Shown here: positions 1-64,000 of the stretch, piece after piece
Layout of the letters: each line of letters starts with the position of its first letter
How positions within the stretch are numbered: the first letter of the stretch is position 1
From: Escherichia coli
GTDB lineage: Bacteria > Pseudomonadota > Gammaproteobacteria > Enterobacterales > Enterobacteriaceae
Reading direction: 5' to 3' (one strand)
Assembly: GCF_003334335.1 (NCBI RefSeq)
Contig: NZ_QOWQ01000016.1
Length of the DNA: 64,000 nucleotides
Position numbers and translations under genes: made by a program
Notes under the pieces: model-generated
Told to the model about the DNA's origin: nothing
Databases searched by the model: none
Seen by the model: only the letters and a program-made list of their open reading frames with translations

Positions 1-189
1 CCGTGGCGTTACTACAACGATCGCGATGTACGCACAATCGTTGAGCTGGGGAAAGCCATAGACTTCGATGCCAGAACGGCTATTCCATTCGAAGGTGAGC
101 GCCATAATGCACTTGATGACGCCCGTTACCAGGCAAAATACGTTTCAGCTATCTGGCAAAAACTGATCCCAAATCAGGCTGATTTTTAA
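1..189 (+). CDS. DnaQ/DEDDh-like 3'-5' exonuclease, C-terminal fragment (5' end outside window)
   Basis: Frame 1 is open from base 1 to TAA at 187-189; translation ends ...ERHNALDDARYQAKYVSAIWQKLIPNQADF, containing an Exo III-like H-x-A-x-x-D motif. Confidence 0.45.
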   Translation, partial: PWRYYNDRDVRTIVELGKAIDFDARTAIPFEGERHNALDDARYQAKYVSAIWQKLIPNQADF

Positions 190-253
190 TGTTCAACCCC
201 GGTCGTTGCCCACCAGCTATAGTGGCGGCGACCATGATTAGCGAACGACGCTC

Positions 254-502
254 ATGGCAAGACTTATTCTGCTCACTGAGTGGGCAAAAGAGGAATTCAG
301 TGAACCGGTCCCTACTCCGAGTACGTTAAGTAAATACGCTAAAGCCGGAATGATATTTCCTCTCCCCAAAAAAGTTGGAAGACGCTGGCGAGTGGATCCG
401 CAAGCTCGCTTTGTCGGAATGGTAAACAAGCCGGAGGTGATCGCCACAGATCACCCTGCTTTGAAGAGGATACTGGAAGATGGCGCGCCCGCGAAAATAT
501 AA
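254..502 (+). CDS. Excisionase-like protein (Xis family)
   Basis: 82-aa ORF immediately upstream of int, overlapping its start by 23 nt as in lambda xis-int; sequence pattern resembles lambda Xis. Exact start uncertain. Confidence 0.5.
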   Translation: MARLILLTEWAKEEFSEPVPTPSTLSKYAKAGMIFPLPKKVGRRWRVDPQARFVGMVNKPEVIATDHPALKRILEDGAPAKI

Positions 503-1610
503 AACCGATGTTCCGGGATTATCTCCGTATTTTGACAAAAGAAATAACAAAGTTTACTGGCGTTACAGGCATCCCATAACAGGCAAAAATCACGGTCTCG
601 GCAGTATTGACCAGAAACTGGCAGAAACTATTGCAGCAGAAGCGAACAGCCGTCTTGCCCGGCAGCAAATGGAACAAATGCTCAGTCTGCAGGAGAAAAT
701 TATTAGTGATACCGGTGGTTCATCAACCGTTACCATTTTTCTGAATAATTACAGAAAAATTCAACAGGAAAGATATGAAAACGGCGAGATCAAACTCAAC
801 ACGCTGAAACAGAAAGCGGCCCCTCTCAGGGTATTTGATGAACGTTTTGGCACCAGACCGTTAGATGCCATAACCGTAAAAGATGTGGTATCAGTACTGG
901 AAGAGTACAAGGCCAGAGGACATAACAGAATGGGACAAATTTTCAGGAAGGTACTGATCGATGTTTTCCGGGAAGCTCAGCAAACGGGCGATGTCCCGCC
1001 AGGCTTTAACCCTGCAGAATCGGCAAAAAAACCGCAGGTGCGGATATCAAGACAGCGACTGACTTTTGATGAGTGGATGATGATTTATAACGCAGCGGAA
1101 AAGGATGGTTACTTTTTACAGCGCGGTATGCTGCTGGCACTGATGACAGGCCAGCGCCTTTCAGATATTTGCAAAATGCAATTTTCGGATATCCGGGATG
1201 GTTATCTTCATGTCGAACAGCAAAAAACAGGAACCCGGATTGCCATCCCTCTGGCTCTGCGTTGCGATAAATTAAATCTCACCCTGGATGATGTGGTGTC
1301 ATCCTGCCGCGATTGCGTTCTTAGTCCGTGGCTATTGCACCACCATCACGCGAAAGGGACAGCTAAGCGCGGCGGGATGGTTAAGCCAGCAACATTAACC
1401 GTTGCATTTAAAAAAGCCCGGGATTCTGTGGATTACAACTGGCGTGCTAATGGCACCCCACCCTCTTTCCATGAGCAGAGATCTTTATCAGAGCGATTGT
1501 TCAGAGAGCAGGGGGTTGATACCAAAATTTTGCTAGGCCATTCGAATCAAAAAATGACCGATATTTACAACGATGTACGCGGTAAGGAGTGGAAAAAACT
1601 GGTCATTTGA
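480..1610 (+). CDS. Lambda-family tyrosine integrase
   Basis: 376 aa; clear similarity to lambda Int, e.g. GQRLSDICKMQFSDIRDGYLHVEQQKTGTRIAIP and C-terminal PPSFHEQRSLSERL...LLGHSNQKMTDIYNDVRGKEWKKL with the catalytic Tyr context. Confidence 0.9.
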   Translation: MARPRKYKTDVPGLSPYFDKRNNKVYWRYRHPITGKNHGLGSIDQKLAETIAAEANSRLARQQMEQMLSLQEKIISDTGGSSTVTIFLNNYRKIQQERYENGEIKLNTLKQKAAPLRVFDERFGTRPLDAITVKDVVSVLEEYKARGHNRMGQIFRKVLIDVFREAQQTGDVPPGFNPAESAKKPQVRISRQRLTFDEWMMIYNAAEKDGYFLQRGMLLALMTGQRLSDICKMQFSDIRDGYLHVEQQKTGTRIAIPLALRCDKLNLTLDDVVSSCRDCVLSPWLLHHHHAKGTAKRGGMVKPATLTVAFKKARDSVDYNWRANGTPPSFHEQRSLSERLFREQGVDTKILLGHSNQKMTDIYNDVRGKEWKKLVI

Positions 1611-1616
1611 TGACCA

Positions 1617-1650
1617 GTTTTGCAGAAGAGTTTTGCAGAGGTTTTGCAGA
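1617..1650 (+). repeat. Three direct copies of GTTTTGCAGA (1617-1626, 1630-1639, 1641-1650) between int stop and ompW stop; candidate Int arm-type sites
   Basis: Repeats read directly in the sequence; their function as arm-type sites is inference from their position next to int. Confidence 0.4.
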
Positions 1651-1655
1651 GAAAA

Positions 1656-2309
1656 TTAAAAACGATATCCTGCCGAGAACATAAACACCCACGGGTCAAG
1701 GCGTACATTGTCGCTATAACTGCCTTTAGCCAGTTTACGACCATCAGATTTATACTTCGCGGTGGTATCGATATCCATGTACCACACTGACATGTTAACC
1801 AACCAGTCACGGTTAATCAGATAATCAACCCCCACCTGCCCGGCAGCTCCCCAGGAATCTTTCAGACTGAGATCGGAAAGCCCTGCCTCTTTGCCATGAT
1901 CGTTAAATCCATTATCAAAGAAGGTGGTGTAGTTAATACCTGCCCCAACGTAAGGACGGAATTTGCTGCTGGCATCACCAAAATACCACTGCGCCATCAG
2001 TGTTGGTGGCAGATGATGAACGGTTGCAATATCGCCGGTCGCCCGGGTGCCGATTTTATGGCGGAACGGCGTCGCTGCCAGTAATTCCACACCAATGTTG
2101 TCGGTCGCCATATAAGTAAACGTAAGGCCCAGTTGCGTGTTATTGGTCACGCTGAATCCACCCAGACTTCCTAACGTACCACCAGCACCTTCTGTTGGAC
2201 GTACGGTTGCAGAACCTGCACGCATAAAAAATTCGCCTGCTTCATGCGCAAAGGCACTGCCAGAGAGAAGAGTTGTTACTGCCAAAGCCGCCACTGTTAA
2301 CTTTTTCAT
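1656..2309 (-). CDS. ompW: Outer membrane protein W
   Basis: 217 aa starting MKKLTVAALAVTTLLSGSAFA (signal peptide) and ending RLDPWVFMFSAGYRF; residues 185-201 differ from the K-12 allele as recalled. Confidence 0.9.
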   Translation of the reverse strand: MKKLTVAALAVTTLLSGSAFAHEAGEFFMRAGSATVRPTEGAGGTLGSLGGFSVTNNTQLGLTFTYMATDNIGVELLAATPFRHKIGTRATGDIATVHHLPPTLMAQWYFGDASSKFRPYVGAGINYTTFFDNGFNDHGKEAGLSDLSLKDSWGAAGQVGVDYLINRDWLVNMSVWYMDIDTTAKYKSDGRKLAKGSYSDNVRLDPWVFMFSAGYRF

Positions 2310-2458
2310 ATCCGCTCCGTCGTTATGGTTATAAAAACGTGACGAATATACCTACATTGGAGTAACAAATGATCCTACATAGATCACATTACATATGATA
2401 ATTCACCCTTTATTGATCTGGATTAATTTAGAAGTTGCATTGAGAATCCTGGTTAATG

Positions 2459-2472
2459 TGATTTAAATCAAT
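2459..2472. promoter_or_regulatory. FNR-box-like site (GTGATttaaATCAA) upstream of ompW
   Basis: One mismatch to TTGAT-N4-ATCAA; ompW is known to be anaerobically regulated. A second weaker match lies at 2413-2426. Confidence 0.3.
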
Positions 2473-2665
2473 TTTTAAATATTTTCGCTACGCAAATATT
2501 AACTCGGTCGCCACTTGCCGCGATTTGCCCATGCCTGAAGGCCAGCAATTACCTCCGCTTTACAAAGATATGCTTTTCCATACAAGACCTGATGCTGCCA
2601 CCCGAGGCTTAACCAGGGTACAATTGCCCGCTAATTAACACCTGCATAAAACTCAAGGAGAGTGC

Positions 2666-3409
2666 ATGTCTATCACGGCGCAGTCCGTATACCGTGACAC
2701 CGGAAATTTCTTCCGTAATCAATTTATGACCATTCTGTTGGTATCGTTGCTATGTGCGTTTATCACAGTGGTGTTAGGGCATGTTTTCTCACCCAGTGAT
2801 GCACAGCTTGCGCAGCTCAATGACGGCGTGCCCGTTAGCGGCAGTAGTGGGTTGTTCGACCTGGTTCAGAATATGTCACCGGAACAGCAACAAATTTTGC
2901 TGCAGGCTTCAGCGGCGTCCACTTTTTCAGGATTAATCGGTAACGCCATTCTCGCCGGAGGCGTAATATTAATTATCCAGCTGGTGTCTGCGGGTCAGAG
3001 AGTCAGTGCGCTGCGAGCTATTGGTGCCAGTGCGCCGATATTGCCAAAGTTATTTATTCTGATTTTTCTGACTACCCTTTTAGTACAGATTGGCATCATG
3101 CTGGTGGTCGTTCCGGGAATTATCATGGCCATTTTACTGGCCCTGGCACCGGTGATGTTGGTACAGGACAAAATGGGCGTTTTTGCCTCGATGCGTAGCA
3201 GTATGCGGCTGACTTGGGCGAATATGCGTCTGGTGGCACCCGCAGTACTGAGCTGGTTGCTGGCAAAAACACTGTTGCTGCTTTTTGCCTCTTCTTTTGC
3301 CGCATTAACCCCGGAAATTGGTGCCGTACTGGCGAACACCTTGAGCAACCTGATTTCAGCCATATTGCTCATCTATCTGTTCCGCCTGTATATGTTGATT
3401 CGCCAATAA
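2666..3409 (+). CDS. yciC: UPF0259 inner membrane protein YciC
   Basis: 247 aa, hydrophobic; N-terminus [16 protein letters not shown] matches YciC; conserved position next to yciB. Confidence 0.9.
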
Positions 3410-3438
3410 CCTTAAGCATTTGATTACGGAATCGTAAA

Positions 3439-3978
3439 ATGAAGCAGTTTCTTGATTTTTTACCGCTGGTTGTCTTTTTCGCGTTTTACAAGATTTATGA
3501 CATCTATGCGGCTACTGCGGCGCTGATCGTCGCCACGGCGATTGTGCTTATCTATAGCTGGGTTCGCTTTCGTAAGGTTGAGAAGATGGCCCTGATCACT
3601 TTTGTTCTGGTGGTCGTCTTCGGTGGCTTGACGCTGTTCTTCCACAATGATGAGTTTATTAAATGGAAGGTTACAGTCATTTATGCTCTATTTGCGGGAG
3701 CCCTGTTAGTCAGCCAATGGGTGATGAAAAAGCCGCTAATTCAGCGGATGCTGGGTAAAGAACTCACGCTGCCGCAACCGGTATGGTCGAAGCTGAATCT
3801 GGCCTGGGCTGTTTTCTTTATCCTTTGCGGTCTGGCAAACATCTACATCGCATTCTGGCTGCCGCAAAATATTTGGGTCAACTTTAAAGTCTTTGGCCTG
3901 ACCGCCCTTACCTTAATCTTCACATTGTTAAGCGGTATCTATATCTACCGCCACATGCCGCAGGAAGATAAATCCTAA
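3439..3978 (+). CDS. yciB: Inner membrane protein YciB (intracellular septation protein A)
   Basis: 179 aa multi-pass membrane protein starting [18 protein letters not shown]; synteny. Confidence 0.9.
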
Positions 3979-4082
3979 CCAGACTGCCAGTCCTTCGGGG
4001 CTGGCGCTGTATCTCCTCTGTTCTCCTCAGGAAAATCATAGTAGCATCGCGCCTGTGATTTTCCTTTTAAGTCGGTTTTACC

Positions 4083-4481
4083 ATGTCTACAACACATAAC
4101 GTCCCTCAGGGCGATCTTGTTTTACGTACTTTAGCCATGCCCGCCGATACCAATGCCAATGGTGACATCTTTGGTGGTTGGTTAATGTCACAAATGGATA
4201 TTGGCGGCGCTATTCTGGCAAAAGAAATTGCCCACGGTCGCGTAGTGACTGTGCGGGTTGAAGGAATGACTTTCTTACGGCCGGTTGCGGTCGGCGATGT
4301 GGTGTGCTGCTATGCACGCTGTGTCCAGAAAGGGACGACATCGGTCAGCATTAATATTGAAGTGTGGGTGAAAAAAGTAGCGTCTGAACCAATTGGGCAA
4401 CGCTATAAAGCGACAGAAGCATTATTTAAGTATGTCGCGGTTGATCCTGAAGGAAAACCTCGCGCCTTACCTGTTGAGTAA
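4083..4481 (+). CDS. yciA: Acyl-CoA thioesterase YciA
   Basis: 132 aa starting MSTTHNVPQGDLVLRTLAMPADTNANGDIFGGWLM (hotdog-fold thioesterase); synteny. Confidence 0.9.
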   Translation: MSTTHNVPQGDLVLRTLAMPADTNANGDIFGGWLMSQMDIGGAILAKEIAHGRVVTVRVEGMTFLRPVAVGDVVCCYARCVQKGTTSVSINIEVWVKKVASEPIGQRYKATEALFKYVAVDPEGKPRALPVE

Positions 4482-4485
4482 TAGT

Positions 4486-4511
4486 CAAAAGCCTCCGGTC
4501 GGAGGCTTTTG
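4486..4511. terminator. Bidirectional rho-independent terminator between yciA and tonB
   Basis: Perfect hairpin CAAAAGCCTCCGGTCGGAGGCTTTTG with A/T runs on both sides, between convergent genes. Confidence 0.65.
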
Positions 4512-4520
4512 ACTTTCTGC

Positions 4521-5240
4521 TTACTGAATTTCGGTGGTGCCGTTAATTTTAAACAGGATATTCACCACAATCCCACTGCCTGGCTTACCCGGCTCATAAC
4601 GCCATCTGCGCATCGCATTTTTCACCTCACGCTCAAACATGTTCGCAGGCTTGGCTGAGAGGATTTGTACGTTATCCACGCGACCATCCGGCGTAACGTC
4701 AAATTTAACTTTAACCTGCCCTTCAATGCGCAATGCCTGTGCTCGTGCCGGATACTGCGGCTGATTACGGCTTAATGCGCGTGGTCCTGAAGCCACACTG
4801 GTAACCGGCTTGCTGGTTGCAGCCGTTGCTGTACTTGATGTCAGGCGTGCCGGTGCCGTATTTTCAAACGGTGATGCCGGACGCGACTCTACGGGTTTGA
4901 CATCGCGTTTTGGCTGCTCCTGTACCTTTTTCACCGGCTTCGGTTTTGGCTTAGGTTTCGGCTTCGGCTTTTCAATGACCACCGGTGCTTCTTTTGGCGG
5001 TTCGGGGATCGGCTCAGGTTCCGGTTCTGGCTCTACCACCGGCTCCGGTGGCGGCTGAACGGCTTGTGGCGGTTCGAGATCAGCAGGCGTAACCATCGTG
5101 ACAGAAATCGGCTGCGCAGGCGCAGGTAGTTCAATAACCTGATGTACCGAGGTATAGAGCAGACCCGCCACAACAGCACCATGAATGCAGACCGAAAGTA
5201 ACGTCGGCCAGGGGAAGCGGCGAGGTAAATCAAGGGTCAT
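4521..5240 (-). CDS. tonB: Energy transducer TonB
   Basis: 239 aa from MTLDLPRRFPWPTLLSVCIHGAVVAG with (EP)n/(KP)n spacer and C-terminal domain; the ORF-track start at 5291 is an upstream extension. Confidence 0.95.
   Translation of the reverse strand: MTLDLPRRFPWPTLLSVCIHGAVVAGLLYTSVHQVIELPAPAQPISVTMVTPADLEPPQAVQPPPEPVVEPEPEPEPIPEPPKEAPVVIEKPKPKPKPKPKPVKKVQEQPKRDVKPVESRPASPFENTAPARLTSSTATAATSKPVTSVASGPRALSRNQPQYPARAQALRIEGQVKVKFDVTPDGRVDNVQILSAKPANMFEREVKNAMRRWRYEPGKPGSGIVVNILFKINGTTEIQ
4929..5045 (-). repeat. Proline-rich (Glu-Pro)n/(Lys-Pro)n coding repeat inside tonB
   Basis: Encodes EPVVEPEPEPEPIPEPPKEAPVVIEKPKPKPKPKPKP; low-complexity periodic nucleotide sequence. Confidence 0.7.
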
Positions 5241-5330
5241 TGAAGTCATAATCATTTCAGTAGAAAAACCAGGTCTCGATTTTAAATGCAAATAGCAATC
5301 ATATTCAATAAGGCAAGACGATCAGGATCA
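5241..5330 (-). promoter_or_regulatory. tonB promoter region with Fur-box-like sequences
   Basis: Reverse complement reads ...TTGAATATGATTGCTATTTGCATTTAAAATCGAGACC...TGAAATGATTATGACTTCAATG, the classical tonB promoter with GATAAT/ATGATT-type Fur half-sites. Confidence 0.45.
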
Positions 5331-5463
5331 GTGAAAATGTCATTTTTGGCGTAATTACCCTTACTTTATGCATGGCCTTAACAAAGACATCATCTTTCCG
5401 TTGCAGATCTTCGCCCTTTCAAATAACGTACTTTACAACTTTCCCGAACAAGGAGTTGTGCCC

Positions 5464-5760
5464 GTGTTGTATGTTATTTACGCTCAAGACAAAGCTGATA
5501 GCCTCGAAAAACGCCTTTCCGTTCGTCCGGCACATTTAGCACGTTTACAGTTACTGCATGATGAAGGTCGTTTGTTGACAGCTGGTCCAATGCCAGCGGT
5601 AGACAGTAACGATCCAGGGGCTGCGGGATTTACTGGCTCAACCGTTATTGCTGAATTTGAATCGCTGGAAGCAGCTCAGGCCTGGGCCGATGCTGACCCG
5701 TACGTAGCGGCAGGAGTCTATGAACACGTTTCAGTGAAACCATTTAAGAAAGTGTTCTGA
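5464..5760 (+). CDS. yciI: YciI-like protein
   Basis: 98 aa from a GTG start ([25 protein letters not shown]...); ORF-track start at 5368 is an extension. Confidence 0.8.
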
Positions 5761-5781
5761 ATAGAGATTCAATATTTAAGG

Positions 5782-5810
5782 GCACGGTTTTTGCAACCGT
5801 GTTCTTGTTT
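5782..5810 (+). terminator. Candidate rho-independent terminator after yciI
   Basis: Hairpin CACGGTT-tttgc-AACCGTG followed by TTCTTGTTT. Confidence 0.4.
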
Positions 5811-6059
5811 GGCCTTTCCTTATAGCCGGTCAGTGCATTCACCACCACAAGCAGATAATAACTTTATCTGTATTTCTTTATATGATGTGAGCATATTCAG
5901 GAAAAATGACCTTTCCTGAGGTACAGTTGCTCGCTCAAATCCTTTGATTACTGCGGATAAAGTCATCTACTATTGTTTAACACATTCACGCGCTGCATGT
6001 ATGTTCAGAAAATGTGCACGCTAAGATAATTAAACAAAATTGTGGTTACAGAGGTATCA

Positions 6060-7313
6060 GTGAGTCACTGGGCTACATTCAAACAAACAGCAACAAATTT
6101 ATGGGTGACCCTTCGGCACGACATTCTCGCGCTGGCCGTCTTTTTAAATGGATTGCTTATTTTTAAAACAATCTATGGTATGTCGGTCAATTTGCTTGAT
6201 ATTTTCCATATCAAAGCATTTTCAGAGTTGGATCTCTCCTTGCTGGCAAACGCCCCACTCTTTATGCTCGGCGTCTTTCTTGTCCTGAACTCCATTGGCT
6301 TACTGTTCCGGGCAAAGCTCGCATGGGCAATCAGTATCATTTTGTTGTTGATAGCGCTAATTTACACCCTGCATTTTTATCCCTGGCTGAAATTTAGTAT
6401 TGGATTTTGCATTTTTACGCTGGTGTTTTTGCTGATACTGCGCAAAGACTTCTCCCACAGTAGCGCCGCAGCCGGGACAATTTTTGCATTTATTAGTTTC
6501 ACGACATTACTGTTTTACTCAACCTACGGTGCGCTTTATTTAAGCGAAGGTTTTAATCCGCGAATAGAAAGTTTGATGACCGCGTTCTATTTTTCGATAG
6601 AAACCATGTCAACCGTCGGCTATGGCGATATTGTCCCTGTTTCTGAATCAGCACGATTGTTCACTATTTCGGTCATTATTTCCGGCATTACCGTTTTTGC
6701 CACATCTATGACCTCAATTTTTGGTCCGCTTATCCGCGGGGGATTCAACAAACTTGTAAAAGGAAACAATCATACAATGCATCGTAAAGATCATTTTATT
6801 GTTTGCGGACATTCGATTCTCGCCATCAATACGATCCTGCAACTGAATCAACGCGGACAAAACGTAACGGTTATCAGCAACTTGCCTGAAGATGATATCA
6901 AGCAACTTGAGCAACGCTTAGGCGATAATGCTGATGTTATCCCCGGTGACAGTAATGACAGTTCTGTATTAAAGAAAGCGGGAATCGATCGTTGCCGGGC
7001 CATTCTGGCGCTGAGTGATAACGATGCAGATAACGCGTTTGTTGTACTCTCGGCAAAAGATATGAGCAGTGATGTCAAAACAGTTCTCGCCGTCAGTGAT
7101 AGCAAAAACCTGAATAAGATTAAGATGGTACATCCGGATATCATTCTCTCACCGCAACTGTTTGGCAGCGAAATTCTGGCGCGAGTTTTAAATGGTGAAG
7201 AGATTAATAATGATATGCTCGTTTCAATGTTGTTGAACTCAGGTCATGGTATTTTCAGCGATAACGATGAACTAGAAACGAAAGCTGACAGTAAAGAATC
7301 GGCGCAAAAATAG
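6060..7313 (+). CDS. kch: Voltage-gated potassium channel Kch
   Basis: 417 aa from a GTG start (MSHWATFKQTATNLWV...); contains the K+ selectivity filter TVGYGD and a C-terminal RCK/TrkA-like domain. Confidence 0.9.
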   Translation: MSHWATFKQTATNLWVTLRHDILALAVFLNGLLIFKTIYGMSVNLLDIFHIKAFSELDLSLLANAPLFMLGVFLVLNSIGLLFRAKLAWAISIILLLIALIYTLHFYPWLKFSIGFCIFTLVFLLILRKDFSHSSAAAGTIFAFISFTTLLFYSTYGALYLSEGFNPRIESLMTAFYFSIETMSTVGYGDIVPVSESARLFTISVIISGITVFATSMTSIFGPLIRGGFNKLVKGNNHTMHRKDHFIVCGHSILAINTILQLNQRGQNVTVISNLPEDDIKQLEQRLGDNADVIPGDSNDSSVLKKAGIDRCRAILALSDNDADNAFVVLSAKDMSSDVKTVLAVSDSKNLNKIKMVHPDIILSPQLFGSEILARVLNGEEINNDMLVSMLLNSGHGIFSDNDELETKADSKESAQK

Positions 7314-7367
7314 AGTTTAAAGACGGAAGAGTAAACTTATTGGGCACCGCAATGGTGCCCAGTACAT

Positions 7368-7541
7368 TTAGATATTGTAGATCGCAAACAATAACGAGTT
7401 ACGCTGTTTGTTTAGAATGCACTTCCTGATGCTGTGGATACGCATATTTCGGCGCGATTGCCCCTCAAGCCAACGCGATTTACGTCGGCTAGCCTGACGC
7501 TGCATGCGCCAGCGCCCCACTTCCGTTCTACTCCGCTTCAT
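7368..7541 (-). CDS. yciY: Small basic protein, possibly YciY
   Basis: 57-aa Arg/Lys-rich ORF MKRSRTEVGRWRMQRQASRRK... between kch and clsA; identification is from memory of the K-12 small-protein annotation, and coding is not otherwise supported. Confidence 0.3.
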   Translation of the reverse strand: MKRSRTEVGRWRMQRQASRRKSRWLEGQSRRNMRIHSIRKCILNKQRNSLLFAIYNI

Positions 7542-7683
7542 GTTAACTACTCTATGCAATAACAGAATGGTCATTATACCCCCACCCCCGACGCTGACCA
7601 GTGCTTTTCCCGCGTTTTTATTTGCCAGATGAATCCATATGCGTAAACTCATAACAATGCGCTTTCAAAAGGATTTCTAATCT

Positions 7684-9508
<1,825 letters not shown>

Positions 9509-9560
9509 ATAATCGCTTTTAGCGTGAAAAAGGGCTGACAACTGTCAGCCCTTATTGTTT

Positions 9561-10565
9561 TTAAAGCGGATCGACTTTCAGGCAAGAAACGGCGTGTCTG
9601 AAACTCCCCTCCAGAACAGGACGTGTTTTGGCGCACTCTGGACCGGCAATCGGGCAACGGGTACGGAAAACACAACCGGAAGGCGGGTTGATCGGCGACG
9701 GTAATTCCCCTTCCAGTAACTGGATGGTTTTGTTCTTCTCCAGATCCGGATCAGGTATGGGGACTGCCGACATCAATGCCCTGGTGTAAGGATGTAGTGG
9801 ATTGTGGTAGACCTCATCATAGGTCCCCAGTTCTACCGCATGGCCGAGATACATCACCAACACACGATCGGAAATGTGTTTTACCACGGCCAGGTCATGA
9901 GCGATAAAAATTAATGACAATCCCATCTCACGTTGCAATTGCTGGAGCAGGTTGACCACCTGTGCCTGAATTGACACGTCCAGCGCCGACACCGGCTCAT
10001 CACAGATAATCAGCTTCGGTTCAAGAATAAGAGCACGCGCAATCCCGATACGCTGGCACTGCCCACCAGAGAACTCATGCGGATAGCGGTTAATCAGGTT
10101 AGGCAATAACCCGACTTTCAGCATCATCGCCTTCACGCGCTCGCGAACTTCCTGGCGTGACATTTTCGGATGATAAGTACGCAGTGGTTCAGCGATGATC
10201 TCGCCGATGGTCATACGCGGGTTTAGCGATGCCAACGGATCCTGGAAAATCATCTGAATATCACTGCGAACGGCACGCCATTCATCGGGTTTCATGCCCA
10301 GCAACTCTTTACCTAACCAGGCAACATGACCGTCGGTCGCCTTGACCAAACCGATGATGGCGCGAGCAAAGGTGGACTTACCGCATCCCGATTCCCCTAC
10401 CACACCTAATGTTTCCCCTTCATACAGGCGAAGAGTGACACCATCGACGGCTTTGAGCGTTTTCGGCGGTTGCCAGAACCACTGTTTGCCATCTTTGATT
10501 TCAAAGTGCACTTTAAGATCGGCGATTTCAAGGAGGACTTTTCTTCCTTCAGTTACAGCATTCAT
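9561..10565 (-). CDS. oppF: Oligopeptide ABC transporter ATP-binding protein OppF
   Basis: 334 aa; Walker A GESGCGKST, ABC signature, oligopeptide C-terminal domain; opp operon synteny. Confidence 0.95.
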   Translation of the reverse strand: MNAVTEGRKVLLEIADLKVHFEIKDGKQWFWQPPKTLKAVDGVTLRLYEGETLGVVGESGCGKSTFARAIIGLVKATDGHVAWLGKELLGMKPDEWRAVRSDIQMIFQDPLASLNPRMTIGEIIAEPLRTYHPKMSRQEVRERVKAMMLKVGLLPNLINRYPHEFSGGQCQRIGIARALILEPKLIICDEPVSALDVSIQAQVVNLLQQLQREMGLSLIFIAHDLAVVKHISDRVLVMYLGHAVELGTYDEVYHNPLHPYTRALMSAVPIPDPDLEKNKTIQLLEGELPSPINPPSGCVFRTRCPIAGPECAKTRPVLEGSFRHAVSCLKVDPL

Positions 10566-11575
10566 AACAGTTCCTCCACCGGTTTAAAGCAAGCACGCAG
10601 ACGGCCAGGCGTAAACTCTTCCAGCGGCGGTGCGCTACTACAAATTTCCATCGCATGCGGACAACGTGGCTGGAACGGGCAACCTTTCGGTAATCGCAGC
10701 AGGTTTGGCGGATTACCCGGGATGGTCAACATTGTTTCACCTTCCGCATCGAGACGCGGCACCGCGTTGAGCAAACCGATAGAATAAGGATGAACGGGTT
10801 GATAAAAGACATCGCGCGCGTTGCCATATTCCATCGTGCGCCCGGCGTACATTACCAGCACTTTGTCGCAGATCCCCGCCACCACGCCAAGATCGTGGGT
10901 GATCATAATGATGGCGGTATTAAATTCCCGCTTCAGTTCATTTAATAGCGTCATGATCTGCGCCTGTACGGTGACGTCCAGCGCAGTTGTTGGTTCATCC
11001 GCAATCAGCAGCTTAGGTCGACATAACAAGGCCATCGCAATCATGACTCGCTGACGCATGCCGCCAGAAAATTCGTGCGGGTACATTTTCATGCGTTTAC
11101 GCGCTTCCGGCATTTTTACCGCATCGAGCATCCGCACCGACTCTTCAAACGCCTCAGCTTTGCTCATGTTCTTATGCAGCATCAGCACTTCCATCAACTG
11201 CTCACCGACGCGCATATAGGGATTCAACGAAGTCATTGGGTCCTGAAAAATCATTGAGATTTGTTCAGCGCGCAGTTTATTGAGTTCATGCTCTGGCAAA
11301 TTGAGGATTTCACGCCCATTGAAGGTTGCCGATCCGCCAATACGTCCGTTGGCAGCCAACAGGCCCATCAACGCAAATGCAGTTTGCGATTTACCCGAAC
11401 CAGACTCACCTACAATACCCAGCGTTTCTCCGGCACGTAGGGAAAAATTCAAATCATTGACCGCCGTGACGTCGCCGTCCGGGGTACTAAAGGTGACACG
11501 CAAATCTTTCACGTTCAGCAGTGCGTCAGCCTGTTGTTGTGCGAGCGGCACAGTTGCAGTTTCAATTACGCTCAT
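10562..11575 (-). CDS. oppD: Oligopeptide ABC transporter ATP-binding protein OppD
   Basis: 337 aa; Walker A GESGSGKSQ; stop overlaps the oppF start (ATGA). Confidence 0.95.
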   Translation of the reverse strand: MSVIETATVPLAQQQADALLNVKDLRVTFSTPDGDVTAVNDLNFSLRAGETLGIVGESGSGKSQTAFALMGLLAANGRIGGSATFNGREILNLPEHELNKLRAEQISMIFQDPMTSLNPYMRVGEQLMEVLMLHKNMSKAEAFEESVRMLDAVKMPEARKRMKMYPHEFSGGMRQRVMIAMALLCRPKLLIADEPTTALDVTVQAQIMTLLNELKREFNTAIIMITHDLGVVAGICDKVLVMYAGRTMEYGNARDVFYQPVHPYSIGLLNAVPRLDAEGETMLTIPGNPPNLLRLPKGCPFQPRCPHAMEICSSAPPLEEFTPGRLRACFKPVEELL

Positions 11576-11586
11576 GGCTGCACTCC

Positions 11587-12495
11587 TTAACGATCTTTCG
11601 GGTCGAGGGCATCACGCAAGCCATCGCCGATAAAGTTGAAACAAAACAGCGTCACCACGAGGAATCCCGCTGGGAACAACAATAACCATGGAGAGACTTC
11701 CATCGATTTCGCGCCATCACTCAGCAATGCACCCCAGCTGCTTAACGGCTCTTGCGTACCCAACCCCAGGAAGCTAAGGAAAGATTCAAAGAGGATCATG
11801 CTGGGCACCAGAAGTGATGCGTAGACCACCACCACACCGAGTACATTCGGCACAATGTGGCGAATAACAATGCCCGATGTCGATACACCGCCAACTTGTG
11901 CCGCCTCAATAAACTCTTTGCGCTTCAGACTCAGGGTTTGCCCACGCACAATACGAGCCATATCCAGCCAGGAAACCATGCCTATCGCCACGAAAATCAG
12001 CAGGATGTTTTGACCGAAAAAGGTCACCAGCAAAATGACGAAGAACATGAATGGGAAGGAGTTGAGGATTTCCAGCAGACGCATCATTACCGAATCCACT
12101 TTACCGCCCAGATAACCGGAAAGCGAACCATAAAGTGTCCCGACGACCACAGCCACCAGTGCCGCAGCAACACCGACCATGAGTGAGATACGCCCGCCAA
12201 TCGCAACGCGCACAAGCAGGTCGCGACCGGATGAGTCAGTACCAAAGTAGTGACCGGACTCCATATCCGGGGCGCTGGACATCATCGCCCAGTCAGTATC
12301 GTCATAGGCAAACTGGGAAAGCATCGGTGCCAGGATTACAAATAACGCGATCAGCACCAGCACTATCAGACTGGCAACCGCCGCACGGTTATGCATAAAA
12401 CGTCGACGTGCGTCCTGCCACAAGCTGCGCCCTTCGACCTCCAGCTTTTCACTGAAATTTTCCAGCGTCTCGCTGTTTTTCTTACTTAACATCAT
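11587..12495 (-). CDS. oppC: Oligopeptide ABC transporter permease OppC
   Basis: 302 aa polytopic membrane protein of the binding-protein-dependent permease family; synteny. Confidence 0.95.
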   Translation of the reverse strand: MMLSKKNSETLENFSEKLEVEGRSLWQDARRRFMHNRAAVASLIVLVLIALFVILAPMLSQFAYDDTDWAMMSSAPDMESGHYFGTDSSGRDLLVRVAIGGRISLMVGVAAALVAVVVGTLYGSLSGYLGGKVDSVMMRLLEILNSFPFMFFVILLVTFFGQNILLIFVAIGMVSWLDMARIVRGQTLSLKRKEFIEAAQVGGVSTSGIVIRHIVPNVLGVVVVYASLLVPSMILFESFLSFLGLGTQEPLSSWGALLSDGAKSMEVSPWLLLFPAGFLVVTLFCFNFIGDGLRDALDPKDR

Positions 12496-12509
12496 CGCGA
12501 GCTCCAGTA

Positions 12510-13430
12510 TCAGTAACGGATTTTCGGGTCGATAACCGCATATAGCACATCGACAATGGCATTAAACAAAATGGTTAAAGCACCAACCAGGATGGTCAGG
12601 CTTAACACTAAGGAATAGTCACGGTTCAATGCGCCATTAACGAACAGTTGTCCAATCCCCGGCAAACCATAAATGGTTTCGATAACCATAGAACCGGTAA
12701 TAATGCCGACAAATGCGGGGCCCATATAAGAGAGCACGGGTAACAGAGCAGGTTTTAATGCGTGACGTAAAATGATCCGCCGCATAGGTAACCCTTTCGC
12801 CCGGGCAGTACGAATAAAATTGGAGTGTAATACTTCAATCATAGAGCCACGGGTAATACGCGCAATACTGGCGATATAAGCGAGTGACAACGCCACCATC
12901 GGCAATATCATGAATTTAAGCGCCCCACCATTCCAGCCACCGCCCGGCAGCCAATGCAAAATGATCGCAAATATCATGACTAATAATGGTGCAACCACAA
13001 AACTGGGGATAACAACCCCGGTCATTGCCAGCCCCATCACGGTATAGTCCCATTTGGTGTTTTGTTTTAATGCGGCAATAACGCCAGCACTAACACCCAG
13101 TATTACCGCAAGGAAAAATGCTGCGGCTCCCAGTTTGGCAGAAACGGGAAAACTGGATGCAACCAAGTCATTGACCGAATAATCTTTATATTTAAACGAT
13201 GGACCGAAATCACCGTGCGCCAGTTGTTTCAGGTAGCTGAAATACTGTGTCATGATCGGATCATTAAGATGATATTTCGCTTCGATATTGGCCATCACTT
13301 CTGGCGGTAAAGTACGTTCGCCGGTAAAAGGGCTTCCCGGCGCGAGGCGCATCATAAAGAACGAAATAGTAATAAGAATAAATAGCGTCGGAATCGCTTC
13401 CAGACAGCGACGTAGAATAAATTTTAACAT
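12510..13430 (-). CDS. oppB: Oligopeptide ABC transporter permease OppB
   Basis: 306 aa permease starting MLKFILRRCLEAIPTLF; synteny. Confidence 0.95.
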   Translation of the reverse strand: MLKFILRRCLEAIPTLFILITISFFMMRLAPGSPFTGERTLPPEVMANIEAKYHLNDPIMTQYFSYLKQLAHGDFGPSFKYKDYSVNDLVASSFPVSAKLGAAAFFLAVILGVSAGVIAALKQNTKWDYTVMGLAMTGVVIPSFVVAPLLVMIFAIILHWLPGGGWNGGALKFMILPMVALSLAYIASIARITRGSMIEVLHSNFIRTARAKGLPMRRIILRHALKPALLPVLSYMGPAFVGIITGSMVIETIYGLPGIGQLFVNGALNRDYSLVLSLTILVGALTILFNAIVDVLYAVIDPKIRY

Positions 13431-13515
13431 TGCCCTACCTTCTGGCCTGTGCCTTCTGTAATGCGATAAAAATCAGACACCGTGGAGCAGGACACTCCTG
13501 CCCCACGTATTGCCA

Positions 13516-15147
13516 TTAGTGCTTCACAATGTACATATTCCGGGTATAGGTATTATCCAGCGGATCTTTGCCGGTATAGCCACCAACCCACGGTTTCACC
13601 AGACGCGCATTCACGTAGTAATAAACAGGAACAATGGCCGAATCCTTATCCAGCTGTTGTTCTGCTTTAGTGTACAGAGCTGTGCGCTGCGCCTCGTCAG
13701 TCACTTTCAGCGTTTCCGCCATAATGCTGTCAAAGGCCGGGCTCTTATAATGCGCGGTATTCATCGAGCTGTTCGAAAGCATGGTGTTCAGGAAGGAAGT
13801 TGGTTCGTTGTAGTCAGCACACCAGCCTGCACGGGCCACATCAAAAGTACCCTGGTGACGGGTGTCGAGGAACGTTTTCCACTCCTGGTTAACCAGTTTG
13901 ACGTTTACACCAATGTTTTTCTTCCACAATGAAGAGGCAGCAATCGCCAGCTTTTTATGCAGATCGGAGGTGTTATACAACAGGTTGATGGTCAACGGTT
14001 TGTCTGCGGTATAACCCGCTTCAGCCAGCAGTTTTTTCGCTTCTTCGTTACGTTTTTCCTGGCTCCAGCCAAACCATTCTGGCTGAGTCAATTTTGCGCC
14101 ATCAGTATACGGTGGAGTGTAACCATAGGCGGGCATGTCGCCCTGCGCTTTCACTTTATTAACAATGATATCGCGGTCCATACCTAGTTTCAGTGCGGTA
14201 CGCACACGCACATCGTTGAATGGCGGTTTCTGGTTGTTAATTTCGTAATAGTAAGTGCACAGGTATGGATCAACGTGAACTTCGTCCGGGATCTCTTTTT
14301 TCAGCTTCTGGAACAATTCGATCGGCATGTTGTTATACGTCATGTCGATTTCACCACTACGGTAGCGGTTGACATCGGTAACTTCAGAAGCAATAGGCAA
14401 ATAGGTTACCTGGTTAATAACGGTTTTCGCGTTGTTCCAGTAGGTCGGGCTGCGTTCAAGAACGATTCGTTCGTTTACGACCCAATCTTTTAAGGTATAG
14501 GCACCGTTGGTGACGATATTACCAGGCTGGGTCCATTTTTCGCCGAATTTCTCGATAGCGGCTTTTGGCACCGGTGAAGTTGATGGGTGAACAAGTAATT
14601 TATAGAAGTACGGAACGGGTTCACTTAAGGTGACTTCTAATGTGTGATCATCAATAGCTTTCACGCCGAGATCGGTAATCGGTTTTTTCCCTTCAAGAAT
14701 TTCATCAATACCGGCGATATGCCCATATTGCAGATAACTGGCATACGGAGAAGCAGTGTTCGGATCAACAGAACGTTGCCAGCTATACACAAAGTCTTGT
14801 GCTGTGACTGGCGTGCCATCAGACCATTTCGCATCTTTACGCAAATGGAAGGTCCAGACTTTCGCGTCTTTATTATCCCAGGATTCAGCGACGCCAGGTG
14901 CTGGATGACCGTCAAGATCGCTGACCAGTAAGCCTTCAAACAGGTCTCGGCTGATATTAGACTCCGGAACACCTTCAATTTTGTGCGGATCTAATGACTG
15001 AACTTCTGAACCATTGTTACGTACCAGTGTTTGTTTTTCCGCCAGTGTGACGCCTGCGGGTACATCAGCTGCCAGCGCGACATTCCCTGCCATTAGCGCA
15101 GCCAGAACGCCAGCTGCTACTAAACTTCTCTTGGTGATGTTGGTCAT
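13516..15147 (-). CDS. oppA: Periplasmic oligopeptide-binding protein OppA
   Basis: 543 aa from MTNITKRSLVAAGVLAALMAGNVALA (signal peptide); ORF-track start at 15219 is an extension. Confidence 0.95.
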   Translation of the reverse strand: MTNITKRSLVAAGVLAALMAGNVALAADVPAGVTLAEKQTLVRNNGSEVQSLDPHKIEGVPESNISRDLFEGLLVSDLDGHPAPGVAESWDNKDAKVWTFHLRKDAKWSDGTPVTAQDFVYSWQRSVDPNTASPYASYLQYGHIAGIDEILEGKKPITDLGVKAIDDHTLEVTLSEPVPYFYKLLVHPSTSPVPKAAIEKFGEKWTQPGNIVTNGAYTLKDWVVNERIVLERSPTYWNNAKTVINQVTYLPIASEVTDVNRYRSGEIDMTYNNMPIELFQKLKKEIPDEVHVDPYLCTYYYEINNQKPPFNDVRVRTALKLGMDRDIIVNKVKAQGDMPAYGYTPPYTDGAKLTQPEWFGWSQEKRNEEAKKLLAEAGYTADKPLTINLLYNTSDLHKKLAIAASSLWKKNIGVNVKLVNQEWKTFLDTRHQGTFDVARAGWCADYNEPTSFLNTMLSNSSMNTAHYKSPAFDSIMAETLKVTDEAQRTALYTKAEQQLDKDSAIVPVYYYVNARLVKPWVGGYTGKDPLDNTYTRNMYIVKH

Positions 15148-15884
15148 TGTTTTTTGGACTCCCTCATTATAATTACTGGTATTAACCAGCATGTGTAATC
15201 CCGGATTGGGACCCTGCACAGGCTCGGAGACTTTCTGCTGTCAGGTTACTTTATCGTTACGTATTACTATCACCGACTTTATTTATTCTGGTGATTCAGA
15301 CGATCACCTTATGTCGATTCGTACTGTGTCTCCCCTGTCGAGACACATTATTCTTTCGCGACGCTCTTTAATTGTTAATTATTCTCATTACCAATAAAGA
15401 ATCGTCTGGCGGTTGCCCGGAAAGTACCAAATGCGGTTCTTACTCGCCAATACATTTTGCAAAATTGTTAAGCAATTCTCTTTTATTGACCGTATCAGAA
15501 TCTATAGCTTGCATCCATGCCTTAACAAACATCTTTCAATTCAATCCAATAGAGATTGGCTAAGCATGTCTATCTTTTCTGATTACAGTTCCAGTAGTGA
15601 AATGCACAATAATTTAACAATTGATTATTATTTAGCACTTTCCTCTACCAAAGGCAGTGGAATTACTAATATCATTTCAATTATTCTTCAGCAAGCCCAG
15701 GATTATGATGTGGCGAAAATAACATGATGGTGAGGAGAAGCAGTTAAGGAAATCCTTATAACTAACTGTAATTTGAGAAGAATATTTTTACCTATTCCTT
15801 TTGCTTTTGATAACTGCGCGGGAACAAAGTAAAAATAATGACGAAGTAAACGGAGCATGGCAGCTCCGTTTCATTTGAAAGGAA

Positions 15885-16532
15885 TTAATTAAGCAGGCCG
15901 GGGAAAATCCCCTTAATACCAGTAACGATAAATTCAATCCCCAATGCCATCAGCAATAGCCCCATAATACGCGTAATCACGTTGATGCCGGTCTGGCGTA
16001 AAACCCGTACCAGCCACGGTGCCATGCGGAACAATCCCCAACAACATAAAGCGAACAATGCAATAGCCACAAAGAAACCAAACAGATAGCTAATGCTGTG
16101 ATAACGCGTACCCCAGACGATGGTAGAACTGATCGCCCCTGGCCCCGCCATCAACGGCAACGCCAGTGGCACCACACCAATGCTTTCACGTACCGCGGTT
16201 TCTGATTTTTCTTGCTTGTTCTGTTTATCCTCGCCAAGCTTGCCGCTGATCATCGACATCGCTATTGTCACCACCAGGATACCCCCGGCGATACGGAACG
16301 AATCAATTGATATACCAAAAAGTTGTAGAATCGTGTCGCCGAGAAAAAGCGAGATCCACAAGATAATGGCCACAGACAGGTTGGCTGTAAGGTTAGTTTT
16401 GTTTCGCGCTGCCGCTGTCTGATAACTGGTCATGCTGATAAAGACGGGAATAATCCCTACCGGGTTGACCAGCGCAAATAACCCGATGAAAAATTTGAAG
16501 TAAACGGGAAAATCAAAAAAGGTCTGAATCAC
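15885..16532 (-). CDS. ychE: UPF0056 (MarC-family) inner membrane protein YchE
   Basis: 215 aa hydrophobic protein starting MIQTFFDFPVYFKFF; synteny between oppA and adhE. Confidence 0.9.
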   Translation of the reverse strand: MIQTFFDFPVYFKFFIGLFALVNPVGIIPVFISMTSYQTAAARNKTNLTANLSVAIILWISLFLGDTILQLFGISIDSFRIAGGILVVTIAMSMISGKLGEDKQNKQEKSETAVRESIGVVPLALPLMAGPGAISSTIVWGTRYHSISYLFGFFVAIALFALCCWGLFRMAPWLVRVLRQTGINVITRIMGLLLMALGIEFIVTGIKGIFPGLLN

Positions 16533-17008
16533 GGTTAGCTCCGAAGCAAAAGCCGGATAATGTTAGCCATAAATAAGGTTGAAAAGACGCGCTGACAATA
16601 CGCCTTTTGACAGCATTTTTCACCTCCTAACTACTTAAAATTGCTATCATTCGTTATTGTTATCTAGTTGTGCAAAACATGCTAATGTAGCCACCAAATC
16701 ATACTACAATTTATTAACTGTTAGCTATAATGGCGAAAAGCGATGCTGAAAGGTGTCAGCTTTGCAAAAATTTGATTTGGATCACGTAATCAGTACCCAG
16801 AAGTGAGTAATCTTGCTTACGCCACCTGGAAGTGACGCATTAGAGATAATAACTCTAATGTTTAAACTCTTTTAGTAAATCACAGTGAGTGTGAGCGCGA
16901 GTAAGCTTTTGATTTTCATAGGTTAAGCAAATCATCACCGCACTGACTATACTCTCGTATTCGAGCAGATGATTTACTAAAAAAGTTTAACATTATCAGG
17001 AGAGCATT

Positions 17009-19684
17009 ATGGCTGTTACTAATGTCGCTGAACTTAACGCACTCGTAGAGCGTGTAAAAAAAGCCCAGCGTGAATATGCCAGTTTCACTCAAGAGCAAGT
17101 AGACAAAATCTTCCGCGCCGCCGCTCTGGCTGCTGCAGATGCTCGAATCCCACTCGCGAAAATGGCCGTTGCCGAATCCGGCATGGGTATCGTCGAAGAT
17201 AAAGTGATCAAAAACCACTTTGCTTCTGAATATATCTACAACGCCTATAAAGATGAAAAAACCTGTGGTGTTCTGTCTGAAGACGACACTTTTGGTACCA
17301 TCACTATCGCTGAACCAATCGGTATTATTTGCGGTATCGTTCCGACCACTAACCCGACTTCAACTGCTATCTTCAAATCGCTGATCAGTCTGAAGACCCG
17401 TAACGCCATTATCTTCTCCCCGCACCCGCGTGCAAAAGATGCCACCAACAAAGCGGCTGATATCGTTCTGCAGGCTGCTATCGCTGCCGGTGCTCCGAAA
17501 GATCTGATCGGCTGGATCGATCAACCTTCTGTTGAACTGTCTAACGCACTGATGCACCACCCAGACATCAACCTGATCCTCGCGACTGGTGGTCCGGGCA
17601 TGGTTAAAGCCGCATACAGCTCCGGTAAACCAGCTATCGGTGTAGGCGCGGGCAACACTCCAGTTGTTATCGATGAAACTGCTGATATCAAACGTGCAGT
17701 TGCATCTGTACTGATGTCCAAAACCTTCGACAACGGCGTAATCTGTGCTTCTGAACAGTCTGTTGTTGTTGTTGACTCTGTTTATGACGCTGTACGTGAA
17801 CGTTTTGCAACCCACGGCGGCTATCTGTTGCAGGGTAAAGAGCTGAAAGCTGTTCAGGATGTTATCCTGAAAAACGGTGCGCTGAACGCGGCTATCGTTG
17901 GTCAGCCAGCCTATAAAATTGCTGAACTGGCAGGCTTCTCTGTACCAGAAAACACCAAGATTCTGATCGGTGAAGTGACCGTTGTTGATGAAAGCGAACC
18001 GTTCGCACATGAAAAACTGTCCCCGACTCTGGCAATGTACCGCGCTAAAGATTTCGAAGACGCGGTAGAAAAAGCAGAGAAACTGGTTGCTATGGGCGGT
18101 ATCGGTCATACCTCTTGCCTGTACACTGACCAGGATAACCAACCGGCTCGCGTTTCTTACTTCGGTCAGAAAATGAAAACGGCGCGTATCCTGATTAACA
18201 CCCCAGCGTCTCAGGGTGGTATCGGTGACCTGTATAACTTCAAACTCGCACCTTCCCTGACTCTGGGTTGTGGTTCTTGGGGTGGTAACTCCATCTCTGA
18301 AAACGTTGGTCCGAAACACCTGATCAACAAGAAAACCGTTGCTAAGCGAGCTGAAAACATGTTGTGGCACAAACTTCCGAAATCTATCTACTTCCGCCGT
18401 GGCTCCCTGCCAATCGCGCTGGATGAAGTGATTACTGATGGCCACAAACGTGCGCTCATCGTGACTGACCGCTTCCTGTTCAACAATGGTTATGCTGATC
18501 AGATCACTTCCGTACTGAAAGCAGCAGGCGTTGAAACTGAAGTCTTCTTCGAAGTAGAAGCGGACCCGACCCTGAGCATCGTTCGTAAAGGTGCAGAACT
18601 GGCAAACTCCTTCAAACCAGACGTGATTATCGCGCTGGGTGGTGGTTCCCCGATGGACGCCGCGAAGATCATGTGGGTTATGTACGAACATCCGGAAACT
18701 CACTTCGAAGAGCTGGCGCTGCGCTTTATGGATATCCGTAAACGTATCTACAAGTTCCCGAAAATGGGCGTGAAAGCGAAAATGATCGCTGTCACCACCA
18801 CTTCTGGTACAGGTTCTGAAGTCACTCCGTTTGCGGTTGTAACTGACGACGCTACTGGTCAGAAATATCCGCTGGCAGACTATGCGCTGACTCCGGATAT
18901 GGCGATTGTCGACGCCAACCTGGTTATGGACATGCCGAAGTCCCTGTGTGCTTTCGGTGGTCTGGACGCAGTAACTCACGCCATGGAAGCTTATGTTTCT
19001 GTACTGGCATCTGAGTTCTCTGATGGTCAGGCTCTGCAGGCACTGAAACTGCTGAAAGAATATCTGCCAGCGTCCTACCACGAAGGGTCTAAAAATCCGG
19101 TAGCGCGTGAACGTGTTCACAGTGCAGCGACTATCGCGGGTATCGCGTTTGCGAACGCCTTCCTGGGTGTATGTCACTCAATGGCGCACAAACTGGGTTC
19201 CCAGTTCCATATTCCGCACGGTCTGGCAAACGCCCTGCTGATTTGTAACGTTATTCGCTACAATGCGAACGACAACCCGACCAAGCAGACTGCATTCAGC
19301 CAGTATGACCGTCCGCAGGCTCGCCGTCGTTATGCTGAAATTGCCGACCACTTGGGTCTGAGCGCACCGGGCGACCGTACTGCTGCTAAGATCGAGAAAC
19401 TGCTGGCATGGCTGGAAACGCTGAAAGCTGAACTGGGTATTCCGAAATCTATCCGTGAAGCTGGCGTTCAGGAAGCAGACTTCCTGGCGAACGTGGATAA
19501 ACTGTCTGAAGATGCATTCGATGACCAGTGCACCGGCGCTAACCCGCGTTACCCGCTGATCTCCGAGCTGAAACAGATTCTGCTGGATACCTACTACGGT
19601 CGTGATTATGTAGAAGGTGAAACTGCAGCGAAGAAAGAAGCTGCTCCGGCTAAAGCTGAGAAAAAAGCGAAAAAATCCGCTTAA
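17009..19684 (+). CDS. adhE: Bifunctional aldehyde/alcohol dehydrogenase AdhE
   Basis: 891 aa; N-terminal aldehyde dehydrogenase domain, C-terminal Fe-ADH domain; starts [26 protein letters not shown]. Confidence 0.97.
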
Positions 19685-19710
19685 TCAGTAGCGCTGTCTG
19701 GCAACATAAA

Positions 19711-20727
19711 CGGCCCCTTCTGGGCAATGCCGATCAGTTAAGGATTAGTTGACCGATCCTTAAACTGAGGCACTATAACGGCTTCCACAACAGGGAGCCG
19801 TTTTCTTATGCCACTTCTCAATGATCTGCTCGATTTCAGTGACCATCCGCTTATGCCTCCGCCCTCTGCACAACTATTTGCAGAACACCTTCCCACCGAG
19901 TGGATACAACACTGCCTGACGCTTTCTGCTCATGCGACCGTTCGCCGCCGTCGTTTACCGGGGGACATGGTTATCTGGATGGTGGTGCAATGAGCCAATT
20001 ACCGATGTTGTTCGCCGTCTGAACCTGAGCGCGGATGGCGAAGCGGGGATGAACCTGCTGGCCCGCAGCGCTGTCACCCAGGCGCGTCAGCGCGTGGGGG
20101 CCGCCCCAGTGGAATGGCTCTTCCGCCAGACCGCACAGACAGGGGCGCGGAACGTTACCTGAAGGATGACTGGCACGGCCTGCAACTTTTTGCCATTGAT
20201 GGCGCACAGTTCAGGACACCTGATAAACCCGAGCTGCGTGAATATTATGGGTCTGCCAACACATCCACTAAGCGGCAGAACGCCTACCCGGTTATGCGTC
20301 TGGTGGCCTTAATGAACCTGGGAAGTCACATTCTGCTGAATGCCGTGACCGCACCTTACCGGCAGAGCGAAACTGTGCTGGCCCACTCCATGCTCGCCAC
20401 CATCCCGGATAACTCTATTACGTTGTTTGATAAACTTTTTTACAGCGAAGACCTGCTGCTGACGCTGAACCAGAAGGGTTGTAACCGCCACTGGCTACTG
20501 CCTGCGTGGAAGAATATCGCATCAGAAATGATAGAGCTGGGAAACACGGCGTCACCAGGGACCATCCCGAAACGACTGGAGCATCTTCGGGGTGCTCTGG
20601 AAGTGGTGTTCATAACAAAACGCCCCCGACCATCAAGGCCGAGGTCGGTTAAGATATCAAAAACCCGTTATCCTGTGAAACATAGTGCCGCTCCTCTTAA
20701 GTGAACGGCATTGCCCTTCTGGGGCCG
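19711..20727 (+). mobile_element. Degenerate IS4-family-like insertion sequence remnant bounded by imperfect 21-bp inverted termini
   Basis: Termini CGGCCCCTTCTGGGCAATGCC (19711-19731) and GGCATTGCCCTTCTGGGGCCG (20707-20727) are inverted copies matching 17/21; they flank the frameshifted transposase reading frames. Confidence 0.5.
19808..20704 (+). pseudogene. insZ: Transposase pseudogene (frameshifted, truncated); corresponds to K-12 insZ/ychG
   Basis: Three consecutive reading frames (19808-19993, 19932-20162, 20114-20704) together encode transposase-like sequence; total length is too short for an intact transposase. Confidence 0.6.
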
Positions 20728-20985
20728 TATTTTTTGTTTACCCAAAGCAACTTTTCCATAAACCGACAGCATTAGCCTTCATCATATTTGCGACGATGTA
20801 TAACGCCTAAACACAGGGATATTGTACTTTACAGGTCACAAGTCAACGTCGGTGCTTAAGAGCCCTGTGAGGCGTATAGCGGCGTTAAAAAACTGCCGAG
20901 AAGGGTATATAGCCCGGAAGAAGTGCGTAAAACGAACTGACAGGATAAAAGTGCCCTGCTCACCCTGTCAGTAAAGAAATTCTTA

Positions 20986-21603
20986 TTAATCGTGGCGATG
21001 CCTTTCCTGAATAGCCGTTAATGAGTCGACTTGTAACGCCTCTTTATAGTGTTTACGGCATACAGAAACGTATCGTTCATTACCACCAATTACCACCTGC
21101 TCACCTTCGTTATAAGGTCTGCCTGCTTGATCAAGACGCAGCACCATGCTTGCTTTACGGCCACAAAAACAGATGGTTTTTAATTCAACCAGTTTGTCGG
21201 ACCATGCCAGTAAGTATTGGCTGCCAATAAATAATTCACCTCGAAAATCGGTACGTAAACCATAACAAAGTACGGGTATATCGAGTTGATCGACAACCTC
21301 CGATAATTCATATACTTGTTGTCTGGTTAAAAACTGGCATTCATCAACCAGTACGCAATGAATTGCCTGCTGTTCATGTTCCGCACGAATCTCATCAAAT
21401 AATGATGAATTTTGGTTAAATAATTTTGCAGGCGATGACAAACCTATACGCGAACTGACTTTCCCGGCACCAAAGCGATCATCAATTTCTGCCGTATATA
21501 CGACAGTGCGCATGCCGCGTTCCTGGTAATTGTATGAAGATTGCAACAATGCTGTAGACTTACCCGCATTCATTGCGGAATAGTAGAAATATAGCTGTGC
21601 CAT
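20986..21603 (-). CDS. tdk: Thymidine kinase
   Basis: 205 aa; Walker [10 protein letters not shown]; starts [20 protein letters not shown]. Confidence 0.95.
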
Positions 21604-22207
21604 CAGCCACAGGCCCTCAATGATATGAAATAAAGTTGGCTGGAGTTTATCATAATTCGTCAGTTTTTCAGCTCAACAGTATGCACAGAAGTGGGTATAT
21701 GCGTTCTCCCTTACGAAGCCTTGCATAATCCTTCTGAGCTATCATTACAACTGCCTCGCTTGTTATAAGCGGGTAAATGACTGCTGGTAACTATTCACAA
21801 TCTTTAACCTGTTGCGCAAGTAATAGCCCTCTGTTGACCTCCAGGAGATAGTGCAATACTAAGTCCATGCTCTTATTGCGACTGTTCTACTTTTCATCAT
21901 TCGCTTAATAGGGAATTCTCGTAAACACAACTAATACAGAAGACTGAAAGGTCGTCAGCCTACGATAATCTCCCCATAAAATGTGACATGAATCAGGAAG
22001 TTTTAACCTCACGTGCTGCGAAATCATCGGTGTAAATAGGGCTATATGCCGCGTCTTTTCTGGCTAATTTTATGAAAAGATATTTATTGGCGGCACAAAA
22101 TAAAGAACAATTTTGAATTCCTTACATTCCTGGCTATTGCACAACTGAATTTAAGGCTCTATTATTACCTCAACAAACCACCCCAATATAAGTTTGAGAT
22201 TACTACA

Positions 22208-22621
22208 ATGAGCGAAGCACTTAAAATTCTGAACAACATCCGTACTCTTCGTGCGCAGGCAAGAGAATGTACACTTGAAACGCTGGAAGAAATGCTGGAA
22301 AAATTAGAAGTTGTTGTTAACGAACGTCGCGAAGAAGAAAGCGCGGCTGCTGCTGAAGTTGAAGAGCGCACTCGTAAACTGCAGCAATATCGCGAAATGC
22401 TGATCGCTGACGGTATTGACCCGAACGAACTGCTGAATAGCCTTGCTGCCGTTAAATCTGGCACCAAAGCTAAACGTGCTCAGCGTCCGGCAAAATATAG
22501 CTACGTTGACGAAAACGGCGAAACTAAAACCTGGACTGGCCAAGGCCGTACTCCAGCTGTAATCAAAAAAGCAATGGATGAGCAAGGTAAATCCCTCGAC
22601 GATTTCCTGATCAAGCAATAA
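22208..22621 (+). CDS. hns: DNA-binding protein H-NS
   Basis: 137 aa, [37 protein letters not shown] ... TWTGQGRTP motif. Confidence 0.97.
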
Positions 22622-22645
22622 TCTTTTGTAGATTGCACTTGCTTA

Positions 22646-22672
22646 AAATCCCGCCAGCGGCGGGATTTTTTA
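22646..22672 (+). terminator. Rho-independent terminator of hns
   Basis: Hairpin AAATCCCGCCAGCGGCGGGATTT followed by TTTTT. Confidence 0.7.
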
Positions 22673-22710
22673 TTGTCCGGTTTAAGACAATTTAATAAGA
22701 ATAAGCTATA

Positions 22711-22742
22711 AAAAAACGGCGTCGATTGCTCAACGCCGTTTC
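22711..22742 (-). terminator. Candidate rho-independent terminator of galU
   Basis: Hairpin AACGGCGT...ACGCCGTT preceded on the plus strand by an A-run (a T-run on the galU strand). Confidence 0.5.
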
Positions 22743-22764
22743 GTGGATAACACCGATACGGATG

Positions 22765-34600: not shown

Positions 34601-35382
34601 CGCGTCTGCGGCACGTTTGACCCCCAGGCGATGATGTAGCTGGAGTTGTACCAGTCAGCAGATTCCGGTACGTCAGTTTGCTCGCCCCAGGTTTGCGGAG
34701 ACGCAGGAGGCAAGTCGCAGTACCAGTCGTAGAAGCTTAAGCAAGTACCGCCAATCAGCGAGAGATAGCGTGCACCCGATGCGTAAGAAACCATCGACAT
34801 TGCCGGAATTGGCGAGAAACCAGCAACACGGTCCGGGCCGTAGTTTTTGATGGTGTAAACGTTAGATGCGGCGATCAGTTCGTTCACCTCCTGCCAAGAA
34901 GAACGAACAAATCCACCGCGTCCACGCGCCTGCTTAAAGCTTTTCGCTTTATCGGCGTCTTCAATGATAGAAGCCCATGCCTCAACCGGATCGCTATGCA
35001 GCGCCTTCGCTTCACGCCACATTTTCATCAGGCGTTTGCGCATCATCGGGTATTTCAGGCGGTTGGCACTGTAAAGATACCAGGAGTAGCTGGCACCGCG
35101 CGGGCAGCCGCGAGGTTCATGGTTTGGCAGATCCGGACGGGTACGCGGATAGTCAGTCTGCTGGGTTTCCCAGGTGACCAGACCGTTTTTGACGTAGATT
35201 TTCCAGCTGCAGGAGCCGGTGCAGTTTACCCCGTGGGTAGAGCGGACGATTTTGTCATGCTGCCAACGCTGGCGATATCCATCCTCCCAGTCACGGTTGG
35301 TATTGAGAAGCTGGCCATGCCCATCGGCAAAGGTTTCACCCTTCTGTTTGAAGTAGCGAAACCGGTCCAGGAATTTACTCAT
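31639..35382 (-). CDS. narG: Respiratory nitrate reductase 1 alpha subunit
   Basis: 1247 aa molybdopterin oxidoreductase starting MSKFLDRFRYFKQKGETFADGHGQ. Confidence 0.97.
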   Translation of the reverse strand: MSKFLDRFRYFKQKGETFADGHGQLLNTNRDWEDGYRQRWQHDKIVRSTHGVNCTGSCSWKIYVKNGLVTWETQQTDYPRTRPDLPNHEPRGCPRGASYSWYLYSANRLKYPMMRKRLMKMWREAKALHSDPVEAWASIIEDADKAKSFKQARGRGGFVRSSWQEVNELIAASNVYTIKNYGPDRVAGFSPIPAMSMVSYASGARYLSLIGGTCLSFYDWYCDLPPASPQTWGEQTDVPESADWYNSSYIIAWGSNVPQTRTPDAHFFTEVRYKGTKTVAVTPDYAEIAKLCDLWLAPKQGTDAAMALAMGHVMLREFHLDNPSQYFTDYVRRYTDMPMLVMLEERDGYYAAGRMLRAADLVDALGQENNPEWKTVAFNTNGEMVAPNGSIGFRWGEKGKWNLEQRDGKTGEETELQLSLLGSQDEIAEVGFPYFGGDGTEHFNKVELENVLLHKLPVKRLQLADGSTALVTTVYDLTLANYGLERGLNDVNCATSYDDVKAYTPAWAEQITGVSRSQIIRIAREFADNADKTHGRSMIIVGAGLNHWYHLDMNYRGLINMLIFCGCVGQSGGGWAHYVGQEKLRPQTGWQPLAFALDWQRPARHMNSTSYFYNHSSQWRYETVTAEELLSPMADKSRYTGHLIDFNVRAERMGWLPSAPQLGTNPLTIAGEAEKAGMNPVDYTVKSLKEGSIRFAAEQPENGKNHPRNLFIWRSNLLGSSGKGHEFMLKYLLGTEHGIQGKDLGQQGGVKPEEVDWQDNGLEGKLDLVVTLDFRLSSTCLYSDIILPTATWYEKDDMNTSDMHPFIHPLSAAVDPAWEAKSDWEIYKAIAKKFSEVCVGHLGKETDIVTLPIQHDSAAELAQPLDVKDWKKGECDLIPGKTAPHIMVVERDYPATYERFTSIGPLMEKIGNGGKGIAWNTQSEMDLLRKLNYTKAEGPAKGQPMLNTAIDAAEMILTLAPETNGQVAVKAWAALSEFTGRDHTHLALNKEDEKIRFRDIQAQPRKIISSPTWSGLEDEHVSYNAGYTNVHELIPWRTLSGRQQLYQDHQWMRDFGESLLVYRPPIDTRSVKEVIGQKSNGNQEKALNFLTPHQKWGIHSTYSDNLLMLTLGRGGPVVWLSEADAKDLGIADNDWIEVFNSNGALTARAVVSQRVPAGMTMMYHAQERIVNLPGSEITQQRGGIHNSVTRITPKPTHMIGGYAHLAYGFNYYGTVGSNRDEFVVVRKMKNIDWLDGEGNDQVQESVK

Positions 35383-35473
35383 CGGTTTTCTCCTGTGGGA
35401 GCCTGTCGGCCCTCTGATAAATCGACATTGCTAATGTTTAAGGGCAAGGTAACGCTCTGAAACAGCGTGGGAA

Positions 35474-35487
35474 TTGATAACGATCAA
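35474..35487. promoter_or_regulatory. FNR box (TTGATaacgATCAA) of the narG promoter
   Basis: Perfect TTGAT-N4-ATCAA palindrome about 98 bp upstream of the narG start codon. Confidence 0.7.
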
Positions 35488-35897
35488 GAGTGATGGGGAT
35501 GAAAAATAAAGTAAATTCCTAAGATACCCCTTTAGGATAATTAACAGCCACCACATAACAGACTGTAAATTAAGACGTTTTATACCTGTAGTTATTTAAA
35601 CTATTAAGATTTTTATGCAGATGGGTATTAAGGAGTATTCCCCATGGGTAACATATTAATGGCTCTTAATGAAATCCGGCGAAATAAACCATATAACATT
35701 AGTATGTTGTAACTAAATGACGCATAAAAAAAGCGCGACATCATGCCGCGCAAAGGATAATCAAATATTTTACTCTATATAATTCGGTTTACAGGAAGGC
35801 GGCAAGTGAATGAATCCCAGGAGCTTACTAAAGTAAGTGACTGGGGTGAATGAACGCAGCCGCAGCACATGTAACCCGAAGTATGACGAGTAACGGT

Positions 35898-37289
35898 TTA
35901 TTTTTTAGAATGCCGACCATATACCGCCCAGGTAATCACTACGCAGGCGATATAGAAAATCAAAAATACCTTCATTGCGCCGACTGGCGAACCCGTTAAT
36001 GCCAGCGAGCTACCAAACGCTTTCGGGATAAAGAAGCCACCAATCGCGCCAATCGCAGAGATGAAACCCAGCGCCGCCGCCGTGTCGGTTGCCGCTTCAC
36101 GCATCGCACGTTCGTCAGAACCCCCTTCTGCTTTCACGCGATCCATTGTCAGTTTACGGAAGATCACTGAAATCATCTGGAAAGTGGAACCACTACCCAG
36201 CCCAGCTGTCAGGAACAGCGCCAGGAAGACCGCGAAGAACGCCATGAAGCTTCCGCCCTGCCCGTCAGTCGGTAAGGTCAGGAACAGCAGGCCGCTGAAA
36301 ATCGCCATCAGAATAAAGTTCACCAGCGTGACACGAGTTCCGCCCAGACGGTCAGATAATGCACCACCTGCAGAACGCGCCAGCGCACCAATAAACGGCC
36401 CGAAGAAAGCGTATTGCAGAATCTGAACATCCGGGAACTGCGTTTTTGACAGCATTGCAAAGCCCGCGGAGAAGCCGATGAAGGAGCCGAAGGTTGCCAG
36501 ATACAGCAGGCTCATAATCCACAGATGACCCCGTTTGAGTACCGGCAACTGCTCCTTGATGGAGGCTTTCGAGGTAGCAAGATCGTTCATGCCAAACCAC
36601 GCCGCAATGGTGAAGATGGCAAGGAACGGCACCCATATCCAGGACGCATTCGCCAGATACAGCTCAGTCCCATCCGGCTGTTTGACGCCCTGGCTACCAA
36701 ATACTGCGAAAATCGACAGTGATACCACCAGCGGAGCAACCAACTGCATGACGCTGACGCCCATGTTTCCCAGACCACCATTCAGACCCAGCGCGCCACC
36801 CTGCTTCTGTTTCGGAAAGAAGAAGCTGATGTTTGCCATACTGGATGCGAAGTTCGCGCCAGCAAAGCCGCATAGCAGAGAGATGATGATGAAGACGCTA
36901 TAAGGCGTGGAGGTATCCTGCACGGCAAAACCCAGCCAGACGCAAGGAATAATCAGAATACCGGTGCTGAACGCCGTCCAGCGACGACCACCGAAGATAG
37001 GAACCATAAAGGAGTATGGAACACGTAATAACGCGCCAGAAACCGAAGGCAGCGCAGTCAACATAAATAGCTGATCGGTCGTAAAATTAAAGCCGACTTT
37101 CGGTAGGTTCACCGCAACAGCGCTGAACAACATCCATACGCAAAACGCCAGCAGCAGACAGGGAACGGAAATCCACAGGTTGCGGCTGGCAATACGTTGA
37201 CCGCGTTGTTGCCAGAACGCAGGATCTTCCGGTCGCCAATCTGTAATGACAGCTCCAGTAGCCCTTTCGGGGGCGGATGAGTGACTCAT
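35898..37289 (-). CDS. narK: Nitrate/nitrite antiporter NarK (MFS)
   Basis: 463 aa from MSHSSAPERATGAVITDWRPEDPAFWQQ; the ORF-track start is two codons upstream. Confidence 0.93.
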   Translation of the reverse strand: MSHSSAPERATGAVITDWRPEDPAFWQQRGQRIASRNLWISVPCLLLAFCVWMLFSAVAVNLPKVGFNFTTDQLFMLTALPSVSGALLRVPYSFMVPIFGGRRWTAFSTGILIIPCVWLGFAVQDTSTPYSVFIIISLLCGFAGANFASSMANISFFFPKQKQGGALGLNGGLGNMGVSVMQLVAPLVVSLSIFAVFGSQGVKQPDGTELYLANASWIWVPFLAIFTIAAWFGMNDLATSKASIKEQLPVLKRGHLWIMSLLYLATFGSFIGFSAGFAMLSKTQFPDVQILQYAFFGPFIGALARSAGGALSDRLGGTRVTLVNFILMAIFSGLLFLTLPTDGQGGSFMAFFAVFLALFLTAGLGSGSTFQMISVIFRKLTMDRVKAEGGSDERAMREAATDTAAALGFISAIGAIGGFFIPKAFGSSLALTGSPVGAMKVFLIFYIACVVITWAVYGRHSKK

Positions 37290-37348
37290 AGACACCTCTG
37301 ATACTCGTTTCGATGTCTGCCACCTTAGTGTCTGTAGCTAAAGGCAAT

Positions 37349-37400
37349 TTGATGTAAATCAAACGATAAGATAACTTTATCTATCATTGATATTTATCAT
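37349..37400. promoter_or_regulatory. narK promoter: two FNR boxes and an adjacent NarL heptamer
   Basis: TTGATgtaaATCAA at 37349-37362 (perfect), TTGATatttATCAT at 37387-37400, and TACCCAT at 37401-37407; box centres are 38 bp apart. Confidence 0.65.
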
Positions 37401-37627
37401 TACCCATAGTGAGTACAGTGACTTCATAAAAATTATGAGATTTTTCACGGTGCTGTAAAATCCCTACCCTTACCGATGTAAAGCGACTAACCACACGGCA
37501 AATAAGGAGTAACTCTTTCCGGGTATGGGTATACTTCAGCCAATAGCCGAGAATACTGCCATTCCAGAATGTATCGTCACATTCATTAAGGTTATTGCTC
37601 ATTTAAAGCCTGAAGGAAGAGGTTTAC

Positions 37628-39424
37628 ATGCTTAAACGTTGTCTCTCTCCGCTCACCCTGGTTAATCAGGTTGCGCTTATTGTGTTGCTTTCTACTGCTA
37701 TTGGACTGGCAGGGATGGCGGTTTCTGGCTGGCTGGTGCAAGGCGTTCAGGGCAGCGCCCATGCGATCAACAAAGCGGGATCGCTGCGCATGCAAAGTTA
37801 CCGTCTGTTGGCGGCAGTGCCATTAAGCGAGAAAGACAAGCCCTTAATTAAAGAGATGGAACAAACGGCATTTAGCGCCGAGTTGACTCGAGCAGCAGAA
37901 CGAGACGGACAACTGGCGCAATTACAGGGTTTACAAGATTACTGGCGTAATGAACTGATCCCTGCGCTGATGCGTGCACAAAACCGAGAAACGGTGTCAG
38001 CGGATGTCAGCCAGTTTGTTGCCGGGCTTGATCAACTGGTATCTGGTTTTGACCGCACCACGGAAATGCGCATCGAGACAGTGGTACTGGTCCATCGGGT
38101 AATGGCGGTATTTATGGCACTTTTACTGGTGTTCACTATTATCTGGTTGCGGGCGCGACTGCTACAACCGTGGCGGCAACTGCTGGCAATGGCGAGTGCC
38201 GTCAGTCATCGCGATTTTACCCAACGCGCAAACATCAGCGGGCGCAACGAAATGGCGATGCTTGGAACTGCGTTGAACAATATGTCTGCAGAACTGGCCG
38301 AAAGTTATGCCGTACTTGAGCAGCGGGTTCAGGAGAAAACCGCCGGGCTGGAGCATAAAAATCAGATCCTCTCTTTTTTATGGCAGGCTAACCGCCGTTT
38401 GCATTCCCGCGCCCCGCTGTGTGAACGCCTGTCACCTGTACTCAACGGCTTACAGAATTTAACCCTGCTACGTGATATCGAATTGCGGGTGTATGACACT
38501 GATGATGAAGAGAATCATCAGGAGTTTACCTGCCAGCCAGATATGACTTGTGATGATAAAGGCTGCCAGCTCTGCCCGCGCGGCGTATTACCCGTTGGTG
38601 ATCGCGGCACGACCCTGAAGTGGCGGCTGGCTGACTCTCATACGCAGTACGGTATTTTGCTGGCGACCCTGCCGCAGGGGCGTCATCTTAGCCATGATCA
38701 ACAACAACTGGTGGATACCCTGGTTGAACAACTCACCGCCACGCTGGCGCTGGATCGCCATCAGGAACGTCAGCAACAGTTGATCGTGATGGAAGAGCGT
38801 GCCACCATTGCGCGCGAACTGCATGATTCTATTGCCCAATCTCTCTCTTGCATGAAGATGCAGGTGAGTTGTTTACAGATGCAGGGCGATGCGCTGCCAG
38901 AAAGCAGCCGCGAACTGTTAAGTCAGATCCGTAACGAACTGAATGCATCCTGGGCGCAGTTGCGTGAATTGCTCACCACATTCCGCTTGCAGCTCACCGA
39001 GCCTGGATTACGTCCGGCGCTGGAGGCGAGTTGCGAAGAGTACAGCGCCAAATTTGGCTTCCCGGTGAAGCTGGATTATCAATTGCCGCCTCGCCTGGTG
39101 CCTTCGCATCAGGCAATCCACTTGTTGCAAATTGCCCGTGAGGCATTAAGTAACGCCCTCAAACATTCGCAAGCGAGTGAAGTCGTGGTGACGGTGGCGC
39201 AAAACGATAATCAGGTCAAACTGACCGTCCAGGATAACGGCTGCGGCGTGCCTGAAAATGCCATCCGCAGCAATCACTACGGCATGATAATAATGCGCGA
39301 TCGTGCGCAAAGTTTACGAGGCGATTGCCGCGTCCGCCGTCGTGAATCAGGTGGCACCGAAGTGGTGGTCACCTTTATTCCCGAAAAAACTTTCACAGAC
39401 GTCCAAGGAGATACCCATGAGTAA
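37628..39424 (+). CDS. narX: Nitrate/nitrite sensor histidine kinase NarX
   Basis: 598 aa with two TM segments, HAMP, and an H-box ([18 protein letters not shown]) kinase core. Confidence 0.95.
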
Positions 39425-40067
39425 TCAGGAACCGGCTACTATCCTGCTGATTGACGATCACCCGATGCTGCGAACTGGCGTAAAACAGCTTATCAGTATG
39501 GCACCAGATATCACCGTGGTTGGCGAAGCGAGTAATGGCGAACAGGGTATTGAACTGGCGGAGTCTCTTGATCCCGATCTGATCCTGTTAGATCTCAATA
39601 TGCCCGGCATGAACGGTCTGGAAACGCTGGATAAACTGCGCGAAAAGTCCCTCTCAGGGCGCATTGTGGTATTCAGCGTCTCTAACCATGAAGAAGATGT
39701 GGTCACCGCACTGAAACGCGGCGCGGATGGCTATCTGTTAAAAGATATGGAACCGGAAGATCTGCTGAAAGCATTGCATCAGGCAGCTGCTGGCGAAATG
39801 GTATTAAGCGAAGCATTAACGCCTGTTCTGGCCGCCAGCTTGCGCGCTAACCGTGCCACTACTGAGCGCGATGTTAACCAGTTAACCCCACGCGAGCGCG
39901 ATATTCTCAAGCTGATTGCCCAGGGTTTGCCGAACAAGATGATTGCCCGCCGCCTGGATATCACCGAAAGCACAGTAAAAGTGCACGTCAAGCACATGCT
40001 GAAGAAAATGAAGCTCAAGTCTCGCGTGGAAGCAGCGGTATGGGTGCATCAGGAGCGCATTTTCTGA
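39417..40067 (+). CDS. narL: Nitrate/nitrite response regulator NarL
   Basis: 216 aa from [21 protein letters not shown]; receiver plus LuxR-type HTH; start overlaps the narX stop by 8 nt. Confidence 0.95.
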
Positions 40068-41462
40068 TTACGGTTCCCAGCGCAGTTCGTCGTTTGACAA
40101 TGCATCGAACGGTTCGACAAGCGTTAGCGTGATCTCATTGGAGGAGACACGCTGCCCCTGGTTATCTTCCACCACCACAGACAATCGCCAGTGATTGCTT
40201 GCCCCTTCCCCGTTCTGCCAGTCAGGCATGATCAGCGTCCAGCCCTCCGCGCTGTTGGCTTGTGCGCCCGGCGTCAAACTTAATATCTGCGTATCGCCCT
40301 GCCAAATCAGTTGCCGAATACCGTAACGACTGCGGATTTGTAATTTCAGCGGCACTGTTTCGCCAGGTTTTAGATCCCACGGCGGTGTCGCCAGAAACAC
40401 CGTTAACGTTTTTCGCTGTCGGTACTCAAGAGTCGGTAGATTATTTCGCTGCGGATTGTCATAGCGACTACCACGTAACGACTGACTTTCGGCAACCTCG
40501 CCCGCAGAAAGTTGTTTTTTGAGCGGTACACCAAAGCGGTAATTAAGATTCAGCCCGAGGTTATTTTGATTTTCGCCACTTTCACCCTGTTTATGCTGGG
40601 CCGTCACAGTGACTAATGGCACAGGGGTGTAATTTAATCCCAGACTCAACGCGACGGGATTGTGATAACCCGTACCAGAGTTAAACAAATCAACACGATC
40701 ACCAAAATACTGTTCTAGGCTGACACTGGTATTGAGGTGTTGATAGAACGGCATGCGCATCCGAGCTGTCAGGTCGTACCCGCGCGCCATCCGTTGTTCC
40801 TGCGTGGCTGTCTGTTCATGCCATGCAGCAAACGGCTGATAAAAGTTTGCCGATAATCGCAAATATTCGCCCCACGCTTCGGCACCAAAGCCCGCTCGCT
40901 GAAGATTTTCGTCCAGCAAGTTGTCATAAAAAGTGTTATAACCCACCAGCCAGTTGCCGCGCGCCCAGCGTTGCCCAACGCCCACATTGCTCACCAACCC
41001 ATTATCCTGCTGAGTAAGACCAAGCTGGCTCCAGGTGAGATAACGATCATTATCTTGTAACGGCACAAACCAGCTTCCACGACTGCCGGTGAAATGTCCT
41101 TCGTTATCCACTTTGACGTCAACACTGGCATTTCCCCACGGTGATAGCCAGGACTCTACGTGCTGATTAACCTGTTGACTAAGCGCGTCGCGGACTTTTC
41201 CCAATGCGAAAGCTTTTGCCTGCTCGCCAGTATCCAGCCCGTTATCATTCATACTGGTTTCGCCGAAATCTTTCACAATTTCAGCAAAGTGTTTTTCCCC
41301 ATCATGATTTTCGGGAGCCATGCCTAAATCCGGCAGACCATCATTGTTATTATCAAAGGGATTTGCCGCTTTTTGCTCGAAGGTAGATTGTGCGTTAGCT
41401 GTACCGCCTGCTACAAGCAAGAGTAAATAAAACGGGATAATGCGAGGAACGAAACGGCTCAA
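40068..41462 (-). CDS. ychO: Uncharacterized invasin/intimin-like protein YchO
   Basis: 464-aa ORF with N-terminal signal peptide, convergent with narL; start codon not verified. Confidence 0.8.
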   Translation of the reverse strand: MSRFVPRIIPFYLLLLVAGGTANAQSTFEQKAANPFDNNNDGLPDLGMAPENHDGEKHFAEIVKDFGETSMNDNGLDTGEQAKAFALGKVRDALSQQVNQHVESWLSPWGNASVDVKVDNEGHFTGSRGSWFVPLQDNDRYLTWSQLGLTQQDNGLVSNVGVGQRWARGNWLVGYNTFYDNLLDENLQRAGFGAEAWGEYLRLSANFYQPFAAWHEQTATQEQRMARGYDLTARMRMPFYQHLNTSVSLEQYFGDRVDLFNSGTGYHNPVALSLGLNYTPVPLVTVTAQHKQGESGENQNNLGLNLNYRFGVPLKKQLSAGEVAESQSLRGSRYDNPQRNNLPTLEYRQRKTLTVFLATPPWDLKPGETVPLKLQIRSRYGIRQLIWQGDTQILSLTPGAQANSAEGWTLIMPDWQNGEGASNHWRLSVVVEDNQGQRVSSNEITLTLVEPFDALSNDELRWEP

Positions 41463-41484
41463 AACGTCGGTAACTTCCGGTAAT

Positions 41485-41524
<40 letters not shown>

Positions 41525-41525
41525 A

Positions 41526-41629
<104 letters not shown>

Positions 41630-41646
41630 GAATACAGGAGTAAATA

Positions 41647-42000
41647 ATGCAAAAAATCGTGATCGTTGCCAATGGCGCACCTTACGGGAGCGAATCCTTG
41701 TTTAACAGCTTGCGGCTGGCCATTGCGTTACGAGAGCAGGAGAGCAATCTGGATCTGCGTCTGTTCCTCATGTCTGATGCGGTCACAGCCGGGTTGCGCG
41801 GGCAAAAACCAGGGGAAGGCTACAACATTCAGCAAATGCTGGAGATCCTTACCGCTCAGAATGTACCGGTGAAATTGTGCAAAACCTGTACCGACGGGCG
41901 CGGGATTAGTACACTTCCTCTGATTGATGGGGTGGAAATCGGTACTCTTGTGGAACTGGCGCAATGGACGCTGTCAGCCGATAAAGTGCTCACATTTTAA
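41647..42000 (+). CDS. ychN: DsrE-family protein YchN
   Basis: 117 aa starting MQKIVIVANGAPYGSESLFNSLRLAIAL. Confidence 0.9.
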   Translation: MQKIVIVANGAPYGSESLFNSLRLAIALREQESNLDLRLFLMSDAVTAGLRGQKPGEGYNIQQMLEILTAQNVPVKLCKTCTDGRGISTLPLIDGVEIGTLVELAQWTLSADKVLTF

Positions 42001-42043
42001 TGTTTGAGGGGGCGTCTGACGCCCCACTATGCGGGAAGTTTAC

Positions 42044-42739
42044 TCAGGCGAATCCCGGACGTAACACACCATCCGGAAAATTCTCCGCCAGCAGTTTTTT
42101 TACCGATACCAGCAAATCATTCAGCCCATCGTCCTGCATTCCCAGTTTGATAAGCTCCTGTTCCAGTGAAAACAGGTATTGTGCGTTGGTTCCCAGCGGA
42201 CCGCTCGCCGCCGCAATCAACGGCGCGATGACCTGAGCGCGAGTATCAGATTCATATTCTGGATGTCGCGGGTCCATAATAAACACAATGGCGTTTACTG
42301 TGCGTCCATCATCAAGATCAAGCTGACACCAGGTTGGCAGATAACAGCCGGTAATCATCTCTCGCTTCCACAACAGGGTTAGTTCCTGCTCCAGCGTCTC
42401 TTCTGGCAGTCGATAGGCGACGCCTGTGGTGCGTCCGCCCTCTTTCAGTGCAAGCATCCGTCCCGGCTGGTGCGCAGTCCCGCGCCCGGCGGTCAGGCGC
42501 AGGCAAAATGCGCGATGCCATCCAACCAGTGTACCGGTGCACGATTCGGTAAACTCCAGTGCCGGATTCCACATCAACGATCCATAGCCGAAGATCCACA
42601 CCGGTCCCTCATCAGGTCGACAAGCCAGCGTCGCCGCCAGCGAAGCCGCCCGTTGTTCTGCTGACCATAAGAGTGATTCTTCAATGGCACCAAATGCCGT
42701 TTTACAATCGGCATTCATCAAGAAATCACGCGTTATCAC
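42044..42739 (-). CDS. chaC: Glutathione-specific gamma-glutamylcyclotransferase ChaC
   Basis: 231 aa from a GTG start (MITRDFLMNADCKTAFGAIEE...) with the YGSL motif; ORF-track start is an extension. Confidence 0.85.
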   Translation of the reverse strand: MITRDFLMNADCKTAFGAIEESLLWSAEQRAASLAATLACRPDEGPVWIFGYGSLMWNPALEFTESCTGTLVGWHRAFCLRLTAGRGTAHQPGRMLALKEGGRTTGVAYRLPEETLEQELTLLWKREMITGCYLPTWCQLDLDDGRTVNAIVFIMDPRHPEYESDTRAQVIAPLIAAASGPLGTNAQYLFSLEQELIKLGMQDDGLNDLLVSVKKLLAENFPDGVLRPGFA

Positions 42740-42896
42740 CTTACACCTCCGCCACTGCATACTTCCCTGCGACAACTTTTTGGTGTCTTCCGGACATTTT
42801 TACTGCTCATTTTGAAACCACTAACGGGACAATATGCAATCCACGGACCACTTGCAAGGCAACACCGCACGAATAGCTTTAACTAAGCGACCGGTT

Positions 42897-43127
42897 TTAC
42901 GATTTTTTATGCCATTTATCATCATCCCCTTTGGCATATTCATGCTTCACAGCAGCCCAGGCCACTTTATGCGCGGTTTCTTCGCGACTGGCGTCATCAC
43001 GCCGATCTTCTTTATCTTTATATTGATCCCATGCGCTGTTGAATGCTTCTTTATAGATATCCTGGGCATGAGACGGTAGAACGTGCTTTACGCTTTCCGG
43101 CAGATCGCTTTTCGTTTTATACGGCAT
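42897..43127 (-). CDS. chaB: Cation transport regulator ChaB
   Basis: 76 aa starting MPYKTKSDLPESVKHVLPSHAQDIYKEAFNSAW. Confidence 0.9.
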   Translation of the reverse strand: MPYKTKSDLPESVKHVLPSHAQDIYKEAFNSAWDQYKDKEDRRDDASREETAHKVAWAAVKHEYAKGDDDKWHKKS

Positions 43128-43396
43128 CGTTGACTCCTTTTACAAAGTTGAACATTAAGTGTGGTCAACAATATCTACTCTTGCCAAAACATAAGAATTT
43201 TCAGGTCAGACTCTTCTTAAGAAACGCTAAAACAAACATTGTCTAAACGTAATACTTATTTTTATGCCCCAATGAGTAAAAAATCGACAGCGGGGTAAAA
43301 ATTCGTAAAATGTTACCGATATCCAGACACTTTCTGTTATTTTTCCTACCTATTTTTTACATTTTCGATAAATTCATCTGCAAAGGGATAACCATA

Positions 43397-44497
43397 ATGT
43401 CAAATGCTCAAGAGGCGGTAAAAACCCGCCACAAGGAGACTTCGCTTATTTTCCCGGTTCTGGCGCTGGTAGTGCTGTTCCTGTGGGGAAGCAGCCAGAC
43501 ACTACCAGTGGTCATTGCCATCAATCTTCTTGCGCTTATTGGTATTTTAAGTAGCGCCTTTAGTGTTGTCCGTCATGCGGACGTATTAGCCCATCGCCTG
43601 GGAGAACCTTACGGTTCGCTTATTCTTAGCCTTTCAGTGGTTATTCTTGAAGTCAGTTTGATTTCAGCTTTAATGGCAACCGGCGACGCCGCGCCAACGC
43701 TAATGCGTGATACGCTCTATTCAATCATTATGATTGTTACCGGTGGGCTGGTTGGCTTTTCATTATTGTTGGGCGGTCGTAAGTTTGCCACCCAATATAT
43801 GAATCTGTTTGGTATCAAGCAGTATTTAATTGCGCTGTTCCCCCTGGCGATAATCGTACTGGTATTTCCAATGGCTCTGCCTGCGGCGAATTTTTCAACC
43901 GGTCAGGCGTTACTGGTAGCATTAATTTCTGCGGCAATGTATGGCGTATTTTTGCTGATCCAGACCAAAACGCATCAAAGTTTGTTTGTCTACGAGCACG
44001 AAGATGACAGTGATGATGACGACCCGCATCACGGTAAACCGTCTGCCCATAGCAGCCTGTGGCATGCTATCTGGTTGATTATCCATCTGATTGCCGTTAT
44101 TGCGGTGACCAAAATGAACGCCAGCTCGCTGGAGACATTGCTCGACAGCATGAATGCCCCTGTCGCCTTTACTGGCTTCCTGGTGGCACTGTTGATTCTG
44201 TCGCCGGAAGGTTTAGGTGCATTAAAAGCAGTGTTGAACAACCAGGTTCAGCGCGCGATGAATCTGTTCTTTGGTTCAGTGTTAGCAACCATTTCGCTTA
44301 CCGTACCTGTCGTCACGCTAATTGCCTTTATGACGGGTAACGAATTGCAGTTTGCACTTGGTGCGCCAGAAATGGTGGTGATGGTGGCCTCTTTAGTGCT
44401 GTGCCATATCTCCTTCTCCACCGGACGTACTAACGTGCTCAATGGCGCAGCGCATCTGGCACTGTTTGCCGCCTATTTGATGACGATATTTGCCTGA
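43397..44497 (+). CDS. chaA: Ca2+/H+ (Na+/H+) antiporter ChaA
   Basis: 366 aa from MSNAQEAVKTRHKETSLIFPVLALVVLFLW with an internal acidic stretch (EDDSDDDD); ORF-track start is an extension. Confidence 0.9.
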   Translation: MSNAQEAVKTRHKETSLIFPVLALVVLFLWGSSQTLPVVIAINLLALIGILSSAFSVVRHADVLAHRLGEPYGSLILSLSVVILEVSLISALMATGDAAPTLMRDTLYSIIMIVTGGLVGFSLLLGGRKFATQYMNLFGIKQYLIALFPLAIIVLVFPMALPAANFSTGQALLVALISAAMYGVFLLIQTKTHQSLFVYEHEDDSDDDDPHHGKPSAHSSLWHAIWLIIHLIAVIAVTKMNASSLETLLDSMNAPVAFTGFLVALLILSPEGLGALKAVLNNQVQRAMNLFFGSVLATISLTVPVVTLIAFMTGNELQFALGAPEMVVMVASLVLCHISFSTGRTNVLNGAAHLALFAAYLMTIFA

Positions 44498-44783
44498 CAG
44501 TTATATCTCCTCCGATGACGGTAATCGGGGGAGATAATATAAATTCCTGCTTATTGTATTTCTTCATACTACCTGGACAGGTCGTTAATCAGAATTGCGA
44601 GCCTGTACCACACCCTGCACGAAACCACTGCAACAGCTGTTGAAAAGCCGGAATGTACTCTTCATTGCAAACATTTCAGGGATGAAGTGAAGATGAATTG
44701 CGACGTAGTATCCACACCAAGCCGGCGTTATCCGGTGAGGCGCAATGTTGCGGGGCTTTATCCCTGGTGGCATTGGTTGCTGG

Positions 44784-44853
44784 AAAGAGAAAACCCCCGC
44801 ACGTTGAGAGGTAAAACCTGACAACAAAACGGGGGCTAATCTTGAAACCAGAC
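44784..44853 (-). ncRNA. rdl: Rdl-type antisense RNA (type I antitoxin) for the adjacent ldr toxin
   Basis: Minus strand reads GTCTGGTTTCAAGATTAGCCCCCGTTTTGTTGTCAGGTTTTACCTCTCAACGTGCGGGGGTTTTCTCTTT, with CCCCCG/CGGGGG stem plus U-run terminator; ends are approximate. Confidence 0.45.
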
Positions 44854-44900
44854 ACTTCAAGAATAGCCGCAAAATGTTGTCATTACAACAAGGCGGCTAT

Positions 44901-45008
44901 ATGACGCTCGCGCAGTTTGCCATGATTTTCTGGCACGACCTGGCAGCACCGATCCTGGCGGGAATTATTACCGCAGCGATTGTCAGCTGGTGGCGTAACC
45001 GGAAGTAA
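44901..45008 (+). CDS. ldr: Ldr-family type I toxin (35-aa membrane peptide)
   Basis: ATG at 44901 to TAA at 45006-45008 encodes MTLAQFAMIFWHDLAAPILAGIITAAIVSWWRNRK; below the ORF-track length cutoff. Confidence 0.8.
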   Translation: MTLAQFAMIFWHDLAAPILAGIITAAIVSWWRNRK

Positions 45009-45156
45009 GGTGAAAACGGGCGTCAGGCTGCCGTGATGGCAATATGCGCCCGAAACCGGCCGCAGGGGTAACAGCCTGCGGCCTTTTTTGTATCCGGCAC
45101 CCATGAAAAAAGTCTTAACGCAGAACGCTAATACTTTATTTTTCAAGCAAAAAAGA

Positions 45157-46020
<864 letters not shown>

Positions 46021-46046
46021 TTAATCTTGAGTAAAATGTCGATTAA

Positions 46047-46856
46047 TTAATGCAGCACAATATGTTTATGCGCGATGTTATTTATTTGCGCACGGATCAT
46101 TTCGCTGATCGGGTCTTCCGGACACTGTTCAACGAAATAACTTAAATCGTTCAACGCAACGTGTTCGCAATCCAGTTGCGCATAAATCAACCCGCGATCG
46201 CGAATTTCATAGGGATCTTCAGGGTTGAATTGTAATAAAGCTTCGCTGGTGCGTAACGCCAGCTCCATCTGATTTTCTTCCATCAACGAGGCTTTGAGTG
46301 TATCCAGCAATTTGCGGATTACCTCAATGTTATCAGCTTCATCAAGGTCTTCATAAAACAGTTCCGCCGACGGGCTGATATTTCCCTTTAACCATACGTC
46401 CAGCATATGTTCGCTTAACGATTCACCGTTAAAAGGATTAATCAGCCAAATTTCGCCATCCGGACATTCAATGCGCAATATCAGCTGCGTAGGGAAAATC
46501 ACCGGCAGCAGCGGCAAATCGAGACGATTCGCGACCCATAATAAAACCGCACCTAATGATACCGCACTGCCCTGTCGATTCTTTAACACCTGGTCCAGCC
46601 ATAATGCATCGGAAAGACGATAAACACCGCGTGAGGCTTTAAATCCCCAGTCGCCGTAAAACAGCGCGATCAGTTTTTCCAACTGCTCTTCTAAAGGCAG
46701 AAGCTGGCTGATTTCTTCCTTCGCCAGACTAACGAGACGCTCCAGTTCGTCGTAAACATCTTGCGAGGGAAAATCGCGGCGGATTGCTTCGCAAGCCAGG
46801 ATCATGCCTTCGCACAATGGCGCTTTATTAAATTCGAAATCAGCTAACGATCTCAT
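46047..46856 (-). CDS. sirB1: SirB1/YchA (transglutaminase-like, TPR-containing protein)
   Basis: 269 aa starting MRSLADFEFNKAPLCEGMILACEAIRRDF; synteny kdsA-sirB1-sirB2-prmC. Confidence 0.85.
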   Translation of the reverse strand: MRSLADFEFNKAPLCEGMILACEAIRRDFPSQDVYDELERLVSLAKEEISQLLPLEEQLEKLIALFYGDWGFKASRGVYRLSDALWLDQVLKNRQGSAVSLGAVLLWVANRLDLPLLPVIFPTQLILRIECPDGEIWLINPFNGESLSEHMLDVWLKGNISPSAELFYEDLDEADNIEVIRKLLDTLKASLMEENQMELALRTSEALLQFNPEDPYEIRDRGLIYAQLDCEHVALNDLSYFVEQCPEDPISEMIRAQINNIAHKHIVLH

Positions 46857-46859
46857 GAC

Positions 46860-47252
46860 TTACCCCAGTAACGGTACTTTTGTGGTGGCGAGTTTAATGA
46901 TGATGTACAGCACCACCAACGCCAGCGGGAAGGCAATAATGCGCGCCTGCTGACTGTGCATACGACGATAATCGAGTGCAATAAAACCCAAAACGATATA
47001 AATGATAACTCCAAACAGCTTTTCAGTCAGCCACTGTGCCTGCCCGGAAAATGGCAGGATGTGCGCTTTAGCCATCAACGCAATGCCGCTTAACAGTAAC
47101 AGCGTATCGACAACCGGCGGCACAATGCGCGTCCAGCGAGCAAATGCCTGTGGATGCTTCTGATAACGTAGCCAGAAACGTAAGGTTAATAGCCCAACAG
47201 AAAGCGCGATACTAATAAGATGAACACTAAGCAGTGTAGAAAAACTTGTCAT
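46860..47252 (-). CDS. sirB2: SirB2/YchQ inner membrane protein
   Basis: 130 aa with four hydrophobic segments; 4-nt overlap with the prmC stop. Confidence 0.85.
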   Translation of the reverse strand: MTSFSTLLSVHLISIALSVGLLTLRFWLRYQKHPQAFARWTRIVPPVVDTLLLLSGIALMAKAHILPFSGQAQWLTEKLFGVIIYIVLGFIALDYRRMHSQQARIIAFPLALVVLYIIIKLATTKVPLLG

Positions 47253-48082
47253 TGATAATAGCGGCCGAGCGTTACGCGCTCGTTATCACCATAGTCACGG
47301 CAGGTTTCGACGTCATGATACCCCGCGAGGATAAATGCTTGTCGCACCGCTTCGCCCTGCTGCCAGCCATGTTCCAGAAGCAGAAAGCCGCCGGATACCA
47401 GCGCGTTACGCGACTGTTCGATGATATGCACGATGTCTGCCATTCCACTGTCTGCCGCAACCAGCGCAGTGAGCGGCTCAAAGCGGACATCGCCTTGTTG
47501 AAGATGAGGGTCCTGCTCGTCAATATACGGCGGATTGCTGACAATCATCGCAAACTGCTGCCCGGCTAGCGCGCTAAACCAGTCGCTTTGCAGAATGTGG
47601 ATATTTTTGATCGCCAGATGCTGGGCATTACGTTGTGCCAGGGAGACAGCATCAGGCATACGATCTACAGCGATAATTTCGCAGTCCGGGCGCTCGCTAG
47701 CCAGCGCAAGCGCAATCGCCCCGGTACCCGTCCCGAGATCGAGAATACGGCAAGGTTGTTCAGGCAACCGCGCCAGTGCCTGCTCCACCAGACACTCCGT
47801 ATCCGGGCGCGGAATTAAGGTCGCTGGCGAAACAAATAACGGCAACGACCAGAATTCTCGCACCCCGGTTAAATGAGCAATGGGTTCACCATCGCGACGA
47901 CGTGTCAGTAGCGCATCAAGTTGCTGACATTGTTCGTCAGTCAGCTGCGTTTCACCAAAGGCGAGAATAAAAGTACGCCCTCTGCCGGTAACATGCTCCA
48001 GCAGGATTTCAGCATCACGCCGCGGGCTTTCGCTCGCCTGAAGTTGGCTTATTGCTTCACGTAACCAGTGTTGATATTCCAT
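47249..48082 (-). CDS. prmC: Release factor glutamine methyltransferase PrmC (HemK)
   Basis: 277 aa; SAM-binding GTGTGAIAL and the NPPY catalytic motif. Confidence 0.95.
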   Translation of the reverse strand: MEYQHWLREAISQLQASESPRRDAEILLEHVTGRGRTFILAFGETQLTDEQCQQLDALLTRRRDGEPIAHLTGVREFWSLPLFVSPATLIPRPDTECLVEQALARLPEQPCRILDLGTGTGAIALALASERPDCEIIAVDRMPDAVSLAQRNAQHLAIKNIHILQSDWFSALAGQQFAMIVSNPPYIDEQDPHLQQGDVRFEPLTALVAADSGMADIVHIIEQSRNALVSGGFLLLEHGWQQGEAVRQAFILAGYHDVETCRDYGDNERVTLGRYYQ

Positions 48083-49164
48083 TATTCCTGCTCGGACAAC
48101 GCCGCCAGTTGGTCGGCCTGATGTTCCTGGATAATCGGTTCAATCAGCATATCCAGCTTACCTTCCATCACTTCATCCAGGCGGTAGAGCGTCAGGTTGA
48201 TGCGGTGATCGGTAACGCGCCCCTGCGGGAAGTTGTAAGTACGGTTACGGTCGCTGCGATCGCCACTCCCCAGCAGGTTACGACGGGTAGACGCTTCGGC
48301 CTGTTGGCGTTTTGCCATTTCAGCAGCGTGGATGCGAGCACCGAGAACAGAAAGTGCTTTAGCTTTGTTTTTATGTTGTGAACGTTCGTCCTGACATTCA
48401 ACAACAATCCCGGTCGGCAAGTGAGTAATACGAATTGCCGAATCGGTGGTGTTAACGTGCTGACCACCCGCCCCTGACGAGCGGAAAGTATCAATGCGTA
48501 AATCTGCTGGGTTGATGTCCGGCAGTTCTGCGTCAGGCAGTTCTGGCATTACCGCAACGGTACAAGCAGAAGTATGAATACGACCCTGCGATTCCGTAGC
48601 AGGAACACGTTGCACGCGATGACCGCCGGATTCAAATTTCAGACGACCATACACACCATCACCGCTAATTTTGGCGATGATCTCTTTATAACCACCATGT
48701 TCACCCTCGCTGGCGCTCATGATTTCTACCCGCCAGCGGCGGGCTTCGGCATAACGGCTGTACATACGGAACAGATCGCCCGCGAACAGCGCCGCTTCGT
48801 CGCCGCCGGTTCCGGCTCGGACTTCGAGGAAGGCGTTACGTTCGTCATCAGGATCTTTTGGCAGTAACAGAACCTGTAATTGCTGTTCCAGTTGCTCGCT
48901 TTTTTCTTTAGCTTCGCGCAGTTCATCCTGCGCCATCTCACGCATTTCAGGATCATCGAGCATCATCTGTGCGGTTTCGATATCTTCCTGAACCTGTTGC
49001 CAGTCGGTAAAACAGCGCGAAACATCACTTAACTGCGCATATTCGCGTGATAATGCGCGAAAACGTTCCTGGTCGGCGATAGTTTGCGCGTCACCCAGCA
49101 ACGCCTGAACTTCTTCATGGCGTTCATGCAGGGCTTCCAGTTTGGCAACGATAGAAGGCTTCAT
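48082..49164 (-). CDS. prfA: Peptide chain release factor 1
   Basis: 360 aa; GGQ motif ([14 protein letters not shown]) and PxT motif; stop overlaps the prmC start. Confidence 0.97.
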
Positions 49165-49205
49165 AGGCGTAAATGCACCCTGTAAAAAAAGAAAATGATG
49201 TACTG

Positions 49206-50462
49206 CTACTCCAGCCCGAGGCTGTCGCGCAGAATATTCAGGCGTTCGTTATCCCCGTCACGGGCGGCCTGTTGAAGTGATTTCGTTGGCGCATGGATCA
49301 AGCGGTTAGTCAGTTTCCATGCCAGATCCTGCATAATGGCTTGCGCGTCGCCGCCCTGCTCAAGGGCCGCTAACGCTTTGGCGGTTAACTCATCGCGAAC
49401 TTGCTCTGCCTGGCTGCGATACTCGCGAATGGTTTCGCTGGCGCTTTGTGCTCGCAGCCACGCCATAAATTCGCTGGTTTCCTGAGCGACAATAGTTTCC
49501 GCCTCAACCGCTGCGGCTTTACGCTGCGCCAGGTTGTGCGAAATGATGCTTTGCAGATCATCAACGCTATAAAGATAAGCATTCGCCAGTTTGCCAACTT
49601 CCGGCTCAACATCGCGCGGAACGGCAATATCCACCAACAGCATTGGTTGGTTGCGACGGCTTTTTAATGCGCGCTCCACCATGCCTTTCCCGATAATCGG
49701 TAACGGGCTGGCGGTGGAACTGATGATGATATCGGCTTCGCGCAGACGTTCGTCGATATCACTCAGGGCAATCACTTCCGCGCCGACTTCATCTGCCAGA
49801 ATTTGGGCACGTTCGCGAGTGCGGTTGGCGATAATCATCTTCTGTACTTTGTGTTCGCGCAGATGACGCGCCACCAGCTCGATAGTTTCGCCCGCGCCTA
49901 CCAGCAACACTGTGACCGTAGAGAGCGATTCAAAGATCTGCCGCGCCAGCGTACAAGCCGCAAAAGCGACAGACACAGCGCTGGCACCGATATCTGTTTC
50001 AGTGCGAACGCGTTTCGCGACAGAGAAAGATTTCTGGAACATGCGTTCCAGTTCGCTGGCCTTCATATGACCTTTTTGCGAATCGGCAAACGCTTTTTTA
50101 ACCTGACCGAGGATCTGCGGCTCCCCCAGAACCAGTGAATCCAGGCCGCTGGCAACACGCATTAAATGGCTAACCGCGTCGTTATCCTGATGCCAGTAGA
50201 GGCTTTTACGCAGATCTTCTTCATTAAGATTGTGATAATCGCAAAGCCAGCGGATTAACGCCTCTTGCAGGTTGTCCTGCTCTTCAACGCTAAGATAAAG
50301 TTCCGTGCGGTTGCACGTCGACAGCACCACGCCGCCCTGCACCATCGGCTGCGCAAGCAGGCTGTCAAGCGCCTGATCGAGCTTATCCGGCGAAAACGAT
50401 ACACGTTCTCGCAGCGATACAGGTGCCGTTTTATGGTTGATACCGAGTGCTAAAAGGGTCAT
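49206..50462 (-). CDS. hemA: Glutamyl-tRNA reductase
   Basis: 418 aa from [21 protein letters not shown]; the 484-aa ORF-track version is an upstream extension. Confidence 0.93.
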
Positions 50463-50606
50463 GTCTGCGGGAAATAATACCAACGTTGATAGGGTTAGTC
50501 TGCTTGCATCATACAGGATGCGTAAGATCAATAAAAGAGAGCGCCCCCTTTTGGAGTAATTGCCGAAAGCCGTTAGATTCTGGCAATTAAGACAACTTGA
50601 ACATAG

Positions 50607-51298
<692 letters not shown>

Positions 51299-51299
<1 letters not shown>

Positions 51300-52150
51300 T
51301 GCGGACACAGTGGCCCTCTCCGGCAAAACTTAATCTGTTTTTATACATTACCGGTCAGCGTGCGGATGGTTACCACACGCTGCAAACGCTGTTTCAGTTT
51401 CTTGATTACGGCGACACCATCAGCATTGAGCTTCGTGACGATGGGGATATTCGTCTGTTAACGCCCGTTGAAGGCGTGGAACATGAAGATAACCTGATCG
51501 TTCGCGCAGCGCGATTGTTGATGAAAACTGCGGCAGACAGCGGGCGTCTTCCGACGGGAAGCGGTGCGAATATCAGCATTGACAAGCGTTTGCCGATGGG
51601 CGGCGGTCTCGGCGGTGGTTCATCCAATGCCGCGACGGTCCTGGTGGCATTAAATCATCTCTGGCAATGCGGGCTAAGCATGGATGAGCTGGCGGAAATG
51701 GGGCTGACGCTGGGCGCAGATGTTCCTGTCTTTGTTCGGGGGCATGCCGCGTTTGCCGAAGGCGTTGGTGAAATACTAACGCCGGTGGATCCGCCAGAGA
51801 AGTGGTATCTGGTGGCGCACCCTGGTGTAAGTATTCCGACTCCGGTGATTTTTAAAGATCCTGAACTCCCGCGCAATACGCCAAAAAGGTCAATAGAAAC
51901 GTTGCTAAAATGTGAATTCAGCAATGATTGCGAGGTTATCGCAAGAAAACGTTTTCGCGAGGTTGATGCGGTGCTTTCCTGGCTGTTAGAATACGCCCCG
52001 TCGCGCCTGACTGGGACAGGGGCCTGTGTCTTTGCTGAATTTGATACAGAGTCTGAAGCCCGCCAGGTGCTAGAGCAAGCCCCGGAATGGCTCAATGGCT
52101 TTGTGGCGAAAGGCGCTAATCTTTCCCCATTGCACAGAGCCATGCTTTAA
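51299..52150 (+). CDS. ispE: 4-diphosphocytidyl-2-C-methyl-D-erythritol kinase
   Basis: 283 aa; GHMP kinase motif [14 protein letters not shown]; start overlaps the lolB stop by 1 nt. Confidence 0.95.
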
Positions 52151-52174
52151 GCCGGGCAAGCTGAGTTTCGGTGA

Positions 52175-53248
<1,074 letters not shown>

Positions 53249-53261
53249 TCGAACCCGGCTC

Positions 53262-53288
53262 AAAGACCCGCTGCGGCGGGTTTTTTTG
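53262..53288 (+). terminator. Rho-independent terminator of prs
   Basis: Hairpin ACCCGCTGCGGCGGGT followed by TTTTTTTG. Confidence 0.7.
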
Positions 53289-53372
53289 TCTGTAATATCC
53301 ATTTGTATGACCTATGCCTCCTTCACCTGCCATTTAGTTGACAGATGATGCGCTCACGGATGAAACATTATT

Positions 53373-55052
53373 GTGAACAAAATATTTTCCTCACATGTGA
53401 TGCCTTTCCGCGCTCTGATCGACGCTTGCTGGAAAGAAAAATATACTGCCGCACGGTTTACCCGTGACCTGATTGCCGGGATAACCGTCGGGATTATTGC
53501 TATCCCGCTGGCGATGGCGTTGGCTATTGGTAGTGGTGTGGCACCCCAGTACGGTTTATATACCGCAGCTGTTGCGGGGATTGTCATTGCTCTGACGGGT
53601 GGGTCACGCTTTAGCGTTTCCGGTCCGACTGCGGCATTTGTGGTAATTCTCTATCCCGTGTCGCAACAGTTTGGACTGGCAGGACTGCTGGTTGCGACCT
53701 TGCTGTCGGGGATCTTTTTGATTCTGATGGGTCTGGCACGCTTTGGTCGCCTGATTGAGTATATTCCGGTTTCCGTCACCTTAGGTTTCACCTCGGGTAT
53801 CGGGATCACCATCGGTACCATGCAGATTAAAGATTTTCTCGGTCTGCAAATGGCCCATGTCCCGGAACATTATCTACAAAAAGTCGGCGCATTATTTATG
53901 GCGCTGCCGACCATTAATGTGGGTGATGCTGCCATTGGCATTGTGACGCTAGGTATTCTTGTTTTTTGGCCGCGTCTGGGCATTCGTTTACCCGGTCACC
54001 TTCCGGCCTTGCTGGCTGGTTGCGCGGTGATGGGGATTGTTAACCTGCTCGGCGGACATGTTGCTACCATCGGTTCGCAATTCCACTACGTCCTGGCCGA
54101 TGGTTCTCAGGGTAACGGTATTCCGCAACTGCTGCCGCAACTGGTGCTGCCGTGGGATCTGCCTAATTCAGAATTCACGCTAACCTGGGATTCTATTCGC
54201 ACACTGCTGCCTGCGGCATTCTCAATGGCAATGCTCGGCGCAATCGAATCTCTGCTCTGCGCCGTGGTGCTGGATGGTATGACCGGGACGAAACACAAGG
54301 CGAACAGCGAACTGGTTGGACAGGGACTGGGGAATATTATCGCTCCGTTCTTTGGTGGTATTACCGCTACAGCTGCCATCGCGCGTTCTGCCGCTAACGT
54401 CCGTGCCGGGGCAACGTCCCCTATCTCGGCGGTGATCCACTCTATTCTGGTTATTCTTGCCCTGCTGGTACTGGCACCGCTGCTCTCCTGGCTGCCGCTT
54501 TCCGCCATGGCAGCCCTGCTGTTGATGGTGGCGTGGAACATGAGTGAAGCGCACAAAGTGGTCGACTTGCTGCGTCATGCGCCGAAAGATGACATCATCG
54601 TCATGCTGCTGTGCATGTCGCTGACCGTGTTGTTTGATATGGTTATTGCCATCAGCGTGGGGATCGTGCTGGCATCGCTGCTGTTTATGCGTCGTATCGC
54701 ACGTATGACTCGCCTGGCACCGGTAGTCGTAGATGTTCCAGACGATGTCCTGGTTCTGCGCGTTATTGGCCCGCTGTTTTTTGCTGCTGCTGAAGGCTTA
54801 TTCACGGACCTGGAGTCACGTCTTGAAGGCAAACGGATTGTGATTCTGAAGTGGGATGCCGTTCCGGTACTTGATGCTGGTGGTCTTGATGCGTTCCAGC
54901 GTTTTGTGAAGCGTCTGCCCGAGGGATGTGAACTGCGCGTGTGCAACGTGGAATTCCAGCCACTGCGCACTATGGCTCGCGCTGGCATTCAACCGATCCC
55001 GGGACGCCTGGCGTTCTTCCCGAATCGTCGCGCGGCGATGGCGGATTTATAA
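53373..55052 (+). CDS. dauA: C4-dicarboxylic acid transporter DauA (SulP family, STAS domain)
   Basis: 559-aa polytopic protein with C-terminal STAS-like domain; synteny (ychM position). Confidence 0.88.
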
Positions 55053-55106
55053 GTACGAGATTGACCAGTCAGCGCAAACTGACTGGTCAGCAAACTGCAT
55101 TATTTG

Positions 55107-55385
55107 TTAGCTATGACGGCGATTATCGCTACGGCGGCAACGTTTGTCATAGTGGCGAACCCACCAGTAACGGTCGCACACCTGTTCATGCCCGCCAACA
55201 CGGGCACCCGCCAGCCAGAGAATGGCACCGACGAAAATACTTAGCACTGCACCATGTGCGAAATACTGGGGCATATTAAACTGTGGTAACTGGTTGAGGA
55301 TTGAATACCCCACGCCGACCACCATTACCACCAGACCCAACCCCATGAGCACGTTACCGAGTAACGAAGCGTTTTTGCGTTTCAT
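55107..55385 (-). CDS. ychH: Small inner membrane protein YchH
   Basis: 92 aa starting MKRKNASLLGNVLMGLGLVVMVVGVGYSIL. Confidence 0.85.
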   Translation of the reverse strand: MKRKNASLLGNVLMGLGLVVMVVGVGYSILNQLPQFNMPQYFAHGAVLSIFVGAILWLAGARVGGHEQVCDRYWWVRHYDKRCRRSDNRRHS

Positions 55386-55662
55386 ATGTCACCTCCGGAA
55401 CTTTCTGGGTTGTAACAGGGAATACCCCTCTTCCTTATGTGTAAAGTATAGACAACACCCAGTGGGTTATGTGCGGGCGTGATCACAATTACAACCCTTA
55501 TTTCAACAAAACTTTACAAATAAACGCCTGAACACCTTGACTTTCTAATAGTCCACTCAGGCAATTATTACGTTATCTGCATTTGATACGCAGTTTTTTG
55601 TCAAGCGGGGCCGCAACCAGTAAACTACGCGCCAGTTATGTACACACTCAGGACAAAAAAAC

Positions 55663-56247
55663 GTGACGATTAAATTGATTGTCGGCCTGGCGAACCCCGG
55701 TGCTGAATACGCCGCAACGCGACATAATGCTGGTGCCTGGTTCGTTGACTTACTGGCAGAGCGTTTGCGCGCTCCGCTGCGCGAAGAGGCTAAATTCTTT
55801 GGTTATACTTCGCGAGTCACTCTTGGAGGCGAAGATGTCCGCCTGTTAGTCCCGACTACATTTATGAATCTCAGCGGCAAAGCCGTTGCGGCGATGGCCA
55901 GTTTTTTCCGCATTAATCCGGACGAAATTCTGGTGGCCCACGACGAACTGGATCTGCCTCCTGGCGTCGCCAAATTTAAATTGGGCGGTGGCCATGGTGG
56001 TCACAATGGACTGAAAGACATCATCAGTAAATTGGGTAATAACCCTAACTTTCACCGTTTACGCATCGGAATCGGTCATCCGGGCGATAAAAATAAAGTT
56101 GTCGGTTTTGTGTTAGGCAAACCGCCTGTTAGTGAACAGAAGTTAATTGATGAAGCCATTGACGAAGCGGCGCGTTGTACTGAAATGTGGTTTACAGATG
56201 GCTTGACCAAAGCAACGAACCGATTGCACGCCTTTAAAGCGCAATAA
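55663..56247 (+). CDS. pth: Peptidyl-tRNA hydrolase
   Basis: 194 aa starting [27 protein letters not shown]. Confidence 0.95.
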
Positions 56248-56363
56248 GTCGTTGTCTGCGGCATTTTTGCCGAGTGCCGTGTATAATAGGCAAAGTTATT
56301 TCCATTTCTGCAATCTGTTAGCAATAACAGGTTGATTATTAAGATATTAAGGTGATTTAAATC

Positions 56364-57455
56364 ATGGGATTCAAATGCGGTATCGTCGGTTTGCCCAACG
56401 TCGGGAAATCTACCCTGTTCAACGCGCTGACCAAAGCCGGTATTGAAGCGGCCAACTTTCCATTCTGCACCATTGAGCCGAACACAGGCGTCGTACCAAT
56501 GCCTGATCCTCGCCTGGATCAACTGGCTGAAATCGTAAAACCGCAGCGTACGCTTCCCACGACCATGGAATTTGTCGATATCGCCGGTCTGGTAAAAGGC
56601 GCATCGAAAGGCGAAGGTCTGGGTAACCAGTTCCTGACCAACATCCGTGAAACCGAAGCGATCGGTCACGTTGTTCGCTGCTTTGAAAATGACAACATCA
56701 TTCACGTTTCCGGCAAAGTTAACCCGGCTGACGATATTGAAGTTATCAACACCGAACTGGCGCTGGCAGACCTCGACACCTGCGAACGTGCGATTCATCG
56801 CGTACAGAAGAAAGCCAAAGGTGGCGATAAAGACGCGAAAGCTGAGCTGGCGGTCCTGGAAAAATGCCTGCCCCAGTTGGAAAATGCAGGTATGCTGCGC
56901 GCGCTGGATTTAAGCGCTGAAGAGAAAGCGGCTATTCGTTACCTGAGCTTCCTGACGCTGAAACCAACAATGTACATCGCCAACGTCAACGAAGACGGTT
57001 TTGAAAACAACCCATATCTTGACCAGGTGCGTGAAATCGCGGCGAAAGAAGGTTCTGTTGTGGTTCCGGTTTGTGCTGCTGTTGAAGCAGACATTGCCGA
57101 ACTGGACGACGAAGAACGTGACGAGTTTATGCAGGAGCTTGGGCTGGAAGAGCCGGGCCTGAACCGTGTGATCCGTGCCGGTTATAAACTGCTGAACCTG
57201 CAAACTTACTTCACCGCTGGGGTGAAAGAAGTGCGTGCATGGACCATTCCGGTTGGAGCAACCGCGCCGCAGGCAGCGGGCAAAATCCATACTGATTTTG
57301 AAAAAGGCTTTATCCGTGCACAAACCATCTCGTTTGAAGATTTCATCACTTACAAAGGTGAACAAGGCGCGAAAGAAGCAGGCAAAATGCGTGCAGAAGG
57401 TAAAGATTACATCGTGAAAGATGGCGATGTGATGAACTTCCTTTTCAACGTCTAA
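56364..57455 (+). CDS. ychF: Ribosome-binding ATPase YchF (Obg-family GTPase fold)
   Basis: 363 aa; G1 motif GLPNVGKST and C-terminal TGS domain. Confidence 0.95.
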
Positions 57456-57512
57456 TTAATTTATTGTCTCATGAGGTTTCGCTAAATCTCATGAAGAGCG
57501 CAAAAGTATATA

Positions 57513-57540
57513 AAATCCACGCAATTGCGTGGATTTTTCA
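57513..57540 (+). terminator. Rho-independent terminator of ychF
   Basis: Hairpin ATCCACGCAATTGCGTGGAT (57515-57534) followed by TTTT. Confidence 0.7.
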
Positions 57541-57699
57541 TTTCACCGAGTCCTAATCATTCTTGTAACATCCTACACTTTTGTGCTTATTGCCTATAGT
57601 GAACCACGAGAATAATTAAAGACATAAGTGTTCAGATGACGGATATCTCATTAGCAGTGATATAACGTAAGTTTTTGTATCACTACACATCAGCCCCCT

Positions 57700-57882
57700 T
57701 CACAGCTGATCAAAATTGATCACGCTCCAATATGCTGGCAAGATGAAAATGATAACCAGTAGCACAATAACAACGATAGGCCAGAAAACCCATTGACCAA
57801 AAATGAATATCGATGTTTTTTGCTTTTTCTTATTAGTAATGCAAAAATGGCGCATATTGTTTTTGTTATGCAGATACATCAA
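57700..57882 (-). CDS. Hypothetical small membrane protein (single predicted TM helix), unverified
   Basis: 60-aa ORF in the AT-rich ychF-ycgV spacer with a basic stretch then a hydrophobic segment (WVFWPIVVIVLLVIIFILPAYW). No other coding support. Confidence 0.2.
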   Translation of the reverse strand: MMYLHNKNNMRHFCITNKKKQKTSIFIFGQWVFWPIVVIVLLVIIFILPAYWSVINFDQL

Positions 57883-58223
57883 GCGAAATTCCCATAACTA
57901 ATTAGGATTATTACAAAAAATCTTCACCAAATTTTTTAACCGCTGTTTGTTGTAATATTTTTGCCATATTTATAGTAACGAATTGGAATAAGTAACGACA
58001 ACTTAGGGAATAACTCGATATAAACTCACCTTTGTAAGGGGGATGTTAAATATATATTAATTCCTGTGTTCCTGATTTTGCCCGGTAATAGAGAATTATT
58101 CTCTGAGAAGCTCATCATGATTGCACCATACAAATATCATGATGATAAGAGGATATTATTCATTGATTTAAACAAAATGACAAAATCCATAGACCCATAG
58201 TCTGGGTACTATATAGGAGTGGT

Positions 58224-64000: not shown

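What the first reader, a model, noticed from the sequence alone, without database searches (positions are those of the whole stretch)
1..1660. Lambdoid prophage end (exo fragment, xis, int) inserted at the 3' end of ompW
A lambda-family integrase with its overlapping excisionase lies 46 bp from the ompW stop codon, with an exonuclease fragment running off the window start. In K-12 this side of ompW is followed by yciE/yciF/yciG, so this is an accessory insertion. The prophage body and its cargo lie outside the window.
Basis: partly seen in the sequence, partly recalled or inferred. Interest (0 to 1): 0.65.

Follow-up and report, generated by a model that had tools for sequence, protein, structure and literature searches.

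The report
Known ompW-integrating lambdoid prophage end
This is the integrase end of a common, already described family of E. coli lambda-like prophages ("PPompW") that insert inside the outer-membrane gene ompW and rebuild its last 33 codons from phage DNA, so the finding is real but ordinary.

Summary
Window 1-189 encodes the last 62 residues of an 822-aa 3'-5' exonuclease. The excisionase gene is at 254-502 and a full-length lambda-type integrase at 480-1610. ompW converges on them at 1656-2309 (- strand), 45 bp away.

The interpretation also holds: this is an accessory lambdoid prophage at the ompW 3' end, where K-12 has yciE. Two corrections apply:
- The attachment junction is inside ompW. 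A 31-bp identity block at 1759-1789 is shared with K-12 attB and with the far junction in related lysogens. Phage DNA therefore runs to about 1758, not 1660, and supplies OmpW codons 185-217, the stop codon and a terminator-like hairpin.
- The "exo" gene is a DEDDh-type (Rv2179c-like) exonuclease, not lambda Exo.

The element is the published PPompW family (Nakamura 2021, 44% of 767 genomes). Here 1706 of 5426 complete genomes carry the junction, and 3431 have an uninterrupted ompW-yciE.

One modest twist: this window carries a minority "long" phage-borne ompW tail. It is 15 bp longer and gives a 217-aa OmpW with a rewritten last inter-strand loop. About 164 records have it; about 1565 have the published short tail.

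The prophage body lies outside the window. It is about 49 kb in two relatives.

Verdict: already known, low interest.

The parts
1..189 (+). 3' end (62 codons plus stop) of the prophage 3'-5' exonuclease gene, which is 822 aa in relatives. The gene runs off the window start.
   Evidence: PHROG exonuclease families, E 1e-23 to 5e-40. Identical region in NZ_CM149869 annotated as 3'-5' exonuclease WP_097518794.1. Pfam Rv2179c-like PF16473 at residues 641-812, E 6e-67.
254..502 (+). xis, excisionase, 82 aa
   Evidence: PHROG 629 excisionase, E 4e-35. Pfam Exc PF07825, E 1e-7. Annotated xisE in PPompW phage records.
480..1610 (+). int, lambda-type tyrosine integrase, 376 aa, with an N-terminal arm-binding domain. 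It overlaps xis by 23 bp. Catalytic R226, K249, H331, R334, H354 and Y363 are conserved against lambda Int R212, K235, H308, R311, H333 and Y342.
   Evidence: Pfam Arm-DNA-bind_1 (E 2e-21), Phage_int_M and Phage_integrase. PDB lambda Int 5j0n/1z1b, E 1e-55 over residues 14-375, with catalytic residues read from that alignment. 99.2% nucleotide identity to intE of the PPompW phages.
1595..1621 (.). Perfect 12-bp inverted repeat (AAAACTGGTCAT / ATGACCAGTTTT) spanning the int stop codon. On the ompW strand it is followed by a run of six U. It looks like a bidirectional terminator supplied by the phage, replacing the native ompW terminator.
   Evidence: the repeat finder I2. RNA fold of 1585-1660 on the - strand: -17 kcal/mol, z -5.3, 0 of 200 shuffles as stable. 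The simple consensus scan did not flag it.
1617..1651 (+). Three tandem copies of GTTTTGCAGA(G/A). These are candidate P'-arm arm-type Int binding sites, analogous to lambda P'1-P'3.
   Evidence: the repeat finder D1. The 10-mer occurs 3 times in 64 kb, only here, against 0.15 expected. It is conserved in the O157, O145 and L010 relatives. One further copy lies in the P arm, about 130 bp from the core, in a related lysogen (L003 27680). Binding was not tested.
1656..1758 (-). Phage-borne replacement 3' end of ompW, the 'long' cassette. It comprises the third base of codon 184, codons 185-217 and the stop codon. It encodes KYKSDGRKLAKGSYSDN, 5 residues longer than in K-12, followed by the unchanged last strand VRLDPWVFMFSAGYRF.
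   Evidence: Diverges from K-12 immediately after the core and carries a 15-bp in-frame insertion. The K-12-type 3' end is left at the far junction in relatives. The last 16 codons differ from other alleles only at synonymous sites.
1759..1789 (-). att core: a 31-bp identity block (CAGTGTGGTACATGGATATCGATACCACCGC on the - strand) shared by this junction, the far junction and K-12 attB. Strand exchange must lie within it. The block is 28 bp when compared with the majority 'short-cassette' phages.
   Evidence: Three-way alignment and five-way alignment. It occurs once in the window and once at each junction or attB in the fetched loci.
1790..2309 (-). Chromosomal (K-12-type) 5' portion of ompW, codons 1-173. 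Together with the core and the phage tail it forms a 217-aa chimeric OmpW.
   Evidence: Identical to K-12 ompW over the aligned part upstream of the core. The protein is identical to K-12 OmpW to residue 184. The whole protein passes the NCBIfam OmpW equivalog cut-off.

Best explanation
Window 1-1789 is the int-proximal junction (attL, B-O-P') of a PPompW-type lambdoid prophage integrated inside ompW.

**Mechanism.** This is inferred from homology to lambda and from published work on a 99%-identical element. A lambda-type tyrosine integrase binds arm-type sites through its arm-binding domain; the candidates here are three GTTTTGCAGA repeats next to int. Its core-binding and catalytic domains bind core sites within the 31-bp block at codons 174-184 of ompW. 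The integrase recombined attP with that block. Xis, encoded just upstream and overlapping int, directs the reverse reaction.

**Consequence for ompW.** The phage P' arm carries its own copy of the ompW 3' end. Integration therefore does not truncate OmpW. It swaps the last 33 codons, the stop codon and the terminator for phage versions, and it displaces the original 3' end about 49 kb away, next to yciE, as seen in relatives. The result here is a 217-aa chimeric OmpW. Its final beta-strand is unchanged. The preceding connection between the last two strands is rewritten and 5 residues longer. General OmpW-family topology places that connection in extracellular loop L4.

**Shown and inferred.** The gene identities, the junction position, the polymorphism of the site and the chimeric reading frame are shown. 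Int and Xis activity, the arm-site assignment, terminator function and the state of the prophage body in the source strain are inferred.
For: - **Gene identities.**
- **Junction mapping against K-12 and against the far junction of related lysogens.**
- **Prophage body in relatives.** About 49-kb lambdoid prophages with head, tail, lysis, Q and immunity genes lie between the two junctions in NZ_CM149869 and in ML35.
- **Match to published phages.** 99.2% identity over window 1-1700 to GenBank 'Enterobacteria phage PPompW_*' records. These annotate intE, xisE and a 'duplication due to insertion'.
- **Published experiments.** PPompW has a 121-bp attL/R in ompW. It excises and circularises after mitomycin C. 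It was found in 44% of 767 complete genomes (PMC8112680).
- **Hotspot status.** ompW is listed as a prophage integration hotspot (PMC3603311).
- **Site polymorphism.** 1706 of 5426 genomes are occupied by this junction and 3431 of 5426 are contiguous.
- **Catalytic residues.** All six are conserved.
- **Arm-site candidate.** The repeat is unique to this spot, with 0.15 copies expected by chance.
- **Selection on the phage-borne tail.** It stays in frame. In the last 16 codons it shows only synonymous changes: 4 against the short cassette and 7 against the native long allele. This implies selection for a working OmpW.
Against: - The window stops inside the exonuclease gene, so the prophage body of the source strain is unseen.
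- The closest genome is not the source. It has 27 mismatches over 22.4 kb and an IS66 that the window lacks.
- Nakamura et al. report that all PPompWs they examined appear defective, and that those of phylogroup A strains are highly degraded by deletions.
- Bobay et al. describe ompW as 'disrupted' by integration. That disagrees with the intact chimeric ORF seen here.
- No binding, excision or expression data exist for this particular variant.
- The loop's extracellular location rests on known OmpW-family topology (PMC2993939). My single-sequence AlphaFold2 model was unusable.
Confidence: 0.9

Rival explanations
1. Decayed remnant. In the source strain only the int-xis-exonuclease module, perhaps with a short early region, survives at ompW. 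The rest of the prophage has been deleted, so nothing mobile or cargo-bearing remains.
For: The window ends inside the exonuclease gene. Nakamura et al. found all examined PPompWs defective, with those of phylogroup A strains highly degraded by deletions. ML35's copy has a deletion fusing the head protease and capsid genes.
Against: int, xis and the visible exonuclease end are intact ORFs. The int length and catalytic residues match the published PPompW copies, which excise and circularise after mitomycin C. The two relatives examined, at 99.8% and 100% identity over window 1-2400, carry about 49 kb of prophage.
Confidence: 0.12
2. The 217-aa ompW is a native chromosomal allele, and the phage inserted in the spacer downstream of its stop codon, so phage DNA ends near 1655.
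For: A native, prophage-free 217-aa ompW allele with a similarly long last loop exists in E. coli. In strain Z1323CEC0015 ompW is followed directly by trpA.
Against: - Upstream of the core the window is K-12-type. Downstream it matches neither native allele: 70 of 93 aligned bases with K-12, plus a 15-bp insertion, and 77 of 108 with the native long allele.
- In lysogens the displaced K-12-type 3' end sits at the far junction, starting exactly at the core.
- The same Int and arm repeats travel with a different ompW tail in O157 and O145 lysogens. The tail is therefore phage-linked, not host-linked.
Confidence: 0.03
3. The int-ompW arrangement is ancestral in E. coli, and K-12 lost it.
For: The junction is frequent: 31% of complete genomes here and 44% in Nakamura's set.
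Against: 63% of genomes have an uninterrupted ompW-yciE. Occupied genomes retain a duplicated ompW 3' fragment at the far end, which is the signature of insertion rather than deletion. The intervening DNA is phage structural, lysis and regulatory genes.
Confidence: 0.01

Closest known systems
PPompW prophages of STEC/EPEC and other E. coli (Nakamura et al. 2021, PLoS Pathog, PMC8112680; GenBank LC567818-LC567841)
   Same: - Same integrase, excisionase and exonuclease module: 99.2% nucleotide identity over window 1-1700.
- Same insertion point in ompW and the same arm repeats and hairpin.
- Same overall lambda-like organisation in relatives.
- Wide distribution across E. coli.
   Different: - The published O145:H28 reference, like the O157:H7 lysogen examined, carries a shorter phage-borne ompW tail. 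It has a 121-bp att duplication and gives a 212-aa OmpW with loop KYKSGVTTVKDS.
- This window has a tail 15 bp longer, giving a 217-aa OmpW with loop KYKSDGRKLAKGSYSDN.
- The long form is the minority: about 164 of about 1729 occupied records.
- Whether this copy carries the T3SS-effector locus or the 21-bp internal attB of the STEC copies cannot be seen from the window. The relative H1 shows no effector genes at its tail end.
Bacteriophage lambda Int/Xis site-specific recombination
   Same: - Int aligns with lambda Int over the arm-binding, core-binding and catalytic domains, with all six catalytic residues kept.
- xis lies immediately upstream and overlaps int.
- int is adjacent to the attachment site.
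- Three tandem candidate arm sites sit on the int side, like P'1-P'3.
   Different: - The attB lies inside a protein-coding gene rather than in the gal-bio intergenic site.
- The arm motif is different: GTTTTGCAGA.
- The candidate arm sites lie about 110-170 bp from the core, with the ompW tail in between.
- The neighbouring 'exo' gene is not lambda Exo.
Phage 21 and e14 integration into icd (Hill et al. 1989, recalled from memory; Wang et al. 1997, cited in PMC3603311)
   Same: Integration is within the 3' part of a chromosomal protein gene. The phage carries a substitute 3' end, so a full-length ORF is kept and the displaced original end is left at the other junction (for icd; for this element).
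   Different: For icd, the ORF length is unchanged. Here the substitute end rewrites and lengthens one loop of an outer-membrane protein by 5 residues. Bobay et al. classed ompW as disrupted, which the sequence here does not support.

Membership tests
Lambda-type (arm-binding) tyrosine integrases | N-terminal arm-type DNA-binding domain | tested here: met
   Pfam Arm-DNA-bind_1 PF09003, residues 2-71, E 1.6e-21
Lambda-type (arm-binding) tyrosine integrases | C-terminal tyrosine-recombinase catalytic domain with the R-K-H-R-H-Y residues | tested here: met
   Pfam Phage_integrase, residues 193-367. R226, K249, H331, R334, H354 and Y363 align with lambda Int R212, K235, H308, R311, H333 and Y342.
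Lambda-type (arm-binding) tyrosine integrases | Arm-type binding sites flanking the core in attP | tested here: inconclusive
   Three tandem GTTTTGCAGA repeats at 1617-1651, against 0.15 expected in 64 kb, and one copy in the P arm of a relative. No binding data.
Lambda-type (arm-binding) tyrosine integrases | Catalyses integration and excision at its att sites | not testable with these tools
   PPompW copies with about 99% identical int excise and circularise after mitomycin C, according to PMC8112680. Not tested for this copy.
Excisionase (Exc/Xis) recombination directionality factors | Small protein with an Exc-type fold, encoded next to int | tested here: met
   82 aa; Pfam Exc PF07825, E 1.4e-7; PHROG 629, E 4e-35; overlaps int by 23 bp
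PPompW prophage family (criteria of Nakamura et al. 2021) | Integrase gene more than 90% identical, over more than 90% of its length, to that of O145:H28 strain 112648 | tested here: met
   99.2% identity over 100% of window 1-1700 to O145:H28 PPompW records, including intE. The criterion is quoted. Strain 112648 itself was not in the phage collection hits; the hits are the study's PPompW and Stx2a-phage records (LC5678xx series).
PPompW prophage family (criteria of Nakamura et al. 2021) | ompW locus split by the insertion, with an att duplication at both ends | tested here: inconclusive
   The int-side junction in ompW is in the window. The far junction is outside the window and was seen only in relatives.
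   The full-length relative (822 aa) has only an Rv2179c-like / RNase_T DEDDh 3'-5' exonuclease domain at residues 641-812. Precomputed Pfam hits for a homologue are YdfE_N, YdfE_C and Rv2179c-like.
OmpW family outer-membrane proteins (the chimeric product) | Full-length match to the OmpW equivalog model and to the solved OmpW barrel, including the C-terminal strand ending in Phe | tested here: met
   NCBIfam NF008202, 394 bits against a cut-off of 287, covering residues 1-217. PDB 2f1t/2mhl, E 1e-122. The only divergence is at residues 185-201, with 5 extra residues.
Intact, inducible prophage | Complete set of replication, lysis, head and tail genes, and a second att junction | not testable with these tools
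   The body lies upstream of window position 1. Relatives carry about 49 kb: H1 appears largely complete (one frameshifted gene in the lysis region) and ML35 has a head-gene deletion.

The most novel reading that the evidence does not exclude
PPompW-type phages carry interchangeable ompW 3' cassettes, a common short one and the rarer long one seen here. On lysogenisation these rewrite the last surface loop (L4) of OmpW while preserving the barrel.

OmpW is the colicin S4 receptor and the receptor of E. coli phage RB68. Integration itself could therefore act as lysogenic conversion of a receptor epitope, changing sensitivity to OmpW-dependent phages, colicins or antibodies without any dedicated cargo gene.

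The evidence does not exclude this:
- the loop is hypervariable between cassettes;
- the adjacent strand is under purifying selection;
- both cassettes differ from both native alleles.

I found no paper that describes it. However, loops of outer-membrane proteins diverge fastest anyway, so the pattern could simply reflect relaxed constraint and different donor hosts.
Probability: 0.2. Interest if true: 0.45.

Novelty: already known. Interest (0 to 1): 0.12.

Why it matters
The finding matters little for discovery. It is a textbook-style att junction of a prophage family that has already been named, sequenced many times, shown to excise, and counted across E. coli.

It is useful for annotation in three ways:
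- The prophage boundary belongs inside ompW, at 1759-1789.
- The ompW of lysogens is a host-phage chimera. Its last 33 codons and its terminator are phage DNA.
- "Disrupted ompW" is the wrong description.

The one point that might repay a small experiment is that the family carries at least two alternative OmpW tails, which differ in the loop before the last strand. OmpW is a receptor for colicin S4 and for phage RB68.

Tried and rejected
- **AlphaFold2 model.** I ran a single-sequence prediction of the chimeric OmpW to place the swapped segment on the barrel. Mean pLDDT was 28.5, which is unusable. The loop assignment therefore rests on the solved OmpW match and on published family topology.
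- **Homology search with the OmpW tail.** The search for homologous proteins with the 58-residue tail returned only short fragments of 101 aa or less. These are mostly junction ORFs, so it could not identify a donor species for the long cassette. It did reveal the alternative tails.
- **Terminator scan.** The consensus terminator scan did not flag the 1595-1621 hairpin. The RNA fold did.
- **Source genome.** I considered whether NZ_CM149869 is the source genome. It is not: it has 27 mismatches over 22.4 kb and an IS66 between narI and tyrT that the window lacks.
- **Native-allele reading.** I considered that the 217-aa OmpW is simply the native long allele. Rejected: the identity is only 77 of 108 bases, and the displaced K-12-type end is present at the far junction in relatives.
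- **Second attB near ygfX.** I considered a second, homologous attB near ygfX, after finding the same Int there in one assembly. K-12 has no core-like sequence there, and only 1 of 5426 complete genomes shows that junction. It is a rare secondary-site or rearrangement event.
- **OmpW crystal-structure paper.** The paper (doi 10.1074/jbc.M512365200) is not held in the library.
Full report
**What is in the sequence.** The ORF scan and the raw sequence show, on the + strand:
- An ORF running in from the window start and stopping at 187-189.
- An 82-codon ORF at 254-502.
- A 376-codon ORF at 480-1610 that overlaps the previous one by 23 bp.

A 217-codon ORF lies on the - strand at 1656-2309. Its stop codon is 45 bp from the stop of the 376-codon ORF.

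Family searches identify the four:
- **Exonuclease C-terminus.** PHROG exonuclease families, E down to 5e-40.
- **Excisionase.** PHROG 629, E 4e-35; Pfam Exc.
- **Integrase.** It has a lambda arm-binding domain plus a tyrosine-recombinase domain. It aligns with lambda Int crystal-structure sequences over residues 14-375 at E 1e-55. R226, K249, H331, R334, H354 and Y363 match the six lambda catalytic residues.
- **OmpW.** NCBIfam equivalog, 394 bits against a cut-off of 287.

The genes downstream are yciC, yciB, yciA, tonB and yciI. This is the K-12 order read backwards, and K-12 has yciE-yciF-yciG where the window has int.

**Where the junction really is.** I aligned the window with K-12. The two are identical through ompW up to ...GATACCACCGC. 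They then diverge sharply, including a 15-bp in-frame insertion in the window. They become similar again (3 mismatches in 53 bp) over the last strand and the stop codon, and are unrelated beyond that.

A three-way alignment added the far prophage junction of a related lysogen (sequence). A 31-bp block, CAGTGTGGTACATGGATATCGATACCACCGC (window 1759-1789, - strand), is the only stretch shared by both junctions and the empty site. Left of it, the window matches the chromosome. Right of it, the far junction matches the chromosome.

The crossover therefore lies within codons 174-184 of ompW. Window 1656-1758 (codons 185-217 plus the stop codon) is phage DNA.

The block occurs once in the window and once at every junction or empty site fetched.

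**Other att-region features.**
- Three tandem GTTTTGCAGA(G/A) repeats lie at 1617-1651, between int and the phage-borne ompW tail. The 10-mer occurs nowhere else in 64 kb, with 0.15 copies expected.
- One more copy lies in the opposite arm of a related prophage.
- The integrase has an arm-binding domain, so these repeats are the natural candidates for P'-arm sites. This is an inference.
- A perfect 12-bp hairpin at 1595-1621 spans the int stop codon. On the ompW strand it is followed by U6. It folds at -17 kcal/mol, z -5.3. It probably terminates the chimeric ompW transcript, replacing the native terminator. This too is an inference.

**The prophage body.** It is not in the window.

The best-matching genome is NZ_CM149869, which is identical over window 1-2400. 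It is not the source strain: it has 27 mismatches over 22.4 kb and an IS66 that the window lacks.

Both that genome and strain ML35 carry about 49 kb of lambda-like prophage upstream of the exonuclease gene. The content includes:
- DicA/DicC- or YdaS-type immunity genes;
- DicB, Q, RusA and lysis genes;
- terminase, portal, capsid and tail genes, including J and tail fibres.

In both, the prophage ends at a leftover 'OmpW family, missing N-terminus' fragment followed by yciE, yciF and yciG.

The 'exo' gene is an 822-aa protein whose only clear domain is a C-terminal Rv2179c-like DEDDh 3'-5' exonuclease. It is not lambda Exo or RecE.

**How common, and is it known?**
- Of 5426 complete E. coli genomes, 1706 contain at least 80% of window 1-2400 in one piece.
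- 3431 have an uninterrupted ompW-yciE. The insertion is accessory and the empty site is the majority state.
- The phage collection returns twelve GenBank records of 'Enterobacteria phage PPompW_*' or Stx2a phages nested in them. They are 99.1-99.2% identical over window 1-1700 and annotate intE, xisE, an exonuclease and a 'duplication due to insertion'.
- Nakamura et al. 2021 (PMC8112680) named these prophages and defined a 121-bp attL/R in ompW. They showed excision and circularisation after mitomycin C. They found the prophages in 44% of 767 complete genomes across 92 serotypes, and judged those they examined defective for packaging.
- Bobay et al. 2013 (PMC3603311) list ompW among the most occupied integration hotspots, citing Creuzburg et al. 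2011.

The element is therefore already described.

**The one twist.**

The chimeric OmpW is 217 aa, against 212 aa in K-12. It differs only at residues 185-201: TTAKYKSDGRKLAKGSYSDNVR here, and TTANYKLGGAQQHDSVR in K-12.

The published O145:H28 PPompW, and an O157:H7 lysogen with the same junction architecture, carry a different, shorter tail: TTAKYKSGVTTVKDSVR, giving a 212-aa OmpW. A third locus with the short tail, L010, has a 375/376-identical Int.

In a search with window 1560-1800, about 164 records match at 90% identity or better; these carry the long tail. About 1565 of the 1729 full-length matches are of the short type.

A native, prophage-free 217-aa allele also exists, with ompW directly followed by trpA and loop TEVKYKSNGAVLPAGRYSDNVR. 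The phage long tail resembles it in length but shares only 77 of 108 bases.

Across all four alleles the last 16 residues are identical, and the nucleotide differences there are all synonymous: 4 between the two phage cassettes and 7 between the window and the native long allele. This indicates that the phage-borne tail is selected to encode a working last strand.

OmpW-family barrels have eight strands with long extracellular loops and short periplasmic turns (PMC2993939). The rewritten segment is the long connection between the last two strands, so I take it to be extracellular loop L4. That is an inference; my AlphaFold2 attempt failed.

OmpW is the colicin S4 receptor (cited in PMC10132071) and the receptor of E. 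coli phage RB68 (bioRxiv 10.64898/2026.04.02.716166). A change in receptor epitope on lysogenisation is therefore conceivable, but it is untested. Faster divergence of surface loops is expected in any case.

**Verdict.** The element belongs to a known, very common prophage family that integrates by a lambda-type mechanism and restores the 3' end of its target gene. Novelty: already known. Interest is low (0.12). The only open question of some interest is whether the alternative phage-borne OmpW tails have a phenotype.

Noticed in passing
window 27508-28536: Three tRNA-Tyr(GTA) genes are interleaved with four RtT repeats (Rfam RF00391). The closest genome has two tRNA-Tyr and five RtT, plus an IS66 (ISEc23) next to narI that the window lacks. 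This looks like copy-number variation in the tyrT/tyrV-rtT array. A 299-codon ORF on the - strand (27499-28398) spans the repeats and is probably not a gene.
   Followed up: partly
L011 (NZ_CP148423.1 1625730-1632036), ompW at 2762-3415: Some E. coli have a native, prophage-free 217-aa ompW allele with a long last loop. It is followed directly by trpA, with no yciE, yciF or yciG. The same tail occurs on contigs labelled O25b:H4-ST131. The last loop of OmpW is therefore polymorphic in the species even without phage.
   Followed up: partly
L010 4001-5350 (GCA_964036875.1); also H92 NZ_CP196031.1 939175-939975: The same integrase (375/376 identical), with the short ompW tail and the arm repeats, sits directly after ygfX (cptA). 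K-12 has no core-like sequence there, and only 1 of 5426 complete genomes shows this junction. It is a rare secondary-site integration or rearrangement. The mechanism was not resolved.
   Followed up: partly
window 2549-2638: Relatives annotate a short 'YkgJ family cysteine cluster protein' pseudogene fragment between ompW and yciC. Nakamura et al. trace one of the intra-prophage attB sequences to the ykgJ/ecpE intergenic region. I did not examine whether this fragment is related.
   Followed up: no
L014 421-1704 (O55:H7 TB182A, NZ_CP038295.1): In this lysogen the integrase CDS is annotated as 1284 bp and overlaps ompW by about 120 bp, and the junction region is 12 bp shorter than in the O157:H7 lysogen. 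A small deletion may have removed the int stop codon or part of the arm repeats.
   Followed up: no
window 11707-13980: 19 of the 27 mismatches between the window and the otherwise near-identical genome NZ_CM149869 cluster in about 2.3 kb of the opp operon (oppC/oppB). This suggests a recombination patch.
   Followed up: no
window 19808-20704 and 44788-44853: A frameshifted IS4-family transposase pseudogene lies between adhE and tdk, as annotated in the near-identical relative at the matching coordinates. The window has a single rdlD antitoxin match, whereas the relative has three Ldr toxin genes in this region.
   Followed up: no

Follow-up and report, generated by a model that had tools for sequence, protein, structure and literature searches.

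The int and ompW genes converge on a short spacer near the beginning of the 64-kb stretch of Escherichia coli DNA that we analyzed (hereafter the window), and this spacer raises the question of what the direct repeats crowded into it are for. The int stop codon is the TGA at 1608-1610, and the ompW stop codon is the TAA on the minus strand at 1656-1658. Therefore, the spacer measures 45 bp (1611-1655) and not the 46 bp given by an earlier, sequence-only reading of this DNA. The three direct repeats that this reading had placed there are present at the positions it gave (Table 1); each is an exact copy of GTTTTGCAGA, and their start-to-start spacing is 13 and then 11 bp. When both strands were searched, the window contained three exact copies of GTTTTGCAGA, all within 1617-1650. 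No other part of the window has three non-overlapping copies of any 10-mer within 40 bp, and a comparable cluster appeared in none of 60 simulated 64-kb sequences drawn from a first-order Markov model.

Table 1. Features of the int-ompW region, with positions in the window
Feature	Position	Strand	Remarks
xis (excisionase)	254..502	+	ORF overlapping the int start; annotated as an excisionase in the identical RefSeq locus
int (lambda-family heterobivalent tyrosine integrase, 376 aa)	480..1610	+	N-terminal arm-DNA-binding domain, residues 2-71
Perfect 12-bp inverted repeat with a 3-nt loop	1595..1621	.	Spans the int stop codon; candidate bidirectional intrinsic terminator
Putative arm-type site, copy 1, GTTTTGCAGA (complement TCTGCAAAAC)	1617..1626	+	int-proximal; lambda P'3 position
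Putative arm-type site, copy 2, GTTTTGCAGA	1630..1639	+	Lambda P'2 position
Putative arm-type site, copy 3, GTTTTGCAGA	1641..1650	+	Core-proximal; lambda P'1 position
Hybrid ompW (217 aa)	1656..2309	-	Host 5' part and phage 3' part
Phage-borne surrogate ompW 3' end, part of the P' arm	1656..1761	-	Diverges from the native gene in alignments
28-bp block GTGGTATCGATATCCATGTACCACACTG	1762..1789	.	Identical in attP, attL, attR and attB

The border between phage and host DNA was located by alignment. Phage-free strains align with the window only from approximately 1654, where identity is approximately 92% and the lengths differ by 15 bp, and host-type and phage-type ompW differ up to approximately 1758. 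The attP sequences part from attL and from the chromosome directly after 1789. Judged by these comparisons, the crossover (core) must lie within the 28-bp block at 1762-1789, and 1789 is the last position of phage DNA. A phage-free strain and attP-type junctions, when aligned with the window, further showed that the last ~105-135 bp of ompW are a divergent, phage-borne copy, and the native 3' end of ompW is found as a pseudogene at attR (strain 300709, L017 28864-28989). Because the crossover falls inside ompW, the whole spacer is phage DNA and belongs to the P' arm of attL. The earlier description of the region as an int-ompW spacer was misleading, because the end of ompW is itself phage-borne and the junction with the host lies approximately 140 bp further on, inside the gene. 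The three repeats sit 112-172 bp from the core block on its phage side, and the P' arm is approximately 130-155 bp long because it has a fragment of ompW embedded in it. A conserved terminator of the host ompW gene, which the sequence-only reading had offered as an alternative source of the repeats, was ruled out. The motif and the inverted repeat at 1595-1621 are both absent 3' of ompW in phage-free strains, which carry a different, GC-rich hairpin; in TOP10/K-12, GACCCCGTATATTACGGGGTCGTTTTT is present instead and TTTTGCAG is not.

Positions 1-1789 of the window belong to a lambdoid prophage of the PPompW type and form its int-proximal end, attL. PPompW prophages of STEC and EPEC have already been catalogued by Nakamura et al. 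2021 (records LC567818-LC567841), who described a 121-bp imperfect attL/attR duplication and demonstrated excision and circularisation by PCR (PMC8112680). The int gene of the window is 97.8% identical to that of PPompW at the DNA level and 99.7% identical at the protein level, and the integration site is the same. Set against the catalogued PPompW prophages, that of the window is degraded, with a length of approximately 29 kb, and its surrogate ompW end carries a 15-bp insertion. The repeats hardly vary among close PPompW variants and point changes spare TTTTGCAG, the variants being too alike for this to show purifying selection on the repeats as opposed to their flanks. The PPompW paper defines the duplicated att sequence only and makes no mention of arm-type sites (PMC8112680).

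The integrase itself belongs to a class with two DNA-binding activities. Pfam assigned PF09003 (Arm-DNA-bind_1, E 1.6e-21) to its N-terminal domain and also PF22022 and PF00589, and the protein matched the lambda Int structures 5j0n and 1z1b over its full length (E 1e-55). Its closest characterised relatives are phage 21 Int and e14 IntE, at approximately 50% identity; like lambda Int it is heterobivalent with a PF09003 N-domain, though the two proteins are only 36% identical. Lambda Int uses its N-domain for high-affinity binding to arm-type sites and its C-terminal domains for the core; bending proteins bring both kinds of site together (PMC4880445).

The layout of the repeats follows that of the lambda P' arm. 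The lambda sites P'3, P'2 and P'1 are likewise three tandem sites that abut the int stop codon (positions 85-115, the stop ending at 88). They read on the strand opposite to int, and the same would hold for PPompW if the lambda consensus corresponds to the complement, TCTGCAAAAC. TCTGCAAAAC has CAAAA in common with lambda P'2, CAGTCAAAAT, whereas the consensus otherwise differs, that of lambda being C/AAGTCACTAT. The arms also differ in length: the P' arm of lambda spans 50-80 bp, in contrast to the gene-containing P' arm of PPompW.

Lambda also has sites on the far side of the core, and the sequence-only reading had proposed looking for the 10-mer at the other prophage end. We found it there. 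Strain 300709, which is identical to the window, carries a fourth perfect copy of GTTTTGCAGA in the P arm of attR (L017 28742-28751), on the same strand as the other three and 120 bp from the core block. A 50-kb stretch of this strain that spans the whole prophage holds four perfect copies and no more, three beside int and one in the P arm. The intact attP of phage 204576 (L005) shows the same arrangement, with its P-arm copy at 3394-3403, and both PPompW_132418 and the LSU61 junction have a copy matching at 9 of 10 positions, GTTTTGCAGG, at the P-arm position. The P-arm copy lies approximately 139 bp from the centre of the identity block; the corresponding distance of lambda P1, which is oriented as the P' sites are, is approximately 137 bp from the core centre. 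LSU61 was initially taken as a secondary insertion site. This idea was dropped, because what looked like its flank is better read as a P arm of the PPompW type that carries GTTTTGCAGG where it would be expected; LSU61 is better explained by prophages in tandem or nested, with an attP-like junction between them.

One feature of lambda has no counterpart here. A second P-arm copy with at most two mismatches was not found within 300 bp of the P arm, where hits with three mismatches occurred at the background rate. Lambda has two P-arm sites and a single one was seen in PPompW; therefore, an equivalent of the excision-specific P2, which in lambda is inverted and closer to the core, was not found. 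Phage 21 and e14 each have one clear P-arm copy, as PPompW does, and the second P-arm site is a lambda-specific rather than a class-defining feature. We also searched for sites of the bending protein IHF. The ompW-derived segment of the P' arm contained no match to the IHF consensus with one mismatch or fewer, and the P arm yielded only 12/13 IHF-like matches, which were not above chance. Since the P' copies are much farther from the core than in lambda, bending sites would be needed within the ompW-derived segment, and these are hypothetical.

A comparison with the att regions of related integrases, also suggested by the sequence-only reading, gave equivalent triple repeats in the same place. 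All of the relatives of Int that we compared (phage 21, e14, Kp4865-4, 813R8 and several viral contigs) have three tandem repeats after the int stop codon with a spacing of 13 and 11-12 bp, and each relative with an available far end has one further repeat approximately 120 bp into the P arm. In phage 21 (OL657228.1), which inserts in icd, three copies of GTTTTGGGGAA directly follow int; in the int sense they read GTTTTGGGGAAGG, GTTTTGGGGAAA and GTTTTGGGGAAGA, and a further ATTTTGGGGAAAG lies approximately 120 bp beyond the core. The record annotates them as "attP 3 subsites P1P2P3, consensus YYTTCCCCAAAA", followed by a terminator and then the surrogate 3' end of icd. The cryptic prophage e14 of K-12 has three copies of TTTTGATAA next to the icd terminator and GTTTTGATAACC approximately 128 bp into the P arm, and in Klebsiella phage Kp4865-4 the e14-type motif follows int in three copies and recurs once approximately 120 bp from the far end. 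In phage 813R8 (potC site), the triple repeat is TTTTGGRGA, present as GTTTTGGGGAAAC, GTTTTGGAGAGA and TTTTGGAGAAAGG; because the far prophage end is missing from its partial record, the comparison covers the P' side only. Most viral contigs stop precisely where int ends, and sequence 3' of int was retained at only 8 of 80 loci. Among the contigs, L087, L090 and L094 have three copies of GTTTTGCAG (as GTTTTGCAGAA, GTTTTGCAGGG and GTTTTGCAGAAG) with the same 13/11 spacing, although their Ints are only 53-54% identical to that of the window and they use a different host gene; L092, which has a 21-like Int, shows three repeats of the TTTTGGGGA type.

Phage 21 and e14 thus share with PPompW the order of the int stop codon, three repeats with a TTTTG head, a surrogate 3' end of the target gene and a core inside that gene, and in all of them the P arm carries one more repeat of the same orientation, approximately 120 bp in. 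They differ from PPompW in the target gene (icd versus ompW), in the length of the surrogate end (approximately 165 bp as annotated in phage 21, L007 2451-2615, versus approximately 121-136 bp) and in the variable half of the motif (GGGGAA in phage 21 and ATAA in e14 versus GCAGA). The outermost repeats of phage 21 span 397 bp in our measurement (L007). According to Wang et al. 1997, phage 21 reportedly needs an attP of 366-418 bp that reaches the outermost repeated dodecamers, and the measured span fits this minimum. The same study is said to have explained the oversized attP of phage 21 by the embedded fragment of the target gene, and reportedly found that the consensus of the arm sites decides the specificity between 21 and e14.

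The comparison of these elements resolves the motif into a constant TTTTG head and a variable tail. Wherever both arms were available, the motif matched between the two arms of an element, and it was different between elements. The tail also varies together with the N-domain sequence of Int. The tail GCAG occurs in PPompW and the L087-type contigs, whose N-domain reads "(I/V)PGLS"; GATAA occurs in e14 and Kp4865-4, with "PNLYPL.SRKVN"; and GGGGAA/GGRGA occurs in phage 21, L092 and 813R8, with "D(K/R)RTG..Q". This pairing of arm motifs with N-domains, though modest in size, can be used in work on integrase specificity.

The fourth copy in the P arm and the triple repeats of the relatives also bear on the origin of the cluster. 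The repeats could be functionless tandem duplications made by replication slippage, with the far copy a coincidence or a remnant, and the copy number does vary, as strain MS21-1 has four tandem copies instead of three. However, an exact 10-mer is expected by chance in a P arm of approximately 300 bp, on a given strand, at only ~3e-4 (300/4^10), and the simulated sequences contained no such cluster. Moreover, the 3+1 pattern, its spacing and its distance from the core recur with Ints that are only 44-54% identical and with different motifs. These comparative data effectively refute slippage debris as an explanation, and we leave it almost no probability.

The same two lines of evidence, together with the arm-binding domain of Int and the absence of the motif from phage-free strains, support the proposal of the sequence-only reading that the repeats are candidate arm-type Int sites or part of an attL P' arm. 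Overall, we consider it very probable, from the sequence comparisons, that this is the attL of a PPompW prophage in which the three copies of GTTTTGCAGA are P' sites for the N-domain of Int and the fourth copy is a P-arm site, and that the hairpin beside them is a separate element. Binding of the copies by Int is what we infer by analogy with characterised systems. If correct, the arm sites are a real but ordinary feature, undescribed for PPompW but of a type that is well known from lambda, 21 and e14.

A protein other than the N-domain of Int might occupy the repeats, which would then be accessory att sites for Xis or a host bending protein. Lambda Xis binds tandem direct repeats (X1, X1.5 and X2; PMC4880445), a xis gene is present, and a motif that varies between elements is what any phage-specific protein would produce. 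However, the lambda Xis sites are found only in the P arm, where they adjoin the core, and not beside int in P' (PMC4880445). The present element has a triple repeat in P' and a single P copy with the distance and orientation of lambda P1. In addition, the corresponding repeats of phage 21 are annotated as attP subsites in its record, motif type and Int N-domain sequence go together across the elements, and a host factor would need no phage-specific motif. We therefore regard occupation by Xis or a host protein as very unlikely and retain Int as the probable ligand.

The hairpin overlaps the int stop codon and the first repeat. The sequence-only reading had noted an inverted repeat, GGTCAT-ttg-ATGACC, over the int stop codon; the structure is real but was under-called, since its arms extend to 12 bp. 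The arms, AAAACTGGTCAT (1595-1606) and ATGACCAGTTTT (1610-1621), are 100% complementary, and the 3' arm shares the first five bases of repeat 1. The predicted RNA has a free energy of -14.4 kcal/mol on the minus strand (z -5.5) and -14.9 kcal/mol on the plus strand, with z values of approximately -5, and none of 200 shuffled sequences was as stable; only 4 of the 12 pairs in the stem are G-C pairs. The hairpin is invariant in eight PPompW junctions. The same reading had judged a terminator less likely for want of a U-run. That holds for the direct repeats only: the A6 at 1594-1599 gives the ompW-sense RNA AUGACCAG-UUUUUU, which makes the hairpin a credible candidate on that strand, whereas the int-sense strand has only U4 after the stem.

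The position of the hairpin, 35-61 nt past the ompW stop codon, points to a role at the end of ompW. A consensus terminator scan did not call the hairpin, because the T-run rule of the scan starts after the maximal stem, and no other terminator-like structure was found by the scan downstream of the hybrid ompW. The hairpin of native ompW (GACCCCGTATATTACGGGGTC) is absent from the junction in the window. A canonical terminator follows the surrogate gene end in phage 21, e14, Kp4865-4 and L087/L090/L094. Given the loss of the native hairpin, the lack of another candidate and the terminators of the relatives, we lean slightly toward reading the hairpin as a phage-supplied terminator of the hybrid ompW, possibly a bidirectional one. 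With its U6 tail on the minus strand, it would probably be the stronger terminator in the ompW sense, and it may also end int transcription. Its placement differs from that in phage 21 and e14: the hairpin of PPompW lies on the int side of the repeats, whereas the terminator of phage 21 and e14 stands between the repeats and the surrogate gene end.

Since the hairpin is on the int side of the arm sites, these would be transcribed as the 3'UTR of ompW, and an RNA-level role for the spacer was considered as an alternative. It could be the 3'UTR and terminator of ompW or give rise to a 3'UTR-derived sRNA, with the repeats binding Hfq or an sRNA. The repeats do stand between the ompW stop codon and the sole terminator-like hairpin, and Hfq-dependent RNAs typically end in a hairpin and a U-tail such as the U6 here. 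Against this, the terminator of phage 21, e14, Kp4865-4 and L087/L090/L094 lies between the surrogate gene and the repeats, so that the repeats are outside the host-gene transcript there and are conserved nevertheless. The further copy, in the AT-rich P arm, is remote from transcripts of this kind, Rfam gave no match in window 1-3000 at E <= 1, and folding of the ompW-sense RNA gave no significant structure for the direct repeats themselves. An RNA-level explanation is thus highly improbable in our judgment. The prophage sRNA svsR/C0293 was considered as a possible rival and set aside, because the paper on it does not deal with the int-att interval.

By analogy with lambda and phage 21, we propose a putative mechanism for the use of these sites. 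Int would hold an arm-type site with its N-domain and a core-type site, located within 1762-1789, with its C-terminal domains. Bending proteins would fold the ~130-155-bp arms back onto the core, and the resulting bridges between arm and core would build the integrative and excisive intasomes.

We also considered a bolder reading, in which transcription of ompW crosses the docking sites of Int and perhaps continues through them into antisense int. As a whole, we regard this reading as unlikely. If it were true, ompW expression would be coupled to intasome assembly or to int expression, and thereby to prophage stability, and Int bound at the arm sites could conversely be a roadblock to ompW transcription. 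Separately, the TTTTG head, the variable tail (GCAGA, GGGGAA or ATAA) and the N-domain sequence could together be a specificity code of arm-binding domains.

The repeats, the hairpin and the 3' end of ompW are all phage DNA, and this corrects the extent of attP that is relevant for recombination. The full functional attP would extend over approximately 300 bp, with the three P' sites at one end and the P-arm site at the other, and would not be just the 121-bp duplication. Knowing its full extent helps to predict which prophage remnants can still excise and to build integration vectors for the ompW site. PPompW prophages carry type III effector genes and serve as a landing pad for Stx phages (PMC8112680). 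The anatomy of the att site is now filled in for a very common E. coli prophage family: the int-spacer-ompW junction was found in 1715 of 5426 complete E. coli genomes. The genes flanking the junction are ompW, yciC, yciB, yciA and tonB.

The int gene of the window belongs to a PPompW prophage, one of a lambdoid family that integrates inside ompW and replaces the 3′ end of that gene with its own copy. This prophage lies to the left of the window and outside it (L017, the stretch of the identical strain 300709; NZ_CP025903.1, 1526000-1555000), spans only ~29 kb, and looks defective. Its 4.2-kb 'terminase' ORF leads straight into tail-fibre assembly genes, and the majority of the head and tail genes are missing. 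Despite this gene loss, int, xis, all four arm-type sites (the proposed docking 10-mers of the Int N-domain) and both att ends are intact.

Beside the fourth arm-type site, in the P arm, the sequence agrees with the IHF consensus (AATCAGACAGTTA) at 12 of 13 positions, a match that is not statistically distinguishable from chance. The element GATTTTRTTGAA is common to two PPompW P arms that have otherwise diverged, and phage 21, whose Int is ~50% identical, carries the similar GATTTCATTGA at the same place. The P-arm element may be a site for a bending protein or for Xis, and it is likewise not statistically distinguishable from chance. On the P′ side, the PPompW junction of strain MS 21-1 (NZ_CP146670.1) contains four tandem GTTTTGCAGA units rather than three, the extra unit being 11 bp; thus, the copy number of the P′ arm sites is polymorphic. 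A distantly related viral contig (L087) likewise has a short inverted repeat, GTTATC-7 nt-GATAAC, across its int stop codon; this repeat is not conserved in L090, a close relative of L087.

Three further records, from the O157:H7 strain LSU61 (L003) and two viral contigs (L026 and L051), carry int, the repeats and an ompW fragment, with a PPompW-type P arm directly after the fragment in place of the remaining ompW. These attP-like junctions, embedded in larger records, point to PPompW prophages arranged in tandem or nested in one another, in keeping with the prophage-in-prophage theme of PMC8112680.

The phage-borne 3′ end of ompW alters only the OmpW C-terminal segment between two conserved flanking stretches, and the protein of the window has 217 aa versus 212. 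The rewritten segment is probably the last surface loop of the OmpW fold; in that case, lysogeny modifies an outer-membrane protein in an exposed region, which could amount to receptor alteration or antigenic conversion.

Features of the P arm, the repeats and the ompW 3′ end
Feature	Location	Sequence	Remark
IHF-like match	L017 ~28775-28790		reconstructed attP, ~20 bp from the P-arm copy on its core side
MS 21-1 junction	L011 ~905-960		
Phage-borne ompW 3′ end	window 1656-1760 (-)		
OmpW C-terminal segment, K-12		NYKLGGAQQHDSVRL	
OmpW C-terminal segment, O157 lysogens		KYKSGVTTVKDSVRL	
OmpW C-terminal segment, this window		KYKSDGRKLAKGSYSDNVRL	5 aa longer
Tandem triplet	window 58350-58379	CTGCTGATAG	perfect 10-mer repeat
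876-aa ORF	window 58471-61101 (+)		

The 10-mer CTGCTGATAG is repeated three times in tandem ~90 bp upstream of the 876-aa ORF, and the bases immediately before the ATG already look like coding sequence. One possibility is that this triplet disrupts the reading frame of a surface-protein gene that is pseudogenised or phase-variable.

Follow-up and report, generated by a model that had tools for sequence, protein, structure and literature searches.

The DNA analysed here, hereafter the window, is a stretch of 64,000 nucleotides from Escherichia coli, in which positions 7314..7683 form a 370-nt spacer between kch (6042/6060..7313, plus strand) and clsA (7684..9144, plus strand). On the minus strand of this spacer lies the coding sequence (CDS) of yciY, which consists of 57 codons followed by a TAA stop (7368..7541, with the ATG at 7541..7539 and the TAA at 7370..7368), and whose translation is MKRSRTEVGRWRMQRQASRRKSRWLEGQSRRNMRIHSIRKCILNKQRNSLLFAIYNI. 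The ATG of yciY at 7541 (minus strand) and the start of clsA at 7684 (plus strand) are separated by 142 nt. A preliminary description of this DNA had placed a basic, arginine-rich open reading frame (ORF) of 57 codons at 7368-7541 on the minus strand of the kch-clsA spacer, and the coordinates, the strand, the length and the term arginine-rich are all correct. A mechanical six-frame translation gives a longer ORF of 94 aa in the same frame (7368..7652, minus strand, ATG at 7652). The mechanical ORFs of two neighbours also differ from the RefSeq annotation in their starts: that of kch begins with a GTG at 6042 (423 aa) versus 6060 in RefSeq when projected onto the window (417 aa), and that of yciI begins at 5368 (130 aa) versus a RefSeq protein of 98 aa (window 5464-5760).

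Chance alone could give a frame of 57 codons, as many ORFs of 20-60 aa are listed nearby; the present one goes beyond chance because it is conserved across genera. In the following, we describe its identity, expression signals, coding signature and phylogenetic distribution, and discuss what its product might do.

Identity of the ORF

The spacer 7314-7683 is 100% identical to the corresponding DNA of E. coli K-12 MG1655 by megablast. Of the 5426 complete E. coli genomes searched, 5423 contain it, nearly always as one copy per genome; among the matches listed, the feature under the spacer is annotated as 'yciY: YciY family protein'. The remaining three genomes are without a match to the spacer, some genomes carry up to three copies, and the spacer additionally matches 13 places on plasmids. 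When positions 2501-2870 of the retrieved MG1655 stretch are set against 7314-7683 of the window, the RefSeq yciY CDS (WP_001309467.1; 2555-2728 of that locus) falls exactly on 7368-7541, on the same strand and between kch and cls. Furthermore, the 57-aa protein was matched by the NCBIfam model NF033701, 'YciY family protein' (yciY_fam), with 109.8 bits and E = 5.1e-32, against a curated cut-off of 30 bits; the model has 56 positions, and the alignment covers residues 1-55 of the window protein. Precomputed annotations likewise assign Pfam PF26518:YciY to all the homologues; a Pfam-A scan of the 94-aa ORF gave no match, but the Pfam release used predates PF26518.

Compared with YciY of E. coli K-12 (b4595; WP_001309467.1; NF033701, PF26518), the 57-aa sequence, its position, its orientation and the spacer DNA are all identical; there is no difference between the two, and they are the same gene. 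The window protein scores above the cut-off of the family model, is the orthologue of the K-12 protein, has the length and the motif of the family, and is encoded in the clsA context. The resemblance to K-12 YciY that the preliminary description had suggested is therefore borne out by the identity of the spacer, the exact mapping of the CDS and the NF033701 score, and both a match to annotated YciY and evidence of translation (see below) are at hand. We regard it as virtually certain that the window ORF is yciY with its 57-aa start. It follows from this identity that, as the finding of a genome scan, the ORF is nothing new: yciY has for years been an annotated gene of K-12, with published translation evidence and with NCBIfam and Pfam families of its own, although NF033701 is annotated as a 'hypothetical equivalog' only, with no assigned function.

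Signals for transcription and translation

A Shine-Dalgarno-like GAG (GAGT in E. coli) lies at 7550..7552 on the minus strand, 8 nt upstream of the yciY ATG, and is invariant in the nine Enterobacteriaceae genera compared. Further upstream, a putative -10 element of the yciY promoter, TATAAT (7573..7578, minus strand), ends 31 nt before the ATG and is invariant in all nine of these genera. The promoter scan pairs it, across a 16-nt spacer, with a -35-like hexamer TGGTCA (7595..7600, minus strand), the putative promoter having 10/12 matches in total; the hexamer is conserved in part only, as CTGGT, in the nine genera. In Rouxiella, Morganella and one metagenome relative, a TATAAT or TAAAAT is found 47-53 nt upstream of the ATG. 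On the plus strand, the same scan returned a putative clsA promoter with 9/12 matches (TTGCCA, 16 nt, TAAACT; 7622..7649), which would stand back-to-back with that of yciY, the two putative -35 elements being ~21 nt apart. Two conserved blocks in the alignment of the spacer correspond to the putative -10 of clsA (GAGTTTACGCA, as read on the strand of yciY) and to the clsA Shine-Dalgarno region (AAATCCTTT). Taken together, these patterns point to a yciY gene that would have its own sigma-70 promoter, back-to-back with the clsA promoter, and a GAG Shine-Dalgarno motif.

At the other end of the gene, a G+C-rich hairpin that can form on both strands (7338..7364) lies where kch and yciY converge, between their ends, with an 8-bp core stem (7341-7348 / 7354-7361) and a loop at 7349-7353. 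Its folding energy is -17.7 kcal/mol (z = -4.3) for the minus strand and -20.9 kcal/mol (z = -4.0) for the plus strand, and none of 200 shuffled sequences folded as well. Because its U-tract is weak on both strands, this hairpin escaped the consensus terminator scan. The hairpin is probably a bidirectional terminator common to kch and yciY.

Coding signature and choice of start codon

For the comparison of the locus, we retrieved it from Salmonella, Citrobacter, Enterobacter, Klebsiella, Cronobacter, Atlantibacter, Cedecea, Kluyvera and two Rouxiella, and the selection analysis was done on nine genera of the Enterobacteriaceae. The yciY frame is free of stops in 9/9 genera, whereas each of the other frames contains stops in the majority of genera. 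The yciY frame has a pS of 0.68 and a pN of 0.14, giving a pN/pS of 0.21 and a Jukes-Cantor dN/dS of ~0.09. Of the five other frames, four have a pN/pS of 1.3-2.0; antisense frame 1, with a pN/pS of 0.33, was rejected as coding, as it contains stops in 8/9 genera and has its third positions in common with the sense frame. The mean pairwise differences per site at the three codon positions are 0.18, 0.13 and 0.48, respectively, and the variable columns number 26, 20 and 51, so that the third position is about three times more variable than the others. Such a pattern of substitution indicates purifying selection on the protein rather than conserved non-coding DNA.

Translation of yciY in E. coli has been documented by tetracycline ribosome profiling (TetRP; Nakahigashi et al. 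2016), which located an intergenic start at K-12 position 1306812, exactly the yciY ATG (PMC4909307). The ORF reported there (1306812-1306985, 57 aa, 'New protein(2014) yciY') has a product identical to MKRSRTEVGRWRMQRQASRRKSRWLEGQSRRNMRIHSIRKCILNKQRNSLLFAIYNI, and a chromosomal yciY-Venus fusion (construct IVP3) was expressed, its fluorescence being used as a positive control (PMC4909307). The ribosome-profiling evidence to which the preliminary description had looked is consequently already in print, with the same start and the same product. In the small-protein ribosome-profiling papers with a focus on <=50 aa, yciY is not mentioned in the text. A scan of 7200-7800 against Rfam at E <= 1 found no RNA family in the spacer; it returned CRISPR-DR35 at 7221-7256 (plus strand), inside the kch CDS, with 19.3 bits against a gathering threshold of 35 and E = 0.46, which we judged to be a chance match.

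Two readings of these data compete with a 57-aa protein-coding gene. One holds that the ORF is incidental and the conserved element non-coding, either an sRNA or cis-regulatory DNA of clsA, in which divergent transcription modulates clsA and the peptide is irrelevant. The back-to-back position of the putative promoters and the conserved blocks in the spacer would suit it, as would the shortness of yciY and the fact that its protein is without demonstrated function. However, third positions are near-saturated while pN stays low, arginine is kept in 451 of 467 alignment cells at the arginine positions despite many synonymous changes, no Rfam family is matched in the spacer, and translation has been shown by experiment (PMC4909307); moreover, a regulatory side-effect of divergent transcription, which may well exist alongside, cannot account for the conservation of amino acids. 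We therefore hold this reading to be highly improbable, and consider it very nearly certain that yciY is a real protein-coding gene. That it is an independently expressed small gene under purifying selection throughout the Enterobacterales is strongly supported.

The other reading accepts a protein but starts it at the ATG at 7652, so that the real product would be the 94-aa protein that several automatic gene callers report; such versions of 93-96 aa have been called in Klebsiella, Trabulsiella and metagenomes, and in E. coli the 41 codons before the 57-aa ATG are indeed without a stop. This openness is not shared by the relatives. The number of in-frame codons upstream of the 57-aa ATG before a stop is 0 in Rouxiella sp. 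WC2420, 3 in Cedecea, 5 in R. badensis, 17 in Morganella, 18 in Atlantibacter, 25 in Salmonella and Citrobacter, and 26 in Cronobacter, rising to 36 in Enterobacter and Kluyvera, 40 in K. oxytoca, and 41 in E. coli and one metagenome relative; the frame is accordingly closed after 0-26 codons in seven genera. When the long gene calls are aligned, conservation is near-perfect from Met38 on and poor before it, and NF033701 aligns solely to residues 38-92 of the 94-aa ORF. In addition, the N-terminal extension (7542..7652, minus strand), which is not part of the gene, overlaps the 5' UTR and the putative promoter of yciY as well as the putative clsA promoter; it contains the invariant TATAAT, so that the likely transcript from this putative promoter would start downstream of the ATG of the 94-aa ORF. 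The start mapped by TetRP, finally, is the 57-aa ATG (PMC4909307). The suspicion voiced in the preliminary description, that the 94-aa ORF reaches too far upstream, is upheld by the variable upstream stops, the conservation boundary at the 57-aa Met, the extent of the family match and the TetRP start; the 94-aa reading is already essentially refuted, and we give it a negligible probability.

Family and distribution

A word-indexed search with YciY returned 128 clusters at 90% identity, which are named 'YciY family protein' where they are named, apart from a few called 'hypothetical protein'; among their named sources are Citrobacter, Salmonella, Kluyvera, Enterobacter, Cronobacter, Klebsiella, Raoultella, Atlantibacter, Cedecea, Buttiauxella and Rouxiella. 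When 1.84 billion representatives were searched exhaustively with a profile, just 39 clusters at 50% identity came up, and the divergent ones among them carry names from Morganella, Providencia, Erwinia, Brenneria, Pectobacterium and Symbiopectobacterium. Because the 50% clusters are so few and the divergent ones are enterobacterial, the YciY family is, as judged from these searches, confined to the Enterobacterales, where it occurs in five families. One entry from outside this order, 'YciY family protein, partial [Listeria monocytogenes]' (P0043), comes from a contig of 252 nt and shares 79% identity with the E. coli protein; almost certainly, a Listeria assembly was contaminated here with enterobacterial DNA. 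A further match, P0146, is an odd sequence in itself, with 819 aa made up of ~15 tandem repeats of ~50 residues (…RLRMSRQSSYRSITQGGRPHNNHVGLLHRLLLTKRFATWDLAMSPFSNYSEPLIG…); its match to the YciY profile (E = 1e-5) extends over 13 profile positions only and is driven by the repeats, and we rejected it as spurious. YciY matched no family in PHROGs and gave no match in PADLOC, so that these searches give no hint of an origin in phages or defence systems.

The gene can be disrupted. In E. coli C3728 (NZ_CP196347.1), a natural isolate from human faeces, an IS1A lies inside yciY (L016 1749-2622; window ~7368-7420), and the 5' fragment of the gene, which is missing the C-terminus, is annotated as a pseudogene; this truncation implies that yciY is dispensable in at least that isolate.

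With regard to the genomic context, a clsA of 486 aa is divergent from yciY in the window and in all 13 distinct non-E. coli loci examined, which cover the Enterobacteriaceae, Rouxiella (Yersiniaceae), Morganella (Morganellaceae) and one metagenome relative; this divergence is an empirical feature of these loci and not a curated criterion of the family. The spacer between clsA and yciY measures 142-144 nt in the Enterobacteriaceae and 191-253 nt elsewhere, and was never interrupted in the loci examined. The 3' flank of yciY varies: the next gene is yciI in Salmonella, Citrobacter and Atlantibacter, while E. coli has kch there and Kluyvera a phage integrase (L011 2945-4138); Cedecea has a Mu-like transposase 1.8 kb downstream (L009), Enterobacter LysE and CAT genes, and K. 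oxytoca an OYE reductase. In the two Rouxiella loci, a YnfU-like zinc-ribbon gene of 54-56 aa (PF23499; L003 2746-2910, L010 2764-2934) lies immediately downstream of yciY in convergent orientation. From these arrangements, the downstream side of yciY looks like a recurrent insertion site, and the presence of kch at this position looks like an insertion in the Escherichia lineage.

Properties of the YciY protein

YciY has 57 residues, a mass of 7.1 kDa, a pI of 12.0 and a net charge of +15, with 13 Arg and 4 Lys versus 2 acidic residues. Its GRAVY is -1.14 and its maximum 19-residue Kyte-Doolittle hydropathy is 0.09; by this measure of hydropathy there is no membrane segment. AlphaFold2, run with an alignment of 36 sequences, models one uninterrupted helix over residues 5-56 with a mean pLDDT of 91, although a confident single helix is common for short peptides and is no proof of a fold in isolation. 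Basic residues give a resultant of 0.26 on the helical wheel and hydrophobic residues one of 0.06, which means that the predicted helix has no hydrophobic face; its arginines are spread all round, with a partial stripe formed by R5-R12-R23-R30-R34. YciY is accordingly predicted to be a soluble polycationic helix.

Among the 36 homologues, the 13 Arg positions hold Arg 451 times, Lys twice and another residue 14 times, and the net charge stays between +13 and +17. M1, S4, E7, V8, R10, W11, R12, M13, R15, Q16, R30 and I35 are invariant in the alignment, and the window protein has all of them; it also carries the family motif M-[KR]-x-S-[RK]-x-E-V-x-R-W-R-M-x-R-Q ... R-W-L-E-x-Q-S-R within the usual length of ~56-60 aa. 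Rare codons (CGA twice, CGG, AGA and AGG) encode five of the 13 Arg, which suggests low expression. Sequence and profile searches of the PDB found no chain at E < 0.1; the one resemblance obtained, to mitochondrial uS14, matched in its rRNA-contacting stretch with E = 0.19-0.66, was rejected as non-significant and probably compositional.

Possible functions

Our literature search found no report of a phenotype, a partner or a localisation for YciY, and the following rests on the properties described above. Strict conservation of Arg over Lys on a helix is a hallmark of arginine-rich RNA-binding motifs (ARMs), such as those of lambda N, HIV Rev and Tat. The arginine-rich helix of YciY may bind a polyanion; a helix embraced by a polyanion is favoured over a helix lying on a membrane surface because Arg is strictly preferred to Lys, the charge is distributed all round and a hydrophobic face is absent, and on these grounds we are inclined to believe, with some reserve, that polyanion binding is how the protein acts. 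Among the polyanions, RNA, i.e. rRNA/the ribosome or an mRNA, would be the most probable partner, a suggestion that we make tentatively and at somewhat less than even odds; the preference for Arg would also fit the phosphate head groups of anionic lipids. In that case YciY would be present in small amounts, with an accessory or regulatory task, and would not be a structural protein of stoichiometric abundance. For the overall explanation, that the ORF is yciY, a real gene whose product is an Arg-rich helix that binds a polyanion, we estimate a probability of about 0.8.

The unbroken pairing with clsA suggests a different function, in which the polycationic Arg/Trp helix binds cardiolipin/phosphatidylglycerol or ClsA itself and senses or modulates the synthesis of cardiolipin. 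Arg/Trp peptides bind anionic membranes, and YciY has two conserved Trp besides its many Arg. The genomic context is also suggestive, as clsA is divergent in all the loci examined, its spacer is fixed in the Enterobacteriaceae while the other flank of yciY varies, and the putative back-to-back promoters would allow co-regulation. The helix itself, however, is poorly suited to a membrane surface: it has no amphipathic face (hydrophobic resultant 0.06, maximum muH 0.54), its mean hydrophobicity is ~-0.8 over the Arg-rich two-thirds, and it contains no membrane segment. The adjacency, moreover, may simply be inherited, since vertical descent has conserved the block yciU-clsA-yciY-yciI-tonB, and two promoters packed into a short spacer are hard to separate. 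The literature search returned no link between yciY and clsA, the clsA papers being silent on yciY or a mapped shared promoter. We consider a lipid- or ClsA-directed role of this kind quite unlikely compared with the binding of a polyanion such as RNA. A broader and more speculative proposal, that YciY is an Enterobacterales-specific regulator coupled physically and transcriptionally to cardiolipin synthase, with a helix that either binds anionic lipid or ClsA and so tunes the synthesis of cardiolipin, or binds a specific RNA or the ribosome as a new accessory factor, seems to us unlikely as well, if a little less so; if true, a protein that is present in five enterobacterial families and was never separated from clsA in the loci examined would gain its first function. 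The divergent pairing with clsA and the strict conservation of Arg thus offer two hypotheses to research on small proteins and on cardiolipin. Independently of function, yciY can serve as a worked example of a small ORF validated purely on sequence grounds, by frame-specific purifying selection, by conserved -10 and Shine-Dalgarno elements and by variable upstream stops, which settle the choice of start codon.

Comparison with known small proteins

Small membrane proteins and type I toxins are the usual class for enterobacterial proteins of <60 aa, and those of E. coli resemble YciY in their similar size and in an intergenic site that older annotation overlooked. We nevertheless rejected YciY as a small inner-membrane protein or type I toxin, on account of its lack of a hydrophobic segment, of a match to an antisense RNA family, and of a match in PADLOC or PHROGs.

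A likeness in composition is offered by the small basic ribosome-associated proteins and the extensions of ribosomal proteins (e.g. bL34, bL36, Sra/RpsV and the C-terminus of ArfA), which share with YciY a length of ~40-70 aa, a very high pI and a nucleic-acid-binding composition. Unlike ribosomal proteins, YciY has no significant match to a solved structure, uses rare Arg codons and occurs in the Enterobacterales only. YciY is unlikely to be a core ribosomal protein, because it finds no match in the numerous solved structures of the E. coli ribosome and 5/13 of its Arg codons are rare; its narrow distribution and the IS1-disrupted allele also led us to discard that assignment.

The ARM helices of lambda N, HIV Rev and Tat are, like YciY, short, highly basic and helix-forming, and retain Arg over Lys. 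YciY differs from them in its greater length, with a predicted helix of 52 residues, and in a C-terminal third that is less basic and more hydrophobic, and the likeness is one of composition, with no claim of homology. An ARM-like feature of YciY is the placing of Trp within its Arg clusters (RWRMxRQ and RWLE).

What the first reader, a model, noticed from the sequence alone, without database searches (positions are those of the whole stretch)
19685..20985. Degenerate IS4-like element 27 bp downstream of adhE with recognisable inverted termini
The transposase coding sequence is split across three frames and is too short to be intact, yet the element appears bounded by 21-bp imperfect inverted repeats (19711-19731 and 20707-20727) whose four central mismatches are themselves complementary. 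An 8-bp-stem hairpin (TTAAGGAT...ATCCTTAA, 19738-19763) inside the left end may act as the adhE terminator.
Basis: partly seen in the sequence, partly recalled or inferred. Interest (0 to 1): 0.3.

Follow-up and report, generated by a model that had tools for sequence, protein, structure and literature searches.

The report
Dead IS4-type element splitting adhE terminator

Summary
The window is identical to E. coli K-12 MG1655 here, where the feature is annotated as insertion sequence ISZ' with pseudogene insZ.

- **Boundaries.** Strains with an empty site carry one intact adhE terminator, AAACGGCCCCTTCTGGGGCCGTTTTTTT. The true element is 19725-20713 (989 bp). It has 18-bp terminal inverted repeats (16/18) and a 10-bp direct target duplication, CCCTTCTGGG.
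Each 21-bp arm is 4 bp of host stem, the 10-bp duplication and 7 bp of IS end. The uninverted TTCT is the terminator loop.
- **Decay.** Full-length relatives (1430 bp, 445-aa IS4-type transposase) show three deletions in the K-12 copy: 17, 1 and 423 bp. The last removes the catalytic E/YREK motif.
- **adhE 3' end.**
- **Hot spot.** Of 5,426 complete E. coli genomes, 2,186 have an empty site, 1,884 carry this remnant and about 1,100 carry IS4 proper. IS4 occurs in either orientation, with 11- or 12-bp duplications.

The finding is ordinary and already known. The anatomy is refined, including 9 bp added to the annotated right end.

The parts
17009..19684 (+). adhE coding sequence; the upstream gene whose terminator was hit
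   Evidence: ORF of 891 aa; annotated adhE in RefSeq records
19708..19724 (+). Left half of the split adhE intrinsic terminator (AAACGGC + CCCTTCTGGG). It has lost its 3' stem arm and T-tract.
   Evidence: Empty-site strains read AAACGGCCCCTTCTGGGGCCGTTTTTTT. The intact hairpin folds at -23.7 kcal/mol, z -3.9. The left hybrid folds at -10.1, z -0.07.
19715..19724 (.). Left copy of the 10-bp target-site duplication CCCTTCTGGG
   Evidence: Exact direct repeat D16, spacing 999 bp. It is present once in empty-site strains.
19725..20713 (+). ISZ' remnant, 989 bp, a deleted IS4-group insertion sequence
   Evidence: Boundaries come from the empty-site alignment. It is 94.4% identical to a full-length 1430-bp element. 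MG1655 annotates ISZ' at 1294426-1295405, which is window 20704-19725.
19725..19742 (+). Left terminal inverted repeat CAATGCCGATCAGTTAAG
   Evidence: 16/18 complementary to 20696-20713. Identical to the left end of intact copies. Fits the IS4-subgroup end signature -AATR--------WTW----.
19734..19768 (+). It holds GATC sites and a TTGACC -35-like hexamer (19749-19754). It is probably a DNA-level regulatory or binding site, not a terminator.
   Evidence: -12.6 kcal/mol, z -4.3 here. It is a perfect 11-bp stem in intact copies, -18.7, z -6.7. No U-tract follows and no Term-seq 3' end is listed there. The regulatory role is inferred.
19777..19807 (+). IS-internal intrinsic terminator: a 10-bp stem (AACGGCUUCC/GGGAGCCGUU), a 6-nt loop and a UUUUCUU tract. 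The stem covers the GGGAG Shine-Dalgarno sequence of the transposase gene. The mapped RNA 3' end is at 19806.
   Evidence: Terminator scan. Fold of -18.3 kcal/mol, z -5.8. Term-seq 3' end at MG1655 1295324(-) in three growth conditions, 51,499 to 100,225 reads. The coordinate was mapped to the window.
19808..20704 (+). insZ transposase pseudogene. ORF pieces are 19808-19993, 19932-20162 and 20114-20704. Deletion points lie after 19986 (17 bp), 20141 (1 bp) and 20514 (423 bp).
   Evidence: Alignment to the intact element. The conceptual product matches Nterm_IS4 at 6e-27, and DDE_Tnp_1 only over model positions 2-116 of 200. BLASTP shows that residues 245-379 of the intact protein, including YHSRWEIEVGFRNLK, are missing.
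20624..20644 (-). Terminator-like hairpin on the opposite strand near the right end. It faces transcription entering from the right.
   Evidence: Consensus scan only. IS4 proper has an analogous site. Function is inferred.
20696..20713 (+). Right terminal inverted repeat CTTAAGTGAACGGCATTG
   Evidence: Its last 9 bp lie outside the annotated MG1655 ISZ' feature.
20714..20723 (.). Right copy of the 10-bp target-site duplication CCCTTCTGGG
20714..20735 (+). Right half of the split adhE terminator: loop, 3' stem arm and T-tract. Together with CGGC of the IS end it forms a weak hairpin.
   Evidence: Terminator scan. Fold of -11.3 kcal/mol, z -0.7. No Term-seq 3' end is listed there.
20736..20985 (.). 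Native adhE-tdk spacer, not part of the element. It includes the tdk terminator on the minus strand (hairpin 20940-20959, RNA 3' end at 20932).
   Evidence: Present in empty-site strains. Terminator scan. Term-seq 3' end at 1294198(+), which is window 20932.

Best explanation
An IS4-group insertion sequence transposed into the loop of the Rho-independent terminator of adhE and made a 10-bp staggered-cut duplication, CCCTTCTGGG. Its full-length form is 1430 bp, has 18-bp terminal inverted repeats and encodes a 445-aa transposase with Nterm_IS4 and DDE domains.

The copy then decayed in place through deletions of 17, 1 and 423 bp. The 423-bp deletion lies between TATCGCGRCAGAAA direct repeats and removes the catalytic glutamate and the YREK motif. 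The result is the fixed, immobile remnant that K-12 annotates as ISZ'/insZ.

The insertion destroyed the host terminator on the adhE side, leaving no 3' stem arm and no T-tract. Transcription from adhE now runs 40 nt into the element and stops at the element's own hairpin with a U-tract (19777-19802), which ends just before the transposase start codon.

In a live element that hairpin most likely protects the transposase gene from outside read-through. It would terminate transcription and sequester the Shine-Dalgarno sequence. This matters for an element whose preferred targets are terminators.

Shown here: boundaries, duplication, decay, family assignment and the position of the RNA 3' end.

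Inferred: that the 3' ends belong to adhE transcripts, the protective role of the hairpin, and symmetric target recognition by the transposase.
For: - **Empty site and boundaries.** The empty site carries a single intact terminator, which fixes the junctions and the duplication. The direct repeat is exact (D16). The inverted repeats beat 100 of 100 shuffles.
- **Intact relatives.** Copies of 1429-1430 bp occur in 162 genomes and 102 plasmids, with 10-11-bp duplications.
- **Family.** Pfam gives Nterm_IS4 at 1.7e-30 and DDE_Tnp_1 at 5e-22. NCBIfam NF033592 scores 263 bits against a cut-off of 115. The protein is 39% identical to the IS4 transposase. The YREK motif is visible in the translation.
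- **Decay.** Deletion map and truncated DDE match.
- **Annotation.** MG1655 carries ISZ'/insZ here, and the window is identical to MG1655 over 2,201 bp.
- **Terminator loss and replacement.** Folding energies, terminator scan, and a Term-seq 3' end at window 19806 in three conditions, with no other 3' end listed on that strand between tdk and adhE.
- **Same architecture in IS4.** IS4 has an unrelated-sequence hairpin with a U-tract just before its ATG. A promoter-like site has its -10 overlapping the left arm of that hairpin.
- **Target preference.** Four of 7 distinct sites of the ISZ-type element, and 2 of 4 IS4 sites, have the duplication exactly centred on a perfect stem of at least 6 bp. 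Background for that is 0.1% of positions. The literature reports 'spectacular' target-arm specificity in the IS4 subgroup.
Against: - Term-seq gives 3' ends, not their origin. That the reads at 19806 come from adhE transcripts is inferred from strand, position and abundance. Processing rather than termination is not formally excluded.
- No expression data were seen for an empty-site strain.
- The element's own promoter is only a weak consensus match (TTGACC, 19 nt, TATAAC) and was not reported by the scan.
- Hairpin targeting is a strong preference, not a rule. Three of 7 ISZ-type sites and 2 of 4 IS4 sites lack a perfectly centred stem.
Confidence: 0.93

Rival explanations
1. The IS is bounded by 21-bp imperfect inverted repeats at 19711-19731 and 20707-20727, and the hairpin at 19738-19763 terminates adhE.
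For: The 17/21 complementarity is real. The hairpin at 19738-19763 folds well, z -4.3.
Against: - Positions 19711-19724 and 20714-20727 are present, once, in strains with no element.
- Intact copies at other loci share only CAATGCC.../...GGCATTG and have unrelated flanks.
- No U-tract follows 19763, and no Term-seq 3' end is listed there. The 3' end is at 19806.
Confidence: 0.03
2. There is no transposon-end signal at all. The repeat is just two host-encoded terminators facing each other around an old gene fragment.
For: Fourteen of the 21 positions of each arm are host terminator sequence.
Against: - There is only one terminator in empty-site genomes.
- The inner 18 bp on each side recur as the ends of 1430-bp elements at unrelated loci and are flanked there by fresh 10-11-bp duplications.
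- The ends match the IS4-subgroup signature.
Confidence: 0.01
3. The remnant is not dead. With both ends intact it could behave as a non-autonomous, MITE-like element, mobilised in trans by a full-length ISZ-type or IS4 transposase.
For: Both terminal repeats are identical to those of intact copies. The left end differs from that of IS4 at position 1 only within the first 22 nt. K-12 carries an intact IS4, insG.
Against: - Of the complete genomes, 1,884 carry the remnant between adhE and tdk.
- The median is one place per genome, and no second locus with the same three deletions was seen.
- The two transposases are only 39% identical, and their right ends differ.
Confidence: 0.07
4. The several occupied states of the adhE terminator reflect one ancient insertion followed by recombinational replacement between related IS ends, not repeated independent insertion into a hot spot.
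For: ISZ' and IS4 share about 35 bp of nearly identical left end, which could support gene conversion.
Against: - Duplication length differs between states: 10 bp for ISZ', 12 bp for IS4 in the + orientation, 11 bp for IS4 in the - orientation.
- One IS4 copy is inverted, and the flanking haplotypes differ.
- IS4 is also found in the analogous bamD terminator.
Confidence: 0.05

Closest known systems
ISZ' / insZ (b4573) of E. coli K-12 MG1655
   Same: It is the same object. The window is 100% identical to MG1655 over 2,201 bp. ISZ' is annotated at 1294426-1295405 and the insZ pseudogene at 1294426-1295322. It is also listed as ISZ'/insZ in a comparative IS table (PMC3032704).
   Different: The annotated feature ends at the pseudogene stop codon (window 20704). 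The inverted repeat and the empty-site junction place the true right end 9 bp further on (window 20713, which is 1294417). The annotation seen here does not mark the duplication or the split terminator.
IS4 (insG) of E. coli, type element of the IS4 subgroup
   Same: - Same domain architecture and NCBIfam model.
- Similar size: 1426 versus 1430 bp.
- Nearly identical left end: TAATGCCGATCAGTTAAGGATC versus CAATGCC....
- Duplications of 10-14 bp.
- A terminator-like hairpin just before the ATG.
- Insertion into the same adhE terminator loop.
   Different: The transposases are only 39% identical. The right ends and internal sequence are unrelated at the DNA level. It is a separate element, not a variant of IS4.
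Palindrome-targeting insertion sequences: ISRm22 (IS4 family, into REP elements); IS1397/ISKpn1 and IS621 (other families)
   Same: Insertion is directed to extragenic palindromes and hairpins (PMC1525189). IS4-subgroup elements show strong conservation in the left and right target arms (PMC2266710).
   Different: The targets here are individual GC-rich hairpins that look like terminators, flanked by A- and T-tracts, not a repeated REP family. The preference is strong but not absolute.
Protection from outside transcription in IS10, IS50 and IS200 (from my own knowledge, not checked in papers here)
   Same: A hairpin at the transposase-proximal end forms only in transcripts that enter from outside. 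It blocks read-through or occludes the ribosome-binding site. Dam GATC sites lie at the end or the promoter.
   Different: No experiment was seen for ISZ-type elements. The parallel rests on sequence anatomy and on the Term-seq 3' end.

Membership tests
IS4 family, IS4 subgroup (De Palmenaer et al. 2008, PMC2266710) | A single-ORF DDE transposase with the Y-(2)-R-(3)-E-(6)-K signature | tested here: not met
   The intact relative has it (YHSRWEIEVGFRNLK; DDE_Tnp_1 at 5e-22). The window copy has lost it through the 423-bp deletion and is split by two frameshifting deletions. The window copy is therefore a remnant of a member, not a functional member.
IS4 family, IS4 subgroup | Transposase homology (Pfam Nterm_IS4 plus DDE_Tnp_1; NCBIfam NF033592) | tested here: met
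   The window's conceptual product matches Nterm_IS4 at 6.3e-27 and DDE_Tnp_1 at 6.6e-8, the latter truncated. The intact relative scores 263 bits on NF033592 against a cut-off of 115.
IS4 family, IS4 subgroup | Terminal inverted repeats with the end signature -AATR--------WTW---- | tested here: met
   In CAATGCCGATCAGTTAAG, positions 2-5 are AATG and positions 14-16 are TTA. The right end is 16/18 complementary.
IS4 family, IS4 subgroup | Target-site duplication of 10-13 bp | tested here: met
   A 10-bp CCCTTCTGGG here, and 10-11 bp at six other sites of intact copies.
IS4 family, IS4 subgroup | Length of 1400-1650 bp | tested here: not met
   The window copy is 989 bp because of deletions totalling 441 bp. 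The intact relative is 1430 bp.
ISZ' of E. coli K-12 (annotated mobile element) | Same sequence at the same locus between adhE and tdk | tested here: met
   100% identity to NC_000913.3 1293400-1295600, with matching feature coordinates.
Rho-independent terminator (hairpin 19777-19802) | A GC-rich stem-loop followed by a U-tract, with an RNA 3' end in the U-tract | tested here: met
   A 10-bp stem and a UUUUCUU tract. The Term-seq 3' end is at 19806 in three conditions. Independence from Rho was not tested directly. adhE and insZ were not found in the paper's table of Rho termination regions.
   The stem is followed by ACTGAGGC. No 3' end is listed between 1295324 and the adhE gene.

The most novel reading that the evidence does not exclude
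IS4-group elements, both IS4 and the ISZ type, home to intrinsic terminators and bring a replacement terminator at their transposase-proximal end. Insertion then swaps the host gene's terminator instead of abolishing termination.

On this reading the adhE terminator is a recurrent hot spot, occupied in roughly 60% of complete E. coli genomes by at least three independent insertions. In K-12 the abundant adhE mRNA owes its 3' end and 3' UTR to a fossil IS. The co-orientation of the element with the upstream gene at 5 of 5 terminator-type sites would reflect selection for this terminator swap.
Probability: 0.5. Interest if true: 0.35.

Novelty: already known. Interest (0 to 1): 0.15.

Why it matters
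There is little new biology. The element is annotated in the K-12 reference, and IS4-subgroup target specificity is published.

Useful by-products:
- A corrected right boundary for ISZ' (9 bp further, to MG1655 1294417), and explicit identification of its 10-bp duplication and of the split adhE terminator.
- An explanation for the strong 'orphan' Term-seq 3' end at 1295324. It is the adhE transcript ending at an IS-borne terminator. This matters to anyone engineering or quantifying adhE expression or its 3' UTR in K-12 as against strains such as O157:H7, which keep the native terminator.
- A clean natural example of repeated insertion of two IS4-group elements into one terminator loop.

Tried and rejected
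- **Whole-spacer census query.** A 301-bp empty-site query could not separate occupied from empty sites, because the insertion point is 30 bp from its end. I replaced it with 111-bp junction-centred queries.
- **IS4-proper count.** It is obtained only by subtraction: 3,020 minus the 1,884 ISZ' genomes that cross-match at 81% coverage. It is therefore approximate.
- **Classical IS4 target consensus.** I recall it as AAA-N20-TTT, from galT and the pheST attenuator. I could not find a held paper stating it, so it is treated as unverified memory. Target sites were examined directly instead.
- **ISfinder name.** I could not establish one for the full-length relative. A text search for 'ISEc13' returned only tool-output mentions, so no name is claimed.
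- **Rfam.** At gathering thresholds it finds no RNA family in 19685-20985.
- **Hairpin 19738-19763 as terminator.** Rejected: no U-tract and no mapped 3' end.
- **Right-junction hairpin (20706-20735) as an active terminator.** It folds no better than shuffles (z -0.7) and has no listed 3' end, so this is left open.
- **Heavy searches not used.** Protein-database, structure-prediction and metagenome scans were unnecessary.

Full report
**What is in the sequence**

The region lies between adhE (17009-19684, +) and tdk (20986-21603, -), with hns and galU further on. Window 19530-21730 is 100% identical to E. coli K-12 MG1655. MG1655 annotates 'insertion sequence: ISZ'' at 1294426-1295405, which is window 20704-19725, and the pseudogene insZ (b4573) at 1294426-1295322. 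A comparative IS table also lists ISZ'/insZ for K-12 (PMC3032704).

**Check of the observation**

The repeat finder extends the match to 41-nt arms at 78% (I1). In 100 dinucleotide-preserving shuffles of 19600-21100, none reached the observed 16/18, 19/21 or 32/41. The repeat is real and not due to chance.

**What the repeat really is**

A megablast of the interval against 5,426 complete E. coli genomes shows three main states of the adhE-tdk spacer.

In empty-site strains, such as L001, the spacer is 301 bp. It reads ...CATAAACGGCCCCTTCTGGGGCCGTTTTTTTGTTT..., a canonical intrinsic terminator about 25 nt after the adhE stop codon. It folds at -23.7 kcal/mol, z -3.9.

Aligning the window to this sequence fixes the junctions:
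- Left: ...AAACGGC CCCTTCTGGG | CAATGCCGATCAGTTAAG...
- Right: ...CTTAAGTGAACGGCATTG | CCCTTCTGGG GCCGTATTTTTT

The element is therefore 19725-20713 (989 bp). It is flanked by an exact 10-bp direct duplication, CCCTTCTGGG, at 19715-19724 and 20714-20723 (D16). Its true terminal inverted repeats are 19725-19742 and 20696-20713, 16/18 complementary.

- 4 bp of host terminator stem (CGGC or GCCG).
- The 10-bp duplication. Its CCC and GGG are the inner stem, and its TTCT is the terminator loop. Because this segment is duplicated directly, the loop is not inverted.
- 7 bp of genuine IS end.

This explains the 'mismatches that are themselves complementary'.

**Family and decay**

Full-length relatives of 1429-1430 bp are about 99% identical to each other and 94.4% identical to the window copy. 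They occur in 162 of the genomes and on 102 plasmids, mostly Escherichia, with some Salmonella and Klebsiella.

The relative on NZ_CP062837.1 encodes a 445-aa protein with these properties:
- Pfam Nterm_IS4 at 1.7e-30 and DDE_Tnp_1 at 5e-22.
- NCBIfam NF033592 at 263 bits, against a cut-off of 115.
- A visible Y-2-R-3-E-6-K motif, YHSRWEIEVGFRNLK.
- 39% identity to the IS4 (insG) transposase.

The ends (CAATG...TTA), a size of 1430 bp and duplications of 10-11 bp meet the published definition of the IS4 subgroup (PMC2266710).

Relative to the intact form, the window copy has exactly three deletions:
- 17 bp after 19986.
- 1 bp after 20141.
- 423 bp after 20514, between direct repeats TATCGCGRCAGAAA.

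The first two deletions shift the frame and then restore it. The three ORF pieces therefore occupy two frames, not three. The third deletion removes residues 245-379, including the catalytic E and the YREK motif. The copy cannot encode an active transposase even if the frameshifts were repaired.

**Where adhE transcription now ends**

After insertion, the adhE-proximal half-terminator has no 3' stem arm and no T-tract. It folds no better than shuffled sequence (-10.1 kcal/mol, z -0.07).

Two strong hairpins lie inside the left end of the element:
It folds at z -4.3 and is a perfect 11-bp stem in intact copies.
- **Hairpin B (19777-19802)** folds at -18.3 kcal/mol, z -5.8. It is followed by TTTTCTT and then the transposase ATG at 19808, and its 3' arm contains the GGGAG Shine-Dalgarno sequence.

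Published Term-seq data for MG1655 (Adams et al. 2021, PMC7815308, supplementary file 1) list a 3' end at 1295324 (-) in all three growth conditions, with 53,801, 51,499 and 100,225 reads. It is classed as 'orphan'. The printed sequence equals window 19756-19816, and the 3'-terminal nucleotide is window 19806, inside the U-tract of hairpin B. No other 3' end is listed on that strand between tdk and the adhE coding region.

**Likely role of the hairpins in a live element (inferred)**

IS4 proper has, at the same place, an unrelated-sequence hairpin: an 11-bp stem, a 6-nt loop, a U-tract, and then the ATG 5-6 nt later. A promoter-like site (TTGACC, 16 nt, AAGAAT) has its -10 overlapping the left arm of that hairpin. 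The ISZ-type element has TTGACC at 19749-19754 and TATAAC at 19774-19779 in the equivalent position.

Transcripts from the element's own promoter would start inside the hairpin and escape it. Transcripts entering from outside would form it and terminate. This resembles the protection from outside activation described for IS10, IS50 and IS200, which I cite from my own knowledge and did not check here.

Hairpin A carries GATC sites and the -35-like hexamer. It is more likely a DNA-level regulatory or binding feature than an RNA terminator.

**Target choice**

I examined seven distinct insertion sites of the ISZ-type element. They lie after adhE, silE, ypjA and gnd, at two plasmid intergenic sites, and inside a plasmid umuD-like gene.
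- Four of the 7 have the duplication exactly centred on a perfect stem of 6-10 bp. Only 0.1% of positions in the window meet that criterion.
- Two more lie within 1.5 nt of a 4-5-bp stem.
- One has only imperfect symmetry.

At all five sites that follow a gene's 3' end, the transposase gene points the same way as the upstream gene. With five sites this is only suggestive.

IS4 proper shows the same behaviour:
- **adhE terminator:** AAACGG[CCCCTTCTGGGG]CCGTTT
- **bamD terminator:** AAACGG[CAGCCCTTGAGCTG]CCGTTT
- **fiu:** AAACGT[CCCCGGCGTGGG]TGCGTTT
- **K-12 insG site:** AAACAC[...]GCCTATTT, which has no hairpin

This agrees with the published remark that some IS4-subgroup elements show 'spectacular' specificity in the left and right target arms. 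It also suggests that the symmetric A-tract and T-tract arms matter at least as much as the hairpin itself.

**A recurrent hot spot**

| State of the adhE terminator | Complete genomes (of 5,426) | Source |
|---|---|---|
| Uninterrupted | 2,186 | |
| K-12-type ISZ' remnant | 1,884 | |
| IS4 proper | about 1,100, by subtraction | |

IS4 proper occurs here in three forms:
- A 1145-bp remnant with a 12-bp duplication, for example in ATCC 11775 and an ST131 strain.
- An intact 1426-bp copy in the same orientation (L006).
- An intact copy in the opposite orientation with an 11-bp duplication (L005).

The different duplication lengths, orientations and flanking haplotypes argue for at least three independent insertions into the same loop.

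**Verdict**

The feature is real, ordinary and already annotated. The stated termini, the extent of the element, the 'three frames' and the choice of terminator hairpin need correction.

The small additions here are:
- The 10-bp duplication.
- A right end 9 bp beyond the MG1655 feature.
- An explanation for an 'orphan' Term-seq peak.
- Evidence that the adhE terminator is a repeated IS4-group target.

Noticed in passing
window 27508-28536: There are three tRNA-Tyr(GUA) genes at 294-bp spacing and four RtT repeats. The MG1655 reference has only two tRNA-Tyr genes here, tyrT and tyrV, even though the adhE-tdk region of the window is identical to MG1655. This looks like a copy-number difference of the tandem tyrT/V unit.
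   Followed up: partly
window 20705-20713 (MG1655 1294417-1294425): The MG1655 mobile-element feature ISZ' stops at the insZ stop codon. The last 9 bp of the right inverted repeat (ACGGCATTG) are left outside it.
   Followed up: yes
L002:642-1786, L006, L005 (adhE-tdk spacer of other E. coli strains): IS4 proper occupies the same adhE terminator loop in other lineages. It is a 1145-bp remnant in ATCC 11775 and ST131-type strains, and intact in both orientations in single strains, with 12- or 11-bp duplications.
   Followed up: yes
L006:1142-1170 and window 19777-19807: IS4 and the ISZ-type element carry hairpins of the same shape just before the transposase ATG: a 10-11-bp stem, a 6-nt loop and a U-tract. 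The sequences are unrelated. Both elements also have a terminator-like hairpin on the opposite strand near the right end.
   Followed up: partly
window 20932-20970 (- strand): This is the tdk terminator hairpin. A Term-seq 3' end at MG1655 1294198(+) corresponds to window 20932.
   Followed up: partly
window 20729: The T-tract after the right half-terminator reads GCCGTATTTTTT in K-12, against GCCGTTTTTTT in empty-site and IS4-occupied strains. This is a substitution in the now redundant U-tract.
   Followed up: no
L008, L009, L015, L025 (silE-copM spacer of the sil/pco cluster): The nearly full-length ISZ-type copy after silE is 1429 bp and annotated as frameshifted. It lies at the same site in ATCC 8739, ETEC H10407 and others, so it appears to travel with the sil/pco island and not to be active.
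   Followed up: no
window 44788-44853 (- strand): An rdlD antitoxin RNA (Rfam RF01813, 91.8 bits), part of the ldr/rdl toxin-antitoxin repeats.
   Followed up: no

What the first reader, a model, noticed from the sequence alone, without database searches (positions are those of the whole stretch)
35383..37627. Anaerobic control architecture of narGHJI and narK is intact
A perfect FNR box sits upstream of narG (35474-35487), and narK has a perfect FNR box (37349-37362) plus a second near-perfect one 38 bp further upstream (37387-37400) abutting a NarL heptamer TACCCAT. The narG far-upstream region (about 35625-35650) carries inverted NarL-like heptamers AGGAGTA/ATGGGTA. This is expected biology and confirms orientation and start-codon choices.
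Basis: partly seen in the sequence, partly recalled or inferred. Interest (0 to 1): 0.15.

Follow-up and report, generated by a model that had tools for sequence, protein, structure and literature searches.

The report
Known narG and narK promoter operators
This stretch holds the textbook oxygen- and nitrate-responsive control regions of the E. coli nitrate reductase (narG) and nitrate transporter (narK) genes, base-for-base identical to the K-12 laboratory strain, so it is ordinary, already-described biology.

Summary
Window 35383-37627 is 100% identical to E. coli K-12 MG1655. The narG box (35474-35487) and the proximal narK box (37349-37362) are the same 14-mers that a published FNR ChIP-seq study lists as bound in vivo at -41.5. 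With transcription starts set from those boxes, the NarL heptamers fall at the published narG positions (-89, -185, -195, -208) and at narK -90, -194 and -214.

- The narG far-upstream heptamers all point the same way. They are a direct array, not an inverted pair.
- A perfect FNR box is not proof of function. The third perfect box in the window, inside purU, is reported as unbound.

Comparison across genera shows the -41.5 boxes and the distal NarL arrays are conserved in Enterobacteriaceae. The second narK box (-79.5) was found only in Escherichia. The abutting -90 heptamer is dimorphic within E. coli (81% TACCCAT, 19% TATCCAT).

Verdict: already known, low interest.

The parts
31639..35382 (-). 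narG coding sequence (nitrate reductase A alpha subunit). The start codon is ATG at 35382.
   Evidence: ORF of 1247 aa. The N-terminus is MSKFLDRFRYFKQ.... It maps to K-12 b1224, 1279864-1283607.
35383..35439 (-). Inferred narG 5' untranslated leader of 57 nt, with AGGAG Shine-Dalgarno. The transcription start is set at 35439.
   Evidence: The start is inferred from the FNR box at -41.5 (Myers Table 1). It agrees with the -10/+1 layout of the nar promoter primer in PMC5889552. The leader sequence is strongly conserved across genera. No transcription start was mapped here.
35446..35451 (-). narG -10 hexamer TACCTT (-12 to -7).
   Evidence: Sequence. It aligns with the TATAAT substituted at this position in the engineered nar promoter primer. 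The TTA core is conserved across genera.
35474..35487 (.). narG FNR box TTGATCGTTATCAA (narG sense), centred at -41.5. This is the class II activator position.
   Evidence: Perfect match. It is the identical 14-mer listed as ChIP-bound for narG. It is perfect at a fixed distance from the ATG in 12 of 14 enteric loci. It is invariant in six diverse E. coli strains.
35525..35540 (.). narG -89 NarL site. It has an exact heptamer TACCCCT (35525-35531, antisense to narG) and a decayed partner (TTATCCT). The arrangement is 7-2-7-like.
   Evidence: The high-affinity NarL-P footprint is centred at -89 (PMC4549865). It is a full inverted repeat TACCACCAAGGTGGTA in Kluyvera.
35545..35615 (.). AT-rich spacer between the proximal and distal NarL sites, where the published IHF site lies. 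The exact site was not resolved here.
   Evidence: IHF is required and is drawn between the NarL sites (PMC4549865, PMC9314961). The best consensus hit has 2 mismatches (AATTAAGACGTTT, 35568-35580, about -135). Part of this spacer is hypervariable within E. coli.
35621..35650 (-). narG distal NarL array of three same-orientation heptamers: TACCCAT (-208, 35644-35650), TACTCCT (-195, 35631-35637) and TACCCAT (-185, 35621-35627).
   Evidence: This is the lower-affinity NarL-P footprint region at -195. A 34-mer spanning it matches in 5410 of 5426 E. coli genomes. The block TACYCCTTAATACC is conserved across genera.
35726..35909 (-). NarS, the small RNA derived from the narK 3' UTR. It ends at the narK intrinsic terminator (stem 35733-35751, then a T-run).
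   Evidence: K-12 annotation b4813, 1279337-1279520, mapped by K12 = 1315246 - w. Terminator scan. NarS biology is in PMC7038943.
35770..35892 (.). ERIC-like 123-bp repeat element inserted just after the narK stop codon, inside the NarS precursor region.
   Evidence: It is absent from four of six aligned E. coli strains and from about half of the ranked genome list, shown by 94-95% coverage in two pieces. A plasmid copy has 87% identity (H45). There is a sub-threshold Rfam V_AS5 hit. An E. coli-specific insertion here is noted in PMC7038943.
35898..37289 (-). narK coding sequence (nitrate/nitrite antiporter). The start codon is ATG at 37289, not the upstream in-frame GTG at 37295.
   Evidence: K-12 b1223 is 1277957-1279348. 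The GTG is part of the GAGGTG Shine-Dalgarno and is lost in two other genera.
37290..37314 (-). Inferred narK leader of 25 nt. The transcription start is set at 37314. The -10 hexamer TAAGGT lies at 37322-37327.
   Evidence: Inferred from the FNR box at -41.5. The -10 is conserved as TAWKGT across genera. No transcription start was mapped here.
37349..37362 (.). narK proximal FNR box TTGATTTACATCAA (narK sense), centred at -41.5.
   Evidence: Perfect match. It is the identical 14-mer listed as ChIP-bound for narX/narK. It is perfect at a conserved offset in all 22 enteric loci that have enough upstream DNA. The surrounding 34-mer matches in 5280 of 5426 E. coli genomes.
37387..37400 (.). narK distal FNR-like box ATGATAAATATCAA (narK sense), one mismatch, centred at -79.5.
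   Evidence: It is exact in 5408 of 5426 E. coli genomes (combined). It is present in E. albertii and has 2 mismatches in E. coli E69. It is absent (4-10 mismatches, replaced by a T-tract) in all other genera sampled. It is not in the Myers predicted-site table.
37401..37415 (.). narK proximal NarL region. It has heptamer TACCCAT (37401-37407, antisense, -90) and an opposed near-heptamer TACTCAC (37409-37415, sense, -98).
   Evidence: The TACTCAC/TACTCAT half is conserved across genera. The -90 heptamer is dimorphic in E. coli: TACCCAT in 4396 genomes and TATCCAT in 1012.
37505..37531 (-). narK distal NarL array: TACCCAT (-214, 37525-37531), overlapping near-heptamer TACCCGG (-208, 37519-37525) and TACTCCT (-194, 37505-37511).
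   Evidence: Heptamers sit at exactly -214 and -194 in most of the enteric genera sampled, and -208 is exact in several.
37628..39424 (+). narX coding sequence. It is transcribed divergently from narK and bounds the shared 338-bp control region.
   Evidence: ORF of 598 aa. K-12 b1222.

Best explanation
These are the two well-characterised FNR- plus NarL-dependent control regions of the E. coli nitrate respiration locus. The window shows them on its minus strand.

Mechanism, from established knowledge of FNR and NarL:
- At each promoter an FNR dimer is active only when its [4Fe-4S] cluster is intact, that is, without oxygen. It binds a perfect TTGAT-N4-ATCAA box centred at -41.5 and activates RNA polymerase as a class II activator at a weak -10 hexamer.
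- Nitrate is sensed by NarX, whose gene starts at the right edge of the interval. NarX phosphorylates NarL.
- NarL-P binds TACYYMT heptamers in a proximal region at about -89/-90 and in a distal array at about -185 to -214.
- At narG, IHF bends the AT-rich spacer so that the distal NarL array can contribute to activation.
- narK transcription also yields the 3'-UTR small RNA NarS, which ends at the terminator about 290 bp upstream of the narG start.

Shown here: presence of the motifs, their exact positions, identity to K-12, and conservation within E. coli and across genera.

Taken from the literature: FNR occupancy, NarL-P footprints at narG -89 and -195, the IHF requirement, and NarS.

Inferred: the transcription starts, and the function of the narK -79.5 box and of the narK heptamers.
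For: - The interval is 100% identical to MG1655 and to many other E. coli. The flanking 13 kb is 99.86% identical and collinear, with the K-12 gene annotation.
- The FNR 14-mers are identical to the ChIP-bound narG and narX/narK sites at -41.5.
- The heptamers fall at -89 and -195, the published NarL-P footprint regions.
- The -10 and +1 agree with the nar promoter layout in PMC5889552.
- Motifs are enriched over chance.
- Within E. coli the operator blocks are much better conserved than a control spacer block: 5410 and 5280 genomes against 1747, as the strain alignments also show.
- Across genera, perfect -41.5 boxes sit at fixed offsets and the distal heptamer arrays are conserved at both promoters.
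- narK and NarS depend on FNR and NarL in Salmonella (PMC7038943).
Against: Nothing contradicts this reading. The limits are these:
- Transcription starts were not measured here.
- I could not check the curated NarL, IHF and second-FNR sites of the narK promoter against a held paper. The primary papers (Bonnefoy & DeMoss 1992; Kolesnikow et al. 1992; Li, Kustu & Stewart 1994) are not in the library. The -79.5 label rests on my own recollection plus geometry.
- The -79.5 box is not in the Myers predicted-site list and is not conserved outside Escherichia.
- No IHF consensus match better than 2 mismatches was found at narG.
Confidence: 0.96

Rival explanations
1. The distal narK box at -79.5 is not a working FNR activator site. 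It would instead be a by-product of an AT-rich sequence block specific to Escherichia, or it would serve another purpose such as FNR-dependent repression of the divergent narX promoter.
For: It is absent from all non-Escherichia enteric narK promoters sampled, where a T-tract occupies the position. It is not listed among the predicted high-scoring FNR sites of the ChIP-seq study. Its 38-bp spacing from the proximal box is not a whole number of helical turns. FNR repression of narX in vitro is cited in PMC1805755.
Against: It is exact in 5408 of 5426 E. coli genomes and is retained in E. albertii. The chance of a one-mismatch box this close to another is about 0.005. By my recollection, unverified here, mutational work found both narK boxes functional (Bonnefoy & DeMoss 1992).
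Confidence: 0.25
2. The motif matches are chance consensus hits with no regulatory role.
For: A perfect FNR box inside purU (26972-26985) is reported as unbound in vivo, so a perfect match alone is not sufficient. Single TACYYMT heptamers are common: 44 in the window against about 33 expected.
Against: The sites coincide with experimentally bound sites. They sit at fixed promoter geometry. They are enriched at P of about 1e-7. They are conserved in position across genera while the flanking spacers diverge.
Confidence: 0.01

Closest known systems
E. coli K-12 narGHJI promoter (narGp): class II FNR site at -41.5, NarL-P sites at -89 and around -195, IHF in between
   Same: The sequence is identical. 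It has the same FNR 14-mer. The heptamers fall at -89, -185, -195 and -208, matching the published footprint regions.
   Different: Nothing differs in this interval. The window as a whole is not MG1655 itself: there are 17 mismatches in the flanking 13 kb and a different repeat number near tyrT/tyrV.
E. coli K-12 narK promoter (narKp) and the divergent narXL control region
   Same: The sequence is identical. The proximal FNR 14-mer is the ChIP-bound narX/narK site. The layout mirrors narGp: FNR at -41.5, a NarL region at about -90, and a distal NarL array at about -194 to -214.
   Different: It has an extra upstream FNR-like box at -79.5 that narGp lacks. That box is restricted to Escherichia in the sample. 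About 19% of E. coli genomes carry TATCCAT instead of TACCCAT at -90.
NarS, the 3'-UTR-derived Hfq-dependent small RNA of narK (Wang et al., PMC7038943)
   Same: It is annotated at the corresponding K-12 coordinates and ends at the narK terminator. Its expression is driven by the narK promoter studied here.
   Different: The E. coli version carries an insertion after the stop codon. Here that insertion is a 123-bp ERIC-like element, present in this window but missing from many E. coli strains.

Membership tests
Class II FNR-activated promoter | FNR consensus TTGAT-N4-ATCAA centred near -41.5 relative to the transcription start | tested here: met
   Perfect boxes are at 35474-35487 and 37349-37362. 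Their position at -41.5 is taken from Myers Table 1. It is consistent with -10 hexamers TACCTT and TAAGGT at the expected distance.
Class II FNR-activated promoter | FNR occupancy in vivo and FNR-dependent anaerobic activation | not testable with these tools
   This comes from the literature only. Both 14-mers are listed as ChIP-bound, and narK and narGHJI are activated by FNR.
NarL-regulated operator (TACYYMT heptamers, 7-2-7 preferred) | Heptamers matching TACYYMT clustered upstream of the promoter | tested here: met
   Seven exact heptamers lie in 681 bp against about 0.4 expected. Their positions are conserved across genera.
NarL-regulated operator (TACYYMT heptamers, 7-2-7 preferred) | Inverted 7-2-7 pair | tested here: not met
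   No exact 7-2-7 is present in either region. The best is narG -89, TACCCCTTTAGGATAA, with 2 mismatches. This agrees with PMC4549865, which states that the narG promoter lacks 7-2-7 sites. The distal arrays are direct repeats.
NarL-regulated operator (TACYYMT heptamers, 7-2-7 preferred) | NarL-phosphate binding | not testable with these tools
   Published DNase I footprints exist at narG -89 and -195. The narK footprint paper (Li, Kustu & Stewart 1994) is not held here.
IHF-assisted activation at narG | IHF site (WATCAANNNNTTR) between the proximal and distal NarL sites | tested here: inconclusive
   Only 2-mismatch matches were found in the spacer; the best is 35568-35580. The IHF requirement and the approximate location come from the literature.
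NarS 3'-UTR small RNA | Location at the narK 3' end, finishing at a Rho-independent terminator | tested here: met
   The terminator GCGCGGCATGATGTCGCGC followed by T7 lies at 35751-35726 on the minus strand. It coincides with the annotated K-12 narS 3' end.

The most novel reading that the evidence does not exclude
Fine-scale regulatory variation may sit on top of a known system. The upstream narK FNR-like box (-79.5) and the AT-rich block around it look like a gain specific to Escherichia. The NarL heptamer abutting it is dimorphic in E. coli: TACCCAT in about 81% of genomes and TATCCAT in about 19%. The ERIC-like insertion inside the NarS precursor is present in only about half of strains. 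Together these could make oxygen and nitrate induction of narK and NarS differ between E. coli lineages and between Escherichia and other enterics.
Probability: 0.2. Interest if true: 0.25.

Novelty: already known. Interest (0 to 1): 0.06.

Why it matters
The finding matters mainly as quality control. It shows that this strain's nitrate-respiration switch is the standard K-12 one, and that gene orientation and starts in this part of the window are called correctly.

The only mildly new material is comparative:
- The second narK FNR box is confined to Escherichia.
- One NarL heptamer is dimorphic among E. coli genomes.
- The NarS precursor carries a repeat-element insertion that is present in some strains and absent in others.

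These are small leads for strain-to-strain differences in nitrate use, a trait linked to gut colonisation. None of them changes the understanding of the system.

Tried and rejected
- I tried to read the primary narK and narG promoter papers and the narX expression paper by PMC id (PMC207399, PMC151514, PMC177108). None is held. Curated narK NarL, IHF and second-FNR positions therefore could not be cited directly.
- A full-text search for 'narK' with '79.5' and 'FNR' returned only irrelevant papers. Searching for the operator sequences themselves found only engineering papers.
- Strict and 1-mismatch IHF consensus scans found nothing in the expected spacers. The 2-mismatch hits are too weak to call.
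- The generic sigma-70 scan did not recover either FNR-dependent promoter, as expected for weak class II promoters. Its one strong hit (TTTACA-16-CATAAT, 37459-37432, minus strand) is no more than shuffles give and is not conserved in other genera.
- The Rfam scan gave no family above threshold in the interval.
- Folding the narG leader gave no significant structure, z = -0.9.
- I first assumed the window was MG1655. I rejected that after a 116-bp coordinate offset led to the tyrT/tyrV repeat difference and 17 substitutions.
- Two NarG-like loci without any FNR box (L053, L120) may be the narZ paralogue or divergent orthologues. I did not resolve this.
Full report
**What is there**

The interval 35383-37627 runs from the narG start codon to the narX start codon. 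All nar structural genes lie on the window's minus strand:
- narI 28720-29397, followed upstream by narJ and narH
- narG 31639-35382
- narK 35898-37289

narX starts at 37628 on the plus strand.

A megablast against 5,426 complete E. coli genomes finds the 2,245-bp interval in 5,417 of them. It is 100% identical in K-12 MG1655 and many other strains. The surrounding 13 kb aligns collinearly to NC_000913.3 1274000-1287084 at 99.86% identity. This gives the mapping K-12 coordinate = 1315246 - window coordinate for this part of the window. The window is not MG1655 itself. It has 17 substitutions in that stretch and a different repeat number in the tyrT/tyrV region.

**Checking the observation**

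- TTGATAACGATCAA at 35474-35487
- TTGATGTAAATCAA at 37349-37362
- TTGATATTTATCAT at 37387-37400 (one mismatch, centre 38 bp from the proximal box)
- TACCCAT at 37401-37407, directly abutting the second narK box
- AGGAGTA at 35631-35637 and ATGGGTA at 35644-35650

These are not chance occurrences:
- The window has three perfect FNR boxes where shuffles give 0.17.
- A one-mismatch box within 100 bp of another has a probability of about 0.005.
- The two control regions hold seven exact TACYYMT heptamers in 681 bp where about 0.4 are expected, P of about 1e-7.

The one descriptive error concerns orientation. The narG far-upstream heptamers are not inverted relative to one another. On the narG-sense strand they read TACCCAT, TACTCCT, TACCCAT, all in the same direction, and there are three of them rather than two.

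**Alignment with known operators**

Myers et al. 2013 (PMC3688515) list narGHJI and narK among operons directly activated by FNR, each with a site at -41.5. Their site table gives TTGATCGTTATCAA for narG and TTGATTTACATCAA for narX/narK, both marked as bound. These are the reverse complements of the two perfect boxes here.

Setting the boxes at -41.5 puts the transcription starts at 35439 (narG) and 37314 (narK).
- For narG this gives a -10 hexamer TACCTT at -12 to -7. That is exactly the position where an engineered nar promoter primer carries TATAAT before GCCCTT and the +1 (PMC5889552).
- For narK the -10 hexamer is TAAGGT.

On this numbering the narG heptamers centre at -89, -185, -195 and -208. 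PMC4549865 describes the NarL-phosphate footprints at narG as a high-affinity region at -89 and a lower-affinity region at -195. It says both are needed, together with FNR and IHF, and it notes that narG lacks true 7-2-7 sites. This matches what I find: the best 7-2-7 candidate is TACCCCTTTAGGATAA, with two mismatches.

At narK the same numbering gives:
- the second FNR-like box at -79.5
- the abutting heptamer at -90
- an opposed near-heptamer TACTCAC at -98

The two promoters are therefore built alike.

- The narG -89 site, which is the strongest NarL site.
- The narK distal array.
- The IHF spacer.
- Everything in the 3' end of narK. K-12 annotates the small RNA NarS at 1279337-1279520, which is window 35909-35726 on the minus strand. 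It ends at a clear intrinsic terminator at 35751-35726. NarS is released from the narK mRNA by RNase E, depends on FNR and NarL through the narK promoter, and represses nirC (PMC7038943).
- A 123-bp ERIC-like element at 35770-35892, just after the narK stop codon. It is absent from four of six aligned strains and from roughly half of the ranked genome list.

**A caution on method**

The third perfect FNR box in the window (26972-26985) lies inside purU. The same ChIP-seq study lists it as not bound. A perfect box is therefore not evidence of function by itself. The narG and narK boxes are credible because of their promoter geometry, published occupancy and conservation.

**Conservation within E. 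coli**

I used exact 34-mer searches to count how many of the 5,426 genomes match each block:

| Block | Genomes matched |
|---|---|
| narG -185 to -208 | 5,410 |
| narK -41.5 | 5,280 |
| narG -41.5 | 4,287 |
| Control spacer, narG -101 to -134 | 1,747 |

In the six-strain alignment the only changes near the narG -41.5 box lie 2 bp and 4 bp outside the 14-bp box. That accounts for the lower count for that block.

The 34-mer spanning the narK -79.5 box and the -90 heptamer exists in two forms:
- TACCCAT in 4,396 genomes
- TATCCAT in 1,012 genomes

The FNR-like box is unchanged in both forms.

**Conservation across genera**

I scanned one genome per species for a conserved NarK peptide, which is independent of promoter sequence.

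At narK:
- All 22 enteric loci with enough upstream DNA carry a perfect FNR box at a near-constant offset from the coding sequence. None of the roughly 96 non-enteric loci does.
- Heptamers at exactly -214 and -194 recur in most of the enteric genera sampled. The -98 half-site, the -10 hexamer and the Shine-Dalgarno/ATG are also conserved.
- The in-frame GTG upstream of the narK ATG is part of the Shine-Dalgarno and is lost in two genera. This supports ATG 37289 as the start.
- The -79.5 box is found only in Escherichia: E. coli, E. albertii, and with two mismatches in strain E69. Elsewhere a T-tract occupies that position.

At narG:
- The FNR box is perfect at a fixed distance from the ATG in 12 of 14 loci.
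- The block TACYCCTTAATACC (-195/-185) is conserved.
- The -89 site is a full inverted repeat in Kluyvera but half-decayed in E. coli.

**Interpretation and verdict**

This is the known anaerobic (FNR) and nitrate (NarX-NarL, IHF) control architecture of narGHJI and narK, intact and identical to K-12.

It confirms gene orientation. It supports the start codons only indirectly; the Shine-Dalgarno spacing, the K-12 annotation and the cross-genus comparison do that job.

Two things remain unverified here. The first is the curated status of the narK -79.5 box. The second is the status of the narK NarL and IHF sites. The primary papers are not in the library, so the -79.5 label rests on geometry and on my recollection of Bonnefoy & DeMoss 1992.

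Novelty: already known. Interest is low. The only modest leads are the Escherichia-specific second FNR box, the dimorphic -90 heptamer, and the insertion in the NarS precursor that is present in some strains and absent in others.

Noticed in passing
window 35726-35909 (minus strand): The narK 3' UTR encodes the annotated small RNA NarS (K-12 b4813). It ends at an intrinsic terminator (stem 35733-35751 plus T-run).
   Followed up: partly
window 35770-35892: A 123-bp ERIC-like repeat element is inserted just after the narK stop codon, inside the NarS precursor. It is present here and in K-12 but absent from about half of ranked E. coli genomes. An 87%-identical copy sits on a plasmid (H45).
   Followed up: partly
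window 26972-26985: A third perfect FNR box (TTGATGCTTATCAA) lies inside the purU coding sequence. The published FNR ChIP-seq site table lists it as a high-scoring site that is not bound in vivo.
   Followed up: yes
window 37401-37407: The narK -90 NarL heptamer is dimorphic in E. coli. TACCCAT is in 4,396 genomes and TATCCAT (breaking the consensus C at position 3) is in 1,012 of 5,426, for example APEC IMT5155 and CMZE087.
   Followed up: yes
window 37365-37400; loci L011-L126: The narK -79.5 FNR-like box and the AT-rich block around it occur only in Escherichia among the enteric genomes sampled. Enterobacter, Kluyvera, Pluralibacter, Pseudescherichia, Siccibacter and others have a T-tract there instead.
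   Followed up: yes
window 27130-28542: The tyrT/tyrV/rttR tandem-repeat region aligns to MG1655 with shifted, overlapping pieces. This indicates a different repeat number and explains a 116-bp coordinate offset against K-12. The window is therefore a close relative of MG1655 and not MG1655 itself.
   Followed up: partly
window 35383-35439 (minus strand): The narG 5' leader (GCAATGTCGATTTATCAGAGRGCC...GGCTCC...ACAGGAGA) is more conserved across enteric genera than most of the promoter. A small GC hairpin before the Shine-Dalgarno is possible, but the fold is not better than shuffles (z = -0.9).
   Followed up: partly
window 35442-35455 (minus strand, narG -16 to -3): A 2026 paper reports the 14-nt motif GCGUUACCGUCCCG as the CsrN small-RNA target in the Cronobacter sakazakii narG 5' UTR. 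It resembles E. coli GCGTTACCTTGCCC, which overlaps the -10 hexamer and lies upstream of the E. coli transcription start. If the start is conserved, that motif would not be in the mRNA.
   Followed up: no
window 35547-35553 and 35521-35523: Short hypervariable patches flank the conserved narG -89 site within E. coli (for example GTGGTGGC versus GCTATAAA). A 34-mer over this spacer is exact in only 1,747 genomes.
   Followed up: partly
window 2413-2426, 2458-2471, 16772-16785: Three one-mismatch FNR boxes elsewhere in the window have the same sequences as the published ChIP-bound sites upstream of ompW (two sites 45 bp apart) and between adhE and ychE.
   Followed up: partly
loci L053 and L120: Two Enterobacteriaceae loci have a NarK-like and a NarG-like gene (about 90% N-terminal identity) but no FNR box within one mismatch upstream of the NarG-like gene (L120 also lacks a perfect box upstream of the NarK-like gene; L053 has too little upstream DNA there). 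They may be the narU-narZ paralogue or a divergent lineage.
   Followed up: no

What the first reader, a model, noticed from the sequence alone, without database searches (positions are those of the whole stretch)
44640..45010. Single Ldr/Rdl type I toxin-antitoxin module between chaA and kdsA
An unlisted 35-codon ORF (44901-45008) encodes an Ldr-type toxic peptide, and the complementary strand at about 44784-44853 has a terminator-bearing small-RNA signature consistent with the Rdl antisense RNA. The chaA-kdsA spacer is only about 660 bp here, whereas K-12 has three tandem long direct repeat copies (ldrA/B/C) as I recall, so this strain has a contracted or unexpanded array.
Basis: partly seen in the sequence, partly recalled or inferred. 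Interest (0 to 1): 0.4.

Follow-up and report, generated by a model that had tools for sequence, protein, structure and literature searches.

The report
Single Ldr/Rdl toxin-antitoxin unit, contracted array
Between chaA and kdsA this E. coli strain carries one intact copy of the well-known Ldr toxin / Rdl antisense-RNA module where K-12 has three, most likely through a clean recombinational loss of two repeat units; about a quarter of sequenced E. coli have one unit here, so it is ordinary.

Summary
The ORF at 44901-45008 (+) encodes a 35-aa peptide identical to K-12 LdrA/LdrC, with a full-length Pfam Ldr_toxin match (E 1.8e-24). The Rfam rdlD model matches 44788-44853 (-) end to end at 91.8 bits (gathering 50). 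A terminator hairpin at 45058-45083 closes the unit.

The chaA-kdsA spacer is 659 bp, against 1729 bp in K-12 MG1655. The difference is 1070 bp, exactly two 535-bp repeat periods.

The evidence favours contraction.
- Deleting 1070 bp from the K-12 spacer, at any breakpoint within 44855-45083, reproduces the window spacer base for base. That 229-bp tract is where LDR-C and LDR-A are identical.
- The flanks differ from K-12 at only 3 of about 5400 bases, while K-12's units differ from each other by 2.4-3.4%.
- Other genomes carry C/B chimeras and C-B-A mosaics, so contraction recurs.

Among 5426 complete E. coli genomes, about 24% have one unit here, about 28% two and about 48% three or more.

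This is a known system in a common allelic state. Interest is low.

The parts
44618..45084 (+). One LDR repeat unit body. It is identical to K-12 LDR-C (0 differences in 466 bp) and joins directly to the kdsA-proximal flank that follows LDR-A in K-12.
   Evidence: Alignments; the exact in-silico deletion.
44706..44711 (+). Putative -10 hexamer (TAGTAT) of the ldr promoter. Family-wide sequence conservation begins here. Inferred, not mapped.
   Evidence: TAG(T/A)AT is conserved in all 14 units from Escherichia spp. and Pseudocitrobacter, while the sequence upstream diverges. The consensus scan found no full promoter of 9/12 or better.
44718..45090 (+). Inferred ldr mRNA of about 370 nt: a long 5' UTR (about 183 nt), the ldr CDS and the terminator.
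   Evidence: The 5' end is inferred from the conserved -10 and the 3' end from the terminator. The length agrees with my recollection of about 370 nt for ldrD mRNA (Kawano 2002), which I could not check against the paper here.
44788..44853 (-). rdl gene: a 66-nt cis-antisense antitoxin RNA, fully complementary to the ldr 5' UTR, ending 47 nt upstream of the ldr start codon.
   Evidence: Rfam RF01813, 91.8 bits, full model; fold z = -5.1; same geometry as the annotated rdlA/B/C in K-12.
44860..44888 (-). Putative rdl promoter on the minus strand: -35 TTGTAA (+ coordinates 44883-44888), 17-nt spacer, -10 TATTCT (44860-44865), then 6 nt to the Rdl 5' end at 44853. It lies inside the ldr 5' UTR.
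   Evidence: Read directly. Both hexamers are conserved in the 14-unit alignment. At 8/12 it is below the 9/12 cut-off of the scan. Inferred.
44890..44893 (+). Shine-Dalgarno-like AAGG, 7 nt upstream of the ldr ATG. Rdl does not cover it.
   Evidence: Sequence; AGGCGG is conserved in the alignment.
44901..45008 (+). ldr CDS: a 35-aa hydrophobic toxin identical to K-12 LdrA/LdrC.
   Evidence: 57% identity and a full-length alignment to the solved LdrD structure 5LBJ.
44855..45083 (.). The 229-bp tract in which LDR-C and LDR-A of K-12 are identical. An unequal crossover anywhere in it yields the window's sequence exactly.
   Evidence: 229 permissible breakpoints, each giving a 659/659 match.
45058..45090 (+). 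Intrinsic terminator of ldr mRNA: a 9-bp stem (8 G-C pairs), an 8-nt loop and a T-run.

Best explanation
This is one intact unit of the E. coli Ldr/Rdl type I toxin-antitoxin system. A stable mRNA of about 370 nt (+ strand, roughly 44718-45090) encodes the 35-aa membrane-active toxin Ldr. A 66-nt RNA, Rdl (44788-44853), is transcribed from the opposite strand within the ldr 5' UTR. Rdl pairs perfectly with that UTR, blocks toxin synthesis, and the duplex is a substrate for RNase III. How pairing about 47 nt upstream of the start codon blocks translation is unresolved in the literature; the proposal is leader-ORF ('ldrX') coupling as in hok/sok. The single-unit state in this window is a contraction. 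An ancestral K-12-type array of three units (C-B-A, in the chaA to kdsA direction) lost exactly two 535-bp periods through unequal homologous recombination between LDR-C and LDR-A, within the 229-bp stretch where they are identical (the ldr CDS and terminator). Shown here: the identity of both genes, the anatomy, the exact deletion relationship to K-12, and the population frequency. Inferred: transcript ends, promoters, expression, the direction of change (strongly supported) and the recombination mechanism.
For: Identity: Pfam Ldr_toxin, full length, E 1.8e-24. The peptide is 100% identical to K-12 LdrA/LdrC. It matches the solved LdrD structure 5LBJ at E 1.5e-10. Rfam rdlD, 91.8 bits, full model. 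Rdl fold z = -5.1. Terminator. Same order and spacing as the annotated K-12 genes. Mechanism from the literature: Rdl inhibits Ldr synthesis and overlaps the 5' UTR, not the RBS (PMC4147584). An ldrD/rdlD duplex of about 21 nt is captured in vivo, with RNase III effects (PMC7373196). LdrA causes a rapid ATP drop and growth arrest (PMC8309996). Contraction: 1729 - 659 = 1070 = 2 x 535. An exact 1070-bp in-silico deletion of K-12 reproduces the window spacer at 229 possible breakpoints. The unit is C-type at every C-versus-A diagnostic column, and the right flank is the A flank. The flanks differ from K-12 at 3 of 2344 bases on the chaA side and at none of about 3 kb on the kdsA side, while units B and A differ from C at 11 and 16 of 467 positions. 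At the flank divergence rate about 0.26 differences are expected, Poisson P < 1e-14. A-type and B-type variants are shared with distant lineages such as O157 and ST131, so they predate the split between K-12 and this window. K-12's 60-68-bp inter-unit junction is absent from the window and unrelated to the unique flanks, so duplicating the single-unit arrangement could not create the 535-bp period. Intermediates exist: SW07091 has two units with unit 1 a C/B chimera and unit 2 equal to A, and the APEC O78 single unit is a C-B-A mosaic.
Against: There are no expression data for this strain. The ldr promoter and transcription start are inferred only, and the consensus scan found no strong promoter. 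Outgroups (two Pseudocitrobacter species and a divergent Escherichia, E69) carry one unit at the same site, so one unit is probably the deep ancestral state, and a single-unit allele is not by itself evidence of loss. A repeat path skipped during assembly would give the same C-left/A-right sequence as a real deletion, and without reads this cannot be excluded for this assembly. The published regulatory mechanism (ldrX coupling) is unconfirmed. My own candidate coupled leader ORF (44842-44904) is not conserved across the family.
Confidence: 0.88

Rival explanations
1. Unexpanded array: this lineage kept the ancestral single Ldr/Rdl unit, and K-12's three units arose later by tandem duplication.
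For: One unit sits between chaA and kdsA in Pseudocitrobacter faecalis, P. vendiensis and a divergent Escherichia (E69). Fozo et al. 2010 infer lineage-specific duplications in this family (PMC2887945).
Against: The window is almost identical to K-12 in the flanks (3 differences in about 5.4 kb) and identical to LDR-C. K-12's B and A units are 2.4-3.4% diverged from C and share variants with O157 and ST131 units, so they are far older than the split between this window and K-12. The inter-unit junction cannot be derived from the single-unit arrangement.
Confidence: 0.05
2. Assembly artefact: the strain really has two or three units, and the assembler collapsed or skipped the repeat.
For: A graph path that enters through the C unit and leaves through the shared 229-bp tract into the A flank would give exactly this sequence. 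No reads are available.
Against: The unit is not a majority consensus of three copies. It is C-type at the five columns where C differs from both B and A. At least 20 independently closed genomes carry this 1101-bp stretch at 100% identity, and 1321 of 5426 complete genomes have a single-unit spacer.
Confidence: 0.05
3. Decayed remnant: the single unit is a non-functional relic, with toxin or antitoxin no longer expressed.
For: Decay does occur in this family: the Pseudocitrobacter vendiensis orthologue has an in-frame stop at codon 31. IS insertions in the array arise in experimental evolution (PMC5419217) and in natural genomes.
Against: The ORF, the Shine-Dalgarno sequence, Rdl (full Rfam model), both putative promoters and the terminator are intact and identical to K-12 LDR-C.
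Confidence: 0.02

Closest known systems
E. coli K-12 LDR-C (ldrC/rdlC) and LDR-A (ldrA/rdlA), chaA-kdsA interval
   Same: Same locus, same gene order and same spacing. The unit body is identical to LDR-C (0 differences in 466 bp), the right flank is identical to that of LDR-A, and the toxin is identical to LdrA/LdrC.
   Different: One unit instead of three. LDR-B, most of LDR-A's diagnostic 5' part and both inter-unit junctions are absent.
E. coli K-12 LDR-D (ldrD/rdlD), the experimentally characterised founder (Kawano et al. 2002) and seed of Rfam RF01813
   Same: A solitary unit with the same architecture: a 35-aa toxin, and Rdl antisense to the 5' UTR about 48 nt upstream of the ATG. The Rdl hairpin stems and the -10 hexamer are conserved.
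   Different: A different locus (bcsG-yhjV). The toxin is only 57% identical. The Rdl 5' tail and apical loop differ, and these are the likely determinants of cognate specificity.
hok/sok (plasmid R1) type I toxin-antitoxin system
   Same: A small membrane toxin, a stable mRNA with a long 5' UTR, and a short unstable cis-antisense RNA that pairs upstream of the toxin RBS. The Ldr literature proposes the same leader-ORF coupling logic (PMC4147584).
   Different: No sequence homology. The Rfam sok model gives only a sub-threshold hit here (26.9 bits against gathering 59). No leader ORF in a conserved frame was found across Ldr units.
Fst/RNAI-RNAII (par of pAD1)
   Same: The toxins belong to one Ldr/Fst superfamily: a transmembrane helix, a conserved Trp and a basic C-terminus (Fozo 2010, PMC2887945).
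   Different: The Fst antitoxin is encoded opposite the 3' end of the toxin gene, not the 5' end.

Membership tests
Ldr toxin family (Pfam PF13940) | Full-length match of a peptide of about 35 aa to the family profile | tested here: met
   PF13940, residues 1-35 against model 1-35/35, E 1.8e-24, 85.9 bits. NCBIfam has no matching model. RefSeq names the identical protein an Ldr family toxin.
Ldr toxin family (Pfam PF13940) | Hydrophobic helix followed by a conserved Trp and a basic C-terminal cluster | tested here: met
   The sequence ...AAIVSWWRNRK aligns end to end with LdrD of PDB 5LBJ, E 1.5e-10. The motif is conserved in all 14 homologues.
Ldr toxin family (Pfam PF13940) | Toxic when over-expressed | not testable with these tools
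   The peptide is 100% identical to K-12 LdrA, whose toxicity is published (PMC8309996).
Rdl antitoxin RNA (Rfam RF01813) | Covariance-model score above the gathering threshold over the whole model | tested here: met
   91.8 bits against 50, model 1-66/66, not truncated.
Rdl antitoxin RNA (Rfam RF01813) | Encoded antisense to the ldr 5' UTR, upstream of and not overlapping the RBS or start codon | tested here: met
   Rdl's 5' end at 44853 lies 47 nt upstream of the ATG at 44901. K-12 rdlA/B/C show the same 47-nt gap.
Rdl antitoxin RNA (Rfam RF01813) | Stable terminator-type hairpin with a single-stranded 5' tail | tested here: met
   MFE -26.7 kcal/mol, z -5.1. The stems are invariant in 14 homologues, so this set gives no covariation support of its own.
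Rdl antitoxin RNA (Rfam RF01813) | Expressed as an RNA of about 60-66 nt that represses Ldr synthesis | not testable with these tools
   Shown only for rdlD in K-12 (PMC4147584; PMC7373196).
Tandem LDR array at chaA-kdsA (K-12 type) | Two or more head-to-tail 535-bp units separated by the 60-68-bp junction | tested here: not met
   One unit only, and the junction sequence is absent from the whole window. This is the point of the finding. It does not affect membership in the Ldr/Rdl family, since LDR-D is also solitary.

The most novel reading that the evidence does not exclude
Copy number of the chaA-kdsA Ldr/Rdl array behaves as a fast, recombination-driven dosage polymorphism in E. coli (one, two and three-or-more units at roughly 24%, 28% and 48% of genomes). 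It shows repeated independent contractions that leave lineage-specific C/B/A mosaics, and it is possibly maintained by selection on toxin dosage rather than by neutral gain and loss.
Probability: 0.15. Interest if true: 0.3.

Novelty: already known. Interest (0 to 1): 0.1.

Why it matters
It matters little beyond correct annotation. The rdl RNA gene is not annotated in the RefSeq records that share this sequence, although it is plainly present. The copy number of this toxin-antitoxin module also differs between strains, which bears on studies that delete 'all' type I toxins or compare persistence phenotypes across strains. The exact relationship to K-12 is a neat example of unequal crossover within a tandem array.

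Tried and rejected
(1) Coupled leader ORF. The + strand ORF 44842-44904 has a TTG start inside the Rdl-complementary stretch, preceded by GGGGG, and a stop that overlaps the ldr ATG as ATGA. It looked like the proposed 'ldrX'. The frame is closed or lacks a start codon in LdrD, E69, one E1V33 unit and all Pseudocitrobacter units, so I rejected it as a family feature.

(2) The in-frame upstream ATG at 44874 (44-aa variant) is present only in E. coli A/B/C-type units, so I did not adopt it.

(3) The Rfam 'sok' hit on the + strand at 44752-44903 scores 26.9 bits against a gathering score of 59. I treated it as noise.

(4) NCBIfam returned no family for the peptide. Pfam did.

(5) The covariation test for the Rdl hairpin was uninformative, because the stems are invariant across the 14 units collected.

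(6) The consensus promoter scan found nothing at 9/12 or better. Both promoters are proposed from conservation only.

(7) I tested whether K-12's inter-unit junction derives from the unique flanks. It shows no similarity above shuffles.

(8) Kawano's 2012 review (doi 10.4161/rna.22757) is not held in the library.

(9) The papers that mention ldrB, ldrC and chaA together report IS150 insertions and a cloned fragment, not unit deletions.

Full report
**What is there**

The window is E. coli chromosome. It is collinear with NZ_CP042903.1 at 99.6-99.8% identity over the 50 kb of that record compared (window 1-50000). chaA (+) ends at 44497 and kdsA (-) occupies 45157-46011, which leaves a 659-bp spacer.

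Inside the spacer, the ATG-started ORF at 44901-45008 encodes MTLAQFAMIFWHDLAAPILAGIITAAIVSWWRNRK.
- It matches Pfam Ldr_toxin over its whole length, E 1.8e-24.
- It is 100% identical to K-12 LdrA and LdrC.
- It aligns end to end with the solved LdrD peptide 5LBJ.
- RefSeq annotates it as an Ldr family toxin in genomes identical over this stretch.

On the opposite strand, Rfam rdlD (RF01813) matches 44788-44853 over the full 66-position model, at 91.8 bits against a gathering score of 50. It is the only match of its kind in the window. The RNA folds into a 16-nt single-stranded 5' tail, one long GC-rich hairpin and a U-tail (z = -5.1).

A strong terminator hairpin at 45058-45083, followed by a T-run, closes the unit on the + strand. 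Two small corrections apply: Rdl ends at 44788, not 44784, and the unit extends from 44618 to about 45090.

**Anatomy and likely working**

I aligned 14 units: the window, K-12 A/B/C/D, three other Escherichia lineages (E. whittamii, Escherichia sp. E1V33 and the divergent strain E69) and two Pseudocitrobacter species. Family-wide conservation starts at a -10-like hexamer TAG(T/A)AT at 44706-44711. That places the ldr mRNA start near 44718 and gives a transcript of about 370 nt, with a 5' UTR of about 183 nt.

Rdl is transcribed from within that UTR. A conserved TTGTAA-17 nt-TATTCT motif lies at 44860-44888 on the minus strand. Rdl's 5' end is 47 nt upstream of the ldr ATG, the same geometry as the annotated rdlA/B/C in K-12. 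Rdl therefore pairs perfectly with the UTR but does not cover the Shine-Dalgarno sequence (AAGG, 44890-44893) or the start codon.

From the literature:
- Rdl represses Ldr synthesis. The mechanism is unresolved, and leader-ORF ('ldrX') coupling as in hok/sok has been proposed but not confirmed (PMC4147584; PMC8309996).
- An ldrD/rdlD duplex is captured in vivo, and RNase III affects both RNAs (PMC7373196).
- LdrA, which is identical to this peptide, causes a rapid ATP drop and growth arrest.

I looked for a conserved leader ORF. The attractive candidate at 44842-44904 is not conserved across the family. Variation among Rdl homologues lies in the 5' tail and the apical loop, while the stems are invariant.

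**Contracted or unexpanded?**

K-12 MG1655 has a 1729-bp spacer with three units at a 535-bp period. The difference, 1729 - 659 = 1070, is exactly 2 x 535.

The window spacer is 100% identical to the K-12 spacer with 1070 bp removed. Any of 229 breakpoints between 44855 and 45083 gives this result, and that tract is exactly where LDR-C and LDR-A are identical. Column by column, the window unit is C-type at all C-versus-A diagnostic sites, and from column 468 onward it is the sequence that follows LDR-A.

Four further points support contraction.
- The flanks differ from K-12 at 3 of 2344 bases on the chaA side and at none of about 3 kb on the kdsA side. K-12's units B and A differ from C at 11 and 16 of 467 positions. 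At the flank divergence rate about 0.26 differences are expected (P < 1e-14).
- B-type and A-type variants are shared with O157 and ST131 units. The three units therefore predate the split between K-12 and this window.
- K-12's inter-unit junction (60-68 bp) is absent from the window and unrelated to the unique flanks. Duplicating the single-unit arrangement could not have produced the K-12 array.
- Intermediates exist. SW07091 has two units, a C/B chimera followed by A. The single unit of an APEC O78 strain is a C-B-A mosaic, and that of ST131 is a different mosaic.

The best reading is a recent unequal crossover between LDR-C and LDR-A, one of many independent contractions at this locus.

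**Population and outgroups**

Of 5426 complete E. coli genomes, 1321 (24%) have a single-unit spacer. Places with at least 80% coverage are single pieces, apart from occasional IS200 interruptions, and multi-unit arrays stop at 72% coverage. With a longer query that also joins two-unit arrays, 2834 genomes qualify. That gives about 28% with two units and about 48% with three or more. The evenly spaced samples agree (10:13:21 of 45; 10 of 40).

At least 20 closed genomes share the window's sequence at 100% identity over 1101 bp.

In a scan of one genome per species, one unit sits between chaA and kdsA in two Pseudocitrobacter species and in a divergent Escherichia (E69), and two units in Escherichia sp. 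E1V33. A single unit is thus probably the deep ancestral state of the locus. That does not change the inference for this K-12-like haplotype.

**Comparison with what is known, and verdict**

Everything here belongs to the Ldr/Rdl type I toxin-antitoxin family described by Kawano et al. (2002). Tandem duplication and lineage-specific gain and loss in this family are already described (Fozo et al. 2010, PMC2887945). Membership tests for both the toxin and the antitoxin are met. The only feature not met is tandem repetition, which is the point of the finding and does not define the family, since LDR-D is also solitary.

Collapse of the repeat during assembly cannot be excluded for this particular sequence without reads. 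The allele is nevertheless common in closed genomes.

Novelty: already known. Interest: low, about 0.1.

Noticed in passing
window 27508-28536: Three tRNA-Tyr(GTA) genes (27508, 27802, 28096) are interleaved with four RtT repeats (27636, 27930, 28227, 28405). The 99.6%-identical record NZ_CP042903.1 has two tRNA-Tyr and four RtT. This is a second tandem-repeat copy-number variant in the window, and here the tRNA-containing unit is expanded.
   Followed up: partly
window 44752-44903 (+): Sub-threshold Rfam 'sok' (RF01794) match over the ldr 5' UTR, 26.9 bits against a gathering score of 59. It is probably noise, although hok-like regulation has been proposed for ldr.
   Followed up: partly
window 44842-44904 (+) and 44874-45008 (+): Two upstream reading frames. 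One is a TTG-started 20-codon ORF whose stop overlaps the ldr ATG (ATGA). The other is an in-frame ATG that would give a 44-aa Ldr. Neither is conserved outside E. coli A/B/C-type units.
   Followed up: yes
window 44788-44853 (-): The rdl RNA gene is not annotated in the RefSeq (PGAP) record that shares this sequence, although it scores 91.8 bits with Rfam. Only the K-12 record lists the rdl genes.
   Followed up: yes
L011 1443-1550 (Pseudocitrobacter vendiensis, chaA-kdsA spacer): The orthologous Ldr ORF carries an in-frame stop at codon 31 (...IVGW*RNRK), so the toxin is truncated or decaying while the Rdl region is intact.
   Followed up: no
L008 (NZ_JABWSY010000055.1, 503 bp, 'Bacillus sp.'): A 503-bp contig at 0.66x coverage in a Bacillus assembly carries ldrD-like DNA. 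This is almost certainly E. coli contamination.
   Followed up: no
hits H43 and H77 (E. coli EC16 and strain 4069), chaA-kdsA spacer: IS200C insertions lie inside the Ldr array in some natural genomes. IS150 insertions at the same array arose in experimental evolution (PMC5419217).
   Followed up: no
hits H75/H115 (E. coli MY504, NZ_AP026902.1): This genome shows only an ldrD-locus match and no chaA-Ldr-kdsA match at megablast sensitivity. Either the locus is divergent or rearranged, or the genome is misassigned.
   Followed up: no
window ~1-1610 and ~19800-20700 (by collinearity with L017): Phage exonuclease, excisionase and integrase genes abut ompW at the window start, which looks like a prophage end. 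A frameshifted IS4-family transposase lies downstream of adhE.
   Followed up: no

What the first reader, a model, noticed from the sequence alone, without database searches (positions are those of the whole stretch)
57456..58223. AT-rich 770-bp spacer upstream of ycgV with a candidate small membrane-protein ORF
The ychF-ycgV spacer is strongly AT-rich with many A/T tracts, typical of H-NS-silenced horizontally acquired adhesin promoters. It contains a 60-aa minus-strand ORF (57700-57882) with one predicted TM helix, which may be an unannotated small protein or a chance ORF.
Basis: inference. Interest (0 to 1): 0.3.

Follow-up and report, generated by a model that had tools for sequence, protein, structure and literature searches.

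The report
H-NS-bound AT-rich spacer, orphan ORF
The 768-bp gap between ychF and the cryptic adhesin gene ycgV is a real, already catalogued AT-rich region that binds the silencing protein H-NS, and the small membrane-protein-like ORF inside it is an E. coli-only reading frame that evolves neutrally and is most likely not a working gene.

Summary
The spacer 57456-58223 is exactly the ychF-ycgV gap. It has 33.7% GC, the lowest of any 768-bp stretch in the window, and twice the expected number of A/T tracts. The minus-strand ORF 57700-57882 exists, with a better ATG start at 57879.

The H-NS reading is supported by the literature. This spacer is one of 78 published E. coli "promoter islands" and is scored as H-NS-bound in all ChIP studies compared there. 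About a quarter of complete E. coli genomes lack ycgV and its upstream region.

The ORF is not a convincing gene:
- Its length is what chance gives: 44% of shuffles have an ORF of at least 60 codons.
- No homologue was found outside E. coli/Shigella among 1.84 billion protein representatives.
- Across 15 haplotypes it shows 12 nonsynonymous and 3 synonymous changes (dN/dS about 1). The adjacent ychF shows 0 and 18.
- It ends at 29, 49, 59, 67 or 84 codons in different strains.
- The K-12 form results from a 75-bp deletion between 9-bp direct repeats.

One point argues against pure chance: the hydrophobic stretch is stronger than composition predicts. A decayed or nascent orphan gene is therefore not excluded. 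The ORF is already auto-annotated as a hypothetical or membrane protein in many GenBank records. Overall this is ordinary and already known.

The parts
57468..57494 (+). Small hairpin just after the ychF stop codon: CTCATGAG, 12 nt, CTCATGA
   Evidence: Read directly from the sequence. Conserved in the aligned haplotypes.
57512..57537 (.). Intrinsic terminator hairpin (13-nt arms, 100% complementary) with T-runs on both sides. It ends ychF and would also end any minus-strand transcript from the spacer.
   Evidence: Terminator scan, inverted repeat I2, and the fold. This is the only part of the spacer kept in ST131-type genomes, which match query positions 10-89 only. The sub-threshold Rfam Leu_leader hits lie on or beside this terminator and hairpin stretch.
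57700..57879 (-). Orphan ORF of 59 codons from the ATG at 57879 (60 from the TTG at 57882). It has a basic N-terminus (KKKQK) and one strongly hydrophobic segment. The K-12-type allele is shortened by a 75-bp deletion.
   Evidence: ORF list. Alleles of 29, 49, 59, 67 and 84 aa. N:S = 12:3. No homologues outside E. coli/Shigella. No Pfam, NCBIfam or PHROG family.
57735..57743 (.). The remaining copy of the 9-bp direct repeat CTGGCAAGA. It marks the junction of the 75-bp deletion relative to other E. coli.
   Evidence: Alignment of the spacer from other strains. The junction-specific 40-mer is found in 1988 of 5426 genomes.
57766..58066 (.). Published "promoter island" (1255333_301 in U00096.2 coordinates), scored as H-NS-bound in all ChIP studies compared. 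This is the most AT-rich core, with 27.5-32% GC in the 200-bp windows starting at 57800-58000.
   Evidence: PMC3661553 Table 1. The coordinate conversion (+777 to U00096.3, then window = 1314176 - x) is mine. Composition profile.
58098..58223 (+). Region immediately upstream of ycgV, used as the 126-bp EMSA probe reported to bind the repressor YbdO in an avian pathogenic strain. It contains the ycgV Shine-Dalgarno sequence AGGAG.
   Evidence: The primer sequences in PMC11681634 map exactly to 58098-58117 and 58204-58223 of the window.
58112..58145 (.). Perfect 10-bp inverted repeat TCATCATGAT, 14 nt, ATCATGATGA. It is invariant in all 15 haplotypes and is a candidate operator or 5'-UTR hairpin for ycgV.
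   Evidence: Inverted repeat I6 and the haplotype comparison.
58224..61101 (+). ycgV autotransporter adhesin gene. In this window it is frameshifted by a third copy of a 10-bp unit at 58350-58379.
   Evidence: Removing 10 bp restores the 2868-bp K-12 gene with one mismatch.

Best explanation
The spacer is the AT-rich, A-tract-rich regulatory region of the accessory autotransporter gene ycgV, which is cryptic under laboratory conditions. At its 5' end it begins with the ychF terminator.

Its core (~57766-58066) is a known "promoter island": DNA that RNA polymerase and H-NS both bind. The inferred mechanism is that H-NS nucleates on the AT-rich, A-tract DNA and spreads, which keeps the ycgV promoter and any divergent minus-strand promoter quiet. 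The proximal 126 bp carry additional repressor input; YbdO binding has been reported there.

The minus-strand ORF lies partly inside this silenced DNA. It is an E. coli/Shigella-restricted orphan reading frame that evolves without detectable constraint on its protein sequence. It is therefore most likely not a functional protein gene today. It is either the decaying remnant of a small membrane-protein gene that arrived with the ycgV segment, or a T-rich proto-ORF.

What is shown: composition, H-NS occupancy (literature), presence/absence polymorphism, lack of constraint, allele structure, and absence of homologues. What is inferred: that H-NS actually silences ycgV from here, and that the ORF is not translated.
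For: - Composition: 33.7% GC, the lowest in the window; A/T tracts 10 against 4.0 +/- 1.9.
- Literature: the spacer is listed as a promoter island, H-NS-bound in all ChIP sets, and linked to a predicted foreign gene. YbdO EMSA on 58098-58223. YcgV promotes adhesion and biofilm formation.
- Accessory locus: the ORF region is present in 4118 of 5426 genomes. ST131 has an integrase and ISEc24 directly after the ychF terminator.
- ORF length equals the chance expectation.
- Substitutions: N:S = 12:3 in codons 1-48 over 15 haplotypes, dN/dS ~1.0. omega = 0.1 is rejected at p = 6e-5 and omega = 0.3 at p = 0.04. The ychF control in the same strains gives 0:18.
- The TM-coding stretch 57756-57805 is among the most variable parts of the region, pi = 0.082.
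- ORF ends at 29, 49, 59, 67 or 84 codons.
- Allele counts: deletion allele 1988 genomes, TAA at codon 68 in 1841, 84-aa-compatible 275.
- No relatives beyond E. coli variants in 1.84e9 representatives, in one genome per species of the GTDB collection, or in plasmids and phages. No Pfam, NCBIfam or PHROG match.
- Not annotated in NC_000913.3 or by PGAP in any listed genome.
Against: - The hydrophobic segment is much stronger than composition predicts (0 of 3978 shuffled ORFs; 0.06% of local shuffles). This points to present or past coding.
- Codons 1-48 are intact in 14 of the 15 haplotypes. Nucleotides 31-81 of the ORF are invariant.
- A plausible extended -10 element (TGtAATAAT) and a weak GGGA Shine-Dalgarno sequence lie upstream of the ATG. 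This is my reading.
- With only 15 substitutions, weak constraint (omega 0.5) cannot be excluded (p = 0.21).
- My simple sigma-70 scan found only 1 promoter-like site in the region, against 4.9 expected. The "island" property therefore rests on the published PlatProm analysis, not on my test.
- I could not inspect any ribosome-profiling, TSS or delta-hns expression data for this locus.
Confidence: 0.72

Rival explanations
1. The ORF encodes a real small inner-membrane protein of 59-84 aa. It would have its N-terminus in the cytoplasm, one TM helix and a variable C-terminal tail. It would be transcribed divergently from ycgV, be produced only when H-NS silencing is lifted, and terminate at the bidirectional ychF terminator.
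For: - Hydrophobic segment far beyond the compositional expectation.
- A positive-inside N-terminus (KKKQK) followed by a helix of about 25 residues.
- The 75-bp indel keeps the frame.
- Codons 1-48 are intact in 14 of 15 haplotypes.
- PredictProtein called 1 TMH and inner-membrane location for the O157 allele.
- Gene callers predict it in many assemblies.
Against: - dN/dS ~1, including a W30-to-stop allele.
- High-frequency alleles have three different C-termini.
- No homologue outside E. coli/Shigella.
- Not in the K-12 RefSeq annotation (copy of Sept 2026), which includes the curated small proteins.
- Absent from the portions of the Ribo-seq small-ORF supplements I could search.
- It lies partly inside H-NS-bound DNA.
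Confidence: 0.12
2. The ORF is the toxin of a type I toxin-antitoxin-like module: a small hydrophobic peptide held in check by an antisense or overlapping small RNA.
For: The size and hydrophobicity resemble Ldr, Ibs and Hok-type peptides (from established knowledge). About 160 nt of 3' UTR lie before the terminator, and the 401-nt minus-strand RNA folds slightly better than shuffles (z = -2.0).
Against: - No Rfam family reaches its threshold.
- It is single-copy in nearly all genomes (median 1 place per genome).
- There is no conserved antisense promoter or terminator pair.
- Nonsense and truncation alleles are common, and they occur without any sign that a partner element is being lost.
- No family hit for the peptide.
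Confidence: 0.03
3. It is a pure chance ORF in non-coding DNA that was never coding. Its membrane-like look would be a by-product of T-richness on the minus strand.
For: The ORF length is exactly the chance expectation. The minus strand is T-rich here (AT skew +0.25 at 57600-57799). Evolution is neutral. T-rich intergenic DNA is known to yield TM-like ORFs (the "TM-first" idea from yeast de novo gene work; from my own knowledge).
Against: The strength of the hydrophobic run is not reproduced by region-wide or local dinucleotide-preserving shuffles, even when conditioned on long ORFs. No trinucleotide tandem repeat explains it.
Confidence: 0.13

Closest known systems
E. coli "promoter islands" (Panyukov & Ozoline 2013, PMC3661553)
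   Same: This very spacer is entry 1255333_301 in their list of 78 islands. Like the others it is AT-rich, bound by H-NS and linked to a predicted foreign gene.
   Different: There is nothing new relative to the published entry. My simple sigma-70 consensus scan did not reproduce a high density of promoter-like sites, so that property depends on their algorithm.
H-NS-silenced cryptic adhesin loci of E. coli K-12 (yfaL and ypjA autotransporters, cryptic chaperone-usher fimbriae)
   Same: It is an AT-rich upstream region in front of an adhesin that promotes biofilm formation. yfaL/ypaB is also on the promoter-island list with H-NS binding.
   Different: Derepression of ycgV in a delta-hns strain was not shown in anything I could read. 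The only direct repressor evidence found is for YbdO.
agn43 (flu) regulatory region with Dam/OxyR phase variation
   Same: YcgV is an Ag43-group autotransporter. Differentially methylated GATC sites have been assigned to ycgV. Two GATC sites lie 10 bp apart at 57708-57721.
   Different: Those two sites lie about 500 bp upstream of ycgV, inside the ORF's 3' end. One of them is lost in O157 (GACC). There is no evidence for OxyR binding or phase variation here.
Auto-annotated hypothetical or membrane protein (EDL933_1906, ECH74115_1683, UniRef W8U1P2_ECOLX, CBG34079.1 of strain 042)
   Same: It is the same ORF, in its 59-, 67- and 84/85-aa alleles.
   Different: Those are gene-caller predictions with no experimental support. 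RefSeq PGAP and the curated K-12 annotation omit it.
Experimentally confirmed small membrane proteins of E. coli (found by ribosome profiling and tagging)
   Same: Similar size, a single TM helix and an intergenic location.
   Different: There is no translation evidence, no conservation beyond the species, dN/dS is ~1, and the C-terminus is polymorphic.

Membership tests
H-NS-bound AT-rich promoter island / silenced upstream region of a foreign gene | AT content far above the genome average | tested here: met
   33.7% GC against 49.7% for the window; lowest 768-bp window of the 64 kb. The core is 27.5-32% GC.
H-NS-bound AT-rich promoter island / silenced upstream region of a foreign gene | Enrichment of A/T tracts (curved DNA) | tested here: met
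   10 runs of at least 5 bases against 4.0 +/- 1.9 in shuffles, p = 0.005.
H-NS-bound AT-rich promoter island / silenced upstream region of a foreign gene | H-NS occupancy in vivo | tested here: met
   Checked in the literature only. PMC3661553 Table 1 scores this island "A", meaning bound in the Grainger, Kahramanoglou and Oshima data sets. I could not view the raw ChIP tracks.
H-NS-bound AT-rich promoter island / silenced upstream region of a foreign gene | Unusually high density of promoter-like sites | tested here: inconclusive
   Listed as such by the PlatProm-based study. My simple -35/-10 scan found 1 site against 4.9 expected from shuffles.
H-NS-bound AT-rich promoter island / silenced upstream region of a foreign gene | Association with accessory or horizontally acquired DNA | tested here: met
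   The locus is in about 4100 of 5426 genomes. ST131 carries an integrase and an IS element in its place. It is flagged as foreign by Nakamura et al..
H-NS-bound AT-rich promoter island / silenced upstream region of a foreign gene | Derepression of the downstream gene when hns is deleted | not testable with these tools
   No expression data were accessible.
Functional small membrane protein gene | Predicted transmembrane helix beyond the compositional expectation | tested here: met
   KD19 = 3.06, reached by 0 of 3978 shuffled ORFs and 0.06% of local shuffles.
Functional small membrane protein gene | Reading frame and length conserved among strains | tested here: not met
   Alleles of 29, 49, 59, 67 and 84 aa. 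Allele counts are 1988, 1841 and 275 genomes.
Functional small membrane protein gene | Purifying selection (dN/dS well below 1) | tested here: not met
   N:S = 12:3, dN/dS ~1.0. omega <= 0.3 is rejected at p = 0.04. The ychF control gives 0:18.
Functional small membrane protein gene | Homologues in related species | tested here: not met
   Only E. coli/Shigella variants were found. The scan of one genome per species of the GTDB collection returned only two E. coli-like contaminant contigs. That scan depends on peptide patterns.
Functional small membrane protein gene | Evidence of translation (ribosome footprints, tagged product, peptides) | not testable with these tools
   No hit in the held parts of the supplements of Stringer 2021, Fesenko 2024 and PIRT-Seq. 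The Stringer file was cut when stored. Weaver 2019 and Meydan 2019 were not available.
Type I toxin-antitoxin | Cognate antisense or overlapping small RNA, or membership of a known toxin or RNA family | tested here: not met
   No Rfam family reaches its threshold. No protein family hit. Whether an uncatalogued antisense RNA exists was not testable.

The most novel reading that the evidence does not exclude
The ORF is a young, E. coli-specific orphan gene. It would be a single-pass (two-segment in the 84-aa allele) inner-membrane peptide born in or imported with T-rich DNA. It would be kept silent by H-NS together with ycgV, expressed divergently from it under derepressing conditions, and still segregating as several C-terminal length variants.
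Probability: 0.1. Interest if true: 0.4.

Novelty: already known. Interest (0 to 1): 0.13.

Why it matters
It matters little beyond housekeeping. The spacer is a catalogued H-NS-bound promoter island in front of a cryptic adhesin. The ORF is a known auto-predicted hypothetical that curated annotation rightly leaves out.

Two modest points of value remain. First, the ORF is a clean worked example of a membrane-protein-like frame in silenced AT-rich DNA that shows no protein-level constraint. That is useful as a caution for small-protein discovery. Second, if it were shown to be translated in delta-hns cells, it would be a tractable case of a polymorphic, species-restricted proto-gene.

Tried and rejected
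- Rfam at a permissive threshold gave only sub-threshold Leu_leader hits on or beside the ychF terminator, plus noise.
- Pfam, NCBIfam and PHROGs gave no significant family.
- tblastn against plasmids and phages found only the same chromosomal locus in mislabelled records, and no phage hit.
- The scan of one genome per species of the GTDB collection returned only two contaminant contigs. The E. coli representative there evidently lacks the locus.
- The profile HMM search of 1.84e9 representatives returned only E. coli variants and chimeric or frameshifted calls.
- Literature supplements for translated small ORFs gave no hit, but coverage was incomplete.
- Full-text searches for the peptide and for "ychF-ycgV" found nothing.
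- The EDL933_1906 hit in PMC4765031 looked at first like translation evidence. It is only a length-matched annotated control.
- A degenerate trinucleotide repeat as the source of the hydrophobic run was rejected by TRF.
- A mobile-element origin for the 75-bp segment was considered. It has 9-bp direct repeats at its ends but no terminal inverted repeats I could see, so slipped-strand deletion is the simpler reading.

Full report
**What is there.** The window is the reverse complement of the E. coli K-12 pth-ychF-ycgV-dhaR region. ychF runs 56364-57455 (+) and ycgV starts at 58224 (+). The 768-bp spacer equals MG1655 1255953-1256720 apart from one SNP at 57639. NC_000913.3 has no annotated feature in this spacer, and neither does any PGAP-annotated genome listed.

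**Checking the observation: composition.** The spacer has 33.7% GC against 49.7% for the window. It contains the lowest-GC 768-bp stretch of all 64 kb, and its core has 27.5-32% GC. A/T runs of at least 5 bases number 10, against 4.0 +/- 1.9 in shuffles (p = 0.005). The AT-richness and A/T tracts are therefore real and non-random.

**Checking the observation: the ORF.** The minus-strand ORF 57700-57882 is as described. An ATG at 57879 is the start that public gene calls use. Its length carries no information: dinucleotide-preserving shuffles of the spacer give a longest ORF of 60.2 +/- 15.8 codons, and 44% reach at least 60. Its hydrophobic segment does carry information. The best 19-residue Kyte-Doolittle mean is 3.06. 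That value was reached by none of 3978 shuffled ORFs of at least 40 aa and by 0.06% of shuffles of the ORF's own DNA. T sits at codon position 2 in 19 of 26 codons of that segment.

**Anatomy of the spacer.**
- After the ychF stop codon comes a small hairpin (57468-57494).
- Next is a perfect 13-bp-arm terminator hairpin (57512-57537) with T-runs on both sides. This is the only part of the spacer retained in ST131-type genomes.
- The ORF (57879 down to 57700) is convergent with ychF and divergent from ycgV.
- Upstream of the ORF lies the most AT-rich DNA.
- The last ~110 bp before ycgV are nearly invariant in 15 haplotypes. They contain a perfect 10-bp inverted repeat (58112-58145) and the ycgV Shine-Dalgarno sequence.

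**What the literature already says.**
- PMC3661553 lists "1255333_301 ycgV(-)ychF(-)" among 78 E. coli promoter islands. It marks the island as H-NS-bound in all ChIP studies compared (Grainger, Kahramanoglou, Oshima) and as associated with a gene predicted to be foreign.
- Converting from U00096.2 (+777; my conversion), the island is window ~57766-58066. That interval covers the 5' third of the ORF and its upstream region.
- PMC11681634 reports that YbdO represses ycgV and shifts a 126-bp probe. Its primers map exactly to 58098-58223.
- PMC5493296 lists a SELEX peak between ycgV and ychF.
- YcgV is an Ag43-group autotransporter that promotes adhesion and biofilm formation.
Actual derepression of ycgV in a delta-hns strain was not documented in anything I could read.

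**Accessory nature of the locus.** The ORF region is present in 4118 of 5426 complete E. coli genomes, and the ycgV 5' end in 4108. In ST131 the sequence after the ychF terminator is a tyrosine recombinase gene followed by ISEc24.

**Is the ORF a gene? Distribution.** Protein searches find it only in E. coli and Shigella. The word-indexed search gave 93 close variants. A profile HMM search of 1.84 billion cluster representatives gave 14 hits, all variants, frameshifted calls or chimeras of the same locus. The scan of one genome per species of the GTDB collection returned just two E. coli-like contaminant contigs. Plasmids and phages added nothing. No Pfam, NCBIfam or PHROG family matches.

**Is the ORF a gene? 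Allele structure.**
- Other strains carry 75 extra base pairs inside the ORF, flanked by the 9-bp direct repeat CTGGCRAGA. The K-12 form is therefore a deletion allele.
- The longest form is 84 aa, with a second, weaker hydrophobic segment.
- Most insertion-bearing strains have TAA at codon 68.
- Allele-specific searches count 1988 genomes with the deletion junction, 1841 with the TAA version and 275 with the CAA (84-aa-compatible) version.
- Individual strains also stop at codon 50 (L003) or at codon 30, before the helix (L008).

**Is the ORF a gene? Substitution pattern.** Over 15 haplotypes, codons 1-48 show 12 nonsynonymous changes (one to a stop codon) and 3 synonymous changes, on 115 and 29 sites. 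That gives dN/dS ~1.0. omega = 0.1 is rejected at p = 6e-5 and omega = 0.3 at p = 0.04. The last 471 nt of ychF in the same strains show 0 nonsynonymous and 18 synonymous changes. The helix-coding stretch is among the most variable 50-bp bins of the whole region (pi = 0.082).

**Annotation status of the ORF.** It is not new to the databases. GenBank and UniProt hold it as a "hypothetical protein" or "membrane protein" in many submissions, for example ECH74115_1683, CBG34079.1 and UniRef W8U1P2. It is also EDL933_1906. In PMC4765031 that entry appears only as a length-matched annotated control (1 TMH, inner membrane, no ConSurf family), not as a translated novel gene.

**Translation evidence.** I found no ribosome-profiling evidence for or against translation. 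The supplements I could search had no entry, one of them was truncated, and two key papers were unavailable.

**Interpretation.** The best-supported account is that the spacer is the H-NS-occupied regulatory region of a cryptic, accessory adhesin gene. The ORF within it is an orphan frame under no detectable protein-level constraint. Because the hydrophobic period-3 signal exceeds chance, I favour "decayed or nascent orphan coding sequence" over "pure accident". Either way it is probably not a working gene now (confidence ~0.7). A real, H-NS-silenced small membrane protein remains possible (~0.1). A type I toxin is unlikely (~0.03).

**Verdict.** The H-NS interpretation is supported by published data. 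This is already known and ordinary, with low interest.

Noticed in passing
window 58350-58379 (ycgV codons ~43-52): ycgV is frameshifted in this window. The 10-bp unit CTGCTGATAG is present three times instead of twice, which gives a stop after 50 codons. Removing one copy restores the 2868-bp K-12 gene with a single mismatch. Only about 11 of ~4100 genomes match this version at >=99% identity, so the strain is K-12-like but not MG1655, and its adhesin gene is a pseudogene.
   Followed up: partly
window 57735-57743; L003-L010 and L015-L019, 75 bp inserted relative to the window (L014 carries the K-12-type deletion): There is a 75-bp indel bounded by the 9-bp direct repeat CTGGCRAGA. The deletion allele (K-12 type) is in 1988 genomes. 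It also occurs on a different SNP background (L014, LCHFC type), which suggests either recurrent slippage or recombination.
   Followed up: partly
window 58112-58145 and 58118-58200: A perfect 10-bp inverted repeat (TCATCATGAT, 14 nt, ATCATGATGA) is invariant in 15 haplotypes and lies inside the published YbdO EMSA probe. It overlaps a 27-codon plus-strand ORF (MIAPYKYHDDKRILFIDLNKMTKSIDP) that ends 23 nt before the ycgV ATG. It could be an operator, a 5'-UTR hairpin or a leader ORF.
   Followed up: no
L013 (E. coli ST131 strain 751), locus 3581-7080: In ST131 the DNA right after the ychF terminator is a tyrosine recombinase gene, ISEc24 and fragments of other mobile-element genes, in place of the spacer and ycgV. 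The 3' end of ychF therefore looks like an island insertion point.
   Followed up: no
hit H1, NZ_CP123255.1 (strain YZMc17-1): An IS1 transposase is annotated inside an otherwise 100% identical copy of this spacer; the match is split into two pieces spanning 1541 bp.
   Followed up: no
L011 (Actinomycetes MAG JAEWQO010000123.1) and L012 (Streptomyces sp. DH24, 400-bp contig, coverage 0.84): Both contigs carry the K-12-type allele of this E. coli locus. They are almost certainly E. coli contamination in those assemblies.
   Followed up: no
window 57708-57711 and 57718-57721: Two GATC (Dam) sites lie 10 bp apart in the 3' end of the ORF. One is lost in O157 (GACC). A preprint reports differentially methylated GATC sites assigned to ycgV but gives no positions.
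   Followed up: no
window 57656-57705: The 50 bp just downstream of the ORF stop codon are the most variable bin of the region (pi = 0.098, 14 segregating sites, small indels). They include a G-rich run (AAGGGGG) followed by a 24-codon ORF that is not conserved.
   Followed up: no
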